A stretch of DNA of 64,000 nucleotides from a virus (taxonomy: Duplodnaviria; Caudoviricetes), in IMG/VR virus record IMGVR_UViG_3300025387_000018, positions 1,579 to 65,578 of that record; one strand, given 5' to 3'. The stretch's first letter is position 1. Each line of letters opens with the position of its first letter. The translations under genes and the position numbers were made by a program. Below the pieces are notes generated by a model, which saw only the letters and a program-made list of their open reading frames with translations, ran no database searches and was not told where the DNA came from. Shown here one piece after another: positions 1 to 64,000 of this stretch.

Positions 1-19
1 CATCGCACTGCAGATAGTG

Positions 20-505
20 TTAGACCAGAGCCTTCACATCGTCCTTGGAGAGGAACGCTGGAGCCTTGAAAGAGTCAAGCTCTGCCTCAAGAGTGGGAAC
101 AGCAGACTCATCAAATGGCTCATCAGAGACACGTGGCTCAGCATACTGGCCTTTCATGTATTTCTTACCAACAGCCTTAAGACGTGCGAGGTTCTTTGCC
201 TTAATGTCAGCAAGCTCTTCCACTGTCTTGTCAGTGACCTTTGGCTTGTCAGTCAGAAGCACCTTGGGGAACTTCATTGGCTTGACTGTTTTGGCCTTTG
301 GTGTCTTGTTGGTGACTGTCTTACGGCCACGAGTAGATGGCTCGACAGTGCCTGGAGCCTTACCATTGGCAACGATCCAGCGATAGTATGATTTAGCATT
401 GGCATCAGTAACACCGATACGATCAGCGATCAGAGCGACCACATCGCGCATAGGCAGTTCAGCGTTAGCTTTCATGATTTGGATAGCATCATCACGTTTA
501 GACAT
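20..505 (-). CDS. hypothetical protein, basic Lys-rich, possibly DNA-binding (161 aa)
   Basis: ORF with GGAG RBS directly behind the minus-strand TTGACA-N16-TATACT promoter at 539-566. Confidence 0.75.
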   Translation of the reverse strand: MSKRDDAIQIMKANAELPMRDVVALIADRIGVTDANAKSYYRWIVANGKAPGTVEPSTRGRKTVTNKTPKAKTVKPMKFPKVLLTDKPKVTDKTVEELADIKAKNLARLKAVGKKYMKGQYAEPRVSDEPFDESAVPTLEAELDSFKAPAFLSKDDVKALV

Positions 506-538
506 TCACATCACTCCATTCCATCATCTTATATTGTC

Positions 539-566
539 AGTATACCCTATTTTCCAGATTTGTCAA
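539..566 (-). promoter_or_regulatory. sigma70-like early promoter
   Basis: minus strand TTGACA (566-561), 16-nt spacer, TATACT (544-539). Confidence 0.75.
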
Positions 567-661
567 CCCCTATCGAACGTAAACTTAAAGTTTACTATTA
601 CTTTTTTTATTTCACGTTCAAAATCAGTGACTTAGGGTATTTCACTCCATTTTTCAGTGGT

Positions 662-820
662 TTAACGAACATTAAGAGCTTTCACTACATAGTTCTCTCG
701 ATAGTACTCTTTGTAGTACTCCACAGCCTTTCGAGAGATGTTAGTAAACGTTGCATACTGTAGATGATTGCTCTCATCATAGAATGCAATCTTCAGGTTA
801 TAGGTCTGCACTCTCATCAT
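662..820 (-). CDS. small hypothetical protein (52 aa, MMRVQTYNLKIAFYDESNH...)
   Basis: hand-translated; ATGA overlap with the upstream ORF. Confidence 0.6.
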   Translation of the reverse strand: MMRVQTYNLKIAFYDESNHLQYATFTNISRKAVEYYKEYYRENYVVKALNVR

Positions 821-987
821 GCATACTCCACTGCATTGGTTAGCTCTGAGTCAAAGATACTCTCTTTACCATTCTCATCAACGAACGTAAACTGATACCC
901 AAGCTCATTCACGAGCTCTTGCATATGGATATCCTCTGGTACAGTTAACCTAACAGACACTACTACTGTCTTGGTTCCATCCATCAT
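817..987 (-). CDS. small hypothetical protein (56 aa, MMDGTKTVVVSVRLTVPED...)
   Basis: hand-translated; ATGA-coupled at both ends. Confidence 0.6.
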   Translation of the reverse strand: MMDGTKTVVVSVRLTVPEDIHMQELVNELGYQFTFVDENGKESIFDSELTNAVEYA

Positions 988-1085
988 TGTATCACATCCA
1001 GTATCTGAGTAAGAACAACGAACACTAACAGACCAACTGTTACCAGTGACAGACCAATCACATTCTGGATCTCTTGGGTTCTCAT
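984..1085 (-). CDS. small membrane peptide (33 aa, MRTQEIQNVIGLSLVTVGLLVFVVLTQILDVIQ)
   Basis: hand-translated; GAGG RBS; one hydrophobic helix; promoter at 1116-1143. Confidence 0.55.
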   Translation of the reverse strand: MRTQEIQNVIGLSLVTVGLLVFVVLTQILDVIQ

Positions 1086-1115
1086 AGCAGTTCCTCTTTC
1101 AACGTTACATATATG

Positions 1116-1143
1116 ATTATACCGTATTCTGTGGAAATGTCAA
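1116..1143 (-). promoter_or_regulatory. sigma70-like early promoter
   Basis: minus strand TTGACA-N16-TATAAT. Confidence 0.75.
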
Positions 1144-1236
1144 GCACTATTTTTCGTTTACTATTACTTTTTTTCGTTTACTATTGTTAGTAAACTAAGT
1201 GGTAGACCCAACCCGCCTCAACAAACCACTCCCTAG

Positions 1237-1265
1237 AGTGTACCCTATTTTTGAGAAAAAGTCAA
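1237..1265 (-). promoter_or_regulatory. sigma70-like early promoter
   Basis: minus strand TTGACT-N17-TACACT, preceded by GGGG like the 566 promoter. Confidence 0.6.
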
Positions 1266-1332
1266 CCCCCAACGAACGTAAACTTAATCGTTTACTATTA
1301 AATTTATTTTCTCGTTTACTATTACTTTTTTC

Positions 1333-1360
1333 TTGACTATTTTGGCGTTTCGGGTATAAT
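1333..1360 (+). promoter_or_regulatory. sigma70-like early promoter
   Basis: TTGACT-N16-TATAAT, back-to-back with the 1265 promoter. Confidence 0.75.
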
Positions 1361-1392
1361 CATATTTGTAAGCCACTAAAGGGGAAAAAACT

Positions 1393-1605
1393 ATGCCTAA
1401 TAAATTATTCGTTCTTTTCGGTGTTAATAATAATGATGATAATAATGACTTATTAGGGGTTTATAATAATATTAATATTCTTGAAACTAAACTAAAGGCG
1501 TTTAAAAATAAAAGTGATTATTATAATGATTATTATTATATTGAACTTAATAATAATGATGAAGTTGATTATTATAATCCTGAAAACGGGTTTGGTTTAA
1601 GTTAA
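1393..1605 (+). CDS. very AT-rich hypothetical protein (70 aa)
   Basis: ORF with AAGGGG RBS after the 1333 promoter. Confidence 0.55.
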   Translation: MPNKLFVLFGVNNNDDNNDLLGVYNNINILETKLKAFKNKSDYYNDYYYIELNNNDEVDYYNPENGFGLS

Positions 1606-1724
1606 AAATTGGTTTAATAATTCTTGGTGACGTGTGGTATTCCACTCAATAAATAAGTGGTTTAACAATTCGCTGCGATTACAAAATGAGGATTAAAAAT
1701 ATCACTCAAAAAACGAGTGAATTA

Positions 1725-1800
1725 GACACAACACAGACACTAAGGGACACAACACAGACACCAAGAACAGCGACACAAAGCGACACAGGCGAGACACACA
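1725..1800. repeat. phased GACAC repeat array including a 16-bp direct repeat
   Basis: GACACAACACAGACAC at 1725 and 1746; GACAC at 1725, 1736, 1746, 1757, 1772, 1782, 1793. Confidence 0.85.
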
Positions 1801-1872
1801 GCGACCGACGCCAAGACTCGTTTACGTTCGAATATAAACGAAAATTATTTTAAAAATATTTCCTTTTAGGGC

Positions 1873-1900
1873 TTGACAAATACACAGTTTAGGGTATACT
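1873..1900 (+). promoter_or_regulatory. sigma70-like early promoter
   Basis: TTGACA-N16-TATACT. Confidence 0.75.
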
Positions 1901-1906
1901 GATAAT

Positions 1907-2152
1907 ATGAGTTCGAAAGGAAATCCTATGAAATATCCTAATTCAGCCGAGTTGATGACTATTATTGCAACCAGTAAATTCCGTCCGTTTGACAAATATG
2001 ATTATATGGCTTTTAGTGGGGCTATTAGCGAAAACCCATTAATAGCAGAAACAGACGAATATACAATAGTTCTTGACGGTCACATAGTAAATATGGTATA
2101 TCAAGAAGACCAATTCGGCGGTCAATTATATTCTCTTATACAGGAGTTATAA
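1907..2152 (+). CDS. hypothetical protein (true start probably ATG near 1928, MKYPN)
   Basis: ORF; AAGGA RBS before the second Met. Confidence 0.65.
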   Translation: MSSKGNPMKYPNSAELMTIIATSKFRPFDKYDYMAFSGAISENPLIAETDEYTIVLDGHIVNMVYQEDQFGGQLYSLIQEL

Positions 2153-2153
2153 A

Positions 2154-2417
2154 ATGATTACTATTAAGGATAAAATAGACCATAATTGGGTTGAGCGTAT
2201 AGAGGAATTGGCCGATAGATTAGAGAAAGGCGAAAAGGTAATTAATAGGTTTACGGATGATCAATTACATTATTTGATTTATTGGAACTTTGGTTATTCT
2301 GGTATTACTGTGTCTGATTATACTATTATGTGTGAGGATGAGTTGAATAATAGAGGTATTAGGTATAATCAGAAATTAGCCGAGTTAATAGTTGATACAG
2401 CCGAGGAGATATACTAA
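2154..2417 (+). CDS. hypothetical protein
   Basis: ORF with AGGAG RBS. Confidence 0.7.
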   Translation: MITIKDKIDHNWVERIEELADRLEKGEKVINRFTDDQLHYLIYWNFGYSGITVSDYTIMCEDELNNRGIRYNQKLAELIVDTAEEIY

Positions 2418-2647
2418 TGAATATCAATACTAATTTAACTCAATTAACCCGGAACGATATAGTATACTTACTAGAGGCCAGCGGTTATAATGAGTCTAGT
2501 TCTGATATTGAGGACGTAGAATTTATTGCTGTATCTAATGGTAATGTTAGATATAAAATGACTTATTACGATATTGATGGTAATCTATTAGATGATAATG
2601 TGTTTGTGTTTATTAATGATAAAGGCGAACTAACAGCTGATTACTGA
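2417..2647 (+). CDS. hypothetical protein
   Basis: ORF with GAGGAG RBS and TAATG coupling. Confidence 0.7.
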   Translation: MNINTNLTQLTRNDIVYLLEASGYNESSSDIEDVEFIAVSNGNVRYKMTYYDIDGNLLDDNVFVFINDKGELTADY

Positions 2648-2660
2648 TCGGAGATATAAT

Positions 2661-2957
2661 ATGAAATATCGTATCGTTGGGAATAAAGAAGCATATATGA
2701 GTTGTTTGCAAGGATATGTCAATACAACTTATGACAATTTGGTATCTGTTCTTGGTAAACCTAATACAACTGGGGATAAAATTACCGCTGAATGGATTAT
2801 TAAATTTGGTTCCGGCGAGGTCGCAACCATATATGATTATAAGGAAAAAACTACGCCAAAAGAAGAATATCAATGGCACATCGGTGGTCATAGTGATAAA
2901 GTCATAGAATTGGTTGGTCAATTACTCAATTGTTCTGCCCGTAATTGGAGGAATTAA
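2661..2957 (+). CDS. conserved phage hypothetical protein
   Basis: ORF with GGAG RBS; G.P...GDK...EW...ATIYDYK pattern recalled from phage proteins. Confidence 0.7.
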   Translation: MKYRIVGNKEAYMSCLQGYVNTTYDNLVSVLGKPNTTGDKITAEWIIKFGSGEVATIYDYKEKTTPKEEYQWHIGGHSDKVIELVGQLLNCSARNWRN

Positions 2958-2958
2958 T

Positions 2959-3258
2959 ATGTCTGGCATACAAATTCTTGTTTCCGATCACCAAGGTGTC
3001 TATATACCTCAAATATTTGCGGAGAATTGTGAAAAGAGTTGGGTGGCTGGTTCTCAATGGGATCTTAATGTTTTAAGGACTGGTCCTGATCCTGAGAATG
3101 ATTCCTACTGGGATGTGTGGAGTTGGGTTGTTGATAATGCCACACATATTGATAAACACGGAAATACCTGGAGGCTATACCAGGATGGTGATTTATTCGC
3201 ATATTGTGAGGAGTTGATGTCCGATGAAGAGAAAAAAAACCTATTCGGGGAGATCTAA
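2959..3258 (+). CDS. hypothetical protein (start MSGIQ)
   Basis: GGAGG RBS before ATG 2959. Confidence 0.7.
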   Translation: MSGIQILVSDHQGVYIPQIFAENCEKSWVAGSQWDLNVLRTGPDPENDSYWDVWSWVVDNATHIDKHGNTWRLYQDGDLFAYCEELMSDEEKKNLFGEI

Positions 3259-3277
3259 TCCCGTAGCGAAAATTCTA

Positions 3278-3306
3278 TTGACTTCTGGTCAATATAATAG
3301 TAGAGT
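3278..3306 (+). promoter_or_regulatory. possible sigma70-like promoter
   Basis: TTGACT-N17-TAGAGT in an intergenic gap. Confidence 0.4.
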
Positions 3307-3348
3307 AGTTAAAGCTCGAAAAGGTAAAGGATCCTATAGGAGAGAAAA

Positions 3349-3525
3349 ATGTCCAATGTAGAAATACAACTACAAAACATCGCTTCTAAAAATTGGATGA
3401 CGATGAAAAGTGTTGCAAATCAAGACTGGGTAATACAAACTGCCCTCGATGAATTAAAAAATAGATTTCCGGAACAACCAGTACGTGCCATGTGTGATGG
3501 TATTCTGGTAAATATGAGGCCATAA
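3349..3525 (+). CDS. small hypothetical protein (58 aa, MSNVEIQLQNIASKNW...)
   Basis: hand-translated; AGGAG RBS. Confidence 0.65.
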   Translation: MSNVEIQLQNIASKNWMTMKSVANQDWVIQTALDELKNRFPEQPVRAMCDGILVNMRP

Positions 3526-3526
3526 A

Positions 3527-3688
3527 ATGATTACTATTGCTTATGAAATGCTGGCGATTGTGGATTTGCTCGTCGCTATCTACAAAAAAGTATTCCTATA
3601 TCAGACAGATGATGCTGTGTTTATGCTTATTCTGTCTCTTCTGATGATGGTGTTTGCCATCAATTCTAAAATTAAAGACAATGTTTAA
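3527..3688 (+). CDS. small membrane protein (53 aa)
   Basis: hand-translated; two hydrophobic stretches. Confidence 0.5.
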   Translation: MITIAYEMLAIVDLLVAIYKKVFLYQTDDAVFMLILSLLMMVFAINSKIKDNV

Positions 3689-3869
3689 ACTGCAGGTCGG
3701 CAGAGAAAACAAAAAAGGTAATTGGGAGTGGCGGGATATATCGCCACACCACGAAGAACCATACATATTTGACACATATGATGAAGCATACAATTTCCTA
3801 GATTGGCTCTATCCGGAGCAAATCTACGACAAAGATGTTCGAATAATCGAAATTGAACAAGACGCTTGA
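3681..3869 (+). CDS. hypothetical protein (start MFKLQ)
   Basis: ORF track 3654..3869; start trimmed to fit the upstream gene. Confidence 0.55.
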   Translation: MFKLQVGRENKKGNWEWRDISPHHEEPYIFDTYDEAYNFLDWLYPEQIYDKDVRIIEIEQDA

Positions 3870-3893
3870 CTTTTTATTAAAACATAGTATAAT
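3866..3893 (+). promoter_or_regulatory. sigma70-like early promoter
   Basis: TTGACT-N16-TATAAT. Confidence 0.75.
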
Positions 3894-4184
3894 ATGTATA
3901 TGATGATGAGGAGAAAAGTGATGTCTGCCGCTACTAAAGCTATCTTTGCGATCGATACAATCGAAGAATTGAAAGAAGCAATTGCTGCCGTAAATGTTCG
4001 TTCGAGAGAACTACAGGCACGTGCAACAATGTCGTTTATTCGTGGGGATAATGTCGCCTTCAACCACACAAAAACAGGACAGTTGATTACCGGCACAGTT
4101 GTCCGTGTTAATCAGAAAACTGTAACAATTAAAACACCGACAACGGAATGGAAAGTATCTGGTTCATTGCTTCGGAGGATATAA
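3894..4184 (+). CDS. conserved phage hypothetical protein, SH3-like C-terminus (true start near 3918-3921)
   Basis: GAGGAG RBS at about 3907; GD.V.F...G.V..VNQKTV.I...W.V pattern. Confidence 0.7.
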   Translation: MYMMMRRKVMSAATKAIFAIDTIEELKEAIAAVNVRSRELQARATMSFIRGDNVAFNHTKTGQLITGTVVRVNQKTVTIKTPTTEWKVSGSLLRRI

Positions 4185-4185
4185 T

Positions 4186-4356
4186 ATGCAATGCGAAGCT
4201 ACGATTACATCGGAAGATGCAACAGAAGTAATAAGACTTATCGAAGAATATCTCTGTCAAGGAGGTACTGGCTTTGATGATAATAAATTAACTCGTGTGC
4301 TTGATGCTCTTAGTTGGGCTGATCGTATTGTTATTACTGGTTATGATGGAGAATAA
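4186..4356 (+). CDS. small hypothetical protein (56 aa)
   Basis: hand-translated; GGAGG RBS. Confidence 0.55.
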   Translation: MQCEATITSEDATEVIRLIEEYLCQGGTGFDDNKLTRVLDALSWADRIVITGYDGE

Positions 4357-4357
4357 T

Positions 4358-4675
4358 ATGTCGACATTCGAGTTTCTCTACGAAATTGACGATAAGGTTC
4401 ATGACTATATCCATAGTAATATGGTAGAGACAAGCGCCGATAAACTACGCCTAGATCCTCGTGCCGGATATCGTTTGTGGGTTGACGAGGATACAATTGT
4501 TATTCATAAGACGCATGATGGTTGTCTACAATATTACGGCGGATTTGAATATGTCGACAAAACATATCGTAGAGAACTCGGCGATTACGTTTTCTATCTC
4601 GGCGACGACAATAGAGTCAGAGAACACTTAGATCACTATTACGGAATTGAGCGACCCGAGGAGGACGAGGATTGA
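4358..4675 (+). CDS. hypothetical protein (start MSTFE)
   Basis: GGAG RBS; ORF. Confidence 0.65.
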   Translation: MSTFEFLYEIDDKVHDYIHSNMVETSADKLRLDPRAGYRLWVDEDTIVIHKTHDGCLQYYGGFEYVDKTYRRELGDYVFYLGDDNRVREHLDHYYGIERPEEDED

Positions 4676-4713
4676 TAGTAAACACAGTTCATAAACTTTT
4701 TAAACTGTGGGGG

Positions 4714-4741
4714 TTGACAAATACCAGTTTTAGGGTATAAT
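4714..4741 (+). promoter_or_regulatory. sigma70-like early promoter
   Basis: TTGACA-N16-TATAAT. Confidence 0.8.
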
Positions 4742-4773
4742 TATAATATGATGATTGATAACGGAGTGATCTA

Positions 4774-5628
4774 ATGCCTCGTGGTGTTCCGAAAGCTGGT
4801 TTCCGTACTTCCCGTAAATCTATCGCCGATAAGGTTACTAATATTAAAGTGTCCTACTCCGCTCCCTCTACCGAAACTGACGCCGAGATTGAAGCGCGAC
4901 TCGCCGAGCGCTTTGATATTCTTGATGTGCTTGCCGAAGCGTGTACCTGTGGCAATTCTCGTGCTCTTATTGTATCTGGTCCTGCCGGATTAGGCAAATC
5001 CTATACAGTAGAGAAACGACTGGCCGAATGGGATCCGTCGGCGATCAATTACACAATCGTCAAGGGATATGTGCGTGCGACTGGTCTTGTTAAATTGTTA
5101 CATTCTTACAAAGAAGAAGGACAGGTAATTGTCTTTGACGATGCCGATGCTATATTCTTTGACGATGTGTCGCTTAATCTGCTCAAAGCTGTGTGCGATA
5201 CCACAGAGCGTAGAGTAGTTTCTTGGATGAGCGAGGGCAAACTTATTGACGATGAGACTGGTGCGCTTGTCCCTCGCTCGTTCGAGTTTAAAGGTACAAT
5301 TATCTTTATCTCTAATTATGACTTTGATGCTATGATTGATAAAGGTCACAAGTTAGCGCCACATCTGCAGGCATTGGTGTCTCGTGCTCATTATATCGAT
5401 CTACAAATGAAAACACGTCGCGATTATCTGATTCGCATCAAACAGGTAATCAAACAAGGATTATTGGCCAATCTAGGTCACGAAGAATTGTATGATGTTA
5501 TGTCATTCATCGACAGAAACTCTGATTCTCTTCGCGAGTTGTCTCTCCGTATGGCAATTAAACTTGGCGCTCTTCGTAAACAGAATACAAACTGGGAGCG
5601 TATCGCTAAGATTACGTGCTGTAAATGA
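4774..5628 (+). CDS. AAA+ family ATPase
   Basis: Walker A GPAGLGKS, Walker B VIVFDDAD, sensor-like IIFISN. Confidence 0.85.
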   Translation: MPRGVPKAGFRTSRKSIADKVTNIKVSYSAPSTETDAEIEARLAERFDILDVLAEACTCGNSRALIVSGPAGLGKSYTVEKRLAEWDPSAINYTIVKGYVRATGLVKLLHSYKEEGQVIVFDDADAIFFDDVSLNLLKAVCDTTERRVVSWMSEGKLIDDETGALVPRSFEFKGTIIFISNYDFDAMIDKGHKLAPHLQALVSRAHYIDLQMKTRRDYLIRIKQVIKQGLLANLGHEELYDVMSFIDRNSDSLRELSLRMAIKLGALRKQNTNWERIAKITCCK

Positions 5629-5801
5629 AAAAGAGATGCGGAAACTGCATCTACTGGGATAAACCAGAAGGAGTTGATACGAAAGGCGATACTTACGAGT
5701 GTCGCCGCTATCCGCCAGTTAAATATAAAGAAAATATAGAGTTCCCTGAAACATATCACAACGACTGGTGCGGAGAGCATAAGAAAGAAGAGAAGAAATG
5801 A
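5625..5801 (+). CDS. small four-Cys metal-binding protein (58 aa, MKKRCGNCIYW...CRRYPP...DWCGEH)
   Basis: hand-translated; ATGA coupled at both ends. Confidence 0.7.
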   Translation: MKKRCGNCIYWDKPEGVDTKGDTYECRRYPPVKYKENIEFPETYHNDWCGEHKKEEKK

Positions 5802-6049
5802 ATGCACTAGATCGATCTAGGCGTCACTTATTATTAAGTCAGACCAATTATATTAATCATTTAATATGGGCAATCAAAGGTGGTGTCATACTAATTTGTA
5901 TTGGTATGGCAAGCATCATTCATGCATTCTTTCCATTTATGTTTGAAGGTACAACTGCCAAGAATGTTATTAAAATATTCTATGAGCATTTGTATAAACA
6001 TCCAAATCCAGAGTATAAGAAATTAATTAAGGAATACAATAATGAATAA
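5798..6049 (+). CDS. DUF6356-like small membrane protein
   Basis: H..Y..H...A.....HA.FPF.F pattern. Confidence 0.6.
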   Translation: MNALDRSRRHLLLSQTNYINHLIWAIKGGVILICIGMASIIHAFFPFMFEGTTAKNVIKIFYEHLYKHPNPEYKKLIKEYNNE

Positions 6050-7205
6050 GATAGCAATCATTGGCGTTGGATCTGCTGGTATACAGGCACTGTGTCATTA
6101 CTGTGCTTGGTTGGATGATTGGGAAATTACATCTATACATCAGCCAAACATTCCAATTGTTGGTATTGGCGAGAGCACAAATCCTCCATTCTTAGATAGT
6201 ATTATGAAAGGATTATTGTTCGATCACAATAAAGATCTCGAACAATTAGATGCCACAATTAAATTGGGCACAAAGTATGTCAATTGGAGAGAGCACGAGT
6301 TCAATAATCCATTTATCGGTGGTAATCTTGCAATACACATGAACACATTTAAATTAAAAGAATTCGCATTCGCACGATTGAAGGATATGTGGGGGGATAA
6401 ATTCTCTGTTATCGAAGGAAATGTCGATAGCCTACACAACACAGATAATAAGGCAGTTGTTGTTGTGGATGGCAAACCAGTAGAGTTTGATTATGTGATG
6501 GATTGTAGAGGTTTTCCCAAAGATTATACTAATTACACAGTGTTCGAGAATGCGCCGCTCAATCGTGGATTGGTGCACAATGGGCCTGTTGTTAAGGATT
6601 TGATATACACATTACACGAAGCAACTCCTGATGGCTGGATGTTTGGTGTGCCTCTGTCTAATAGAATGAGTTACGGATATATGTTCAATGATAACATAAC
6701 AGATATTGACACAGCTCGTGAGAATTTCTCCAAGCAAATTGGTGTTACTGCATTAGATAATACAGAATACAAATTTAAATACTTCTATTCTAATAATATA
6801 TTGGATGGTAGAATTATTAAGAATGGTAATAGTGCATTCTTTTACGAGCCAATGTTTGCCAACTCTCTATTCGTCTACGACAGAATTAATAGATATTTCT
6901 ATGAGTATATGTTCGGCACAAAATCTGATGTAATGGTAGATTATGATTTCAATAGAATAGCAAATGAGATACACGAGATTATTTGCTTGCATTACTCTGG
7001 TGGATCTACGTTCGACACACCATTTTGGACTCATGCCAAACAGTATGGTAGAAATGTATTAGACAAAAGTATTAATTACTTTATATTCAGAGATGTTATT
7101 AGTCAATTTGAAAAGAACAAATCTTGGATACGGTACGAGAATTATAGATGGGCTGGATTCAGTTTACAGAATTTGTTATCAATACAAACTAACATGGGAT
7201 TGTGA
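6042..7205 (+). CDS. flavin-dependent (tryptophan) halogenase-like protein
   Basis: GVGSAG, GIGEST, ATIKLG, DCRGF, GWMFGVPL, FYEP motifs. Confidence 0.8.
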   Translation: MNKIAIIGVGSAGIQALCHYCAWLDDWEITSIHQPNIPIVGIGESTNPPFLDSIMKGLLFDHNKDLEQLDATIKLGTKYVNWREHEFNNPFIGGNLAIHMNTFKLKEFAFARLKDMWGDKFSVIEGNVDSLHNTDNKAVVVVDGKPVEFDYVMDCRGFPKDYTNYTVFENAPLNRGLVHNGPVVKDLIYTLHEATPDGWMFGVPLSNRMSYGYMFNDNITDIDTARENFSKQIGVTALDNTEYKFKYFYSNNILDGRIIKNGNSAFFYEPMFANSLFVYDRINRYFYEYMFGTKSDVMVDYDFNRIANEIHEIICLHYSGGSTFDTPFWTHAKQYGRNVLDKSINYFIFRDVISQFEKNKSWIRYENYRWAGFSLQNLLSIQTNMGL

Positions 7206-7417
7206 TGGTAGAGAGTCATAAAAGAACAATAGCAAGAGCAATTGGTTACAGACTAATAGCATTTGTCGTTGCTTATCTAATGTTTGGATTGACAAGTGCT
7301 CTGATATTTCATATAATAATGACAATGATACATTATATCTATGAAAGAGTCTGGTTGAAGATCAATTGGGGTATTCAAAATGCGACTGAAAGTGAGGATC
7401 AAAAATGTATTATATGA
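7202..7417 (+). CDS. DUF2061-like membrane protein
   Basis: ESHKRT.A.AI.YR ... Y.YERVW.KI.WG. Confidence 0.75.
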   Translation: MMVESHKRTIARAIGYRLIAFVVAYLMFGLTSALIFHIIMTMIHYIYERVWLKINWGIQNATESEDQKCII

Positions 7418-7757
7418 TGTCCGCGATCGCTACTCTCCTTCTTGTCTCATTAGTCCTTATAACGACTATACTGGGGACATCGTTCCTAATTTCCCTTGGT
7501 TATCTAATAATCAATTCGTAATGACAACAGGAGATCAGGATGCTCCCTATCGTATTCTGGAGAAAGACGCTATTATTTGTGGTTGGACTGTTGCTTCTGA
7601 GTCTGATAACAGAGAGCCAACATACGTTTGTATCCCTGGTAAAAATGGTAAACAATACACAGTCACAATGGCTGATTCTGGCTCTCTTTCCTGTAACTGT
7701 ACTGGTTTCGGGTATCGTCGCACTTGTTCTCATGTTAAGGAAGTGATGGCTGCTTGA
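7380..7757 (+). CDS. SWIM zinc-finger protein
   Basis: YTV...SCNCTGFGYRRTCSH (CxC-x8-CxH). Confidence 0.75.
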   Translation: MRLKVRIKNVLYDVRDRYSPSCLISPYNDYTGDIVPNFPWLSNNQFVMTTGDQDAPYRILEKDAIICGWTVASESDNREPTYVCIPGKNGKQYTVTMADSGSLSCNCTGFGYRRTCSHVKEVMAA

Positions 7758-8329
7758 TGTCTTGGTCTCTTTATCGTGATACTGTTGCTAGATTTGGCTC
7801 GTGTGTTGATGTGTTCAATGGTAAAGAGTGTCAAGATATAATTCAATATGCTAAGAGTAAAACATTAGAACAAGGAACTGTTAGTGGAAAAAAAGAACAT
7901 CAAAACATAAGAGACAGTAATATATTGTTTCTTGATTCAAATGAAATGAGATGGGTATATGAGAGATTGAATGGTCCTGTCCTGGCGTTGAACAAAAGGT
8001 TCTTTGGTTTTGATCTGTGGGGAATGACAGAGGGATTACAGTTCACAGAATATAATGCACCCACAGGCAGATATGATGCACATAATGATAGAACAGTCAT
8101 GGGGCCAATAAGAAAGCTGAGTATTGTTGTTCAATTGACTGATGGAAATGATTATGATGGTGGTGATCTGCAGCTGTTGAATGCAGGGGAGAAATTCCCT
8201 GAGAATATGGACAGGAAACAAGGAACAATAATTGCCTTCCCTAGTTTTACTATGCACAGAGTAACAACTGTCACTAGAGGAACTAGGCACAGTCTGGTTG
8301 GTTGGGTTTCGGGTAAACCGTTTAAATAA
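7754..8329 (+). CDS. 2OG-Fe(II) oxygenase (PKHD/prolyl-hydroxylase-like)
   Basis: HND iron ligands, RKLS, YDGGDL, HRVT..T.G.RHSLV.W. Confidence 0.9.
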   Translation: MMSWSLYRDTVARFGSCVDVFNGKECQDIIQYAKSKTLEQGTVSGKKEHQNIRDSNILFLDSNEMRWVYERLNGPVLALNKRFFGFDLWGMTEGLQFTEYNAPTGRYDAHNDRTVMGPIRKLSIVVQLTDGNDYDGGDLQLLNAGEKFPENMDRKQGTIIAFPSFTMHRVTTVTRGTRHSLVGWVSGKPFK

Positions 8330-8358
8330 ATACACAATTACAACAATGGGAGAATGAT

Positions 8359-8523
8359 ATGAAGTATCGTAAGTCCGTTAGAGTTTCTTATACTATTAAG
8401 AATGAAGATGGATACATTGTTGAACGTAGGCAAAAGTTCCCTACAATGCAGGATGCAATTGTATTCTTACACCTGATTAGACAGAGCAGATTGGTCGGAA
8501 GTCCAGTAATCGAGGAGAAGTGA
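8359..8523 (+). CDS. small hypothetical protein (54 aa)
   Basis: hand-translated; GGGAG RBS. Confidence 0.55.
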   Translation: MKYRKSVRVSYTIKNEDGYIVERRQKFPTMQDAIVFLHLIRQSRLVGSPVIEEK

Positions 8524-8616
8524 TGTGATTCGTCGATATAATGTAGATACAAATGTTTGGGAAGTAGGATATTACCAATCGACAAGATTTATTATTGTTA
8601 GAGTGGAGCGTACGTA

Positions 8617-8907
8617 ATGACTGCTCAAGTCATACAATTTCCTGTCAAACAGAAAATTGAGACCAAAACAAAAAAGTTTGTCGAGGAGGATGACTTTCCT
8701 CCCGACTGGCCCTACAAGATTGTCGGCGTAAATGTATTCCCACCAACAACTGCCAAAGAATATTTGGAATTGTGTAAGAAGTTTCTTGAGCCAGAAGATT
8801 ATACAGATATGTTAATTGGAATTATGGACGAGGATGCTTATGCAGCATTAGAAGTAAGAATGCGTAAATTAATAGATAATTATTATGATTTTGTGAACAG
8901 AGCATAA
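8617..8907 (+). CDS. hypothetical protein
   Basis: ORF with GGAG RBS. Confidence 0.65.
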   Translation: MTAQVIQFPVKQKIETKTKKFVEEDDFPPDWPYKIVGVNVFPPTTAKEYLELCKKFLEPEDYTDMLIGIMDEDAYAALEVRMRKLIDNYYDFVNRA

Positions 8908-8922
8908 CAGTTAGGAGATAGC

Positions 8923-9126
8923 ATGCTAGTAGGAGATAAGTTAAAATACCCAGCAGCCAATGAGGCATATTGTTTGATTACAGCATATCTAAGAGAAGAG
9001 AAGATTGGTGCTAGATATAACAAAGAGGATCTATTGGAGTTTGCCAATTTCCTTGCGGAGATATTGAGGCACCCAGAAAACTTTATTGGTGTTGATCGAA
9101 AAAAGAAAGAGGAAGACAATGTCTGA
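8923..9126 (+). CDS. hypothetical protein
   Basis: ORF with AGGAG RBS. Confidence 0.6.
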   Translation: MLVGDKLKYPAANEAYCLITAYLREEKIGARYNKEDLLEFANFLAEILRHPENFIGVDRKKKEEDNV

Positions 9127-9337
9127 GTGGCAGTTCACTAATCAGTTTTTCGAAGAAGGTAGAGAGCATTATCTAGATGGAGGATCTATTAAAGATTGTC
9201 CTTACAATTATATATTGGTAGACCAGTCGAACGATAGATTAGTGCAGTCAGAACTCTACAGACAACAAGAATGGATGTGTGGTTTTAAATTTGCACATCA
9301 AGGTGGAGCCACTCGTTCTAATGAAAAGAGTGCTTGA
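9119..9337 (+). CDS. Rmf/CrpP-like small protein
   Basis: EG...Y..G....CPY...W..GF pattern; start MSEWQ with GAGG RBS. Confidence 0.5.
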   Translation: MSEWQFTNQFFEEGREHYLDGGSIKDCPYNYILVDQSNDRLVQSELYRQQEWMCGFKFAHQGGATRSNEKSA

Positions 9338-9362
9338 CTTTTTTTAAAAAGAATAGTATACT
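9334..9362 (+). promoter_or_regulatory. sigma70-like early promoter
   Basis: TTGACT-N17-TATACT. Confidence 0.75.
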
Positions 9363-9396
9363 TTGTATATGATGGTTGATGTGACGGAGAACTAAA

Positions 9397-10353
9397 ATGG
9401 CTCATATGATCGAGATGGTAAATGGTGTTGCTCAAATGGCATATGCTGGTGATGTGCCATGGCACAATCTAGGAAAACAAGTCTCTCCAGACTTGACTCC
9501 TATTCAAATGCTTGATGAAGCTGGACTTAATTGGACAGTCTCTAAAGAACAAGCATTTGTGATTATTAATGATGAAGCACAAGAGATTGATCGTTCTGCT
9601 CTTGTTCGTTCTTCTGATAATAAGATTCTAGACATTGTATCTAATGACTGGAATCCAGTACAGAATCAAGAAGCATTCGAATTCTTCAATGACTTTATTG
9701 CTGCTGGCGAGATGCAGATGCATACTGCTGGTTCGTTACAAGATGGTAAGATAGTGTGGGCATTGGCCAAGGTCAATGAATCGTTCGAGTTGTTCAAGGG
9801 AGATAAGATTGATTCTTATCTACTGTTCTCTAACTTCCACAAATATGGATGCTCTACCGATGTGCGTTTCACTCCTATCCGTGTTGTCTGTAACAATACT
9901 TTATCATTGTCTCTCAATTCAGCTGTTGAACGAATGGCAAAGATCAGCCATCGTAAACAGTTCCAGGCAGACAATGTTAAAATGATGCTTGGTATCGCCA
10001 AGGATAAGTTGACTCAGTATAAAGAGATGGCAGAGTTTCTTGGCTCTAAGATGTATAAGGAAGAAACTCTCGTTGAGTATTTCCAACGCATCTTTCCTGT
10101 TACTGGTGACAACGAGAACAAGAAAGATATGTCTCGCAATGCTTCACAGGCTCTGTCTCTCGTTCACGAGCAACCTGGTGCAGAATATGCTGAGGGATCT
10201 TGGTGGTCAGCATTTAATACTGTTACGTATATGACTGATCATACCATGGGTCGTTCAGTTGATTCGCGCTTGACTTCTGCTTGGTATGGATATAATAAAG
10301 GTCTTAAGACAAAAGCTCTTGAACTCGCTGTAGAGTTTGCTGAAGCTGCTTAA
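9397..10353 (+). CDS. DUF932 / phage-plasmid TIGR03299-like protein
   Basis: AYAG..PWH.LG, VQN.EAF.FF, TAGSL..G..VW, TP.RVVC.NTL. Confidence 0.85.
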   Translation: MAHMIEMVNGVAQMAYAGDVPWHNLGKQVSPDLTPIQMLDEAGLNWTVSKEQAFVIINDEAQEIDRSALVRSSDNKILDIVSNDWNPVQNQEAFEFFNDFIAAGEMQMHTAGSLQDGKIVWALAKVNESFELFKGDKIDSYLLFSNFHKYGCSTDVRFTPIRVVCNNTLSLSLNSAVERMAKISHRKQFQADNVKMMLGIAKDKLTQYKEMAEFLGSKMYKEETLVEYFQRIFPVTGDNENKKDMSRNASQALSLVHEQPGAEYAEGSWWSAFNTVTYMTDHTMGRSVDSRLTSAWYGYNKGLKTKALELAVEFAEAA

Positions 10354-10365
10354 TAGGAGATAGTA

Positions 10366-11502
10366 ATGGCTCGTCGCCCAGGTATTGTTAAACGTAAACC
10401 AAAGACTGTTCGGGTAACAAAGTCAGAGCAGTATGTGGTTAACCAGAAACATCTGGGCGATGAGCCAGTATTTACCAAACCACTCACAAAACTAGATTAC
10501 ATGAATGCATTGAATTGGTATAATTATATGTGTACCAATATTGAAGCAAAAGAATATCTAGTAACATATCTTAAGAATATGGGCAGAGTAAACGAAGTAA
10601 AGAAAATTAAATCTATACCTGATACTCTTGTTCCAACTACCATTGCTTGGATTGCTCGTCTTATAACAAAAGGATATGAACTACCAGTTGATGCTCGACC
10701 ATATCTGGAGGACAGACTCAACGATATTTGTAATAAATATATTGAGTCAGAACCAAAGGAAACTGATGTCGAGAAACCGAAAGTTTCGATACAAGAAAGA
10801 GTTAACGAAAAGGCGCATGATATCTTGGGCGAGGTCGAGGGACTTATTGACGATCACATTGAAGCGAACGATAACTTCTCATTCTACGACTGGCTTCAAG
10901 CAAACAATATCCCGTCTTTATATGTTTCTCGTATTATTGACAAACTGAGTCCTGTTCTTGGGGAATTGATTGAAGCATACGAAGGTGAAGATGAACAGAT
11001 CAAAGAAGGATATAGACGCTACAAAAAAAGCGATCTACAAAAATTTATTAAATTCTACTCTACTATGTGCGATGATGCCGAAAAGTATGCCGGAGTGGCG
11101 AAAAGAACTCGCAATCCTAGAAAACCGAGAGTCCAATCGGTCGAGAAAAAACTTAAATCGTTTAAGTACCAGAAAGAAGATAATACGTTCAAAATTGCGT
11201 CAGTTAATCCTGAGAAAATCATTGGCGCACAAGAACTTTGGGCGTTCAACACAAAGTATAAGACTCTCTCGGTATTTCGTGCGCTTGACAGAGGAGGTCT
11301 TGATGTCAAGGGGACTTCGATCATTAAGTATAACGAAGAAACGTCGACCACATTACTTACGGGTCGCAAATCCGAAGAGATCGTCAAGAAAGTTTTGGAA
11401 GGTGGCAAACTTATTCTACGAAAGATTGATCAAGAACTCAAAAACAATGCGTCGTTACAATCGCGCATTAACGAAAACACCATACTGCTGAGGGTGATGT
11501 AA
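10366..11502 (+). CDS. conserved T4-like phage hypothetical protein
   Basis: long ORF with AGGAG RBS; basic C-terminus SI.PEKIIGA.ELW.FNTK. Confidence 0.8.
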   Translation: MARRPGIVKRKPKTVRVTKSEQYVVNQKHLGDEPVFTKPLTKLDYMNALNWYNYMCTNIEAKEYLVTYLKNMGRVNEVKKIKSIPDTLVPTTIAWIARLITKGYELPVDARPYLEDRLNDICNKYIESEPKETDVEKPKVSIQERVNEKAHDILGEVEGLIDDHIEANDNFSFYDWLQANNIPSLYVSRIIDKLSPVLGELIEAYEGEDEQIKEGYRRYKKSDLQKFIKFYSTMCDDAEKYAGVAKRTRNPRKPRVQSVEKKLKSFKYQKEDNTFKIASVNPEKIIGAQELWAFNTKYKTLSVFRALDRGGLDVKGTSIIKYNEETSTTLLTGRKSEEIVKKVLEGGKLILRKIDQELKNNASLQSRINENTILLRVM

Positions 11503-11735
11503 TGAATAAAAAACTAATCGAAGCGTTGTTAAATGTTATGACTTTTCTTTCAATTGTGTTACTATCTATCATAGTATATGCTGCTTATGAAGAACAACAA
11601 CACAAAGAAGCTTTTGACAATATGTGTTTAGAAGCGGGAGGAATTCCTCTAAAGTATACTTACCACTATGATCGTAGACAAAACAAAATAGAATACACAT
11701 GCCTCAGCGTTAATGCTGTTATTGATGTAGAATAG
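11502..11735 (+). CDS. membrane-anchored hypothetical protein
   Basis: N-terminal TM helix; C...GG.P...C pair. Confidence 0.6.
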   Translation: MNKKLIEALLNVMTFLSIVLLSIIVYAAYEEQQHKEAFDNMCLEAGGIPLKYTYHYDRRQNKIEYTCLSVNAVIDVE

Positions 11736-11743
11736 GAGAACAA

Positions 11744-12088
11744 ATGAAACATATTATTCTGGCAGCACTACTTCTTACAACTCCTGCTCTGGCAGAAGAT
11801 AGACCAAAGGAAATTATTGGTTGTGGCCCAAAAGAAAAAATCAATAAAATATTAAAAGAATCAAATTTTGCTGTGTTGTATCGTGGAGAAGGACTATCTA
11901 ATACTTACGTTGAGACTTGGATTAATGGTGGTGGTGCCATTACTATTTCTTATGATAAACCAAAAGATAATAAAGCAGAGAACATCAAATCAGTATGCGT
12001 TCAATCTGTCGCTGCTCAGGTAATGTATAATAGTGACACTGTGGAGATACTCAACAAAGCATTAGACAAGACATCTCCAAAATTGTGA
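11744..12088 (+). CDS. secreted/periplasmic hypothetical protein
   Basis: Sec signal MKHIILAALLLTTPALA; two Cys. Confidence 0.7.
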   Translation: MKHIILAALLLTTPALAEDRPKEIIGCGPKEKINKILKESNFAVLYRGEGLSNTYVETWINGGGAITISYDKPKDNKAENIKSVCVQSVAAQVMYNSDTVEILNKALDKTSPKL

Positions 12089-12633
12089 TGTTAAAGGCAA
12101 CCTACACAGGTAATATTGACGAAATAAAGAAAACAGTATATAATATGGTTGAAGAGTCCATGAAGTTGGACGCTCACGATTTATTCTTAACAAGGGCACA
12201 CACAACTGCCTTTGTTAAGAATGGCAGAAAACTTCATACTCTATCTGAGTTTGATGAACTTAATGATTTTATATCATCTAATGGTAGACAATGTTTTGAG
12301 AATTCTAAAATTGTAATGGCATGGGCAAATGTATATCCAACAGGTTCATATATCAGACCACATAAACATATAACATTTGACAATCTCATAAGTGCTGTGT
12401 TTTATTTACAAGGTAATGGCGTATTACACGTTGGTGAACATACTTATAGTTTAGAACAAGGAGAAACATTGTTTTTTCCATCTAACGTTGAGCACTGGTC
12501 TGAGCCAAATAAAAACGAACAAGATCGTGTTATGATAGGATATGATCTCTATCATGGAGATAAAACGGATAAAGAAATAGAAATAATTATAAAAGGATTT
12601 GAGGAATTCATTAAACACGGAGTAATAAAATGA
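12085..12633 (+). CDS. 2OG-Fe(II) oxygenase / cupin (TIGR02466-like)
   Basis: WANVY..G....HKH..ISAVFY ... FPS.VEH. Confidence 0.8.
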   Translation: MMLKATYTGNIDEIKKTVYNMVEESMKLDAHDLFLTRAHTTAFVKNGRKLHTLSEFDELNDFISSNGRQCFENSKIVMAWANVYPTGSYIRPHKHITFDNLISAVFYLQGNGVLHVGEHTYSLEQGETLFFPSNVEHWSEPNKNEQDRVMIGYDLYHGDKTDKEIEIIIKGFEEFIKHGVIK

Positions 12634-12749
12634 AAAAGTATATCCTATCAATAATGGTGTTATCCTTTTGTGGCTTGGCTAGTTGCCAATCAGCAAAGTA
12701 CGCAGAGTGTGCTGTACGGGACGCAACTTCGAACCCATGCAACTGGTAG
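12630..12749 (+). CDS. small lipoprotein (39 aa, MKKYILSIMVLSFCGLASC...)
   Basis: hand-translated; lipobox LASC; GGAG RBS; ATGA overlap. Confidence 0.65.
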   Translation: MKKYILSIMVLSFCGLASCQSAKYAECAVRDATSNPCNW

Positions 12750-12785
12750 TGCTTTGCCCGATGAAGCAATAATAGAAGAGTATAG

Positions 12786-13367
12786 ATGATGATTATCATG
12801 GATAATCTATTAAGTCAAAAAGAAGTAGATAAGATACATGATATATTGTGTGGGCATGATTTTCCATGGTATTATAACCCAAACACTATCAATAAAGACT
12901 TAGAAAGTTCATTCTTTAAAGATAACAACACAATGAACACAGGTCAGTTTACTCATTCGTTTTTTGTTGATGGTTCCATAAAATCTAATTATTTTCGTTT
13001 GGTTTATCCATTTTTGTTTTTATTGGAAAAGAAATTTAATAAAGATTTTATGCCGAAATTATCAAGAATAAAAGCAAATCTATTGGTCAAGAACAATTTA
13101 TTCTCGGGCGAACAATATAATTACCCGCATGTAGATTCAAATTTTTTCCCTGGCGAAAGTTTATTATATTACGTTAATGACTCTGATGGGGATACTTTTA
13201 TATTTAAAGAGAAAAAAGATGACAAATTTGAGAATGTTACACTTGACAGGAGAATAACTCCACAAAAAGGAAAATCTATTTTCTTTGATTCTGATTATTA
13301 TCATGCTAGTAGTTGTCCAATTAAATCAGATAAAAGAATAGTGATCAATTTTTTATTTCATAAATAG
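12786..13367 (+). CDS. 2OG-Fe(II) oxygenase
   Basis: FPW, PHVD, LYYVNDSDGDT, HASSCP....R.VINF. Confidence 0.85.
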   Translation: MMIIMDNLLSQKEVDKIHDILCGHDFPWYYNPNTINKDLESSFFKDNNTMNTGQFTHSFFVDGSIKSNYFRLVYPFLFLLEKKFNKDFMPKLSRIKANLLVKNNLFSGEQYNYPHVDSNFFPGESLLYYVNDSDGDTFIFKEKKDDKFENVTLDRRITPQKGKSIFFDSDYYHASSCPIKSDKRIVINFLFHK

Positions 13368-13370
13368 TAA

Positions 13371-13677
13371 TTGCCGAGGTCGTTGAGAGAAACGAAATAA
13401 GCATTCAGGACCTGGGGGCAGTACCCAGCTGGTCCACCATAAACAGATAACAACTGGACGCAGGCTCAATGAAGTAGGCCTCGGCTTGATCACCGAGAAG
13501 GTATGGAGAGTGTTATCTGTTTATGATGGGCCAGAAATTAGGATCGACTGGTGTGGTAAAGGTTTAAGGAGACCAAAGACAACGTTCAGGTGCCAACGAC
13601 AACTACGCACCATTTGAGATTGCTCTAGCAGCATGATCATTGGGTCCGCCAGAACCTCGAAACAGAATCTGGCAATT
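13371..13677 (+). ncRNA. ssrA: circularly permuted (two-piece) tmRNA, alphaproteobacterial type; tag ANDNYAPFEIALAA
   Basis: acceptor piece ends T-arm CTGGG-GGCAGTA-CCCAG plus CTGGTCC-A-CCA (13439); coding piece starts GGGCCAG at 13528 giving a G3:U70 acceptor stem; tag frame 13592-13636; outer ends approximate. Confidence 0.92.
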
Positions 13678-13693
13678 AATTTGGAGAAGTAAA

Positions 13694-13837
13694 ATGGCTA
13701 AATTGAGTAAGACGCAACGATTAATTATGAAGTTCTATAAGGCTATCTCTGATAAGAATGCTAAGAAAGAACGTAAGCTCTGGCTTAAACTCGTTAAGAA
13801 GAGTCTTAAAGGTAAGAATACACATCCAATAGTTTGA
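13694..13837 (+). CDS. small basic protein (47 aa, MAKLSKTQRL...)
   Basis: GGAG RBS; start trimmed from the ORF track. Confidence 0.65.
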   Translation: MAKLSKTQRLIMKFYKAISDKNAKKERKLWLKLVKKSLKGKNTHPIV

Positions 13838-13848
13838 ATACACAGAAA

Positions 13849-13923
13849 GGTTCCGTAGCTCAGCAGGATAGTAGCAACTGCCTTCTAAGCAGTAGGTCGC
13901 ATGTTCGAATCATGCCGGAATCA
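13849..13923 (+). tRNA. tRNA-Arg(UCU), CCA not encoded
   Basis: acceptor GGTTCCG/CGGAATC; anticodon arm ACTGC-CTTCTAA-GCAGT; T arm GCATG-TTCGAAT-CATGC; D stem imperfect. Confidence 0.9.
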
Positions 13924-13931
13924 CATAAGCA

Positions 13932-13981
13932 CTCCGATTGTATAAATAGCGATGACAATAAGACTATTATACAATCGGAGG
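13932..13981 (+). promoter_or_regulatory. late promoter TATAAATA (13941-13948) inside an RBS-sequestering hairpin
   Basis: CTCCGATTGTATAA (13932-45) is perfectly complementary to TTATACAATCGGAG (13967-80), which covers the GGAGG SD. Confidence 0.85.
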
Positions 13982-13989
13982 TTAGCACT

Positions 13990-14649
13990 ATGTACTATAC
14001 TATTTATAGGATTACAAATAATATAAACGGTAAATATTATATCGGAATGCACAAAACAAAAGATCTAGAAGATAATTATATGGGTTCTGGAAAATATTTG
14101 AAACGTGCCATAGAAAAACACGGCGTAGAGAACTTTTCAAAAGAAATTCTTTATGTATATGACAACGAATCAGATATGAAGAACAAAGAAAAAGAATTAG
14201 TTATAGTATCAGAACAAACATACAATCTGAATGAAGGCGGATATGGTGGTTTCAGTTTTATTAATAGAAATAAAATGAATAACGGAAGAAGATCCGAAGA
14301 GTCTGAGAAAAGAAGATTAAAATCTCTTTCTGAAACTAGAAAATTGATGATGAAAGATGAAAAAGAAATAATTCATATGAAAACTATTTCGAAAATAGGA
14401 AGAGAAAAAGTAAAACAAATTTACCCAGAGGGAACTTGGAAAAACAGAAAACACAAACAAGAATCTATTGATAAAATGAAAGAAAAACATAAAAACAATG
14501 GTCATCAAAAAGGATCTAAAAATTCTCAATATGGAACTTGTTGGATAACAAATGGAAAAGAGAATAAAAAAATCAAAACGGAAGATATTGACAAATATTT
14601 AAATTTAGGTTATACTAAAGGTAGAATTCTAAATATGGAGAAGAAATGA
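13990..14649 (+). CDS. free-standing GIY-YIG homing endonuclease (Seg-like)
   Basis: TIYRITNNINGKYYIG, Y.GSG, E residue, YN...GG; NUMOD3-like HKQESIDKM. Confidence 0.9.
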   Translation: MYYTIYRITNNINGKYYIGMHKTKDLEDNYMGSGKYLKRAIEKHGVENFSKEILYVYDNESDMKNKEKELVIVSEQTYNLNEGGYGGFSFINRNKMNNGRRSEESEKRRLKSLSETRKLMMKDEKEIIHMKTISKIGREKVKQIYPEGTWKNRKHKQESIDKMKEKHKNNGHQKGSKNSQYGTCWITNGKENKKIKTEDIDKYLNLGYTKGRILNMEKK

Positions 14650-15050
14650 AAAAGTATCTAATTGCATTATGTATTGCTTTCTCTACTCCTGCCATGGCAG
14701 ATTATGATGTTGTAATATCAAAACGTCATCAGACTATGGAAGTATACCAAGATGGAGAGTTACTAGATGTTTGGCCAGTATCAACAGCCCGTAAAGGATA
14801 TTCTACACCTTCGGGAACGTTTAATGTCCAGTCTATGGAATCCATGCATTATTCTAGATTATATGATATGTCTCCTATGCCTTGGTCTATTTTCTTCAAT
14901 GGAAATATTGCTATCCATGGCACTCCGCATATAAGCGGATTAGGTTCTCCGAAATCACATGGTTGTGTTCGACTTAGTCCCAGTAATGCAGCAATTCTTT
15001 ATGACCTCGTGAAATCAAATCGCAATCAAACAACCATCACAATCAAATAG
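14646..15050 (+). CDS. L,D-transpeptidase (YkuD family), secreted
   Basis: signal peptide; WPVSTA..G..TP.G; IAIHGT ... SHGCVRL catalytic motif. Confidence 0.9.
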   Translation: MKKYLIALCIAFSTPAMADYDVVISKRHQTMEVYQDGELLDVWPVSTARKGYSTPSGTFNVQSMESMHYSRLYDMSPMPWSIFFNGNIAIHGTPHISGLGSPKSHGCVRLSPSNAAILYDLVKSNRNQTTITIK

Positions 15051-15059
15051 GAGTTATAG

Positions 15060-15173
15060 ATGGGCAAATACGATCACTGGTTCTGGAACAGCTGGCTTGT
15101 CGATAAGCTGGCTTCAAAGGTATCAAAGTTCAACTCTTGGTTATGGACAAAACAATATGGAAAGAAAGACTGA
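15060..15173 (+). CDS. small Trp-rich peptide (37 aa)
   Basis: hand-translated; AGGAG RBS. Confidence 0.55.
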   Translation: MGKYDHWFWNSWLVDKLASKVSKFNSWLWTKQYGKKD

Positions 15174-15392
15174 ATGAACGAATCTTTCGCTTGTGAAATT
15201 GAGGAAATATGCTGGATGAAAGATGTCCCGTATATGGATGCAGTTGTTATGTGGTGCGAACAGAACAGCTATGAGGTGGAATCTGCTGCCCTATTGATCA
15301 AGAAAGACCCAGTACTCCGGGCCAAGATCCGTATGGAAGCAGAGACCGCTAATCTTTTAAAAACAAAGAGAGGTAGAAGTCTGCCATTATAA
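15174..15392 (+). CDS. gp33: late-transcription coactivator
   Basis: IE.......YMDAV...C....EVE.A......L..KI..EA...NLL; position upstream of 59 and 32. Confidence 0.85.
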   Translation: MNESFACEIEEICWMKDVPYMDAVVMWCEQNSYEVESAALLIKKDPVLRAKIRMEAETANLLKTKRGRSLPL

Positions 15393-15395
15393 ATA
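15388..15395 (+). promoter_or_regulatory. T4-type late promoter
   Basis: exact TATAAATA. Confidence 0.65.
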
Positions 15396-15425
15396 ATCGA
15401 GCTTCAACATTTGTGGGAGTATCAA

Positions 15426-15896
15426 ATGTTTATCAAGATAGTAGGTAAACCCAAGAAAGATTTATCTACCTATATTGTTAAGAAAGCTGCTCGGTTCTAT
15501 GGCGAATACTTACTTGGAACTAAACTCTCCAAGAACATTGATCTAACAATTGAATTTGAGAATTTTGATAGAGGATGTAACGAGTACGCTTACTGCGACT
15601 GGACCGATGACAATCATCGAGCCAGAGATTTCCTCATAACTATAGACTCAAAATTACCCAAAAAAGAGATCCTATTGGCGCTTGCCCACGAGATGGTGCA
15701 TCTTAAGCAATACGCCAAGGGAGAATTAAAAGACATATTTCGTCCAGTTCGTATGACTAAATGGTTGGGCGAAAAATATGACAGCGACAACATGGATTAT
15801 TGGGAACAACCTTGGGAAATAGAGGCATATGGCCGAGAGAAAGGGTTGTTTGTTAAATTTATGAATATATTGAAAGAGGAAGATGAACCCTTATGA
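15426..15896 (+). CDS. HExxH zinc metallopeptidase-like protein
   Basis: LAHEMVHLKQY ... PWEIEA; start MFIKI with GGGAG RBS. Confidence 0.8.
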   Translation: MFIKIVGKPKKDLSTYIVKKAARFYGEYLLGTKLSKNIDLTIEFENFDRGCNEYAYCDWTDDNHRARDFLITIDSKLPKKEILLALAHEMVHLKQYAKGELKDIFRPVRMTKWLGEKYDSDNMDYWEQPWEIEAYGREKGLFVKFMNILKEEDEPL

Positions 15897-16458
15897 TTGT
15901 TACCGTGAGTATCTAGGTCTTAAGAACCATTTCTCGAAACCAGATTATGATTATTTCAAATACAATGGAAAGATGCGAGCCAATCCAGCATCTTTCCAGA
16001 AACGTAAAGATAAGATATTCTTCGAGAAACTAGCCAAACATCCAGAGGTTCATGACTTTCTTGTTGCTAATCTGGCAGATAACAACAAACTATGGATAAG
16101 AGACTTAGCATATACGCCAGAGCCAGAGCAAACATACCAGACATGGAAGAAAAGACAACAGTCTCTTGGCTATACGTTTAAAAATGAAATAGAAAAACTA
16201 GAAACTCCATTCAATAATAATTTTATCTGTAGAGAAGGAGAACATCCTGTTCTTTTCAGATTATATCTTTCAGGCAGCATATGCTTGGAAACTCTTTGTA
16301 TTCTGTTAGATTTAACAGGAGCAAAGAAACACTGGGACTCTAAGATGAAATATGATCCTGTATGGGATGAATACAGCTTAAGAGTGAAAAAATATACTCC
16401 ATTCATTGTGTATGATAAGGACAAGTACCGTAAGATAGTTCTTGACTTTTATGGTTGA
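15883..16458 (+). CDS. gp59: helicase loader
   Basis: Y..YL.LKNHF....YDYFKYNGK; F.KRKDK.FF. Confidence 0.9.
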   Translation: MNPYDCYREYLGLKNHFSKPDYDYFKYNGKMRANPASFQKRKDKIFFEKLAKHPEVHDFLVANLADNNKLWIRDLAYTPEPEQTYQTWKKRQQSLGYTFKNEIEKLETPFNNNFICREGEHPVLFRLYLSGSICLETLCILLDLTGAKKHWDSKMKYDPVWDEYSLRVKKYTPFIVYDKDKYRKIVLDFYG

Positions 16459-16470
16459 TTGGGGTATACT
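16442..16470 (+). promoter_or_regulatory. sigma70-like promoter for gene 32
   Basis: TTGACT-N17-TATACT. Confidence 0.7.
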
Positions 16471-16536
16471 AAATAATGATGGCGATACAAATGCCATTCA
16501 TACACTGTTTATACAACGCTTATACGGAGATAATAC

Positions 16537-17463
16537 ATGGACTTCAAGTCACTTAAATCATCATCAGGTTCAAAGTCACTAAACGCTCTAACAGAAGAAC
16601 TCAATAAGATTTCTAACCAAGAAGGTGGAGGAAAGAAAGGCGATGATCGCTTTTGGACTCCCACAGTTGATAAGGCTGGTAATGGTTATGCTGTTCTTCG
16701 TTTTCTACCCGCTCCCCCAAATGAGGATGTTCCTTTTATCCGCATGTTCGATCATGGTTTCCAGGGACCAGGTGGCTGGTATATTGAAAACTCACTAACA
16801 ACTATTGGTAAACAGGATCCAGTTTCTGAGTATAATTCTAAACTCTGGAACTCGACAACTGACGACAAATCACCAGAGCGTGAACAAGCTCGTAAACAGA
16901 AGCGTCGTCTTCACTTTGTTAGCAATGTTTATATTGTTCAGGATCAAGCAAATCCTTCCAACGAAGGTAAGGTTTTCTTGTTTAAGTATGGTAAGAAAAT
17001 CTTTGATAAGTTGAAGGAAGCAATGGAGCCACAGTTTGAGGACGAAACTCCAATGAATCCATTTGATCTTTGGGCAGGCGCTAACTTCAAACTCAAGATC
17101 CGTAATGTTGAAGGTTATCGTAACTATGATAAGTCAGAGTTTGGTAAGTCAGAGCCATTACTTCAGAACGATTCTGAACTCGAGAAGGTATGGAATTCTG
17201 AACATTCGTTGAAGGCATTCCTTGATCCTTCTAATTTCAAGAGCTACGAAGAACTAAAGGCCAAGTTGGTTAAGGTTCTTTCCGGTGAGACTTCTCTTAA
17301 GATTAAGAAGGCAGAAGAGGAGGATGTTCCTTGGTCACGTTCAGAGGAAGCACCAACTCTTAAGGCAAAGTCAGCTCCATCTTTTGAATCTGCAAAGGTT
17401 GGTGGTATGACTGATGACGACGACGATGAGTCGTTGGAATTCTTTAAGAGCCTCGCTGGCTAA
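16537..17463 (+). CDS. gp32: single-stranded DNA-binding protein
   Basis: DDRFW.P.VDK.GNGYAV.RFLP, HGFQGPGGWYIENSLTT, acidic C-tail. Confidence 0.97.
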   Translation: MDFKSLKSSSGSKSLNALTEELNKISNQEGGGKKGDDRFWTPTVDKAGNGYAVLRFLPAPPNEDVPFIRMFDHGFQGPGGWYIENSLTTIGKQDPVSEYNSKLWNSTTDDKSPEREQARKQKRRLHFVSNVYIVQDQANPSNEGKVFLFKYGKKIFDKLKEAMEPQFEDETPMNPFDLWAGANFKLKIRNVEGYRNYDKSEFGKSEPLLQNDSELEKVWNSEHSLKAFLDPSNFKSYEELKAKLVKVLSGETSLKIKKAEEEDVPWSRSEEAPTLKAKSAPSFESAKVGGMTDDDDDESLEFFKSLAG

Positions 17464-17490
17464 AAGAAGGGAGCTTCGGCTCCCTTTTTT
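17463..17490. terminator. bidirectional intrinsic terminator with UUCG tetraloop
   Basis: AAAGAA-GGGAGC-TTCG-GCTCCC-TTTTTT between convergent genes. Confidence 0.9.
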
Positions 17491-17491
17491 A

Positions 17492-20158
17492 TTATGCTAA
17501 TTTACCTTTGGGACTACCGACCATAGCAAAAATTTTCTCTAAAGATGGTAACCAAACTGGAGAAGCATGGAAGTTGTCAATATAATTCTTTGAAATTTCT
17601 GTACCATTACCATGCGCATTAAATGTATTAAATGGATTTGTGTAACTTGGCTGAGCAGCACTGTTACTTCTTTCGTTTTCTTCTCTATTAGGTTGTTGTT
17701 GATTGAACATTGGCAATGGTCCAAGCATATCAGCACTTCTAGAAACACCACCTTGCATTTCTGCTGCTTGTGCGCTTCCTGCTCCAAATAACTCACCAAC
17801 CAAATTACCAATCATTGGGATAGCCATATTCATTATGCCACCCATACCACCCATTCCTCCCATGCCACCCATCATTCCCATCATATTAGACATACCACCC
17901 ATTGGCATATTCATAGATGGAGTCATTGGTGGTTGTTGTACTGGAGCAGCAGAACCGCCAGACATTGCTGTTGATTGGTTTGTATCTGTTGCTCCGGAAG
18001 TTTGGTCTGCTCCTTCATGACCAGAACTTCCTCCACCAATTTGTGCATGTAAATGATTAAAATGTCCGCCAGATCTCCAGATGACCTTATAACCAGCTGC
18101 TCTTAATTGTTCTGCAAGAGCATCAAATTTCTTACCCCATACTGGATCATTTGCCTCTACTGTTCCTGGAGGTCCATTTACGTCTATTGCTTCGCCTCTA
18201 TAATGAGCACTGTTTTTAGCATGCCCTCCAGCTTTCACTCCTCCGAAAGATGGATGTTCAGAAACATTAATTCCTTGACCTTGTAGATATTTACCAAGAG
18301 CAACAATGTCTCCAGATGGAACAGAACCTTTCGCTGATTCTTTTTGTCTGGATTCGCTTGATAATATAGGACTTGATTGTGGTGTGGCTGTGGCAGCTGC
18401 CGGTGTTTCTGTTCTTCCAGAAGTTGCTGATGGTAAAGCAGCAAGAGATGCAGAAGTAGGCATTTTCTGACCAGTAGAAGCTCCCATACCAAATTTACTT
18501 GCAGCATCATGAGATACTTCTTTTCCGGAAGCAAACGCTTCAGGAGAAGTTTTACTAACAGTTTTTTCTAATGAATTAATATAACTTCTGTTTGTTGCCA
18601 TATCCTTTCCAGGATTCTTTGGCCTCTCGAAGTCAGTAACGAAAGCATCAGCTGCAGCTCCAGTATCAGCATATTTTTTACTGAGATATGTTTTCATATC
18701 TCCTTCAGTCATAGCATAATCAATTTGACCTTTCCAATTTTTTTGCCAATTGGGACCAGCTGCAGCCACCATCTTCGAAAATCTATCAGCATGATGTTGG
18801 AATAATCCACCTGAGGTGCCATTATCTCCAATTATACCAGAATTAAACCCTGATTCTCTTTGTATATTTGCTAATATACCCATAGCATGAGTTTTGTCGA
18901 TACCTTTTGATGTTAGATAATCGAATATTTCTTTTGCCATTACAGGATTGCTAATGCTTTTCTCTGCTATTGGCCCAGCTGCTCCGGAAGCAGATGAGCC
19001 AGATCTATTACCAGTTAGTGTGTCTACCTTTTCCTTTACCCAATCTTTTGCAGACTCAAACCAACCTTTTTCTTCTTTCTTTTCTGGAACTTTCTGTGCG
19101 TCTTTTACGCTAGATGAAACTTCAGCACCACCAAACATATTCATGCTTTTATAAAGGTATTTGCCGAGCATCTCACCACCTTGAGCTCCAGTCAAACCAC
19201 CAGCAAAAGTTCCAAGTGGTCCACCAGAACTACCCAAAATAGCACCCAAAGTCCCACCAATTGCAGAACCAATACCAGCTGATATTGCTTCGCCTGGACT
19301 AGAGCCAGAACTTATACTGTCCATGGCAACGAGGCCAGTAGCAATTAAAGCACCAACTCCCGGTATTCCTTTTATGCCTGCTTTTAATACAGATTTTGTT
19401 CCACCAAGAACACCTTTGAATATTGCTTTGGCAGATGCTGTTTTTGAAACAGTTTTACCACCAGCCCCCCAATCACCAGCAGCTTGCTGTAATAGTTCTG
19501 TCTCAGAACCTGCCATAGATGCTGCAGCGCCAGCGCCAATAGCAGTGGCAGCACCGGCAGCACTCTTAACACCACCACCAAAGAATCTTGATAGTAATCC
19601 TTTTCCTTTACCAAGACCTTTTCTGCCCGATTTTCTGCCATAATTGTTGACTTCAATATCTGGTTTACCAAATAATTTATCCCAAATAGATTCTTTACCA
19701 CCAATTCCATCTTCTAAATTTTTGAGATCTTTATCAATATCATGTAATTCATCATATAATCTGTCAGTGTCAGCCTGTCTACCTTTATTCATTTTAACAA
19801 GTTCAGATAGTATTCTGTTTTGAACATCTAATGTTTTCTGCATTAGATCATTATTGGTGTTGGTTACATTGGCAATCTTATCAATTGACTTTTCGTTCTT
19901 CTTTTCTTTTTGTTCTAATTTTGTAATGTATTCTTTTTGTTCTTTGACTACAGAAGTAAGGTCTTTTAGTGCTGATATTGTGGAGGCGTCAATGTTTCTG
20001 GCAGCTCTTCTTGAAGCAGATTCTTCTTTTTGTATTTTTTTGTTATCTTCTTCGAACTGCTTCAGTGCTTGTTGAAGTTGTAATTGTCCAGGAGTTGGTG
20101 GGACATCACCAATCGGAACAAATTCACCTGGATTTATTTGACCTTGTTTCCTAGCCAT
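17492..20158 (-). CDS. tape-measure / baseplate-hub (gp29-position) protein with phage tail-lysozyme and M15-like peptidase domains
   Basis: coiled-coil N-terminus, Gly/Ala-rich helices, GILANIQRESGFN...GLFQH, H-x6-D...HxH; downstream of gp26/51. Confidence 0.75.
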   Translation of the reverse strand: MARKQGQINPGEFVPIGDVPPTPGQLQLQQALKQFEEDNKKIQKEESASRRAARNIDASTISALKDLTSVVKEQKEYITKLEQKEKKNEKSIDKIANVTNTNNDLMQKTLDVQNRILSELVKMNKGRQADTDRLYDELHDIDKDLKNLEDGIGGKESIWDKLFGKPDIEVNNYGRKSGRKGLGKGKGLLSRFFGGGVKSAAGAATAIGAGAAASMAGSETELLQQAAGDWGAGGKTVSKTASAKAIFKGVLGGTKSVLKAGIKGIPGVGALIATGLVAMDSISSGSSPGEAISAGIGSAIGGTLGAILGSSGGPLGTFAGGLTGAQGGEMLGKYLYKSMNMFGGAEVSSSVKDAQKVPEKKEEKGWFESAKDWVKEKVDTLTGNRSGSSASGAAGPIAEKSISNPVMAKEIFDYLTSKGIDKTHAMGILANIQRESGFNSGIIGDNGTSGGLFQHHADRFSKMVAAAGPNWQKNWKGQIDYAMTEGDMKTYLSKKYADTGAAADAFVTDFERPKNPGKDMATNRSYINSLEKTVSKTSPEAFASGKEVSHDAASKFGMGASTGQKMPTSASLAALPSATSGRTETPAAATATPQSSPILSSESRQKESAKGSVPSGDIVALGKYLQGQGINVSEHPSFGGVKAGGHAKNSAHYRGEAIDVNGPPGTVEANDPVWGKKFDALAEQLRAAGYKVIWRSGGHFNHLHAQIGGGSSGHEGADQTSGATDTNQSTAMSGGSAAPVQQPPMTPSMNMPMGGMSNMMGMMGGMGGMGGMGGIMNMAIPMIGNLVGELFGAGSAQAAEMQGGVSRSADMLGPLPMFNQQQPNREENERSNSAAQPSYTNPFNTFNAHGNGTEISKNYIDNFHASPVWLPSLEKIFAMVGSPKGKLA

Positions 20159-20161
20159 TCT

Positions 20162-20347
20162 TTACCTTTGTGCGTTTCTTGTTTTTTCTTCTTGTTCTTT
20201 AATAAACATCGACAACATATCTATATAAATGTCACGCTCAAATGGTATAAGATCTTCAATTTCGCTTATTGAATATTTATGATGTTGTGCTAAACTGAAT
20301 ACTGTTGAATAATAGTTATGCAATGTATTGTGGTTTAGCGCAAGGTA
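20162..20347 (-). CDS. gp51: gp51-like C-terminal segment with no own start codon; probably made as a -1 frameshift fusion to gp26-like
   Basis: hand-translated YLALNHNTLHNYYSTVFSLAQHHKYSISEIEDLIPFERDIYIDML...; -1 frame relative to the upstream ORF. Confidence 0.75.
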   Translation of the reverse strand, partial: YLALNHNTLHNYYSTVFSLAQHHKYSISEIEDLIPFERDIYIDMLSMFIKEQEEKTRNAQR

Positions 20348-21045
20348 AAAAAATCGTTTAACGAACTTAATACAATTTCTCTATCATGCTCCAAAGAATT
20401 CTTATATTTGATTGTGTGTTTCATCGCCGGAAGATTTACCAAAAACTCTCTGATTTTATCAAAAGTTTTAACGTCTAGATCTTCAAGAAACTCTCTGATT
20501 TGTTCTAGTTTATAATCTTTTGACTCATAAACATTCTCGCCATCATAGATTTTATCGATACAACGGACAATCAACTCGAAAATGTAATCTTTTTCTGAAT
20601 TGATAAAATCTTTATCATCATACAAACTGGCTGCAGGATATTTCAGAACAACACCAGAAGTTTTTGTCACTTCAATTTTATTGCTTACGTCTTTCGGGAA
20701 TTCAACTTCAACTGCATTGAGATCTACACTGAACTCATAAACCTTATCATCTTCAAAATCTTTGTATGCAACTTTAACAACGTTATCTACTGACATGGCA
20801 CGTAGTTTTAAGAACACGTATTCCAAATCAAAAATAGCAACAGAATCCACATCAAATTTATCATCGACAGAACAATTATTTACCACTTGTTTAATGGCCT
20901 GCAACACATCAGATGGAGTATCGCTTTCTTTGGCTATCAATAATAGTTTCTCTTCTTTTACTAAAAATGGTCTGAACTTAAACCCTTTATTCAAAGAAGG
21001 TATTTTAATAACATTAATTGGATATGAAATTTTTGGTAAAGACAT
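20335..21045 (-). CDS. gp26: baseplate hub assembly protein (T4_baseplate family)
   Basis: MSLPKI, FRPFLVKEEK.LL.A, FD.EY.FL.LRA.S, ends LNDFF. Confidence 0.85.
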   Translation of the reverse strand: MSLPKISYPINVIKIPSLNKGFKFRPFLVKEEKLLLIAKESDTPSDVLQAIKQVVNNCSVDDKFDVDSVAIFDLEYVFLKLRAMSVDNVVKVAYKDFEDDKVYEFSVDLNAVEVEFPKDVSNKIEVTKTSGVVLKYPAASLYDDKDFINSEKDYIFELIVRCIDKIYDGENVYESKDYKLEQIREFLEDLDVKTFDKIREFLVNLPAMKHTIKYKNSLEHDREIVLSSLNDFFTLR

Positions 21046-21077
21046 TATAAATCTCCATGATTATTAATTCATACAAG

Positions 21078-21758
21078 TTAAGGTGTAGTTGGACTCAAAG
21101 AAGTGCCTTGAGTGAATAGAGCTGGAGGAACAGTTGAAGGTGGAGTTGATACAGTTGACACTCCCTGTTCCGGAGTTGAGAATCCAGCTCCCTCTATGGT
21201 CATCTCTTTGAAAGATAGACCTACTGTTATTCTTAACAATTGATTGTTGTTTCCCCAATTCAGTTGCATGTCATTGATGGAAATTGGAAAAGCATCATAC
21301 ATGTTAATCGTCTGAGAAACGTTACCATAATTATCAAATACTTCAATGGTTATTTTGGTGGAATATTTCTCTTTGTATTCTAATTCATAAGTTGGTAATT
21401 TATTCGTCACGCCAACAACATTATCGGCGCCACCAAAATCAAAAATAGAATTAATCCACAAATACCAGAAAGACCAGATATCTCCACGACCATCAGATAT
21501 GAAAGAAATAACATTGTCAGTGTAGGCTCCGGAGAAAGGCATTGCTTGTTTTACGCCAATACCATGTCTGAATACATCGCTGCTTTGTAATGTTATCCCA
21601 GGAGCTTTCACTGATTCAGCTCTGAAAGTAAGCAACTCTGGTATGTTATTACTTACGCCTTGCATTGTATTAGGAGGAGCAATAGTAACTTTAAAACGGT
21701 TATTCTGAAGATAACCATTTTTTTCTATATTTGATCTAAAGCTATCTACATTAAACAT
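21078..21758 (-). CDS. gp54: tail-tube initiator / gp19-like paralogue
   Basis: NRF.V.I, FRAES...PG, W...I, Y...AFP..I....L.W. Confidence 0.65.
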   Translation of the reverse strand: MFNVDSFRSNIEKNGYLQNNRFKVTIAPPNTMQGVSNNIPELLTFRAESVKAPGITLQSSDVFRHGIGVKQAMPFSGAYTDNVISFISDGRGDIWSFWYLWINSIFDFGGADNVVGVTNKLPTYELEYKEKYSTKITIEVFDNYGNVSQTINMYDAFPISINDMQLNWGNNNQLLRITVGLSFKEMTIEGAGFSTPEQGVSTVSTPPSTVPPALFTQGTSLSPTTP

Positions 21759-22382
21759 TTAAAACTTTCTTATTGAATCTTTATAGACTTGATCAATGCT
21801 TACACTAATTGTTGAACCGCCTGGAGCACTCTTAACGAATTTCTGAGTAGGTAGCATCAACGCTATATTCCATTCATCAGGTGCAATATACAGAAAATTA
21901 GACCTAACATGCCCAAAAAGATATCTCTTTATACATGGTTTGAAATAAGCATATCTCTTCACAGAGCTTAATATGTCATAAGATATTCTCAATTTGGTTG
22001 TTTTGTTCTGTTTGTTATTATTTATAGTGTCATACAGAGCATCCATCAATTTTGCTCTGGCTCCTGGTGGTAAATAATGTAAGTTCAAACCAAGAAACCC
22101 ATCATTGTAGTATTCAATTGGGAATATCAAAGGATACATGTCATAATATGGTAGTTTATCTTTAGTTTTAGGATCATAGACAAACATATACATTTTGCCG
22201 ACAGAAGTCTCAGAAAGTTTCAATATTCTTTTGAATGGTTCTTTGGTGTCTATTAGTTTTTCTGTATCGACGCTCTGAACACCTAATGCCATTTTGCGGA
22301 ACCAGTCGACTGAGTTCTTGGCATCAGCAGTTAATTTTACGTTAGATTGATTTAATAAGTTCTGGAACGTGACTGATGGCAT
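21759..22382 (-). CDS. gp2: DNA end protector protein
   Basis: GKMYMF.YDPKTK.KLPYYD.YPL.F, GFLGLNLHYLP. Confidence 0.95.
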   Translation of the reverse strand: MPSVTFQNLLNQSNVKLTADAKNSVDWFRKMALGVQSVDTEKLIDTKEPFKRILKLSETSVGKMYMFVYDPKTKDKLPYYDMYPLIFPIEYYNDGFLGLNLHYLPPGARAKLMDALYDTINNNKQNKTTKLRISYDILSSVKRYAYFKPCIKRYLFGHVRSNFLYIAPDEWNIALMLPTQKFVKSAPGGSTISVSIDQVYKDSIRKF

Positions 22383-22408
22383 TTATGATCCGCTGGTTGA
22401 ATTCATGG

Positions 22409-22416
22409 TATTTATA
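22409..22416 (-). promoter_or_regulatory. T4-type late promoter
   Basis: TATAAATA on the minus strand between gp4 and gp2. Confidence 0.7.
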
Positions 22417-22848
22417 TTAGAATTTGATCCCTAACTCGTGTTCTGTCATAATGATAAAATTCCAACCACGGTCTTTGCAGTATTCATCTGCAGCTTTCCA
22501 TTTGGCTTGATTTTTACCCCAAGTAACAACCTCATTAATGTATCTTCTCGTTGGTTTGCTGATAACTTCTGGTGGTTTTGTCTGGCTATATGGTTTGACT
22601 TCAATCAATATAACATCACCATTTGATTTTTTAATCCAAAAGTCAGGAAAATATCTGTGTATTTTGTTGTCTATCGGTGATCTATAAGGTATAATAATTT
22701 CTTCCGAAGACCATTGCACAATTTGTGGATCATCATCTAAACGACTCATCAGTTTCAATTCCCAACGCGAACGGTATATTATATTAGTTGGGTCTCCTTT
22801 GTATTTGTTTGGGTTTTTTGGCTTAAAATGACCTTTATATGTTGGCAT
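22417..22848 (-). CDS. gp4: head completion nuclease (TnsA-like)
   Basis: YKG.FKP.NP.KY.GD...I.YRS.WE, WSSEE..IPY, HRYFPDF, IEVKP. Confidence 0.95.
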   Translation of the reverse strand: MPTYKGHFKPKNPNKYKGDPTNIIYRSRWELKLMSRLDDDPQIVQWSSEEIIIPYRSPIDNKIHRYFPDFWIKKSNGDVILIEVKPYSQTKPPEVISKPTRRYINEVVTWGKNQAKWKAADEYCKDRGWNFIIMTEHELGIKF

Positions 22849-22866
22849 ACAATCTCTCAAACTTTA

Positions 22867-22892
22867 TATAAATAAAATATAAAATATTTATA
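22867..22892. promoter_or_regulatory. pair of opposed T4-type late promoters
   Basis: TATAAATA on + at 22867-74 and on - at 22892-85. Confidence 0.75.
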
Positions 22893-22902
22893 GAGGGTAT
22901 TA

Positions 22903-23553
22903 ATGGCCACCTTTCCATCAGACATTAAAAGTTTAAATTATTATATGTCATTTCAGTTTTCACAGTATCAAAGAGGTTCCATTGCACAGGGGGCACAAAT
23001 AGTTGCCGGTGGTGGAGAAACTTGTGTGTTGCCTATGCCAGAAAAAATCAACGATCATCCAACTGTTGATTGGACTCCTAAGAGTTTTGGCGAAGATATA
23101 ATGTCAAAGACTCCAGCAATTGTTTCATCAGTTGCTCAGATTGCTGGATACCTTGAAGGTTCCATACCAAATCCATTTTTAGTTATGTTATTCAAATCTC
23201 CTGCGTTTAAAAAGTTTACTTTCTCTTGGACATTGGCGCCGAAAAACTCAGACGAAACAGATAGTTTGGATTCTATCATAAAACAATTCAGAAAAAGCAT
23301 GCAGCCACGTAAAGGTGGTAATTTTGCTGGAACTAATGGAGCAACTCTTGGATATCCGGATGTTGTTACAGTTAAATTTATACCTCAAGATAAGTTATTC
23401 AGTTTCAAGCCATGTGTTATTGAGTCTATTGATGTTGATTATACTGGAGCAGGAATGCCAGCATTTTTTAAATCATCAAAGGGTCCAGCCCAGGTAAAAT
23501 TGAGAGTCAATTTAACTGAAATTGAATATTGGACTCAAGAAGATCTTGCTTAA
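22903..23553 (+). CDS. gp48: baseplate tail-tube cap
   Basis: LPMP, NP....F..P.F..F.F.W.L.P.N..E, YP, F..CV...I.VDY, L.L.E. Confidence 0.8.
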   Translation: MATFPSDIKSLNYYMSFQFSQYQRGSIAQGAQIVAGGGETCVLPMPEKINDHPTVDWTPKSFGEDIMSKTPAIVSSVAQIAGYLEGSIPNPFLVMLFKSPAFKKFTFSWTLAPKNSDETDSLDSIIKQFRKSMQPRKGGNFAGTNGATLGYPDVVTVKFIPQDKLFSFKPCVIESIDVDYTGAGMPAFFKSSKGPAQVKLRVNLTEIEYWTQEDLA

Positions 23554-23565
23554 TAAGGTAAAATA

Positions 23566-24732
23566 ATGTCAGAAAAATATTTCGAAAAATTTAATAAAAT
23601 AACTTATGCAAACACTCAAGCTGTTGATATAACAGAGCGTGTTGTGTTTACTGACAACACATTAAAGAATCCATTTGTTTATTATCTTGATGATATTTCT
23701 GGCGGCGAAAGAGCAGATCAACATGCTTACAATACATATCAAGATTCTTATTATAGCTGGTTATTATATTTAACAAATCAAGTAACAGATCCTTATTATG
23801 ATTGGTATATGAAAGAAAATGATTTCTATTCTTTTATTAATTTAAAATATGGTTCAATTGATGTTGCTCAATCAAAAACAAAATTCTATAGAAATAATTG
23901 GTTTTCCTCTGAAACTATATCAGTGAGCGAATACGATGCTCTTCCACCAACGTTATTAAAATATTGGCAAGCACAATATACTCTAAGCGGAAGTATTTTG
24001 AATTATAAAAGAAAACAAGACGATACAACTATAAACACCAACAACATTGTTGCATATCCTGTTAGTAATACTAATTTCGTTGCAGATGAAATTGTTAAAG
24101 TTTACTATGATGCAAACACAACAGGTCAGGGTCAAGTAGTATTCGCTAATAATGGATATGTTTATATACAACATACTTCTGGATTCACAGTAGGTAATAA
24201 ACTATCAATATCAGCAAATACTGCTGGTTATGATGGAAGTACTGCTACTATATTTTTAGCTAATTCAGATTTAATATTTGATATTAATGAACAAATATAT
24301 TATGAGGTACCAACAGGAAATACAGCCCTATCAGCGCTGACTGCTAATACTTATTATTATGTTGTGGCTGCCAATAGTTCTGGTTTTAGTCTTTCGACAT
24401 ACTTAGGTGGACCAAAAGTCGGTCTAAATGATATAAGAACAACTTCAGAAGTTCATCATTTTATTCCACCATACGTAAAGTCAAATTTGTATGGCTATGC
24501 TTATATAACAAACAACAGTTATATTTATGGAACAGAAAGTAACGTAAATACTGCTATATACTCTTCTTCTTATTATGCTCAGAATTTACTACCAGAGGAA
24601 GTTACTTATTTTTCTCCTGTAACATATTATGATTATGAAAATGAAAAAAATGAATACAACAAATCAATTAAAGTAGTTCAACCACAATACGCTAAACAGG
24701 TAGCAACAACACTCAAAGGATTACTGAAGTAA
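23566..24732 (+). CDS. gp53: baseplate wedge subunit with internal insertion
   Basis: YF..F..I.Y, GERAD..A...Y.D....WL..L.N...DPY.DW, C-terminal YE...NE..K.I. Confidence 0.85.
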   Translation: MSEKYFEKFNKITYANTQAVDITERVVFTDNTLKNPFVYYLDDISGGERADQHAYNTYQDSYYSWLLYLTNQVTDPYYDWYMKENDFYSFINLKYGSIDVAQSKTKFYRNNWFSSETISVSEYDALPPTLLKYWQAQYTLSGSILNYKRKQDDTTINTNNIVAYPVSNTNFVADEIVKVYYDANTTGQGQVVFANNGYVYIQHTSGFTVGNKLSISANTAGYDGSTATIFLANSDLIFDINEQIYYEVPTGNTALSALTANTYYYVVAANSSGFSLSTYLGGPKVGLNDIRTTSEVHHFIPPYVKSNLYGYAYITNNSYIYGTESNVNTAIYSSSYYAQNLLPEEVTYFSPVTYYDYENEKNEYNKSIKVVQPQYAKQVATTLKGLLK

Positions 24733-24733
24733 T

Positions 24734-25963
24734 ATGGCTGTTCCTGGTGACGTAGATGTTCAGTTCAAAATAGGAAATATTGATACTAGTGGTTTAGTAT
24801 TGATGGGATGTAACGTATATGAAAGTTGCATTGATCATCACACATATGCTGATATAACTGTGCTTGATTCAAATGATGCTCTTGGGCAAGGGCAATTATC
24901 TGGTGACGAAGAAGTAAGTATAAACATCGATGTTCCTGGAGGAAACGGTCAAGGTGCCAATTTCAAATTAGCACTGTTACAAAATGCTGATATGAAACAC
25001 ACTGGTGCAAACAAAGCAAAAATATATCAATTACGTTGTTGTTCTCCGGAACTTTTGAAATCAAGATCAAAAGCAGTAAACAAGAGCTATAATGATCAGA
25101 CTTCTAACATAGTTAAAGACGTTGTTGAAAATTATTGGGGTTCGGATAAACAATTAAATGTAGAACAAGAGACTAAAGGTAAACAAAGAATCCTAGGTAA
25201 CAGTAGGAATCCTCATGAATTTATAAAAAGTTTGCATAATAGACATGTTTCTCAAAATTATGAAGAGGATGGTTCATGTTTTTCTTTGTTTGAGCGTAGA
25301 AACAATGGGGAACAAGAAATAGTATTCACAACATTCAAAAAAATGATGGACAAAGATATGGGTATTGGATTTGAATACACCCAAGATCCATCAGTTGGTA
25401 ATAAAACAACAACATCTGGAGACGACTACAAGAACATTATAAATTTTAATGTGCCTGCTTCTTTCTTTACTCCTTACAGATACAATGCAGCTTCTGGTAG
25501 AAATTCATACAATCTTGCTTCAGGTAAACAACAAAAAGAAGACAATGAATTTAAAGATTTTCAATTACCAACCGCTAACCAATCTCCAATAAGAAAAGAA
25601 AAACAAACAACTAACGAACCACAAAAAGACCAAAAAGATCAATTATATACTTTTGTTGATCCTGCAAACGATAAAGAACAAACTTATATTACGCAGTCTA
25701 AATCATACAAGCAAGCAATGATTGCACGTTTACAGAATGATACAGGAGTTATGGAAGTAAATGGTAATCCAGATATAACTGTTGGTAAAACTATGAAATT
25801 GAATATTCCAAATAAATCAGATGGCGCTAGTGGCGGCGACCAAGAAAAACAAATTACTGCTAAAGTTTTGGCGTTAAGAGTTAAACATATGATAAAACCA
25901 GCTGGTCAAGTTCCAAGATATACTACAGTTGTTGAATTCATGAAAGGTGGGTTTGATGAATAA
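24734..25963 (+). CDS. baseplate hub-like (gp27-position) protein
   Basis: synteny between gp53 and gp5; YES, L.G.E, L...I.G.P...VG..L motifs. Confidence 0.6.
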   Translation: MAVPGDVDVQFKIGNIDTSGLVLMGCNVYESCIDHHTYADITVLDSNDALGQGQLSGDEEVSINIDVPGGNGQGANFKLALLQNADMKHTGANKAKIYQLRCCSPELLKSRSKAVNKSYNDQTSNIVKDVVENYWGSDKQLNVEQETKGKQRILGNSRNPHEFIKSLHNRHVSQNYEEDGSCFSLFERRNNGEQEIVFTTFKKMMDKDMGIGFEYTQDPSVGNKTTTSGDDYKNIINFNVPASFFTPYRYNAASGRNSYNLASGKQQKEDNEFKDFQLPTANQSPIRKEKQTTNEPQKDQKDQLYTFVDPANDKEQTYITQSKSYKQAMIARLQNDTGVMEVNGNPDITVGKTMKLNIPNKSDGASGGDQEKQITAKVLALRVKHMIKPAGQVPRYTTVVEFMKGGFDE

Positions 25964-27926
25964 GTATTACACAGCTGAAGTAAGAAGTGTAAAAGATCCA
26001 TGGGAATCTGGCAGAGTTCAAGTTCGTATCTATGGTATGCATGACGATGAACAGAATATCAAAGACGAAGACCTTCCATGGGCAACTCCTTTACAACCTA
26101 TCTATTCTGCAGCAACAGGAAGAATAGGAACATCACCAACTGGTATGATTGTTGGCTCAAGAGTAATAGTATTTTTTATTGATGAAGAACAACAATATCC
26201 TGTTATTCTTGGAACATTTGCTCGTGCCGGTAAACAGAAAACCGAAGAAGATAATACTCTTGGTAAAGATGATATAGACGATACTTATAGTGATGTTCCA
26301 ATGCAAGCCAGAGGATCTCAGTCAAATCCTCGCAACCAAAGATCAAAATTAACTGATCAGAATGCACAAGACGTAACACAAAATGATGACAAATACAATA
26401 AAGCACATCATGTTGAAGAATCAGAAGGCGAAGAACTAACAAACAAAGCAAAAAAGAAATATTCTAAATCTGCTAATCTAGCAACTATCGCCAGTGCTAA
26501 TCAGTCATCTGATTTGATGAGTATGATTTTAAAAGTTGATCCTCAAAATAAAAGCGGAGCACTTCCGCAAGCACCAAAAAACATTCAACAAATACTTCAA
26601 CTATCAAATATGACAAGTATGTCTGGAATTAATGGCCTAATGAGTGGTGGCCTTGGTGGCATAATGGGAATGCTATCAAATGAACTTGGTCTTGGTGAAA
26701 TGGTTGGTCAGTTAAGCGGTATGATGGGTGGAATTATGAGTGGTGGAGGAGGAGGTGGCGGCGGAGGCGGAGGAGCTCCTGCTGGTGCTTCTGGACCATA
26801 CGCTGGAGGTTCTGGAACTGAGACTTATACTTATTATGTACCACAGACAATAGGAACAATCGCAGCGACTGCAGCAGATATTTTAAATATGTTAGGTGGT
26901 TCTGTCACATCAACAGATCAGATTGCATCGCTCACAGCTTTACAGAAAGAAGCTCTCTATACTGCTTTATTGGATATGATGAATAGAGTTGCTCCAAAGT
27001 ATGATGTTACCACAACAGTAACAGCAAATATTTCTGGTAATTCTTTTTATGTATTGGCTCCACCATATAGTGGAATTACTGCAACTGAAATTGTTGGTGG
27101 AGTTCCTGTGATTAAAGTAACAACGGCAAACACTTTTCCTGCAGCTCAGTTGCCAGGAGATTTGGTTGATTTTACTTCTGTTCCTAATGGTTATTTTCAA
27201 GTATTTACTTATTCTAGTACTGATCCTTATCCTGGTTATATTGAATGGGAAGGACCAAACGGAGAATTAATATTCTCACCAAGACCACCAACCATGCCAT
27301 ACGCTCAACATCCAAATGAAGATGCAGTAAATGCTGGAATATTTGCCATGATTACTGATTTATCAAAACTTGTTACCCTCAAACAAACAACATTAGTTGC
27401 TATGACTGGAATAATGGATAAAGGCAACGGCGCTGTTCAGAATCAAGGATTGAACAATTCTATGGGTAATGGAGCTGGAGGTGATGGCGCTATGGCGATT
27501 GCTCAACAGTTACTTGGTTTGTTGGGGCAATTATTACAGATGGCACAACAAAATCATTTACCAAATTCTGTATTAAGTCAAGGCAGTATGCAACAAACTT
27601 TACAGAATATGTCAAAACAGATGAGTTTTGCTAAAAGAAAAAAAGATGCAGCAAAACAGGCGGTACAACAAAAGAACCAAAAACCACAAGGAACTGCTGA
27701 TCAGGGTCAGGGTCTTCTGGCTTATGGTCAAGGTCAAACAGAAAATGGAGCAGTTATTGGTGGACAACGTGGTATTGCTGGTGTTGGTGGTTTGAATGTT
27801 GGTAATCCATCTTTACCGACTTTTGCGGCAAATCCAGCTCTAGATGGTGGTATAGCTGCAGCTTCTGTCAGCGAAGGTTCAGCTGCAACTCCATCATCAA
27901 ATTTCTCAGTAAGTACAGGCAAATAA
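25947..27926 (+). CDS. gp5: gp5 N-terminal OB-fold plus long Gly/Met/Gln-rich extension, no lysozyme domain
   Basis: V...DP...GRV.VRI.G.H....LPWA.P..P..SA....G.SP.G...GS.V..FF.D...Q.P..LGT. Confidence 0.8.
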   Translation: MGLMNKYYTAEVRSVKDPWESGRVQVRIYGMHDDEQNIKDEDLPWATPLQPIYSAATGRIGTSPTGMIVGSRVIVFFIDEEQQYPVILGTFARAGKQKTEEDNTLGKDDIDDTYSDVPMQARGSQSNPRNQRSKLTDQNAQDVTQNDDKYNKAHHVEESEGEELTNKAKKKYSKSANLATIASANQSSDLMSMILKVDPQNKSGALPQAPKNIQQILQLSNMTSMSGINGLMSGGLGGIMGMLSNELGLGEMVGQLSGMMGGIMSGGGGGGGGGGGAPAGASGPYAGGSGTETYTYYVPQTIGTIAATAADILNMLGGSVTSTDQIASLTALQKEALYTALLDMMNRVAPKYDVTTTVTANISGNSFYVLAPPYSGITATEIVGGVPVIKVTTANTFPAAQLPGDLVDFTSVPNGYFQVFTYSSTDPYPGYIEWEGPNGELIFSPRPPTMPYAQHPNEDAVNAGIFAMITDLSKLVTLKQTTLVAMTGIMDKGNGAVQNQGLNNSMGNGAGGDGAMAIAQQLLGLLGQLLQMAQQNHLPNSVLSQGSMQQTLQNMSKQMSFAKRKKDAAKQAVQQKNQKPQGTADQGQGLLAYGQGQTENGAVIGGQRGIAGVGGLNVGNPSLPTFAANPALDGGIAAASVSEGSAATPSSNFSVSTGK

Positions 27927-27927
27927 T

Positions 27928-28845
27928 ATGTCATCTGCAAATAACAACCAGAAACTACCAAATACAGACATTAAGGTTGAATATCCTTGGTGCCAAGTAA
28001 CACAGTATTTGAGTGGTCATGAAGAGATTTGGAACAACACCCCAAATAATGAACTTATTAGAATGGCTCACTCCACTGGAACATATAAAGAGTGGGGACA
28101 AGATGGCGCCGAGAGAAAACTTGTAGTAGGATCCAGACATAAAGTTGTTGCAAAAGGCCAGTCTACTTCAGTAGAAGGCCAACATGATATATTAAATCTA
28201 GAGAATTTAAGAAAAGTTGTTCTTGGTGATGATCACTCAGAGGGTGCTAAAAATTACACAAGAGCATATAATCAGAATTTATTACATTTAGCGAAGAATG
28301 AACATTTCCACTATAGTGGAGCAGGTGATTCTGGAATAGGTTCGCAAGACGATTTCGTTCATTATATTGGTTCTGATGATTCTCAAACAAGTCATCATTT
28401 ATATAATGCAGGTGATCACACCCAATTTACAGGCGGTAATCGTTATTTTCAGACAGCTGGCGAAGATGGCCATTATGTTCAGGGAAATTGGGATACACAG
28501 ACAGACAAAAAGGCTAGATTGTTTTCAAATGGTGCTATGTTAGTTTCGACTAACAATACCTGGGATGCTGCTTCATCCAAAGCAATGACTTTGACTTCTA
28601 AAGATACTCTTACTGCGAATTCACAGAAAGACATGACTCTAAATAGTCAGCAGGACATTACTATTGAAGCGCAACAAACTATTACAATAAAGGTGGGGCA
28701 ATCATCTATAACAATTTCTAGTGATAAAATTGAAATTAAATCATCGCAAATTAAAATTACTGCACAGGGTGAACTTGACCTTAATGGTCATCCAGTCAAG
28801 ATTAATGGTGGCGGCATGAATTCACCACCAGTAACGTTCCCATAA
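27928..28845 (+). CDS. gp5 C-terminal beta-helix spike
   Basis: EYP....T.SGH....N.TP....I...H.TGT; 8-residue beta repeats. Confidence 0.75.
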   Translation: MSSANNNQKLPNTDIKVEYPWCQVTQYLSGHEEIWNNTPNNELIRMAHSTGTYKEWGQDGAERKLVVGSRHKVVAKGQSTSVEGQHDILNLENLRKVVLGDDHSEGAKNYTRAYNQNLLHLAKNEHFHYSGAGDSGIGSQDDFVHYIGSDDSQTSHHLYNAGDHTQFTGGNRYFQTAGEDGHYVQGNWDTQTDKKARLFSNGAMLVSTNNTWDAASSKAMTLTSKDTLTANSQKDMTLNSQQDITIEAQQTITIKVGQSSITISSDKIEIKSSQIKITAQGELDLNGHPVKINGGGMNSPPVTFP

Positions 28846-28857
28846 GAAAGAAGAAAA

Positions 28858-29283
28858 ATGACAGTCACCAGAGCAGATACTATTACACAGAATACAAAAC
28901 AGGCTGAATATTTTTCAGACTTTTTGGACTCATTTGCCTCTTCACCATATAGTGGTAATTTGGCCAAAGTAACAAATGAAAATTCTGTGAGGCAATCTGT
29001 GAAAAATCTAGTATTAACAAATATTGGGGAAAGGTTCTTTCAGCCAAACGTTGGAACGAATGTTAATAAGTCTTTGTTTGAACCAAACGATATAACCACT
29101 GTTTTAGATCTTCAATTGTATATTGAGAATGTTATACGATATTATGAAAAAAGAGTTAAGGAATTACATGTTAGTGTTATTCCTTCAGAAAATGACAGTT
29201 ATTTGATTGTGAACATAATTTTTTCTATAATAAATAATCCAAATCCCATTGATTTAACGCTAAATCTTAAAAGAGTCCGATAA
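28858..29283 (+). CDS. gp25: baseplate wedge / sheath initiator
   Basis: SV..S.KNL.LT..GER.FQP..G....LFE, YE.RV. Confidence 0.92.
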   Translation: MTVTRADTITQNTKQAEYFSDFLDSFASSPYSGNLAKVTNENSVRQSVKNLVLTNIGERFFQPNVGTNVNKSLFEPNDITTVLDLQLYIENVIRYYEKRVKELHVSVIPSENDSYLIVNIIFSIINNPNPIDLTLNLKRVR

Positions 29284-31118
29284 TGGCCGCAAATAGCACC
29301 TTAGACCTTACTAGTCTAGATTTTGATAATCTTAAAAATAATTTTGTTACTTATCTAAAATCTCAGACAACTTTCAGAGACTACGATTATACTGGCTCCA
29401 ATATGAACGTTCTTCTGGACGTTATGTCATATAATACATATCTCAATTCCTTCTATCTCAATATGGTAGCTTCTGAGATGTTTATGGATTCTGCTCAGAA
29501 ACTAGATTCAGTAGTATCTCATGCCAAAGAATTAAACTATGTTCCGCAGTCTTATAAATCATCAACTGCGAATGTTAATATCGTATTCAATACCATAGGT
29601 TTGAGTGGTAAATTAACTGTACCTCAAGGAACAATATTTACTGGTTCTAATTCGAATGGAACTTTTACATTTGTTACTTCATATACTGCAACCTTTACTT
29701 CTGCCAATGATGTATATTATGCCAACAATGTAGAGTTATTCCAAGGCAGTTACATAAACCAATCTTTTGTTGTTGATTACACAATAGAAAATCAAAGATT
29801 TATTCTTTCAAACCCAAACATCGATCTCAGTTCATTGACTGTTAATGTTATTGAAGGAAACGGTAATTCGAATAATATCTTCTCGCAAGCCACAAACCTG
29901 TATGGTCTCAATAACAATTCAGATATATATTTTCTACAGGCATCACAAAATAGTTTATATGAATTAACATTTGGCGACGGTGTTTATGGAAGAATTCCAC
30001 AAAATGGCGCTGTTGTCAATGTTAATTACAGAATATGTAGCGGTCCAGATGCAGATGGTGTTTCAAAATTCCAGCTTTCTCAAAATTTAAACAAAGTGAA
30101 TAATGGAACTGTTAATGTTGGTTCTTTGACTCCTCTTGCGAATTCTATTGGTGGAGCCACAGCTGAAGGTTTAGAGAGTATAAGATTCAGAGCACCAAGA
30201 TGGTATGCTACCCAGGAGCGTGGCGTTTCTAACGATGACTATAAATCATTAATTCTTGCTGAATATGGATCATATATTGAAGATATTAGCGTGTTTGGTG
30301 GTCAAGAAATTGAACCCAAACAATATGGCGCTGTTGTGGTTTCAATCAAACCAAATGGCGCAACTATTGTTCCAAATTACCTTAAAAATGAAATAACCAA
30401 TTATATGTCTGACAAATCTCAGATGAGAATTGTAATGAAAGATCCGGATTACTTGTATGTAAGAGTTGATTCTACTATCAACTACAATCCAACACAAACT
30501 ACATTATTCGTTAATGATATTCAAAATCTAGTATTAAATAATATTATGAATTTCTCTGCAACAAATTTAGAACATTTTAATAATAATTTTAGATATAGTA
30601 GATTTACTGCTAATATTGATACGGCAGAACCAAGTATAATTTCCAATCAAACAAAAATATATCTTGCTAAAAGATTATCTCCTTTGTTAAATTATACAAC
30701 TTCTATTTCATTCAGTTTTAACAATGCAGCAGATATTGAAACGCCAAATCCAACTATTGGTTATGTTCCTTATACACCATTTTCTGATGAACCAGTTTTG
30801 ACTTCTTCATCATTCACATATGTCGACCCAACAACTGGTGTAAATTATCCTCTTTCTTACATAAGAGATGATAATGTTGGGAATTTAGTAGTATTTGCTG
30901 TCGTAAATGGAATATTTACTATTCTCAATAGTAATTTTGGAACAATTCAATACTCAACTGGTACAATAAGTATATCTACTTTAATTACTTCTTATTACGA
31001 TCAATATATTTCAATATATATGAAAACATTAAATAAAGATATTATGGTAAATAAAAATCAAATATTATTGATTGAACCAATAGATGTAACAATTAACGCA
31101 ATAGGCACATCAAACTAA
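29283..31118 (+). CDS. gp6: baseplate wedge subunit
   Basis: LDFD.LK....YLK.Q..F.DYD..GS....LLD, E.F.DSA....SVVSHAK.L.Y.P.S, Q.R.V...DY. Confidence 0.95.
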   Translation: MAANSTLDLTSLDFDNLKNNFVTYLKSQTTFRDYDYTGSNMNVLLDVMSYNTYLNSFYLNMVASEMFMDSAQKLDSVVSHAKELNYVPQSYKSSTANVNIVFNTIGLSGKLTVPQGTIFTGSNSNGTFTFVTSYTATFTSANDVYYANNVELFQGSYINQSFVVDYTIENQRFILSNPNIDLSSLTVNVIEGNGNSNNIFSQATNLYGLNNNSDIYFLQASQNSLYELTFGDGVYGRIPQNGAVVNVNYRICSGPDADGVSKFQLSQNLNKVNNGTVNVGSLTPLANSIGGATAEGLESIRFRAPRWYATQERGVSNDDYKSLILAEYGSYIEDISVFGGQEIEPKQYGAVVVSIKPNGATIVPNYLKNEITNYMSDKSQMRIVMKDPDYLYVRVDSTINYNPTQTTLFVNDIQNLVLNNIMNFSATNLEHFNNNFRYSRFTANIDTAEPSIISNQTKIYLAKRLSPLLNYTTSISFSFNNAADIETPNPTIGYVPYTPFSDEPVLTSSSFTYVDPTTGVNYPLSYIRDDNVGNLVVFAVVNGIFTILNSNFGTIQYSTGTISISTLITSYYDQYISIYMKTLNKDIMVNKNQILLIEPIDVTINAIGTSN

Positions 31119-31119
31119 T

Positions 31120-33684
31120 ATGTCATTACCCGTAGAAAAATTTATATCAAATTTTGTTCAAAATCAGTTCCCTTCTTTTTACGAGAAAGAAGGACCAAAC
31201 TTTATTCTTTTTTTACAGGCGTACTACGAGTGGCTAGAAAAAGATGGTAATGTAATAGCAGAAGCGAGAAATCTTTTCGAATACAGAGATATTGATACAA
31301 CTCCATCAAACACAATACAAGATTTTCTTGTTTATTTCCAAAAGAAATATCTGTATGGAATTCCATATAGTATTATATCTAATAAAAAGTTCTTATTAAA
31401 ACACATATTAGATATCTATCGCTCCAAGGGAACAGATAGATGTTATGAGTTGTTGTTCAGATTAATTTATAATGAAGACATAGAAATTTATAGACCAAGT
31501 TATGATATGTTAAAGGTATCAGATGGAACTTGGATTGAACCAAAATATATTGAAGTAACCAATTCTCCAGTTCTCAACTCCTTGAGAGGAGTTCAAGTAG
31601 TCGGAACTATTTCCAACACAGTTGGTATGGTAGAGAGCGTAAATATAGAACCTCTTAACAACAACATTACATGTAGTTTATATATTTCTAACATAATACC
31701 AAAAGGTGCAGATTTCGTAATAGGCGAATCAATTATCAATTACGCAAATAATGCAGCTTATAATATTTTTGAAGCTCCAGAGGTTATTGGTTCAACTGCT
31801 AATGTTACTATCATCAACGGTGGTGATGGGTTTAATGTTGGTGATATTCTTTCTATAGCCAGTTTTGATCCAACAACTGGGAAACCAGTTTCTTATGGAG
31901 TTGGTGGTAAATTAAAAGTTACAAAAACATCAAGATCACAAGGAACACTTGAATATTATATCATCGAAAGTGGAGCTGGTATTACACCAAACACCTCCAT
32001 ATATTTTTACAAAGCACTTGGTGACAATTCTGGATATGGTGCATCATTCAATCTTGGACCATTATCATTCGTTAAAAATTACACATATAATACCGATTTG
32101 ATTTATGACTACAAAGACACTGTTTTTAATGCAACAACATATAATTTCCCAGGAGATCCTTCTGGTAATGGTTCTATTGGTTTGGTCACAGGTGGTTATG
32201 CTATCTATGATCTCTTGTCATATTCTAATAATAATTTTGGATCTGTTTATTCATTAACAAACATTAATCCAGGTAATAATTATATCTATTCTCCTGAGAT
32301 TTTCCTACGTTCTTCTTTGGTTTCGAAACCAATTAATATTGGAACAATAAGTTATAATAATGCTAATATTTATGTTCTAGAACTTGGAACAATATCTTAC
32401 AACACAACATCTAACACAATTACTGGAACAAGTACCACTTTTAGTAATATTTTTGCTAATGGTGATGTTATTGGAATACAAACAGCAAATACTGGTGGAA
32501 TACAAGAATACCATGTGATTTATACTGTTAATAGTAATACATCAATAACATTGACAGATAAACCTGTTAATAATTCTACGCCATTTTCAAAATATTATAA
32601 AGTTCCATATGTTGTTGGAACTGGTACTGGATTTACTTCTCTTTATAATGCAAATGATGTTATTGGTTTACAAGCAAACAGCGCTAATGCCACAACCTTA
32701 GAATTCCAGGTTATTCAAAAAGTAGTGAATGATAGTTTAATCATTCTTTATGGTTCTCCAAATAATAAATCAACTTCAACTGCTGAGTATTTCATAACGC
32801 CATCCCTGATGAGATCTCAATTTGCTTTATATGAACCGCCAATGTATATGACAGATGGAACAGTTCCTGGCGAAAACTCTTTTATTGGCGCTATTCCAAA
32901 TAATGGTAACAATATCGTAAGCCAAGCCATCGCATATGATTCAGGTAAAGGGTATCTACAAGGCGAAACGATTAATGCATATCTTTATGATGGTATTACA
33001 ACTCCAGAAGTTGTGCTGGGTGGGACTGGTTATGCTAATGGCGAACAGCTTGTGTTTACCGGTGGAACAACATCAGTCCAAGCTAATGGTTTTATCCAAA
33101 CAAACACTTCTGGTGGTATCGTACAATGCACCCTGATTAATATGGGAGCAAATTACACATATCCACCAATTATTAGTGTGGCAACAGCACATGGCGTTGG
33201 AGCTAACTTAGTTTCTTCTCTTGCGCCACCAACCATGCTCAACACATATAGTAAAATAACAGGAAAAATCAACAAAAAAGGAGTCGGCGTATCTCCTGGA
33301 TACTGGTCAACCACCAGAGGGTTCTTGAATTCGGATAAATATATACAAGACAGTTATTTCTACCAAGATTACTCGTATCAGATCAGGGCAGCTAGTGTAT
33401 TAGATAAATATAAGCAAATCATTTATAACACGTTCCATAGCTCTGGTATGGAACTTTTTGGTGATTATTTTAATGTAGATTCTGTGGCTTCTAGACAATC
33501 CCTTGTTGCTGAAATTTACGAAAAAGTTCATGAAGTATTCTTTTCTGTTGATACTACCAATTTCACAGTTGACAACGGATTAATTACAGCCGATGAATAT
33601 TATTTGAATGTAACCATGGACGAAACAGATTTCTCGATCGATAACGTATTCTTAACTGCAGACGCTACCTATTTGAGCTATTAA
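31120..33684 (+). CDS. gp7: baseplate wedge initiator, gp7-like
   Basis: QFP.F....PNF..FL.AYYEW, Y.SKGT, GY..TT.GFL.SDKY.QDS..YQD.SY. Confidence 0.75.
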   Translation: MSLPVEKFISNFVQNQFPSFYEKEGPNFILFLQAYYEWLEKDGNVIAEARNLFEYRDIDTTPSNTIQDFLVYFQKKYLYGIPYSIISNKKFLLKHILDIYRSKGTDRCYELLFRLIYNEDIEIYRPSYDMLKVSDGTWIEPKYIEVTNSPVLNSLRGVQVVGTISNTVGMVESVNIEPLNNNITCSLYISNIIPKGADFVIGESIINYANNAAYNIFEAPEVIGSTANVTIINGGDGFNVGDILSIASFDPTTGKPVSYGVGGKLKVTKTSRSQGTLEYYIIESGAGITPNTSIYFYKALGDNSGYGASFNLGPLSFVKNYTYNTDLIYDYKDTVFNATTYNFPGDPSGNGSIGLVTGGYAIYDLLSYSNNNFGSVYSLTNINPGNNYIYSPEIFLRSSLVSKPINIGTISYNNANIYVLELGTISYNTTSNTITGTSTTFSNIFANGDVIGIQTANTGGIQEYHVIYTVNSNTSITLTDKPVNNSTPFSKYYKVPYVVGTGTGFTSLYNANDVIGLQANSANATTLEFQVIQKVVNDSLIILYGSPNNKSTSTAEYFITPSLMRSQFALYEPPMYMTDGTVPGENSFIGAIPNNGNNIVSQAIAYDSGKGYLQGETINAYLYDGITTPEVVLGGTGYANGEQLVFTGGTTSVQANGFIQTNTSGGIVQCTLINMGANYTYPPIISVATAHGVGANLVSSLAPPTMLNTYSKITGKINKKGVGVSPGYWSTTRGFLNSDKYIQDSYFYQDYSYQIRAASVLDKYKQIIYNTFHSSGMELFGDYFNVDSVASRQSLVAEIYEKVHEVFFSVDTTNFTVDNGLITADEYYLNVTMDETDFSIDNVFLTADATYLSY

Positions 33685-33696
33685 AGGAGATAAAAG

Positions 33697-35748
33697 TTGA
33701 CCCAACAACTAATTAACATTGGATCAGTACCAAACGACGGCACAGGTGATCCACTACGCAATGCGATGAATAAAGTAAATCAGAATTTTACTGATTTATA
33801 TACTACGCCACTTGTTTCCGGTAATGTTAGCGTAGGTAATTCTACGGTCAACATTTTCGCAAACTCCACAACAATTGTAATTGGTAATACTACTGTCAAT
33901 TCAGTCGGCACTGGTTTATCATATTCATTGGCAAACACTTCAGGAACAACTACTGTAAATCCTATTTCGGTAACTGTTGCTGCTAATGGATCAAGTTTTG
34001 TTTCAGTTGGTAATTCTAGTATCAACTCTGTTATCAATTCTTCTTCTATTACTATCGGAAATACGACAGCAAATGCCACTACAGCAGCGACTTATAGAAC
34101 AATTTCAAATACAACTGGCATTGTTACTGTAAATCCAGTTTCTATTTCTATTGCAGCCAACGCTTCTAGTAATTTGTTTATTGGAAACAGCACTGTTAAC
34201 GCGACGATGAACACTTCTTCTATCGTTCTGCTTAATACTATCTCTAACGTTAGTGTTAATACAAGCACGATCTATATTGGAAACACACAGTCAAACAGTA
34301 TCGTAAACTCAATTGCGATTACTGCGAACGTTATTAACGCTGTTTCTTTAGTAAGTATTGGTCTATCTTCTGGCTATAACTTTGCTGGTATTACTGGTGG
34401 CATTGTCGGCGTAGAAGGTAACGGCAACGTAAACAACTATTTTGAGTTCGTGTCTCAGAACGCCAACACAGGCAACAATGCTACTACAGATCTTATTCTT
34501 ACTGCTGATTCTGGTAACGATTCTGTTAACTACATCGATCTTGGTATCAACGGTTCGAACTATAATCAGACAGCGTACAACATCGGCGGCGCTCTAGAAG
34601 GATATCTTTATTCTTCTAACAGTAGCCTTTCGATCGGTACTGCAGCCAACAACGGCACTATTAAGTTCCATGCCAATGGTACTACATCTACCGATCTTAA
34701 AGTAACTATCAGCGCTAACTCTTTGACTGTCGCAAATACAGTATTTGTTAACGGTAATAATGCCGTACTCCTTGGTTATGTTAACGCAGCAACTGTTATT
34801 GCTAATAATAATCTATATGTTGGTAACTCAACAGTTAATGCCGCTGTGACTTCTACTTCGTTGAATGTTGGTAACAGCACGGTGTATGCTGTGGCAAATT
34901 CTCTTGGCGTGTTTGCTGTGAATTCATCGATTCAAGCTACCAACGGTATGTATTCGACTGGCGTGTTTGGTGGAACTTACACAGACGGTATCATATTTGA
35001 TTACGTTACTGGCAATGGCCGTATCGCAGTTGGTTCTGCAGATGGTTTAAGTTTCTATACTAATGCTGTTACTGGCAATACTGCTGCTAACTTAATGATG
35101 GTTGTTAACTCAACTGGTCTTACGGTTAATGGTACAGTAACAACTACTGGTATTGGGTTTGGTGCTGGTTACCAGACAACTGGTGGTGGTACAGTCGTTA
35201 ACAGTTCTATTATTGGAACTGGTAACTCAACTGTCTATGCTTATTCTAACTCAACACACTTCTATTCTGGTAACTCAACAGTTTATGGTTTCGGTAACAA
35301 TACTGCTGACGTGCTAGTAAGTCCATCAGGAAACCTTGTACTAACACCAACATCAGTGACCATTAACTCAGCTTCCGGAACCGGAACTGTATTGGTAGGT
35401 AATTCTAGTTCTTGCACAAGCATTGGTATTGGAACCATAAGTGTGGTAAATGCTACTTTAAGCAGTAACACTCTTACTCTTGGTTCATCAACTAATGCCG
35501 CTAATGGTTATACATATCTACCAAATGGCATTCGTTTAATGTGGGGCTGGGTATCCGCAAATGCTACTGTTGGTTCAATTACATTCACTCCAGCGTTTGC
35601 TACTAATGCTTACTCAATTACTGCATCAAGTAATACTGCCGGTGCTACTTATGCTCCTGCTGTTACTGCATGGACAAAAGCTGCAGCTACTATATTAACT
35701 TCTAATGCAACTGCATCAAACGTGTTCTGGACAGCTATCGGAGTATAA
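33697..35748 (+). CDS. gp9/gp10-like baseplate-fibre connector with Asn/Ser/Thr-rich body (TTG start)
   Basis: INIG..PNDGTGD.LR.A..K.N.NF..LY N-terminus; GYTYLPNG....WG C-terminal domain; AAGGAG RBS. Confidence 0.75.
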   Translation: MTQQLINIGSVPNDGTGDPLRNAMNKVNQNFTDLYTTPLVSGNVSVGNSTVNIFANSTTIVIGNTTVNSVGTGLSYSLANTSGTTTVNPISVTVAANGSSFVSVGNSSINSVINSSSITIGNTTANATTAATYRTISNTTGIVTVNPVSISIAANASSNLFIGNSTVNATMNTSSIVLLNTISNVSVNTSTIYIGNTQSNSIVNSIAITANVINAVSLVSIGLSSGYNFAGITGGIVGVEGNGNVNNYFEFVSQNANTGNNATTDLILTADSGNDSVNYIDLGINGSNYNQTAYNIGGALEGYLYSSNSSLSIGTAANNGTIKFHANGTTSTDLKVTISANSLTVANTVFVNGNNAVLLGYVNAATVIANNNLYVGNSTVNAAVTSTSLNVGNSTVYAVANSLGVFAVNSSIQATNGMYSTGVFGGTYTDGIIFDYVTGNGRIAVGSADGLSFYTNAVTGNTAANLMMVVNSTGLTVNGTVTTTGIGFGAGYQTTGGGTVVNSSIIGTGNSTVYAYSNSTHFYSGNSTVYGFGNNTADVLVSPSGNLVLTPTSVTINSASGTGTVLVGNSSSCTSIGIGTISVVNATLSSNTLTLGSSTNAANGYTYLPNGIRLMWGWVSANATVGSITFTPAFATNAYSITASSNTAGATYAPAVTAWTKAAATILTSNATASNVFWTAIGV

Positions 35749-35755
35749 TAACTAA

Positions 35756-37294
35756 ATGGGTGAACTTCTTCCAAGATATAAAAAGGCATTAATTGAAGAT
35801 TTAGTGAATACAATTTCATCTAACGTTTCATATTATTATGCATTCGCTTCAAATCCAGTTTCTCTGACAGCGGGTGTGCCAGATTTGACTGCGGACGAGT
35901 TCACCACAATTTTCACAAGTAACTGGCAGATGTTATTTGGTAAACAAATAACCAATAATAACATCTTGCCGGTTATTAAGAATATCCAATGGGCATCAAA
36001 TACAGTATATGATAGATATGATAATACTAATGCTAATCTATATTCATCATCATATTATGTGATTACTCCTCCATCTACTACCGGTGGTTCTCATGACATA
36101 TATATGTGTTTGGATAACGCCAATGGTTCTCCTTCCATTGTGCAGCCATCAACTATGTCTCCAATTTCTTGGACTTCAGCAACAGATGGTTATGTCTGGA
36201 GATATATAACTTCAATTTCTGATATTGATTATAAAAGATTTTCCACAAATGCATATGCCCCTGTGTATGCTAACAATACTTTATCTATTGGAGCTTCTAT
36301 AAATTCTGGTGTTGATGTTGTGGTTGTTGCTAATGGTGGTTCGAACTATAGAACATATGCTAATGGTATTATTCAATCAAATCCATCAACAAACGTAGTT
36401 CAGATTGAAAGTACACAGTCACCAATTTCTAATTTCTTTGTTAACTGTGGTATATATATCTATACCAGCGGTCAGAGCACTGCTCAATTAAAAACAGTTA
36501 CTAACTATAATGTCAATTCTTCCGGTAATTGGGTTCATGTTGATACTGCAGTCAACACAAACGTAATAACTCCTGGCGTTACCCAGTACATCATCTCACC
36601 AAAAGTTGTATTCCAAACTGATGGTAACACCAATCCTATCGCGTATTCTGTTGTCAATGCTTACTCTAATTCTATTTACAAAATTGTAGTAACGGATACT
36701 GGTTCTAATATCTCTAGAGCAAATACATATATCCTATCTGGTTTGTATGGATCTGGGGCTAATATCTATGCAATCACTGCACCTCCTGGTGGGTATGGTT
36801 ACGATCCAGTTTCTGAATTGAATGTTCAGGGAATGTGTGTTGCTTTTAATTTTTCTAATAATGAAAATGGTACTATACCGACAAATGTTCATTACAACAA
36901 AGTTGGTATATTGAAAAATCCAAGAGTTCTGATACAAGCTAATGGAGCAAAAAGCTCCCTTTCTTGGACTAATACCACTTTCAGTCAAGTTTTACAAGCA
37001 AACATATCACCAACTGTGACATACAATGTTGGTGACATTGTTGTTGGACAGACCAGTAATGCAACTGGAACTGTGGCATTTTCCAATTCAACTACTGTGT
37101 ATTTGACAGGAGATAAGAATTTCTCTAATGGTGAATATATAGCTTCTAATACTGGAACAACCACACAGATTACTATAAATACACTTGGTAATATATATGC
37201 TAAAGATCTTGAGCCAATATACGTTCAAAATTTGATTGACGTGCAGCGCTCGAATACGCAGCTAGAATCTTATAAGTTAATTATTCAAGTTTAG
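35756..37294 (+). CDS. gp8: baseplate wedge subunit
   Basis: W...T.YD.YD, Y.CL.N..G..S...P, DGY.W.Y, PPGG.G.DP..EL, C-terminal Q.E..K.I... Confidence 0.85.
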   Translation: MGELLPRYKKALIEDLVNTISSNVSYYYAFASNPVSLTAGVPDLTADEFTTIFTSNWQMLFGKQITNNNILPVIKNIQWASNTVYDRYDNTNANLYSSSYYVITPPSTTGGSHDIYMCLDNANGSPSIVQPSTMSPISWTSATDGYVWRYITSISDIDYKRFSTNAYAPVYANNTLSIGASINSGVDVVVVANGGSNYRTYANGIIQSNPSTNVVQIESTQSPISNFFVNCGIYIYTSGQSTAQLKTVTNYNVNSSGNWVHVDTAVNTNVITPGVTQYIISPKVVFQTDGNTNPIAYSVVNAYSNSIYKIVVTDTGSNISRANTYILSGLYGSGANIYAITAPPGGYGYDPVSELNVQGMCVAFNFSNNENGTIPTNVHYNKVGILKNPRVLIQANGAKSSLSWTNTTFSQVLQANISPTVTYNVGDIVVGQTSNATGTVAFSNSTTVYLTGDKNFSNGEYIASNTGTTTQITINTLGNIYAKDLEPIYVQNLIDVQRSNTQLESYKLIIQV

Positions 37295-37305
37295 TAGGAA
37301 CTTAC

Positions 37306-40300
37306 ATGGCTTTCACCACGAACTTAAACATCCCTCCATATTATAATGATTACGATGAGACTAAGAATTATTATCAAATTCTTTTTCGTCCATCAACTGC
37401 AGTTCAGGCTCGCGAATTAACACAATTACAAAATATTTTACAGTCTCAGATTCAAAAATTCGGCCAGTGGGCGTTTAAGAACGGTGATATTGTTCAAGAA
37501 TGCACTATCAATGATGTCCCTGTAGTTCCTTATGTGTTCCTTGCAGATGCTGATGCAACAGCCAATGGGTATGATGCAAGAACATTCGTTAACTGCGTAG
37601 CTATTTCTCCAACAAACAATCTTCGTGCTCGTGTTGTGTTTGCCAACGTTGGTTTCCAAGCAAATTATCCAAATTGTAATATCATATATCTGAATTATCT
37701 TAACACTGGTACTGATGGTTCTATCATATTCTCTAACAGTCAACTACTTCAGTTTTACAGCGTCAGCAACAGTGGTCTTACTTTAGTAACAAACAATGCT
37801 AATGTTTACACGCTTTCAAACGTAGCTGGAACAAATACTACTGGTAATGCACATGGTATTATTGTTGGACAGGGTGTTGTTTTCCTTGATGGTGCTTTCG
37901 TAACAGTACAGACTCCAACGTTTGGGCTCGTTAACAATTTTGGCACAGACGCTGGAAATAATGTTGTTGGTTTCCAAGCGATTGAAACTATTGTAACAGA
38001 AAATCAAGATTCTTCATTATATGATAATGCTCTTGGTTATCCAAATGAAAATGCACCAGGTGCACATAGATTAAAGATCACACCTACTCTATTAGCATTA
38101 GATCCAAATACTGCCGCTAACACTTCTAATTTCAACCCAGTGGCAATTTATAATTTTAACACAATTATAACAAAATCTTCTGCTAACCAATTATATTCTA
38201 CAGTAAGCACTGCTATTGCTAAAAGAATTTATGATGAAGCTGGTAATTATGTAGTAAATCCTTTTTATGTTGATACTGTTACTAATATTGCAGGAAATAG
38301 TTTACCAACGCAGACAGGAAATAATGTTTATGGCAGAATCAATCCAGGTTCTGGTTACGCCCAAGGTCAGTTCGTTGAAGTATTGAAAACTGCTTACATT
38401 AATATGAGAAGAGGCGTAGATACTCAAGTAAACAAACAACAACAGATTACTTTTAATTATGGTAGTTATTTTATTTGTAATGAAGTTGCTGGTTCATTTC
38501 CAATGGACAAAGCACAAACAGTAAAATTATATGATACTCCACAATTAGCAATTACCAACAGAACATTCTCAGCTTTAACACCAGTTGGAAATTATATAGG
38601 AACAGCACAAATAAGATGTTTCAGTTATAGTTCTGGAACTCCTGGTTCTAATAGTGCATTATATCTTATACATGTGTTTAATATACAATTAGGATACGGA
38701 TACAACTCAAGCAATATTAAATCTCTTTACTTTAATGGTTCTCCGAAAGGTGTTGCAGACGTTTATTCTGCTGGGTTAGTGGGTGCCAGTGCTGCAAGTC
38801 AGATATATGGTTTTGGTGTCAATGGTATTCAGAAATTAAGAGATGGATCAAACAATAACAATTCTGAGTATGTATATAGATCACATCAAACAACTTCACT
38901 ATACTCCAATGGTGTTATTGTTGTGACTTTACCAGCTTCAGCAACAGGTGGAACTGATACTCTTCCTTATGGCGTTGGAACTCTGGCATATGCTGATTCT
39001 GCCACAACTCAAGTTATTTGCACAGCAAACGTAGATACTACAGCTCTATCAGGAACTGTATCTGTTTCTTCTACTAATACTAGTGTAATTGGCACTTCAA
39101 GTACTTTTATTTCTAATTTCTTCCCAGGAGATCAAATTAAAGTAGGTTCTACGATAAGAACTGTTACTGGTATTGTCAATAATACATTCTTATCTGTTGA
39201 CTCGTCATTTGGTGTTACTGCTGGTGGACAAACTTATTACAAATCTTTCCTTCAAGGAAAAATTATTTCAATACCAAATCCACTTAATTCTATTAATGGG
39301 TATATTAATGTCACAAACTCAACATCATTCACCGTTGTTACTGGTTTAACTTTACAATCTGCCAATACGGTTGATGTTTATTATGATGTACTGAGAACTG
39401 GCGTTAGTCCAGCCAAGAAAGTAATAAACAAAGATAGATTTGTTTGTATTAATGCTGTTGCTAATCCTCTTGGGCCATGGTGCTTAGGGTTTAGTGATAT
39501 TCATAAAGTAACTGCTGTTTATGGTTGCAACAGTACATCATATTCAACAAATGGTACAAACATTACTTCCAGTTTTTCTTTTGATACTGGTCAGAAAGAT
39601 ACTCATTATGACCTTGGCTATCTTTATAGCAAAGGAGGTTATAGAGTAAGCGATTATCCAAATCTATTAGTTCAATTAGATTATTTTACTACTAATAATT
39701 CTCCTGGTATTGGCTTCTTTACTGTTGAATCATACCCAATTCAAGATAACCCTTCATTGGCAAACAGTTCAACAATTTATACCAAAGAAGTTCCATTATA
39801 TGTTGCAACAGATGGAAGTCAGAAGTATCTAAGGGATTATGTTGATTTCAGAATTCCATCTATAAGTACTGCTGTTGATACTGGTAAAATTGATATTTCA
39901 AATTCTGCTCAAGTTTCCACAGCTATTCTATCATCAAGCGTAAATCCTTCTAATACTTTAACATTGGCTAATTCTACTTCATTGAATGTTCCATCATATG
40001 GAAGAAATTTTCAAGCTGATTATACCATGTATCTTCCAAGAAAAGATTTGGTTTATATTACTGCTGACAATATAATTAAAGTTAAAGAAGGATTATCTAG
40101 CACCAATCCACAGACTCCGTTGTTTCCAGACAATGGTATGGCTGTATCTGTGCTTAATGTTCCTCCTTTCCCATCATTATCTTCTGATGAGGTTCTACAA
40201 GATCAGACTCTAAATCAGTTGTCTAAAAACCTAGTAAGAGACACAACTACTGCTATTTCTGGTAGTCTTGTCACCAATAGAGGTTATAAGATGGCTGACA

Positions 40301-41130
40301 TTGGTAAACTTGATCAAAGAATTACCAATCTTGAATATTATACTTCTTTGTCACTTTTACAGCAATCAGCAACTGCTCTGACAGTTACCGATGCTAATGG
40401 ATTAAACAGATTTAAAAACGGAATTTTCGTTGAACCATTCAATGATTTCTCGTACAGCGATGTATCTAATCCGGAATATTCAGTGGCAATTGATGGTGCT
40501 AAAGGTATTGCTAGACCTAAATTTGCTCAAGAAACTATTCCTCTTAAATTCAGTTCTGGTTATTCAACAAACGTAGTAAAGACAGGTAGATGCGTAACTC
40601 TACCTTATACTGAAGTTTCATTCTTGAGTCAACCTTTTGCCACAAAATATAGATCATCTGCGCATGTTTCTGCTGCTTGGAATGGTTCTATGATTTTGTT
40701 ACCGAACTTTAACGATAATATTGATTTGAATCAGACTGCTTCTGTTAATGTTACAATTGATAATACTAAACCATGGCAACAGTTTGCTTCTTCTCCATTC
40801 GGTTCTATTTGGGGTCCATGGCAAACAACACAAGCAACTACTGTTCGTTCAGTTGTCACTGGAACTGCAACAACACTAAATGTGAACCTTGGTTATAACA
40901 TGGGTGGTGCAATCGCCGGAGTGGCTGCTCAATACGCAGCTGCTGGTTGGCAGATTGGTTCTATATCATCATCGTTCGTAGGTAGTCACGGTGGTACTGG
41001 TTGGGGTGCAGAAACTTCTTCTACTACTATAGCTGTATCTTCTGATACATCATCTACAATTGTTAAACCTTTAGGTAACGTTCCTAACTATCAAAATATT
41101 GGCTCAGGTTATCCAACATATCAAGGATAA
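37306..41130 (+). CDS. VrlC-like (DUF4815) baseplate/structural protein, N-terminal part
   Basis: N..PY..DYD..K.YY.ILF.P...VQARELTQLQ.ILQ.QI; NAPGA.R; RF.NG..V..F. Confidence 0.85.
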   Translation: MAFTTNLNIPPYYNDYDETKNYYQILFRPSTAVQARELTQLQNILQSQIQKFGQWAFKNGDIVQECTINDVPVVPYVFLADADATANGYDARTFVNCVAISPTNNLRARVVFANVGFQANYPNCNIIYLNYLNTGTDGSIIFSNSQLLQFYSVSNSGLTLVTNNANVYTLSNVAGTNTTGNAHGIIVGQGVVFLDGAFVTVQTPTFGLVNNFGTDAGNNVVGFQAIETIVTENQDSSLYDNALGYPNENAPGAHRLKITPTLLALDPNTAANTSNFNPVAIYNFNTIITKSSANQLYSTVSTAIAKRIYDEAGNYVVNPFYVDTVTNIAGNSLPTQTGNNVYGRINPGSGYAQGQFVEVLKTAYINMRRGVDTQVNKQQQITFNYGSYFICNEVAGSFPMDKAQTVKLYDTPQLAITNRTFSALTPVGNYIGTAQIRCFSYSSGTPGSNSALYLIHVFNIQLGYGYNSSNIKSLYFNGSPKGVADVYSAGLVGASAASQIYGFGVNGIQKLRDGSNNNNSEYVYRSHQTTSLYSNGVIVVTLPASATGGTDTLPYGVGTLAYADSATTQVICTANVDTTALSGTVSVSSTNTSVIGTSSTFISNFFPGDQIKVGSTIRTVTGIVNNTFLSVDSSFGVTAGGQTYYKSFLQGKIISIPNPLNSINGYINVTNSTSFTVVTGLTLQSANTVDVYYDVLRTGVSPAKKVINKDRFVCINAVANPLGPWCLGFSDIHKVTAVYGCNSTSYSTNGTNITSSFSFDTGQKDTHYDLGYLYSKGGYRVSDYPNLLVQLDYFTTNNSPGIGFFTVESYPIQDNPSLANSSTIYTKEVPLYVATDGSQKYLRDYVDFRIPSISTAVDTGKIDISNSAQVSTAILSSSVNPSNTLTLANSTSLNVPSYGRNFQADYTMYLPRKDLVYITADNIIKVKEGLSSTNPQTPLFPDNGMAVSVLNVPPFPSLSSDEVLQDQTLNQLSKNLVRDTTTAISGSLVTNRGYKMADIGKLDQRITNLEYYTSLSLLQQSATALTVTDANGLNRFKNGIFVEPFNDFSYSDVSNPEYSVAIDGAKGIARPKFAQETIPLKFSSGYSTNVVKTGRCVTLPYTEVSFLSQPFATKYRSSAHVSAAWNGSMILLPNFNDNIDLNQTASVNVTIDNTKPWQQFASSPFGSIWGPWQTTQATTVRSVVTGTATTLNVNLGYNMGGAIAGVAAQYAAAGWQIGSISSSFVGSHGGTGWGAETSSTTIAVSSDTSSTIVKPLGNVPNYQNIGSGYPTYQG

Positions 41131-41160
41131 ATATTATATTATTGAATCAGGAGATTTAAA

Positions 41161-43863
41161 TTGGCAGCAGTTAATACAACAACAACCACAGTAGTCACAA
41201 CTTCCACTAGTCAAGGAATTCAGTTAACTGTTGGTTCGCAGTCTAATACATTTAATGTTGGTAATTTTATAACTGATGTTTCTATTCAACCATATATGGC
41301 GCCTCAGGTTATTGGTTTTTATGCTTATAACATGAGACCAAACCAAAGAATGCATGTTTTCTTTGATAGCGTTTTGGTTGATAGTTATTGTGCTCCTGGA
41401 ATTATTCCTGCTCTTGAAAATGCCGGAACTGGCAACACATCATTATCATTAGACACTTCTACTGCTCAAACTGTTCAATTGACTGGTTCTTGGGGAGCTG
41501 CAATTTATTCTAATTCAAAAGGTCATGTTTCTGGTCAGTTTTCTGTTCCTGCTGGTACATTCAGAACAGGCGAAAGAGTTCTTGAAATTGTTGACGTGGA
41601 TAATATTGCACAGGGATCAGATGCTTTAACGACAAGAGCTTCTGCTTCATTTACTGCTTCTAATTTGAGTGTGACAAAACAAGGCGTTACACTAACAACT
41701 GTTAATCCAGTATTAGGAACTATGGCTGTATCTAATACAGTTGTTTCAACAAACGTCAGCGTACATAGCACAACTATTGCTGACGTTATTAATCTTTCTT
41801 CATATTATGAACCGATCGCACAAGGATTGACTATCAACACACCACAAGGCGAAGCTGGTATTTATGCGACTTCTATTGATCTTTTTTTCAAACAGAAATC
41901 TTTAACATCAGATCATGGCGTAACAACATATCTCTGCGAAGTAAATAATGGATATCCTGATGGTAATAGAATATTACCATTCTCCACTGTTCACTTAAAT
42001 TATAATGAAATTAACACCAGCACCAATTCAACAGTGCCAACTACATTTAAATATGAATCTCCAGTGTTTCTTAATAACGGTCAAGAATATGCATTCATAG
42101 TTAGACCTGATGCTGGCGATCCAGATTATTTTGTTTATTCTGCAAACTTAGGTGATATTGATTACGCCACAAATCAACAAGTCTATAGTCAGCCAACTGT
42201 AGGAACAGCATTCTATGGTGCTACCATGGGTGAATGGACAGCTTTACAGACAGAATATATCAAATTCAATCTGAAAAGAGCAAGTTTCTCCTCATTATCT
42301 GGTAATGCTGTGTTTTTAAATGCAAACACTGATTACATTTCAATATATAATCTAACATATGTTAATACTAGCGTAACAGTTCTTCCTGGTGATGTAGTCT
42401 ATCAAGCATCAAATTCAACATTTACCACAGCTAATACCCAAATACATGGAAATCTAAGATATTATGATAGTGTAAAAGGTTTATTCTATCTTGAGGATTC
42501 AACAGCCAATTTTACGAGTAACTCTTTTATCCAAATCCACAGATATGCTAATTCATATTTGGCTTCTCTCAACACACCAAATACTGCAACGTTGATTGCA
42601 TATGCAAACACAGCTGTTATGTATAATCCAAAAATTGATGACATTGTTGGACAATTTGCTACATTGATTCCGGCAGGCACTGGACTAACTTTCAATTATA
42701 CTGGATCCAGTAATACATTCCAGTCAGAATACCCAACAACAAATCAGATTACTCTTGGGTATGAGAGAGAATTTTATGATTATGAAAGAATGGTATCTAG
42801 TGTTTCTAATGAATATCTTATGAGTGGTTTCCCTAAATCCATGGTGATCAACGGTATATTCAATAGCGATTCAGAATTTATTTCACCAATGATTGATACT
42901 GTCAGAGCAAATGCTCTGGTTATCAGAAATCTAGTAGATTTTCCTCAGATTGTTTATAATGAATTTTTCAATAATGGCCAATCAAGAACAAAATATATTT
43001 CAAAAATTATTACTCTTGCACCTGGACAAGACGCACAGGATATTCAAATAATCCTTTCTGCTCACAGACCACCAGGAACTGATATTAAAGTTTATGGTAA
43101 ATTTTTAAATGGAGATGATACAGATCCGATTAGCAATAAAACATGGACTCCTTTAAACAATAATGTTTACGATTTATATTGCGACCCAAGTAACCCAGCA
43201 GACTATAAAGAATATACATTCTCTGCATATAATTATTATAATCTTGTTACTACAAGTGGAACTATCACTGCTTCAAACACCAGCACAACTATCACAGGTA
43301 CAGGAACTTTATTTGGAGATGAGAACCAAATTGGTTACTGGATCAATATGCAAGCAAATAGCACCTTCAATGAATCAGCGAGACAGATTGTTTCTATAAC
43401 TTCAAACACTTCTATGACTCTCAATGCTCCATTTAATGGTAATTATACTGGGCAACCTTATTACATTGTTGTTCCACCGACAACTGCTTATTTGTCAACA
43501 TCTTCCAATACACTACTAACTGGAACATTCACAACATCTACCACAAACAATGCAATTATAGGATCAGGAACTAACTTTACTGGTCAGCTTGCCGCTGGTA
43601 ATATTCTTGCAATCGACGGCGATGAACAAATTATAGTCTCAATTGCAAATTCAACATATTTGACAGTTCAAACTCCTTGGTTGACAAGTAATACTGGAGC
43701 GACTGGATATTCAGTAAGTCCCGCTGGTTTGACATACCTAAATGCTTCTGGTGGTTCTTATACCAAATTCAAACAGTTCCAAATTAAAATAATTCTACAA
43801 TCCAAAGACAGCACTAAAATTCCAATTATAGATAGCGTTCAAGCATTAGCATTACAACTATAA
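41161..43863 (+). CDS. VrlC-like structural protein, C-terminal part (TTG start)
   Basis: F..GER, EP.AQ, TS.DLFF..K, F.F..PV.L..G.EYA, K.F.IKI.L; AGGAG RBS. Confidence 0.8.
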   Translation: MAAVNTTTTTVVTTSTSQGIQLTVGSQSNTFNVGNFITDVSIQPYMAPQVIGFYAYNMRPNQRMHVFFDSVLVDSYCAPGIIPALENAGTGNTSLSLDTSTAQTVQLTGSWGAAIYSNSKGHVSGQFSVPAGTFRTGERVLEIVDVDNIAQGSDALTTRASASFTASNLSVTKQGVTLTTVNPVLGTMAVSNTVVSTNVSVHSTTIADVINLSSYYEPIAQGLTINTPQGEAGIYATSIDLFFKQKSLTSDHGVTTYLCEVNNGYPDGNRILPFSTVHLNYNEINTSTNSTVPTTFKYESPVFLNNGQEYAFIVRPDAGDPDYFVYSANLGDIDYATNQQVYSQPTVGTAFYGATMGEWTALQTEYIKFNLKRASFSSLSGNAVFLNANTDYISIYNLTYVNTSVTVLPGDVVYQASNSTFTTANTQIHGNLRYYDSVKGLFYLEDSTANFTSNSFIQIHRYANSYLASLNTPNTATLIAYANTAVMYNPKIDDIVGQFATLIPAGTGLTFNYTGSSNTFQSEYPTTNQITLGYEREFYDYERMVSSVSNEYLMSGFPKSMVINGIFNSDSEFISPMIDTVRANALVIRNLVDFPQIVYNEFFNNGQSRTKYISKIITLAPGQDAQDIQIILSAHRPPGTDIKVYGKFLNGDDTDPISNKTWTPLNNNVYDLYCDPSNPADYKEYTFSAYNYYNLVTTSGTITASNTSTTITGTGTLFGDENQIGYWINMQANSTFNESARQIVSITSNTSMTLNAPFNGNYTGQPYYIVVPPTTAYLSTSSNTLLTGTFTTSTTNNAIIGSGTNFTGQLAAGNILAIDGDEQIIVSIANSTYLTVQTPWLTSNTGATGYSVSPAGLTYLNASGGSYTKFKQFQIKIILQSKDSTKIPIIDSVQALALQL

Positions 43864-43873
43864 GGAATATTGT

Positions 43874-44101
43874 ATGTTACAAAGCAATAACTATGTAAAA
43901 ACTAATGTAGATGGTTTTGTTAAAGATCTTACTACAGGCGCTATTTTGAACATAGATAATGCCAAATTGGAATCATATAGAAAACAAAAACAACTTATAA
44001 ATAATAGTATCAAGAATAATGAAAGAATTGATAGAGTAGAAAAAGATTTGACAGAAATTAAATCCATGTTACAAGCATTATTGAGAGAAAATAATAAATG
44101 A
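43874..44101 (+). CDS. conserved small coiled-coil protein following VrlC
   Basis: KD..TGAI.N.D....Y; D..EIK.ML..L. Confidence 0.75.
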   Translation: MLQSNNYVKTNVDGFVKDLTTGAILNIDNAKLESYRKQKQLINNSIKNNERIDRVEKDLTEIKSMLQALLRENNK

Positions 44102-44745
44102 TATTAGTTCAAAATACAGTATTATCTTCAACGTTCGATTTCTGGCGCAACAGAACGAACGAGATGGCAAACTATTTTACCACATGCGTTGTCACAACTG
44201 ATGCAAATGGAAGTACAACTTCTACCACTGGTAATGCTGCGATAACTGGAAATTTCACAGTAGCTGGAAAATTCATTTCTGGAAACACAACTGTTAATAC
44301 TGTTGCTAATTCTACTTCTTTGACTATATCAAATAGTACAGTAACAACAACTATTACTGGCCCAACTGCTTCTCAGTATGGCAATAATTTTATGCTCGCA
44401 GCTAATGGTGCTTGGACGTTCGTTTCTGTTTCTAATGGTTCAGTACAACATTCAGGTAATAATCTATTCGGTATCGATGCATTTCCTATGGCAGCTTTTA
44501 ATGGCGCTGAATATCTATTAAGTGTAAAAGATAACACAGTAAATAACTATTATACCAGTAAAGTTCTTGTTACTCATGACACTACTAATCCGTATATCAC
44601 TGAGTATGCTTCTTTCATAACAAACAATTCAATTGGGGTGTTTACAGCTGGCTCTAACCTTACTCATGTTATTCTTTATTTCACCAATTATGCTGCAAGT
44701 ACGACAGCAAACTGTACCGTAAAATACGTAAGAACTATAGTTTAA
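44098..44745 (+). CDS. virion structural / fibre-associated protein
   Basis: TF..WR..TN N-terminus; C-terminal ID.F.....AEY...V domain. Confidence 0.7.
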   Translation: MILVQNTVLSSTFDFWRNRTNEMANYFTTCVVTTDANGSTTSTTGNAAITGNFTVAGKFISGNTTVNTVANSTSLTISNSTVTTTITGPTASQYGNNFMLAANGAWTFVSVSNGSVQHSGNNLFGIDAFPMAAFNGAEYLLSVKDNTVNNYYTSKVLVTHDTTNPYITEYASFITNNSIGVFTAGSNLTHVILYFTNYAASTTANCTVKYVRTIV

Positions 44746-44755
44746 GGAAGATCTA

Positions 44756-45148
44756 ATGGCAACAAAAGCACATTTAGTCATAGATCAAGGAACTACATTT
44801 TCTACCGATTTGAATCTTACTGACTCAAACGGAGATCCCATCAATCTTTTAGGTTATTATGCAAATTCTGTAATGAAAAAATGGTATACTTCTTCAACTT
44901 TTATACCATTTACTACTTCAATCAATTCTTTGGCCGGTATAATCACTCTGAGTTTAGATGCTAACACCACAGCTTCGTTAACTCCTGGAAGATATGTATA
45001 TGACGTAGACGTGACAGAGATATTAGATGGTGTGAAAGTCGTATCAAGAGTGATAGAAGGTTATATCACAGTAACCCCAGGAGCTACAGAGGTAACTTAT
45101 GCAGCACCAAACACCAACATATTCCCTAATAGCGCACCGTTAACGTAA
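44756..45148 (+). CDS. conserved structural adaptor protein
   Basis: L.IDQG.TF, G.I.L.L....T..L..GRYVYDV, SRV.EG...V.P. Confidence 0.75.
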   Translation: MATKAHLVIDQGTTFSTDLNLTDSNGDPINLLGYYANSVMKKWYTSSTFIPFTTSINSLAGIITLSLDANTTASLTPGRYVYDVDVTEILDGVKVVSRVIEGYITVTPGATEVTYAAPNTNIFPNSAPLT

Positions 45149-45408
45149 TGTCCACAAATAAGACCATAAACGTAGTTGTATCAAAAAAGTCTAATCTTGG
45201 AATCATAAATACAGATGTTCCAGTAACACTGAAAAATGTTCCTACTTTGGCAACAGGCGTCAACAGCTTTGATCAGTTGAATGACGTAAATCTGGCACAA
45301 AGAACTGATGGATCGGTACCAATATACGACCAGCCTACGAACACTTATGTCGTGAAGCATATAGATTTTACTGAGATCGATGGCAACTTAGATGGTGGGA
45401 CTTTTTAA
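45148..45408 (+). CDS. small structural protein ending LDGGTF
   Basis: L.DVN......GS...Y; DGG.F C-terminus. Confidence 0.7.
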   Translation: MSTNKTINVVVSKKSNLGIINTDVPVTLKNVPTLATGVNSFDQLNDVNLAQRTDGSVPIYDQPTNTYVVKHIDFTEIDGNLDGGTF

Positions 45409-45412
45409 AAAA

Positions 45413-45420
45413 TATAAATA
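45413..45420 (+). promoter_or_regulatory. T4-type late promoter
   Basis: exact TATAAATA, 25 nt before a fibre gene. Confidence 0.75.
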
Positions 45421-45445
45421 ATTCAAAAACCGGAGAACCGTTTAA

Positions 45446-47548
45446 ATGGCCAATAATAAGATTCAAATCAAAAGATCGGTAGCCAATGGCGTTGTTACTG
45501 GTCTCTCAAACGGCGAACTAGCCTATACCCAAGCCAGTAACACACTTTGGATCGGTCTTCCAGACGGCACCGCAACTGCCGCAATTGGTGGAGCAAGATA
45601 TCCTGGTACTCTTACTGCTAACCAAGCTCTTGTCGCTAACGCTACTTCTGGTATCGATAGAATCATTGTTGCTAATGCCATAGTAACAACTCTTACTGCA
45701 AACGGTTCGGTTGGTACTAATGGTCAGGTTCTCGTCACTAACGGTACAGCTGTCTATTGGGGTACTGGTACTTCTGGTGCTAATACATACGTTCAGTTCA
45801 ACGACTCCGGTGTGGCCAACGGCGTTGCTGGCTTTACATTTACTAAGACTTCTAATACTCTTTATGTTGGTAATACTATTGCTGTTGGAACTACTACTGT
45901 TGTAAATACAACTTTAGTTTACGTAAGCGACATCTCTGGTAACACAACACAGAACGCTTCTTCATTCTTTGTGAGCGGAAATAATACTACTCTTCCAACC
46001 GCCACTATGAATGCATATGGCGTATTCGTTGGTAATGGATCTATCGTTGGACCACCTCAGGTTATTCTTGCCAATACAACTGGCAACACAGTAGTTAATA
46101 CTACTTCATTTACTATGAGCAACGCAACTTCGGTTGTGTATGTTTCAAATACTTCTGGCGTATTCTCCAACGGTGGAACTCAGTTCTACGTCGGTAATAA
46201 CCTATCAAACTCTTTTGTTAACTCAACTGCTTTAGTCGTAACTGGTAATTCTACGACTCTACCTACAGCCACTGTCAACACCAGCGGTCTTACAGTAGGT
46301 AACGGTTCAGTAACTGGCGCACCGACAATTACTATTGCCAACTCACTCGGTAATAGCTATCTAACTGTAACTTCTCACGTTATCAGCAACTCAACTGCCA
46401 ACGTAATAACCATCGGTCTTACTGGCATCACTGGTAACACCGGAACTTCGCTCGTTCTTGGTAACACAACTATTAATTCTGTTGCCAACTCTACTACTTT
46501 CCAGGTCGTAGGTAATACTTCTACTCAGGCGACTGCGACAGTCAACTCTGCCGGTATCACTCTCGGTAATACATCTATTACCAGTGCTCCAACAATTTAT
46601 ATTGCCAATTCTCAGGGCAACTCCACTATTACTGCAGTTGCTCACACTATTGGTGGTAACTCAACTACTCTTGGTGCAGTTTCTATCACTGGTAATGGTG
46701 CGATTTTTGGTAACGGAACAGTAACTGCCGCTCCACAACTTGCAGTATCTAACTCAACTGGCAATACAGTAATTAATACTACTTCATACTTAATGAGCAA
46801 TGCTTCTGGCACTGTTTATAGTATGAATACTACATCTATGACCTACAATGGTAATACATTCCTCAACGGAACTAATACTACCATTGCTTCAAACGTAACA
46901 GTAACTGGTGCATATATTAACGCATCGGCGACTGATCTTACTATCAGAAACGCTACAGTCGGTGGCAACCTAGTCGTCACTGGTACGGTGTTCTCAGTTA
47001 ATACGGTAACTCTCCAGGTCAACGACAACATCATCGAACTTGGTGATAATAATACCACCGGCGACGTGGTTGATACTGGTTGGTTCTCTCCTGCAGGTAA
47101 CGCTACTAGTATCTGGTATTCAGGTATGGTTCGCGTTGCTGCTAGATCTTCTAACAGCAATCCATACTTCTGGATGTTTGGTTCTAATACTAATCCAAAC
47201 ACCTCGATCACAATTGATACTTCTTCTAACTCATCTACCGCTACTCTACAGGCGTACCTAGTACCTTACGGCGTCGGTGGTGCGTTCGTCGCTAACTCTT
47301 CAAACGTTCAGATCACCGCTAACTCCACTCTTGGTGTTAATATTGTTGCTAATACATTAACACTATCTGCTCCACTTGTTGGAACTTCTGGTGGTACTGG
47401 TAAGGCAACGGTCGCTAATAACTCACTGCTTATCGGTAATACGACAAACGGCTTTAACGAAGTAACATTCAACTCGACAGGCGGCCTGGTTCTTCAATCA
47501 AACGGCACGACTGTCGTCTATGATATTCTCGATGGAGGCAGCTTCTAA
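45446..47548 (+). CDS. tail fibre protein, Asn/Ser/Thr-rich, ends LDGGSF
   Basis: IQIKRS...L..GELAY N-terminus; V.DN.I.LG. Confidence 0.8.
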   Translation: MANNKIQIKRSVANGVVTGLSNGELAYTQASNTLWIGLPDGTATAAIGGARYPGTLTANQALVANATSGIDRIIVANAIVTTLTANGSVGTNGQVLVTNGTAVYWGTGTSGANTYVQFNDSGVANGVAGFTFTKTSNTLYVGNTIAVGTTTVVNTTLVYVSDISGNTTQNASSFFVSGNNTTLPTATMNAYGVFVGNGSIVGPPQVILANTTGNTVVNTTSFTMSNATSVVYVSNTSGVFSNGGTQFYVGNNLSNSFVNSTALVVTGNSTTLPTATVNTSGLTVGNGSVTGAPTITIANSLGNSYLTVTSHVISNSTANVITIGLTGITGNTGTSLVLGNTTINSVANSTTFQVVGNTSTQATATVNSAGITLGNTSITSAPTIYIANSQGNSTITAVAHTIGGNSTTLGAVSITGNGAIFGNGTVTAAPQLAVSNSTGNTVINTTSYLMSNASGTVYSMNTTSMTYNGNTFLNGTNTTIASNVTVTGAYINASATDLTIRNATVGGNLVVTGTVFSVNTVTLQVNDNIIELGDNNTTGDVVDTGWFSPAGNATSIWYSGMVRVAARSSNSNPYFWMFGSNTNPNTSITIDTSSNSSTATLQAYLVPYGVGGAFVANSSNVQITANSTLGVNIVANTLTLSAPLVGTSGGTGKATVANNSLLIGNTTNGFNEVTFNSTGGLVLQSNGTTVVYDILDGGSF

Positions 47549-47566
47549 TCTTAAGGATGATATATT

Positions 47567-48079
47567 ATGGAAAGTGAACAGGCGGAAAATATAGCAGTAG
47601 CTTACGTTCAAAGACAAGAACAGCTCTTTATTGAACAGATCAGAAAGACTATTCAGCTCGAAGTAAGCTACGCTAATCTACAAAATCAATACCAAGAACT
47701 ATTTAAGAATAATGAAAATAATATGAAGATGGTCAACCAGCTTTCTGATTCTCTGAAGGCCGTGACCGTTGAGAGAAACGAATTAAAAAATTCTGATAAA
47801 CAGCTCAGGGATAGGATCGATGAGATCACTAAACTGAATGAGAAAAGAGTAGATGAAGTAAGAAAAGAATGTGACGATAGAGTGAAAGAAGTTGAAAAGC
47901 GTGGTGGAAGTCATTTAAAAGAATACACCGATCAGATTGGTATACTAAATAATAAAATATCAGAGCTAAAAACGTCTAATGAAACTCTTAAGAAAGAATT
48001 TGATTCGTTAAATAACGAGTATCAGAGACAAAAGAAAGAATTACAAGATACGTTTAATGAACTGAAGAATAAGAAATAA
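47567..48079 (+). CDS. long coiled-coil protein
   Basis: heptad-rich E/K/L composition, no TM segment. Confidence 0.75.
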   Translation: MESEQAENIAVAYVQRQEQLFIEQIRKTIQLEVSYANLQNQYQELFKNNENNMKMVNQLSDSLKAVTVERNELKNSDKQLRDRIDEITKLNEKRVDEVRKECDDRVKEVEKRGGSHLKEYTDQIGILNNKISELKTSNETLKKEFDSLNNEYQRQKKELQDTFNELKNKK

Positions 48080-48111
48080 CGCTCGGTATATACTGAGTTT
48101 GGGAGTGCCAT

Positions 48112-50757
48112 ATGGCTGGAAATACAGTATTTCAATTAAGACGTTCTAGCGTCGCAGGTAAAGTACCAACAACGAGCACGCTCAACATAGGTGAGCTTGC
48201 GTTAAATCTAACTGATCAAAAATTATACTCTACTGATGGTACTCTAGTATTCGAGACAGGCGCTAATCTATTTTCTCTATCTGTAAATTCAGCTATTACT
48301 ATTGGCAACTCAGTATCTAATGCCACTGTAAACTCCACGATATATACAGGAAAAGCCAACAACGCTGCTTATCTCAACGGCGTTCCTGCCTCTGCATACG
48401 TAAATACTTCTGGTAACTTCACACTCAGCGGCGTAATCACACACACAGCAAACGTATATGTTAACGGCGCTATAATCGCTAACGGTGGCGTTGGAACTTC
48501 CGGACAGGTACTAACATCGTCTGCCGGTGGTAACGTATACTGGTCCACTGTCTCTAGTGGCGGTGGTGGATTCACCAACGGACAGTCTATCTCCGTAAAT
48601 AACTTTGTCGTGACCGGCAACGTAACAGCTGCAGGCAGCAACGGTACTTCTGGTCAGGTTCTAACGAGCACAGGAACTGGAGTATATTGGGCGACTCCAT
48701 CTGGTGGATCTGGAACTGGCATCGCGGTAACTCGTCAGCAGTATACCGGTGATGGTTCAACTACGGTGTTCACCGTAACTGGTGGCTATACCCCTAATCA
48801 AATTTCAGTATTCCTAAACGGTTCTATGTTGAGAAATGGAACCGAAGTAACAGTAACTAATGGCAGCACGTTTACTCTCGCGTCCGCTCCTCCTGTAGGC
48901 GCTCTGATAGACGTCGTCGGTGAAGCGGCATACTTTGCCAACGGTATCAGTACAACTACTTCTCAACAGTTTACAGCGAATGGTACTGCAAACAGCTTCA
49001 CCATCTCAGGTGGATACGTTCCAAATAGTATTCAAGTATATCTCAACGGCGTTAAGCAGATACCTGGAACTGACGTAGTTATTTCTTCAGGAAACACTGT
49101 AAACTTTATAGTAACGCCTTCAAACAACTATATCGTTGACGTATTTGGTTTCCAGTCGACCGTACTACAGACCTCAACCGTCAGACAGTTCGCAACTGGT
49201 AATGGTACTGCAAACAGTTTCACTATCTCAGGTGGATATCTTCCTAACCAGCTAGATGTTTATATGAATGGTGTAAAACTACTTCCATCTGTCGCAAATG
49301 TCACAACTGGTGTCAGTGTTTCGTTTACAACTCCACCACCAAATGGCGCAGAGTTACAGTTCACTGGTTTAGTTCCAATCAATTATACCTCTATAAACAC
49401 ATCTGCTTCTTACGTCTGGTCAAACACTCAGACGTTCGCAAATCTTTATATGGTATCAACAGCTGGTATTAATGCTAACGGATCATATGGTAGTAATGGT
49501 CAGATTCTGACTTCAAATGGTACATCAGTCTACTGGAGCAGTCTAGCGACTAAGATTGATCAGGTATTTACTGGAACTGGTGCTTGTACTACATTTACTG
49601 TCACTGGTGGTTATGTGCCTAATCAGCTAGATGTATATCTTACTGGCGTTAAACAGATACCAGGAACTGATGTTACTATATCTTCAGGAAGTAATATTGT
49701 ATTTCCTATAGCTCCTGCTGCTGGCGAAACGATTGAAGTTGTTGGTTACACTCCTGCAAGCTATTCATACGCTAATACGTCTGCACAATATTCTTGGTCT
49801 AATACACAGACATTCTCTAATCTAGTATTTACTTCTTCTGCTGGTATTTCTGCAAATGGTTCTTATGGAAGTAATGGACAAGTATTAGCGTCTAATGGAA
49901 CATCGGTGTACTGGTCAAACATATATTCAACAAGATATTCATTCGTAGGAGATGGTACAACTTCAACATTTAGTATTCCTGGTGGTTATATTGCTGGACA
50001 GCTAGATGTATACCTCAACGGCGTCAAACTCCATACTGCAGATGTTGATGTTAGTTCTGGTTCAAACATAGTGTTCGTGGTGCCACCTATAAACGGTGCA
50101 AAAATTGATATTGTTGGTTTTACACAGGCAGCACTTAGTTCAGTTGCTCTCGCTTCTTCATATCAATACAACTTCTCAAATACGATCACGTTCAGCAACA
50201 CGGTAACACACACCGCTGCTATATTAGCCAACACTGTCAACGCTACTTCTTATACTATTGGAACGGCGTTTACTGCTAACTCCACGATAACTAACACTGC
50301 GTCACTAGTAGTTTCTACTAACACCGCCACTATCGGTACAGGAACATACTTCGTTTCTAATGGTAACGTTGGTATTGGTAACAATGCTCCTGCTCATAAA
50401 CTAAGCGTTTATTCTGGATCAACAGCAGCAACAACGTATAATAATGCAAGTATTACTGGTGGTTCGACCTGCAACATGCAAGGTCAGTCTACAAGCGTAT
50501 CTACTAGTGCGACTGTGATTCTAAATTCAGGCCAGTACGCTTCATTCTGTCTCGTTTATGGATCAGATGGAACAAATAGATTCATGGACGTTGTTCTTTT
50601 TGGTCTTGGTACAGGAACAGTAAACGTAATAAGTTCGCTTGCAGTTGCTGGTACTCCTGCTTCTAGAACTTATAGCCAGTCATCTAGCACGTATAGACTT
50701 GCAATGGGATCAGGAACATATACGGTTCAAGTAACAGCATTCACGATGAATGGATAA
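48112..50757 (+). CDS. tail fibre with five tandem F.x.GGY.P.Q.DVYLNGVK modules
   Basis: FQLRRSSV.G..P....L..GELALN..D..LY N-terminus; GQVLTS.G..VYW repeats. Confidence 0.85.
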   Translation: MAGNTVFQLRRSSVAGKVPTTSTLNIGELALNLTDQKLYSTDGTLVFETGANLFSLSVNSAITIGNSVSNATVNSTIYTGKANNAAYLNGVPASAYVNTSGNFTLSGVITHTANVYVNGAIIANGGVGTSGQVLTSSAGGNVYWSTVSSGGGGFTNGQSISVNNFVVTGNVTAAGSNGTSGQVLTSTGTGVYWATPSGGSGTGIAVTRQQYTGDGSTTVFTVTGGYTPNQISVFLNGSMLRNGTEVTVTNGSTFTLASAPPVGALIDVVGEAAYFANGISTTTSQQFTANGTANSFTISGGYVPNSIQVYLNGVKQIPGTDVVISSGNTVNFIVTPSNNYIVDVFGFQSTVLQTSTVRQFATGNGTANSFTISGGYLPNQLDVYMNGVKLLPSVANVTTGVSVSFTTPPPNGAELQFTGLVPINYTSINTSASYVWSNTQTFANLYMVSTAGINANGSYGSNGQILTSNGTSVYWSSLATKIDQVFTGTGACTTFTVTGGYVPNQLDVYLTGVKQIPGTDVTISSGSNIVFPIAPAAGETIEVVGYTPASYSYANTSAQYSWSNTQTFSNLVFTSSAGISANGSYGSNGQVLASNGTSVYWSNIYSTRYSFVGDGTTSTFSIPGGYIAGQLDVYLNGVKLHTADVDVSSGSNIVFVVPPINGAKIDIVGFTQAALSSVALASSYQYNFSNTITFSNTVTHTAAILANTVNATSYTIGTAFTANSTITNTASLVVSTNTATIGTGTYFVSNGNVGIGNNAPAHKLSVYSGSTAATTYNNASITGGSTCNMQGQSTSVSTSATVILNSGQYASFCLVYGSDGTNRFMDVVLFGLGTGTVNVISSLAVAGTPASRTYSQSSSTYRLAMGSGTYTVQVTAFTMNG

Positions 50758-50779
50758 TAAATAGTTAAAAAGGTAAACA

Positions 50780-52294
50780 ATGACACAGAATAGTCAACTA
50801 GGAACTCTTGCTCAGTTTGTGACGGCGAACGCTTCTGCGAACACGATCCAGTTTGCTAGCGCTCTCGTCGTTGGTAACTCTTCTGTCAACGCCACAATCA
50901 ACGCTACTTCTGTATCAATCAATTCAACTGCTACCAACACGTTCACCATTGGTACTTCTGCTTATTTTGTGTCTAATGGTAATGTGGGAATTGGAACTTC
51001 TTCTCCAACTGCAGCACTCCATGTAAATTCAAATATTGCTGGTGGTCCTGTATTAATTAGTGGTAATGAATTTGCTGGAATTAATTTATATACTCCAACT
51101 TATGCAGCAAATGGCGCATATTTTGGGTTTGATGGTGCTGGTGGTTTAGCTATCAATAATAGAGAAAATAAAGCAATTACAATTTCCAGCAACAGCGTTC
51201 AAAGAATGGCAATTTCTTCTGCTGGTGATGTTAATATTGGTGGTGCTGCTGCTACTCCTGCTGGCGGTCTTCGTTATTTAGATCTATATAACACAGAAAC
51301 CACAAACGTTAATTCTGGCACTATTATGCGTATTATCACAGCTAACTCTACAGGTGGAGCCGCTGTTACTGTTGATTTAGTAAAATATAGATATGGCGCT
51401 TTTAATATAAACAATAATGATGCTAATGGCACGATAAATTTTGGTACTACTGGTACTAATCGTATGACTATTGCTGCTAATGGTAATATTGGTATTGGAA
51501 CCAACGCACCAACAATGTTATTACAATGTGGAATAGGAACTGCGGCTACTACCAATTATGCATGGTTTACAGGTAATGTTGGTACTGGAACTGCACCAGC
51601 TGGTACATTTGGATTGATGATTGGTAGTAACTATTCTGGTGGATTCTCAGAAACAAATCTTATCTGGGGTCAAGGCATATCCAGTTCTCAATTTTTTGCA
51701 ATAGGTAAAACTACTGGATCTGCATATACTGAACAAATGAGAATTACTCCTGCTGGTGCTGTTTATATAGGAAGAACGACGTCTCTAGGTGGAACTAATG
51801 TTAAATTTGTTGTTGAACAATCAGCCGCTGATTGGGCAATGTTTATTAAAAATGCTGGAAACAATTCAGGCCTTGGTATAACAAATGGTTCTGGAACAGG
51901 TAGTTATACAGCAATTAATTTCTATAATAATGGCGAAACATTTTCTTCTTGTGGTAGTATATCAGTAAGTGGAACTACTACTACATATGCAACTTCATCA
52001 GATTATAGATTAAAGAAAGATACTTTACCAATACAAAATGCAATGTCAAAAATAATGAAAATAAATCCAGTTACATTTAAGTGGGTATCTGATGATACTG
52101 ATGGAATTGGTTTTATTGCTCATGAGTTACAAGCAATTGCTCCAGAATGTGTTGTTGGAGAAAAAGATGATATTGATAAAAAGGGTAAACCAAAATATCA
52201 AAGCGTTGATGCGTCTAAATTGGTTGCTACACTAACAGCAGCACTACAAGAATTAAAAAGAGAATTTGATGAATATAAAGCATCTCATCCATAA
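50780..52294 (+). CDS. tail fibre with C-terminal intramolecular chaperone (Peptidase_S74)
   Basis: GNVGIGT repeats; SSDYRLKK..., PV.F.W, GFIA.EL. Confidence 0.88.
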   Translation: MTQNSQLGTLAQFVTANASANTIQFASALVVGNSSVNATINATSVSINSTATNTFTIGTSAYFVSNGNVGIGTSSPTAALHVNSNIAGGPVLISGNEFAGINLYTPTYAANGAYFGFDGAGGLAINNRENKAITISSNSVQRMAISSAGDVNIGGAAATPAGGLRYLDLYNTETTNVNSGTIMRIITANSTGGAAVTVDLVKYRYGAFNINNNDANGTINFGTTGTNRMTIAANGNIGIGTNAPTMLLQCGIGTAATTNYAWFTGNVGTGTAPAGTFGLMIGSNYSGGFSETNLIWGQGISSSQFFAIGKTTGSAYTEQMRITPAGAVYIGRTTSLGGTNVKFVVEQSAADWAMFIKNAGNNSGLGITNGSGTGSYTAINFYNNGETFSSCGSISVSGTTTTYATSSDYRLKKDTLPIQNAMSKIMKINPVTFKWVSDDTDGIGFIAHELQAIAPECVVGEKDDIDKKGKPKYQSVDASKLVATLTAALQELKREFDEYKASHP

Positions 52295-52303
52295 AGGTAA
52301 CTA

Positions 52304-54406
52304 ATGTCACAGAACCAACAACTAAGTCTATTTGGTCAGGAAGTATCGGTAAACACCGCCGCTAATACTATCACGTTTCCTGCTGCTTTGGTGATTGGTA
52401 ATTCATCAGTGAACACTGTCATTGGTGCTAGTTCGATATCTGTAAACTCAACAGCTACTAACACGTTCACCATTGGTACTTCTGCTTATTTTGTGTCTAA
52501 TGGTTATGTTGGGATTGGTACAACTTCACCTACTAGTCAATTACAAGTTTTATCTAATATAACCACATCTAGTATAGTATCGCAGGTTAATACTAATGCT
52601 GGTAACGTAGCAAGATTACAATTAATCTCACCTAATAGTGCTTTTGGTCTTTTTGTTCCTGATAATGCTAATTATCTTTCTTTTTATGACTACGGTGTTC
52701 CTTCAGAGCGTATGCGTATTGACTCTAATGGTAATATTGGAATTGGTGTCGGAACGCCTTTAGGTCAAATTCATATTAATGCAACAACCAGTTTTGGACA
52801 AAGAGTTTTAAATATGAGTCCATATGGAACAGGAGGCGGCGGTGCTTCTTTGATTCTTATGGGTAATAGTGATTCTGCTGGTAATACTGGACCAACTTTT
52901 ATACAATCGGCAAATAGAAATTTATTATTTGGTGTTGGTACTAGTTTTACTACTGGTGGTAGTGGTGTAGGTCCTGGAGGAACATTAACCGAATATGTGC
53001 GCATCGATTCTTCTGGTAATTTAGGCATTGCTACTAGTGGTCCAAGTTTTAAATTAGATGTTACTGGAACTGGTAGAGCAACTTCTGATTTTAGAGCACC
53101 AATTTTCTACGACACAGATAATACTGCTTATTATGTTGATCCAAATGGTACTACAAATTTGTTGAATCTTTATATTAACAGTGGATTATATCTAACTAAT
53201 GGCCAGATATACAACAACACTAAATTAAATTGGTACTCAGTAGATGGTACTTCCACTTCTGGTCAGAATAGAATATCAACGGCAATTTATAGAACAGGCC
53301 AGTGTCTATATCCAGATATAAACTTCTTTTCTGGAAACAATTCAATAAACGTATATGATAATAATGGATCAGGTCAGACAACAATAACTAGAATTTCAGC
53401 ACCATCTGGAACACCATCTAATAGTGGTTATGTGTTACAGGTACAACATACTGGTTCTGGTCAAACACCTGGATATGGCGGTTTCTTTTTTGCTGCTTCA
53501 ACCAGAGCAAATGCAACTATTACATGTGTTTTTAAAGCAAAATTACCTTCTGGTTATACTTTAAATTTTGCTTCTAATCCTACAGGAACAGGAGGTAATG
53601 GTTATTGGGCAACAGATAATGTTGGAACTGGTAAGTGGGAAGATTATGTGTATGTTGTTCGTTGCGGTGATTCTGGAACATTCTCTTCAACACATTTCTA
53701 TTATATATCAGGCAGTCCTACACCAACATCAGGTTCTCCGCTTACTTGGTATATTTCTTCTGCGACAGTCTATGATCATGATAATTCTCCAAAAATTCAA
53801 TCACCAACACAAACCATATATACATCTGGTTCAGGTACATATACTGTTCCCACAGGTGTTAAATGGTTGAGAGTTAGAATGGTTGGAGGTGGCGGAGGTG
53901 GCGCAGGAGGAGGAACAACAAATCCTGCAGGAGGTACCGGAGGTGCTACTACATTTGGCGGTTCAACTGCTTCAGGTGGATCGGGTGGAGGTGCTAATGG
54001 TGGTGCTGGTGGAGGTGCAACATTAGGATCTGGATTTAGTGGTGGTGGATTCAATGGTAGCGGTGGTGGAGCAGCAGCAGGAAGTAACTACTCAAATGGT
54101 GGTAATGGTGGAAGTTCTGCCTTTGGTGGTGGTGCTATAGGCGTTCAATATAATAATGCTGGTGGTGCTGGCCAAACAAATACAGGCGGTGGCGGTGGTG
54201 GTGGTGCGGGTACAACAAATCTTGTAACTGGTGGTGGAGGAGGTGGATCAGGAGGATTCATTGATGCTATAATTGCTTCTCCAAGTGCTACTTATTCATA
54301 TTCAGTAGGTGGAGGTGGTACAGCTGGTTCTGCTGGTACCAATGGTTATGCTGGTGGTGCGGGCGGTTCAGGTATCATCTTCATCGAAGAACATTACAAC
54401 TATTAA
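52304..54406 (+). CDS. tail fibre with carbohydrate-binding-like and C-terminal glycine-rich domains
   Basis: G.VGIGT repeats; SGSGTYTVP.GV.WLRV.MVGGGG...GGAGGSG.I.IEE. Confidence 0.8.
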   Translation: MSQNQQLSLFGQEVSVNTAANTITFPAALVIGNSSVNTVIGASSISVNSTATNTFTIGTSAYFVSNGYVGIGTTSPTSQLQVLSNITTSSIVSQVNTNAGNVARLQLISPNSAFGLFVPDNANYLSFYDYGVPSERMRIDSNGNIGIGVGTPLGQIHINATTSFGQRVLNMSPYGTGGGGASLILMGNSDSAGNTGPTFIQSANRNLLFGVGTSFTTGGSGVGPGGTLTEYVRIDSSGNLGIATSGPSFKLDVTGTGRATSDFRAPIFYDTDNTAYYVDPNGTTNLLNLYINSGLYLTNGQIYNNTKLNWYSVDGTSTSGQNRISTAIYRTGQCLYPDINFFSGNNSINVYDNNGSGQTTITRISAPSGTPSNSGYVLQVQHTGSGQTPGYGGFFFAASTRANATITCVFKAKLPSGYTLNFASNPTGTGGNGYWATDNVGTGKWEDYVYVVRCGDSGTFSSTHFYYISGSPTPTSGSPLTWYISSATVYDHDNSPKIQSPTQTIYTSGSGTYTVPTGVKWLRVRMVGGGGGGAGGGTTNPAGGTGGATTFGGSTASGGSGGGANGGAGGGATLGSGFSGGGFNGSGGGAAAGSNYSNGGNGGSSAFGGGAIGVQYNNAGGAGQTNTGGGGGGGAGTTNLVTGGGGGGSGGFIDAIIASPSATYSYSVGGGGTAGSAGTNGYAGGAGGSGIIFIEEHYNY

Positions 54407-54426
54407 ATACACTAACAGGGTAACAA

Positions 54427-54909
54427 ATGGCAATAGACTTCCAACTAGCAGAATTTGGCGCTTACTTAACAGTAAATACGGCATCAAACACCGTATACGC
54501 TAACGCTTTCTTTACTGCCAATTCTTATGGTTATGCAAATGGTGAGGGTGTTGGCACCACATACATACTTGATGATCTATCATACTATTTTGACGGAGTG
54601 ACTACTAATTCTTTCACACTAACGGTCAACAGCGCTCCAGTAACACCCACAAATCCAAATATGATAAATATAGTCATTGGTGGGATTCCATTAACTCCTG
54701 CCAGTTACGTATATGATTTTCATAATCTATCAGAAATTTCGACGTTTAAATCTGGGTTTACACTAAGCGGTTCTACCATCACTTTTGCCACAGCACCGAC
54801 AAGAGGCATGAGTTTTTATGGAACATACAGGACCAGCCAAGATTTAGCACCAAGTTTTTCATACAAGCAGACACCGTTTTCTGCCCTAAATATAATGTTC
54901 GGACCATAG
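54427..54909 (+). CDS. fibre-associated structural protein
   Basis: LDD.S..FDG.T..FTL...TITF..AP. Confidence 0.7.
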   Translation: MAIDFQLAEFGAYLTVNTASNTVYANAFFTANSYGYANGEGVGTTYILDDLSYYFDGVTTNSFTLTVNSAPVTPTNPNMINIVIGGIPLTPASYVYDFHNLSEISTFKSGFTLSGSTITFATAPTRGMSFYGTYRTSQDLAPSFSYKQTPFSALNIMFGP

Positions 54910-54922
54910 AGGAAATTTAACA

Positions 54923-57900
54923 ATGGCAAGAAGAGTTATTTTAGATACCCAATATACATTTACACCATCAACAAGAACGGTAGTGATTCCAAGGGTAATC
55001 CCACGTGAGCGTCTCTTGCTGATCACTAACGTTACCACAAACCAGGTAATCTATAACTTCAGTGACCCAACGCTGACTGCGACTGCTTATACTATCGCAC
55101 AGGGAACAAACACAACTAATCCAACAACAACAGTTGTACTTAACTATAATACAACTGCAATGTCATCTTCTTCACAATTACAGATTGTTGTTGATGAACC
55201 AGCAGAATTGTTTGCTCCTGACGAAGCATATCTTGATCCAGTTGGAAAGATCAGAACTTCACAGCCACAAGCTCTTATTGATACTGACTTTGAGTACGGT
55301 CTTCAGCCAACTAAGTGGGAAACACTTACTCTATTAAATAATCGTCCTAGCTTCTATGTTAACACACAGAATCCATTTACTATCTCTAATGCTAATGCCA
55401 CTAATGGATCTGCAACTATTGCAGTTTACACATCAACACCACCAGCAAATGGTACTCCATTCTTGATGCAAGATTCTGCATTCTCTGGTGGTAATGGACC
55501 ATTCATGGTTGAGTCAACAAACTCAACTGCATTCACCTATACTGCAAGATATCCATATACAGGCACCACTGGTTCGATCTATAATTCTGCATTAACTCAG
55601 GTTTACACTGGTGCTTTCTATACTGGTGCTGCTTATACTCTATCATCACAGCCAACAGTTTCTGGTAATACTATTACTATTACTACTACAGAACCACATG
55701 GATTACAGGTAGGTGATGGTTGTTATATTGCTAACTCTTCTGTGACTTCAGGTGGTCCTATTAATTCTTCTTATCAGATAGCGTCCGTATCCAACAGCAC
55801 AGTGTTCACAGTTCTAACAACAACTTCTCCATCTGGAACTGTCACTAACGCTATCGTTTATCCAAGACCAGATGGTGTATATCTACATCGTGCGTTTGAT
55901 GGTGGTGTTCAATTTACCACAGGTAATCAGGCACATAACAACCAGACAATTCGTCAGACACGTAGATATTTCCGCTACCAATCAGGTAAAGGTATTCAGA
56001 TCTCTACTGGTACAATTCTAAAACCAAATATTAATGTTGATGATATTAGTTCTTCAGGTACAACTGTAACTGTTACTACAAAGATAGCACATCAGATCAA
56101 TGTAGGCGCAACAATTACTGTATCTAGTGCAAACGAAACAGCCTATAATGGATCGTTTACTGTTACAGCTGTTCTTAATGCATTCCAGTTTCAGTATACT
56201 GCCTTATCAACACCATCAGCCACACCAGCAACTGGTCTGCCAGTAGTTTCTGTAACTGGATGGTATGGTGCAGCAAATCGTCTTGGTCTATTTGATAGCC
56301 AAAATGGTATGTTCTTTGAGTTTGATGGTCAGACTCTTTGGGCAGTTCGTAGACGATCAACAGACCAGATCGCTGGTCAGGTAACAGTCACAAACGGTTC
56401 AGCTACTGTAACTGGCGCTACTATCAATGGCGTTACTACAAAGTTCAGTAAACAATTAGTTCCTGGTGATTTCATTGTTATTCGTGGTAGTTCATATAGA
56501 GTATTAGATATTCTTTCTGATACATCTATGACAATTTCACCACCATATCGTGGTTCAACTTTAACTGCACCATCTTATGCTATTGTTTCTAAAACAGTTG
56601 ATATACGTGTTCCACAATCTCAGTTTAATATTGATAAACTTGATGGTACTGGTCCTTCAGGACTTGTTCTTGATCTTTCCAAGATGCAGATGTTCTATCT
56701 AGATTATTCTTGGTATGGCGCTGGTTCACTTCGTATGGGATTCAGAGACACACAAGGTAAGGTGTTCTACTGCCATCGTTTCGTAAACAGTAACCAAAAT
56801 AATGAAGCATGGATGCGTTCTGGTAACTTACCAGGTCGATATGAAACAAATACCATTGCACCAAAGACAGTTCTTGGTGCTTCAATTGATGGTGTTAATA
56901 CTTCAATTCTTCAGGTAAGTAATACTTCAGGTTTTCCAAGTAATGGTACATTGCTTATTTCAGATCCAGCTTCTTACGAATATGTAAACTATACTGGTAT
57001 TTCTGGAAATACATTTACTGGTTTGACCAGAGGTAAGGCATCAAATACTGTTGCTTCTGTATTAACAACAAGTAATAGCGCCCTACTAACAACAACAAGT
57101 GCTCTTACTGGCATCCAACCTGGTATGTTAATTACTGGTACAGGTATTCCAACAAGTACTTATGTATATTCAATTACAACTGGTTCACCAAATAATAGTA
57201 TTGTTATGTCTCAGGCAGCGACTGCCACTGGTACAGTTACATTAAACTTCAACCAGATGGCTTCTGCTAACGCTGCTCATACGTATTCTGCGACAGCACC
57301 AATTGGTGTATATCTTCATGCTCCACAGTTTGCTCCAACTATTTCTCACTGGGGTACTTCTGTTATCATGGATGGTCAGTTTGATAACGATAAATCACTT
57401 ATCTTTACGTTTGGTGAGACGATCCAGACCACTGCTATTTCGGGTAACGTAGCATCTGTAACTGTTACTTCTGGTTCAAATACAGTATCAATCGCCAACA
57501 CTGTTCCGATCTGGCCAGGAATGCTTCTATCAGGAAACAACATTCCTGCTGGTACATATGTTTATTCTGTTGCAGCTGGTTCAACAAATAATACAATTAC
57601 TATGTCTCAGGCAGGTACTGGTACTGGTTCTGCAACAGTTCAGTATAACCAACAAATTGCTATGTTTAGCGTTCGTTCATCACCAGCAGTCGATTCTGGT
57701 GTTCCTAACTCATTAGGATTGAAAGAAATTATCAATCGTATGCAGTTGACTCTAAATAGTACGGACTCTCTTGTTAACGGTTCGTTCTTGATCCAGCTTA
57801 TTCTAAACGGTACACCAATTGCTTCAACCAGTACAACAACAGGTTATACTGGTCCAAACGGAAACCTTTCTTCGTTTGCTCGTATCGCAACTGGTACTTC

Positions 57901-58195
57901 GTCTCTAGCTCAGATTGCTGATCATACTGGTCCATGTTATGTATCTGGCGGTGAAGTGATCTACGGGTTCTATGCAGTGAACTCTGCTGGTTCTACAAAC
58001 CAATCAGTTATTTCTGCAGATCTAACAAAACTTAGAGATCTTGGTAATTCTATTCTTGCTGGTGGTCTAACAAATACTCCTGGCACTAATATCTACCCAG
58101 ACGGTCCAGACGTACTTACAGTTGTTGCTACTAATATTGGTACAGCTAACGCAGTCGTTCAGGGTCGTCTATCATGGACGGAAGCACAGGCATAA
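54923..58195 (+). CDS. large virion structural / tail-associated protein
   Basis: Y.F.P....V, ERLLLITNVT...IYNF, ALIDTDFEYGLQPTKWE, RYFRYQSGKG. Confidence 0.8.
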   Translation: MARRVILDTQYTFTPSTRTVVIPRVIPRERLLLITNVTTNQVIYNFSDPTLTATAYTIAQGTNTTNPTTTVVLNYNTTAMSSSSQLQIVVDEPAELFAPDEAYLDPVGKIRTSQPQALIDTDFEYGLQPTKWETLTLLNNRPSFYVNTQNPFTISNANATNGSATIAVYTSTPPANGTPFLMQDSAFSGGNGPFMVESTNSTAFTYTARYPYTGTTGSIYNSALTQVYTGAFYTGAAYTLSSQPTVSGNTITITTTEPHGLQVGDGCYIANSSVTSGGPINSSYQIASVSNSTVFTVLTTTSPSGTVTNAIVYPRPDGVYLHRAFDGGVQFTTGNQAHNNQTIRQTRRYFRYQSGKGIQISTGTILKPNINVDDISSSGTTVTVTTKIAHQINVGATITVSSANETAYNGSFTVTAVLNAFQFQYTALSTPSATPATGLPVVSVTGWYGAANRLGLFDSQNGMFFEFDGQTLWAVRRRSTDQIAGQVTVTNGSATVTGATINGVTTKFSKQLVPGDFIVIRGSSYRVLDILSDTSMTISPPYRGSTLTAPSYAIVSKTVDIRVPQSQFNIDKLDGTGPSGLVLDLSKMQMFYLDYSWYGAGSLRMGFRDTQGKVFYCHRFVNSNQNNEAWMRSGNLPGRYETNTIAPKTVLGASIDGVNTSILQVSNTSGFPSNGTLLISDPASYEYVNYTGISGNTFTGLTRGKASNTVASVLTTSNSALLTTTSALTGIQPGMLITGTGIPTSTYVYSITTGSPNNSIVMSQAATATGTVTLNFNQMASANAAHTYSATAPIGVYLHAPQFAPTISHWGTSVIMDGQFDNDKSLIFTFGETIQTTAISGNVASVTVTSGSNTVSIANTVPIWPGMLLSGNNIPAGTYVYSVAAGSTNNTITMSQAGTGTGSATVQYNQQIAMFSVRSSPAVDSGVPNSLGLKEIINRMQLTLNSTDSLVNGSFLIQLILNGTPIASTSTTTGYTGPNGNLSSFARIATGTSSLAQIADHTGPCYVSGGEVIYGFYAVNSAGSTNQSVISADLTKLRDLGNSILAGGLTNTPGTNIYPDGPDVLTVVATNIGTANAVVQGRLSWTEAQA

Positions 58196-58198
58196 TAA

Positions 58199-58558
58199 AT
58201 GTCATTAAACAAGCTACAACTAGAAACTGATGGGTTGGTTGTTGGAGTAAACCAACTCGTCACTTCTGGTAACGGTGTATCTGTAGGCAACAATCTAGTC
58301 GTTCAGGGTAATACGTATCTGAACAACGTTACCATCGCTGGTAATACTAGCTTCAGTGGCCCGTTGGTCGTGAACAGCAGCATATATACTAATGGCGCTA
58401 TCACGCTCGCTGCCACTCCGTTCTACGAGACGACTACCACCGTAGCTGCAGATTACTCTATCACATCTGGTATGAACGCTTTCTCACCAGGACCGATCAC
58501 GATAAATGTCGGCATCAACGTAACAGTTCCAGTTGGTTCTACTTGGACTATTTCTTAA
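58199..58558 (+). CDS. small tail-fibre-like protein
   Basis: I..G.NA.S.GP.TI..G..VTVP.GS.W.I motif. Confidence 0.7.
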   Translation: MSLNKLQLETDGLVVGVNQLVTSGNGVSVGNNLVVQGNTYLNNVTIAGNTSFSGPLVVNSSIYTNGAITLAATPFYETTTTVAADYSITSGMNAFSPGPITINVGINVTVPVGSTWTIS

Positions 58559-58567
58559 GAGGTTAGT

Positions 58568-59308
58568 ATGGCAGTACAGATAAACGGATCCGGAACCATT
58601 ACTGGCACTTCAAATATATCTATGACTGGTTCTGGAACTATGTCTGGTATCAAAGGACCTACTCAGACTGTTCTTACATCAGGTTCTGGTACATATACTG
58701 TTCCTACTGGTGTTACTTGGTTACGTGTTAGAATGGTTGGTGGCGGTGGTGGCGCAGGTGGATCATCAAATACTTCATCAGCCGTTGCAGGAACTGGTGG
58801 AGGTGGAAGTAATACTGTTTTTGGGTCATCAACTGCTGGCGGAGGTGGAGGTGGATATGGTGGAAATTCTAATGGCGGCGTTGGTGGCACACCAACTTTA
58901 GGTTCTGGTTTTTCTGGAATTGGTTTATTCGGTGGTATGGGAGGCGCTTCTTATAATAACTATAGTTCCACACCACAAATTGCTGGTGGTCATGGAGGAG
59001 TTTCTCCTTTTGGTGGTGCTGGATCAGCAGGAGCGCCAGCAGGAGCCGCAGGACAAGCTGGATTTGCAGGAGCAACAAATACTGGATCTGGTGGTGGTGG
59101 TGCTGGTGGCGGTACTAATACTAACTTCATTGGCGGTTGTGGTGGTGGAGCAGGAGCTTATATTGACGCTATAATATCTTCTCTGGCATCATCTTATTCA
59201 TATACAGTAGGCGCTGGTGGAACAGCAGGAACTGCCGGAACAGGTGGTTATGCTGGTGGCGCAGGTGGATCAGGTATCATTATAATCGAAGAACATTACG
59301 GATTTTAA
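58568..59308 (+). CDS. glycine-rich tail-fibre module protein
   Basis: paralogue of the C-terminus of 52304..54406. Confidence 0.75.
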   Translation: MAVQINGSGTITGTSNISMTGSGTMSGIKGPTQTVLTSGSGTYTVPTGVTWLRVRMVGGGGGAGGSSNTSSAVAGTGGGGSNTVFGSSTAGGGGGGYGGNSNGGVGGTPTLGSGFSGIGLFGGMGGASYNNYSSTPQIAGGHGGVSPFGGAGSAGAPAGAAGQAGFAGATNTGSGGGGAGGGTNTNFIGGCGGGAGAYIDAIISSLASSYSYTVGAGGTAGTAGTGGYAGGAGGSGIIIIEEHYGF

Positions 59309-59311
59309 AAT

Positions 59312-60484
59312 ATGCCAATTAAACTAAACTCAGCAGGTGGTGGTTCAGTAACAATTAATCCAGCAAACACTGCAGCGACTACTACGCTGACTGTTCCTGC
59401 TACTAATGCCAACCTTGTTACTACTGGAGACAGCGGTACTGTTGCTCCTGCGATGCTTTCGTCTGGTGCACCATCATGGGATTCAAGCGGCAACTTAACA
59501 ACATCTGGCACAATTGTTAGTGGTAATGCAACTGGTTTTAGAAATCGTATTATTAATGGTGCAATGCAGATATGGCAGAGAAGTACATCTAGCACGTCTG
59601 CTGGTTATCAAACAGTTGATAGGTGGTATGAAAACGCATCAAATACTACTACATTTTCTCAAGAAACGTCATTTGTTCCTTCTGGATTTCAGAATGCTAT
59701 TAAGTTACTTGCAAGTTCAACTGCTATAATGTGGATACAACAACCAATTGAAACTAAAAATTGTTACGATCTACAAGGTCAAACTGTAACAGTAAGCTGT
59801 TATTTAGCAGCATCAGTTAATACTGGAATAAATATAAATTTATATTATAGTACATCAGCAGATAATCCTGCTTCTGGATCATGGACGAATCTCGGTAGCG
59901 CAGTATCAGTAACCGCTACATCATCTTATGTTAGATATACTGCAACATTTACTGTTCCATCTAATGCGCTGACTCTGTTACCTCAAATTGTCACAACAAC
60001 ATCAGTTGCTTCTGGAGTTGCAATCTATATTACTGGCGTTCAGCTAGAAGCTGGCTCAAAAGCCACGCCATTTGAAATTAGACCTTATGGAACAGAACTA
60101 ACTTTGTGTCAAAGATATTTCTGTAAGAATGCTGGTCCAGAAACACCAGTTCCTGCTAATGGATCTGTATATAGCGGTCCAGGTTTTTCTTCTGGTAGTT
60201 TTGGAACATATGCCACAACATCAGGTTATTCTCCTTGGCTCGCATTTCCAACTGCAATGCGAGCTACTCCTACTATATCTGGTATAAATACTAACCTTGT
60301 TACTAGCCCAGTTGCTGGTAGCTGGTCAGTTTACACCAGCGGTTCTTGGGTAAATGCATCTTTAACTGTCCAACAGGCAACAACTATGGGTTTTTGCTTA
60401 AATGTAAATCTTTCATCTGCAGGATTTACCGCATATGGTTCTTCTTTGTGGTATGGAGCATGGACAGCATCAGCAGAATTATAA
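59312..60484 (+). CDS. tail fibre / receptor-binding protein with CBM-like domain
   Basis: RNRIING.M.I.QR, DRW, TGVQLE.G..ATPFE.R..G.EL.LCQRYF. Confidence 0.8.
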   Translation: MPIKLNSAGGGSVTINPANTAATTTLTVPATNANLVTTGDSGTVAPAMLSSGAPSWDSSGNLTTSGTIVSGNATGFRNRIINGAMQIWQRSTSSTSAGYQTVDRWYENASNTTTFSQETSFVPSGFQNAIKLLASSTAIMWIQQPIETKNCYDLQGQTVTVSCYLAASVNTGININLYYSTSADNPASGSWTNLGSAVSVTATSSYVRYTATFTVPSNALTLLPQIVTTTSVASGVAIYITGVQLEAGSKATPFEIRPYGTELTLCQRYFCKNAGPETPVPANGSVYSGPGFSSGSFGTYATTSGYSPWLAFPTAMRATPTISGINTNLVTSPVAGSWSVYTSGSWVNASLTVQQATTMGFCLNVNLSSAGFTAYGSSLWYGAWTASAEL

Positions 60485-60493
60485 AGGTATATA

Positions 60494-61669
60494 ATGTCAA
60501 CACTTAAAGTTATAAATCTTCAACACCCCTCATCGTCAAACACTATGACGTTCGACGCTAATGGCAACGTCACAATTGCTGGTACTCCTATCAATCAGTA
60601 TCAGGGTATGAAGAATCGTATCATAAATGGCGACATGAGAATTGATCAGAGATTTGCAGGAACTGCTAACACCGTAACTACAAGTGCATACAGTCTTGAT
60701 AGGTGGGCTACTAATGCCACTCAGTCTTCAAAATATTCGTTTCAACAGAACGCTGGATCAATTACTCCACCAGTAGGATTTACTAATTATCTTGGTATAA
60801 CTTCACTTTCTTCTTATTCTCTTAGTTCAACAGATTGGTTCACGCTACAACAGGGTGTTGAAGGATATAATATTTCTGATTTAAGCTGGGGAACATCGAG
60901 TGCTAGACCCGTAACACTATCTTTTTGGGTAAGATCTAGTCTAACAGGACTGTTTGGTGGATCATTATCAAATTCAGATGTTTCTAGATCATATGCATAC
61001 ACATACACAATTAATACTCCTAATACTTGGCAATATGTATCTATGACAATTCCAGGAGATACTATAGGAACATGGTTAACAAATAATGGTGTAGGAATTC
61101 GTGTATATATAAGTCTTGGTTGCGGTACCTCTCAATCGACAACAGCAAATGTTTGGTCATCTGGTTTTTATAACGCTCCTGCAGGAAACGTTTCAGTAGT
61201 AGGCACTAATGGCGCTACATTTTATATCACAGGTGTGCAGCTAGAAGTAGGAACAACTGCCACCGCATTTGAGAGAAGACACTTTGGAACTGAGATGACT
61301 CTATGTCAGAGATACTTCTCAAAGAGTTATGACATAGGAACAATACCAGGAACGGCAACACAGGTAGGTTTGCAGGGTGGAGCTTTTCAAGGAGCGTCTG
61401 GACTTGGTGGTGCATATGGAGCTATACAGTATCCAGTTGCGATGAGAGCAGCACCTAGTATTACTCTATGGGACGGCGCTGGTAGTTCTAACGTCTTATC
61501 TTATACGTATGGTGCCGCAGGTTCAGCGCAGTCGATATTAAATGGTGGGGCGCTGTGGGGCGCTGCCGGAGCATTCAATATAGGCACGACGTCTTTCTTC
61601 TTTAGACCGACAGGGGCACAGGCCAGTTCACTATCATACGTCCACTACACAGCATCATCAGAATTATAA
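60494..61669 (+). CDS. tail fibre / receptor-binding protein with CBM-like domain (paralogue of the upstream gene)
   Basis: KNRIINGDMRIDQR, TGVQLE.G..AT.FE.R..G.E..LCQRYF. Confidence 0.8.
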   Translation: MSTLKVINLQHPSSSNTMTFDANGNVTIAGTPINQYQGMKNRIINGDMRIDQRFAGTANTVTTSAYSLDRWATNATQSSKYSFQQNAGSITPPVGFTNYLGITSLSSYSLSSTDWFTLQQGVEGYNISDLSWGTSSARPVTLSFWVRSSLTGLFGGSLSNSDVSRSYAYTYTINTPNTWQYVSMTIPGDTIGTWLTNNGVGIRVYISLGCGTSQSTTANVWSSGFYNAPAGNVSVVGTNGATFYITGVQLEVGTTATAFERRHFGTEMTLCQRYFSKSYDIGTIPGTATQVGLQGGAFQGASGLGGAYGAIQYPVAMRAAPSITLWDGAGSSNVLSYTYGAAGSAQSILNGGALWGAAGAFNIGTTSFFFRPTGAQASSLSYVHYTASSEL

Positions 61670-61681
61670 CAGGAGATTATC

Positions 61682-61912
61682 ATGTATAAACTAACAAATT
61701 CAACGACTATCATTCGAATTGAAGACAACGCTTTCATCCCTAACGATCCAGCAAACTCCGACTATAGGGCGTATCTCGCATGGGTAGAAGAAGGAAACAC
61801 GCCTGAACCAGCAGATCCAGATCCAGTTCCAACACCACTAACGCCTGCAGAGAAGCTTGCAGCTGCTGGTCTTACGGTCGATGAACTTAAAACTCTACTA
61901 GGTATTAAATAA
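61682..61912 (+). CDS. tail-fibre assembly-like small protein
   Basis: FIP.DP.N.DY..YL.W...GNTPEPAD. Confidence 0.7.
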
Positions 61913-61940
61913 TAATAAATAATAATTAAAAAGGTAATAA

Positions 61941-62141
61941 ATGGCACAGAATCAAAATATCGGTCTATTAGGTCAGTATCTAACGGTAAACACAGCCGCT
62001 AACTCTGTCGCTGTTAACGCCACCTCCATTACCTTTGGAAACTCAGTTTCGAACTGCGTCATAAATAGTACGTCGATATATATTAATGGTATTGATTATA
62101 ATCCAACAACCGCATTGGCAATTGCAGTCGCTTTAAGTTAA
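61941..62141 (+). CDS. small fibre-anchor-like protein (66 aa)
   Basis: N-terminus like 50780/52304; ends ALAIAVALS; AAGG RBS. Confidence 0.65.
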   Translation: MAQNQNIGLLGQYLTVNTAANSVAVNATSITFGNSVSNCVINSTSIYINGIDYNPTTALAIAVALS

Positions 62142-62151
62142 GGAATTAAGT

Positions 62152-62472
62152 ATGCCAGCTACGTTTAAGAACTTTCAAAGCAGAGCGGTTGGAACGACTA
62201 ATACCCAAGTTGGTTCATATACAGTTGCTTCGTCGACTAACGCTATGTTGTTGACTCTATCCCTTTCTAATATCACCACATCTCCAGTAACCGCCAACGT
62301 CTATCACTATAACGGGACGAGCAACACGTCTGTCGTTTCGCTAGCTCCTATTCCCGTCGGCGGTTCTCTAGAAATTAACAAGATTGCTCTACAGACCGGT
62401 CACGCGATTTACGTTGTTTCTAATACAGCCAGTTCTATAGACGCCATATTATCTGTAATGGAGTTAACGTAG
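62152..62472 (+). CDS. conserved small structural protein
   Basis: TFK.....VGT....V..Y.V, IP.G.SL, ID...S.ME. Confidence 0.7.
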   Translation: MPATFKNFQSRAVGTTNTQVGSYTVASSTNAMLLTLSLSNITTSPVTANVYHYNGTSNTSVVSLAPIPVGGSLEINKIALQTGHAIYVVSNTASSIDAILSVMELT

Positions 62473-64000
62473 TTGTCAGGATTCATCGGACCAAGACCGA
62501 CAGACGTACCAATAGGAACTATCAGTACTATAGGAACAGTGTCTGCCAACTCTATCGTTGTTGGTACTAATAACGTAACTATTGGCAACGCTGCCTATTT
62601 TGTTTCTAATGGTAACGTTGGTATTGGTACGAGTAGCCCATCGTATAAATTACAAATAGCAAACGGAACTGTTGGTGTTACAGGAACACCGACACAACTT
62701 GGCAATACTATTGGACTTACCGGAAATATTGTTACCAGTGGATTATATCTCGGATTCTTTAGCAATCCAAACACGGTTTCATCTGTTGCCCAATTCACAG
62801 CAATAGGTCAATTCAATCAACCTCTATTGAACACCAATGGTTATACCACAGTAGGTTACGGTACTCTTAATATTCCTATTGCTGCAAGTTCTACCGGCAC
62901 TGATAGAGTTATTTTATATGGATCATACAGTGGTGCTGTCAGAAATTCTAATAATGATATATCAACAGCAACAAATTCTGCCACTTATGGATCTATAACT
63001 CTTGCTGGTCATTACAATAGCACCAACACATCAATAAGTTATACTTCTGGAAATGCTTTTGGTCTTTTAGGTGCCGCTTATAATTATAACGGCACTATTA
63101 CTAATATGTATGGTGGTAATTTTGCAAATTATATCGGCGCATTGGCAGGATTCAGCGGATCATCAACAACTGCCTATGGTGTTTATACTGTTGCTCAAGT
63201 CGGTGCAGCATCAGGATCTGGAACAGGTACACTAACCAATTACTATGATGCTTACTTGGCTGGTGTGACCGTTGCTGCTACCGGCACAGTAACTAACAAG
63301 TATGGTGTTTATCAGAACGCTACAGACCACATTAACTACTTTGGTGGTAATCTTGGTATTGGTACAAATTCACCATCAAATCTATTACACGTTTCTCAAG
63401 CGTCAACAGACTTTCAAGCGCGTATAACTGGTACTAGCGCTGGTAATGCTGGTTCATTGCGATGTTATAACGACGGCGGGCAAGCATTAGGAATTGGTTT
63501 AACAGGTTCTACAAACGCTGGTTATGGAACAAATTTAGGTTTTGTTGGTACTATTACTAATAATCCATTGATACTTTTACAGAATAATACAGAACGTATG
63601 CGTCTTGATAGTTCTGGTAATCTTGGTCTAGGTGTGGCTCCGAGTGCTTGGACAAGCACATTTAAAGCGTTTGATTTTGGCGCTGGTGGTTCGTTATCAG
63701 CATTCAATAATCTTCAAATATTCTTAAGTCAAAACGCATATTACTCATCATCTGCATGGCGCTATACTTCCGCTGCGTCAGCTTCGCAATACTGGCAATA
63801 CGGTGGAAATCATCTTTGGTTGTCATCAACCGGAACGCCAGTAAAAGATGGCGTTATTACTTTTAATCAAAATATGACGCTGGATGCTAGTGGTAACATG
63901 TTGCTTGGCGGAACATCTCAATACGGATCAGCAAAACAATCAATACTCTCTAGTAGTATTCCGCAAATTTCAATGCGAGACAACGGCGCAACGGCAGGTA
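62473..64000 (+). CDS. tail fibre protein, 3-prime partial (TTG start)
   Basis: GGAG RBS; open frame LSGFIGPRP... with YFVSNGNVGIGT and MRLDSSGNLGLG, running off the window. Confidence 0.75.
   Translation, partial: MSGFIGPRPTDVPIGTISTIGTVSANSIVVGTNNVTIGNAAYFVSNGNVGIGTSSPSYKLQIANGTVGVTGTPTQLGNTIGLTGNIVTSGLYLGFFSNPNTVSSVAQFTAIGQFNQPLLNTNGYTTVGYGTLNIPIAASSTGTDRVILYGSYSGAVRNSNNDISTATNSATYGSITLAGHYNSTNTSISYTSGNAFGLLGAAYNYNGTITNMYGGNFANYIGALAGFSGSSTTAYGVYTVAQVGAASGSGTGTLTNYYDAYLAGVTVAATGTVTNKYGVYQNATDHINYFGGNLGIGTNSPSNLLHVSQASTDFQARITGTSAGNAGSLRCYNDGGQALGIGLTGSTNAGYGTNLGFVGTITNNPLILLQNNTERMRLDSSGNLGLGVAPSAWTSTFKAFDFGAGGSLSAFNNLQIFLSQNAYYSSSAWRYTSAASASQYWQYGGNHLWLSSTGTPVKDGVITFNQNMTLDASGNMLLGGTSQYGSAKQSILSSSIPQISMRDNGATAG

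Follow-up and report, generated by a model that had tools for sequence, protein, structure and literature searches.

The minus strand of the stretch analysed here (the window, 64,000 nt of the Caudoviricetes IMG/VR record IMGVR_UViG_3300025387_000018, positions 1,579 to 65,578) carries a gene that ends just after a run of T, followed by a small open frame reaching almost to a tape-measure-type gene. This arrangement raises the question of how many proteins are made from the locus, and how. The initial annotation had proposed that one gene yields both a gp26-like and a longer gp51-like product through a -1 frameshift, and this reading as a whole is supported by our analysis. We consider that a -1 ribosomal frameshift of the lambda G/GT type yields proteins of 236 aa and 294 aa from one gene, with a probability of roughly 0.85.

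The zero-frame gene is located at 20335..21045 (minus strand). Its 236-aa product matched PF12322 (T4_baseplate) with an E value of 7e-53 and 180 bits (Pfam gathering cut-off 24.5), and the alignment was full-length, pairing residues 10-233 with positions 4-218 of the 219-position profile. phrog_150 matched the product with E 3e-55, and hhalign aligned the clade profile with the full length of T4 gp26, GLxxFFxL included (E 3e-14). T4 gp26 ends with ...GLKEFFELL, in agreement with the EFF that the initial annotation had given for its C-terminus. By sequence similarity the gene is thus placed in the gp26/gp51 family (PF12322), as had been claimed, and it putatively encodes a tail assembly chaperone (TAC-N).

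Upstream lies a gp19-like tail tube gene (21078..21758, minus strand; phrog_45 "tail tube", E 5e-33), for which PF23849 and PF06841 also gave matches, both weak. The downstream gene (17492..20158, minus strand, 888 aa) is regarded as the tape-measure-type gene by its position and by PHROG matches to "tail length tape measure protein" (phrog_9570, E 7e-14; phrog_13339, E 4e-14), in line with the earlier assignment. It also contains a PF18013 tail lysozyme match (E 3e-18), and BLASTP revealed no similarity between T4 gp29 and this protein (E 0.38). The 888-aa protein is presumed to be the client of the chaperone. The order tube, chaperone (20162-21045) and tape measure, all on the minus strand, is the canonical synteny. 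When 19900-21300 was scanned for promoters and terminators, nothing exceeded shuffled expectation and no such signal appeared between the ORFs, and an Rfam scan of 20100-20500 found no family at E <= 1. The IMG/VR record is a metagenomic assembly and about 40% complete, so a separate gp51 gene could lie elsewhere in the genome of this phage. A DNA-level search of phage genomes returned only short matches of 55-100 nt, therefore no close cultured relative was found.

The AlphaFold2 model of the 236-aa protein had a pLDDT of 88.6. In a fold search over 48,161 PDB chains, residues 1-95 of this predicted monomer superposed best on Rbstp2171 (3FGX; Z 8.3, rmsd 3.9, 86 residues aligned), HK97 gp13 (2OB9; Z 6.9, rmsd 4.3, 85 residues) and YqbN (3KLU; Z 6.9, rmsd 4.5, 86 residues), where a Z near 7-8 is in the middling range for the tool used. 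These ranks 1-3 are the three known chaperone structures, with 9-14% sequence identity to the protein; lactococcal p2 ORF12 (3D8L) reached Z 3.1. Foldseek with the gp26 model gave no match in the PDB at E <= 0.001 and missed the chaperone structures, and when the gp26 alignment was used as a profile against PDB sequences, nothing appeared at E <= 1. The superpositions suggest that the N-domain adopts the tail-assembly-chaperone fold, which is described as a "spiral" in Pell et al. 2013 as cited in PMC9603447.

The 3′ end of the 236-aa ORF reads GAT TTT TTT ACC TTG CGC TAA on the minus strand, and we confirmed the in-frame slippery heptamer U UUU UUU (T TTT TTT in DNA) at 20347..20353, minus strand, in X XXY YYZ phase over codons Asp231(GAU)-Phe232-Phe233. 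The zero-frame stop TAA (20335..20337, minus strand) follows 3 codons past the heptamer. From TAC (20347-20345), the -1 frame reads YLALNHNTLHNYY... and is open for 61 codons to a TAA at 20164-20162, as had been noted (20162..20347, minus strand), which leaves a 3-nt spacer to the tape-measure ATG (20158). The fusion would therefore contain 233 + 61 = 294 aa, and the product sizes given earlier (236 aa and about 294 aa) are arithmetically right. Upstream of the heptamer a stop closes the -1 frame, as stated in the initial annotation, with 9 sense codons in between instead of the 8 counted there, a trivial difference. No ATG or GTG precedes the NYY..HHKYS..PFER core in the -1 frame of the window, again as claimed. 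A TTG stands at extension codon 9 (20323-20321), and the first ATG is codon 44.

This layout was found in all 92 related loci (33-79% identity), including 8 cultured-phage genomes: each contained an in-frame T TTT TTY and a -1 extension of about 60 aa (range 54-80), and the zero-frame stop was located 0-8 codons past the heptamer in all relatives (0-3 codons in 87/91). Such a recurrence of the phased heptamer and its -1 extension in 92/92 homologous loci is far beyond chance. Synonymous sites were counted in the 91 unique genes. The wobble base of the codon preceding the two Phe codons was T in 91/91 (background 37-76%; log10 P about -15.7) and the first Phe codon was TTT in 91/91 (background 71%; log10 P about -13.8); both P values assume independence, and with the kinship of the loci their significance is overstated. 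The second Phe codon was TTT in 51 and TTC in 40, so Z is free to be T or C. None of the relatives showed a synonymous change in the six X XXY YY bases, and the X XXY YYZ rule is thus matched exactly. The heptamer was absent from 8/8 Straboviridae with separate genes 26 and 51 (T4, KARL-1, IME13, MIZ2, dhabil, KPV15, S16 and one IMG/VR contig), in which GAG TTC TTT and similar sequences were found. Homologues lacking the slip site and carrying a conserved ATG with a Shine-Dalgarno sequence for the small ORF, which would have spoken against the reading in the initial annotation, were not found among the relatives, and the predicted conservation of the heptamer together with a start-less -1 ORF was borne out.

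The 61-aa extension matched phrog_634 "baseplate hub assembly catalyst" (E 5e-24) and aligned with residues 207-244 of T4 gp51 in hhalign (E 3e-4), so the proposed gp51-like C-terminal segment is recovered. T4 gp51 itself carries the comparable tail expected of it, comprising a gp26-type domain (PF12322 on residues 1-201, E 4e-52) and the tail (phrog_634 on residues 147-246). The extension sequence is carried by 492 phage records. Its core LSH..NYY..QHHKYS..PxER begins 3-6 residues from the slip site, and conservation starts at the slip site. The extension was modelled as helix, short helix and helix (pLDDT 71), and a fold search with this 61-aa model gave generic helical matches only (Z <= 5.9). 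The tail would be present only in the 294-aa long form, covalently attached through the frameshift.

The following mechanism may be proposed. In most cases translation would stay in the zero frame up to the stop at 20335, and the 236-aa gp26-type protein would result. The smaller share of ribosomes would slip back one base to the -1 frame with two tRNA-Phe on the UUU UUU of the heptamer and translate 61 more codons, terminating 3 nt short of the tape-measure gene. Their 294-aa product would be of gp51 type, sharing residues 1-233 with the short form and ending in a helical tail. Ribosome pausing at a downstream RNA helix and at the close-by zero-frame stop probably makes slippage more frequent. 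If lambda G/GT is taken as the model, the common N-terminal chaperone domain might coat the tape-measure protein and the long-form tail might attach the complex to a further component of the tail or hub. The sequence layout, the homologies, the constraint on synonymous sites, the chaperone fold of the model and the predicted helix come from the analysis itself; we infer that slippage occurs, that it is ribosomal, how efficient it is and which partners each protein would bind.

A system of the lambda G/GT type fits the locus because of its position, the conserved heptamer and the start-less -1 ORF up to the tape measure. As in lambda gpG/gpGT, the gene is flanked by those for the tail tube and the tape measure and has an X XXY YYZ heptamer near its 3′ end, a start-less -1 ORF ends at the tape-measure gene and the N-domain has a predicted chaperone fold. 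However, no sequence similarity to the lambda proteins was detectable, and the chaperone of this phage has roughly double the length, residues 96-236 forming an additional domain. The lambda slip site is G GGA AAG instead of U UUU UUU, and U UUU UUU does not belong to the most efficient bacterial slip sites known from work on E. coli. The -1 frameshift in tail assembly chaperone genes is described as conserved among long-tailed phages (Levin et al. 1993; Xu, Hendrix & Duda 2004).

Downstream of the heptamer we found a candidate stimulatory RNA helix (20285..20343, minus strand), in which a 5′ arm at 20333-20343 pairs with a 3′ arm at 20285-20295 (7 + 3 bp). It encloses a smaller hairpin, and the zero-frame stop is inside its 5′ arm. 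The downstream RNA of the window had an MFE of -14.5 kcal/mol (z -3.9), and 0/200 shuffles were equally stable. Among 35 clade members a 9-bp helix was predicted with its register offset by 5 nt from that of the window; 90.5% of its cells were paired, versus 20-35% with slid partners, and 4 pairs were changed on both sides (0/500 shuffles). The register of the window's helix was 75% paired across the clade, most of which uses the other register. Downstream structure was clearly above background in only about one third of the relatives. One helix register common to all 89 sequences was also considered and rejected, as registers differ between clades. From one sub-lineage to another the helix register shifts, yet the pairing is preserved. 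It is possible, though we hold it as rather doubtful, that the long-range helix is a lineage-specific frameshift stimulator, or that part of the long form comes from polymerase stuttering. If the helix is such a stimulator, termination and slippage would compete at one structured site. Either the stimulator helix or partial stuttering would, if true, be a mechanistic detail beyond that found reported for T4-like chaperone genes.

The strongest rival is transcriptional slippage, in which the polymerase adds one U at the T run in a fraction of the mRNAs, so that these encode the 294-aa fusion in a single frame, while ribosomes do not slip. The site is indeed a homopolymer of 6-9 T across the relatives, and one extra U would create exactly the same fusion. 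Efficient polymerase slippage usually requires runs of 8-9 or more, and in 40/91 loci the run is just T6, with a C after it. Either base is tolerated at the last position (51 T, 40 C) though a T would extend the run, whereas the two positions on which tandem tRNA re-pairing depends never vary and the T run is always in X XXY YYZ phase. The structured element 3-8 nt downstream also suits ribosome pausing. The "other mechanism" of Vladimirov et al. 2022 is taken by the PRFect authors to mean two separate genes. We regard slippage by the polymerase as the sole source of the long form as unlikely.

Less probable still is that two proteins are made independently, with the small ORF translated alone into a free 53-aa gp51-like peptide, either starting at the TTG (20323-20321) or through termination-reinitiation once the gp26 stop has been passed. 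The TTG does exist, and in the GenBank records of S-RIM32, phiM19, HTVC008M, Cr30 and B3 an ORF of 45-59 aa is annotated on its own as "gp51 baseplate hub assembly catalyst"; however, no Shine-Dalgarno-like sequence was found before the TTG. In 57/91 loci the conserved core begins upstream of any start codon, and only in 34/91 do the first 4 extension codons include an ATG, GTG or TTG; where a first ATG exists at all, its position varies between codons 2 and 56. Independent translation leaves unexplained the invariant synonymous heptamer sites and their loss in two-gene phages, and the T4 counterpart of the tail is part of one polypeptide with a gp26-type domain. Hardly credible is an artefact or decay, in which a sequencing error in the homopolymer or a true frameshift mutation has split a single gp51-type gene and only one product is intended. 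Homopolymers do attract errors and the record was assembled from a metagenome, but the same frame layout occurs in 92/92 loci, the 8 cultured-phage genomes among them; no locus has an in-frame fusion, and the zero-frame stop is always within 0-8 codons.

The ribosomal frameshift thus preferred would give this phage the same pattern as T4 gp26/gp51, namely PF12322 proteins forming a short/long pair with a common N-terminal body and a tail on the long form. In T4 and other Straboviridae, however, the pair is encoded by two diverged and divergently transcribed genes (20% identity) without the heptamer, whereas this uncultured and unannotated relative has one gene directly upstream of the tape-measure gene. 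T4-like myoviruses would accordingly use the short/long chaperone logic of lambda, P2 and other long-tailed phages, and T4, which hard-codes the pair in two genes, would be the derived case or an alternative one, a view already in the literature (Vladimirov et al. 2022, according to the papers that cite it).

Chaperone genes were identified in T4-like phages by Vladimirov, Gautam and Davidson (Virology 2022; doi 10.1016/j.virol.2021.11.003), who are credited with poly-T -1 slip signals in T4-like TAC-N genes in PMC12846349 and whose work is also cited in PMC10885494. As, according to these citing papers, the system had already been described in T4-like phages, the present locus adds a further well-supported example, but no principle that is new. 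A literature search found nothing else relevant on a gp26/gp51 frameshift or a "baseplate hub assembly catalyst" frameshift. The added value is confirmation with a natural control, that is, synonymous-site constraint in one-gene phages which is absent in two-gene phages.

A conserved GTTTTT -1 slip motif is also described for the tail chaperone locus of Vandenendeviridae and Andersonviridae (Pseudomonas phage Adele, PMC12846349). That locus is alike in having a poly-T slip motif at the TAC-N 3′ end, a downstream ORF misannotated as separate or intergenic, and evidence from conservation only; it differs in the phage family and in its unrelated chaperone sequence.

For annotation, what is called a small "gp51 baseplate hub assembly catalyst" ORF most likely represents the C-terminal tail of a frameshifted long-form gp26; for this phage as for hundreds of database records, it receives an arbitrary start or is omitted. 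A free gp51-like small ORF is the annotation in most database records.

The gp26-type zero-frame ORF of the window (20335-21045, minus strand) encodes 236 aa and ends in GAT TTT TTT ACC TTG CGC TAA. The seven T's of this end (20347-20353, minus strand) are phased as T TTT TTT and form a slippery heptamer of the X XXY YYZ type. Past it the -1 frame continues for an extension of 61 codons, read as YLALNHNTLHNYY...PFERDIY..., to a TAA at 20164-20162 (minus strand), and the ATG of the next, tape-measure-type gene is located at 20158. The sole start-like codon ahead of the extension's conserved core was a TTG at extension codon 9, no SD-like sequence was found before this TTG in the window, and the earliest ATG was codon 44. 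Through re-translation, we confirmed the ORF end, heptamer, 61-codon -1 frame and start-less core described in the initial annotation; the upstream -1 stop was also present, with its distance miscounted by one codon, as in this frame nine sense codons (not eight) separate the stop from the run's two Phe codons, which the extension follows. The best reading of the locus is a -1 ribosomal frameshift, in which ribosomes would slip at the heptamer and give products of 236 aa and 294 aa.

Over its full length, the 236-aa product belongs to PF12322 (T4_baseplate, E 7e-53), and it also falls in phrog_150. AlphaFold2 modelling from 76 aligned sequences gave a pLDDT of 88.6. Foldseek returned no match for this model; exhaustive structural alignment with 48,161 chains placed 3FGX (Z 8.3), HK97 gp13 2OB9 (Z 6.9) and YqbN 3KLU (Z 6.9) as the top three, all matching residues 1-95; the known tail assembly chaperone structures are these three (PMC9603447). 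The extension was predicted as helix, short helix and helix, and a structural search with its model gave no informative match.

The proposal that the -1 frame encodes a gp51-type segment was borne out by the 61-aa product, which matched the C-terminal half of phrog_634 (E 5e-24), labelled 'baseplate hub assembly catalyst', i.e. the gp51 annotation, and by the extension profile, which aligned with T4 gp51 residues 207-244 (E 3e-4). In T4 gp51 (249 aa), residues 1-201 matched PF12322 (E 4e-52) and residues 147-246 matched phrog_634. By these matches, T4 gp51 is composed of a gp26-type body and the tail encoded by the window's -1 frame. T4 gp26 (208 aa, C-terminus ...GLKEFFELL) shares 20% identity with gp51, and inspection of the T4 region showed that genes 26 and 51 are transcribed divergently.

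The extension was detected by tblastn in 492 phage records, including cyanomyoviruses, Sinorhizobium phiM-type phages, Pelagibacter HTVC008M and Caulobacter Cr30. We surveyed 92 loci (83 from IMG/VR) with 33-79% protein identity to the window, at which silent sites should be largely randomised. As the initial annotation had anticipated, the slip site and the start-less -1 ORF were conserved across these T4-like relatives: an in-frame T TTT TTY lay 0-8 codons ahead of the zero-frame stop in 92/92 loci, and all had a -1 extension of 54-80 aa with its conserved core beginning a few residues past the slip site, while ATG, GTG or TTG occurred by extension codon 4 in only 34 of 91 unique loci. The codon preceding Phe-Phe ended in T in 91/91 (background 37-76% by residue), the first Phe codon was TTT in 91/91 (background 71%), and the second was TTT in 51 and TTC in 40. 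A constrained X XXY YY with a free Z is the pattern characteristic of tandem tRNA slippage; the synonymous-site probabilities were 10^-14 to 10^-16, which are too small since independence was assumed. An SD-like GAGG/GGAG, absent from the window, preceded the slip site by 12-15 nt in 49/91 relatives (L001, L002, L006, L046-L092 and others), with a spacing resembling that of the upstream stimulator in the E. coli dnaX frameshift; it is made by conserved Glu-Gly codons (GAG GGN) and may merely be protein conservation.

Eight phages with separate genes 26 and 51 (T4, KARL-1, IME13, MIZ2, dhabil, KPV15, S16 and one IMG/VR contig) all lacked the heptamer. Their gene ends were GAG TTC TTT, GAA TTT GTT, AGT TTC CTT and similar, and the Phe-Phe motif itself was not kept in every one. 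The silent-site constraint is thus confined to phages where one gene must give both forms.

Folding of 99 nt from the window's heptamer gave -14.5 kcal/mol (z -3.9), with a predicted helix between 20333-20343 and 20285-20295 (minus strand) whose 5' arm contains the zero-frame stop. Among the relatives, the 65 nt past the heptamer were more structured than same-locus control windows (median 16th percentile; lowest 5% in 29%). The window's clade (35 sequences) had a 9-bp helix starting 8 nt past the heptamer, paired at 90.5% against 20-35% for slid partners, with both sides changed in four pairs; 0/500 shuffles reached its pairing. In the window and its nearest relative the register was shifted by 5 nt from this helix. 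These results support a predicted downstream pausing element, neither universal nor fixed. The cyanophage-type clade (TTTTTTC; L002, L053, L055, L073 and others) had a different local candidate hairpin 6-8 nt past the heptamer (e.g. CCCTCT...AGAGGG or CTCTTCC...GGAAGGG), and its register moved one codon among members.

The same fusion would result if the polymerase stuttered on the T run, but this is disfavoured by the strict phase of the run, the free Z position, the existence of T6C sites and the predicted helix downstream. Independent initiation or reinitiation at the small ORF does not explain the heptamer constraint, nor conservation that reaches upstream of any start. Sequencing error was excluded, as the frame arrangement is repeated in 92 independent loci.

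Frameshifting in T4-like chaperone genes is already published, and the gene in the window would be a further, unannotated case. The Pseudomonas phage Adele paper (PMC12846349) describes poly-T as a known -1 slip signal in the TAC-N genes of T4-like phages, citing Vladimirov, Gautam and Davidson (Virology 2022). That study is also cited in the PRFect paper (PMC10885494), for T4-like phages that, rather than frameshifting, have one short gene and one long fused gene. In eight GenBank records the extension was a separate small gene with varying starts or had no annotation: it is 'gp51 baseplate hub assembly catalyst' (45-59 aa, different starts) in S-RIM32, phiM19, HTVC008M, Cr30 and B3, and unannotated in ACG-2014j and S-CAM8. 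No ribosomal slippage mark was found in the GenBank records of L001-L004 and L006-L008.

The IMG/VR record is a 65.6-kb fragment, ~40% complete, with one PF12322 gene. Surroundings with gp32, gp2, gp48 and gp53 indicate that the window phage is a T4-like myovirus. The upstream neighbour of the chaperone gene encodes a gp19-type tail tube protein, and the 888-aa tape-measure-type protein (17492-20158, minus strand) matched two PHROG tape-measure families and a tail-lysozyme domain; therefore, the order is tube, chaperone and tape measure, the same as in lambda-type tail modules. The lysozyme domain (PF18013, E 3e-18) covers residues 408-517 (~18608-18937, minus strand). A second region at residues ~617-722 (~17993-18310, minus strand), with H-x6-D ... 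H-x-H (HYRGEAID ... HFNHLH), looks like a LAS/M15-type zinc peptidase; if so, a single tape measure would carry two cell-wall hydrolase modules. A Gly/Met-rich repeat is close to its C-terminus. A 147-aa protein with a TnsA-like endonuclease N-terminal domain (PF08722, E 1.5e-22; 22417-22860, minus strand) is encoded between the genes for the gp2 DNA-end protector and the divergent gp48; it may represent a nuclease of mobile or homing type within the tail module.
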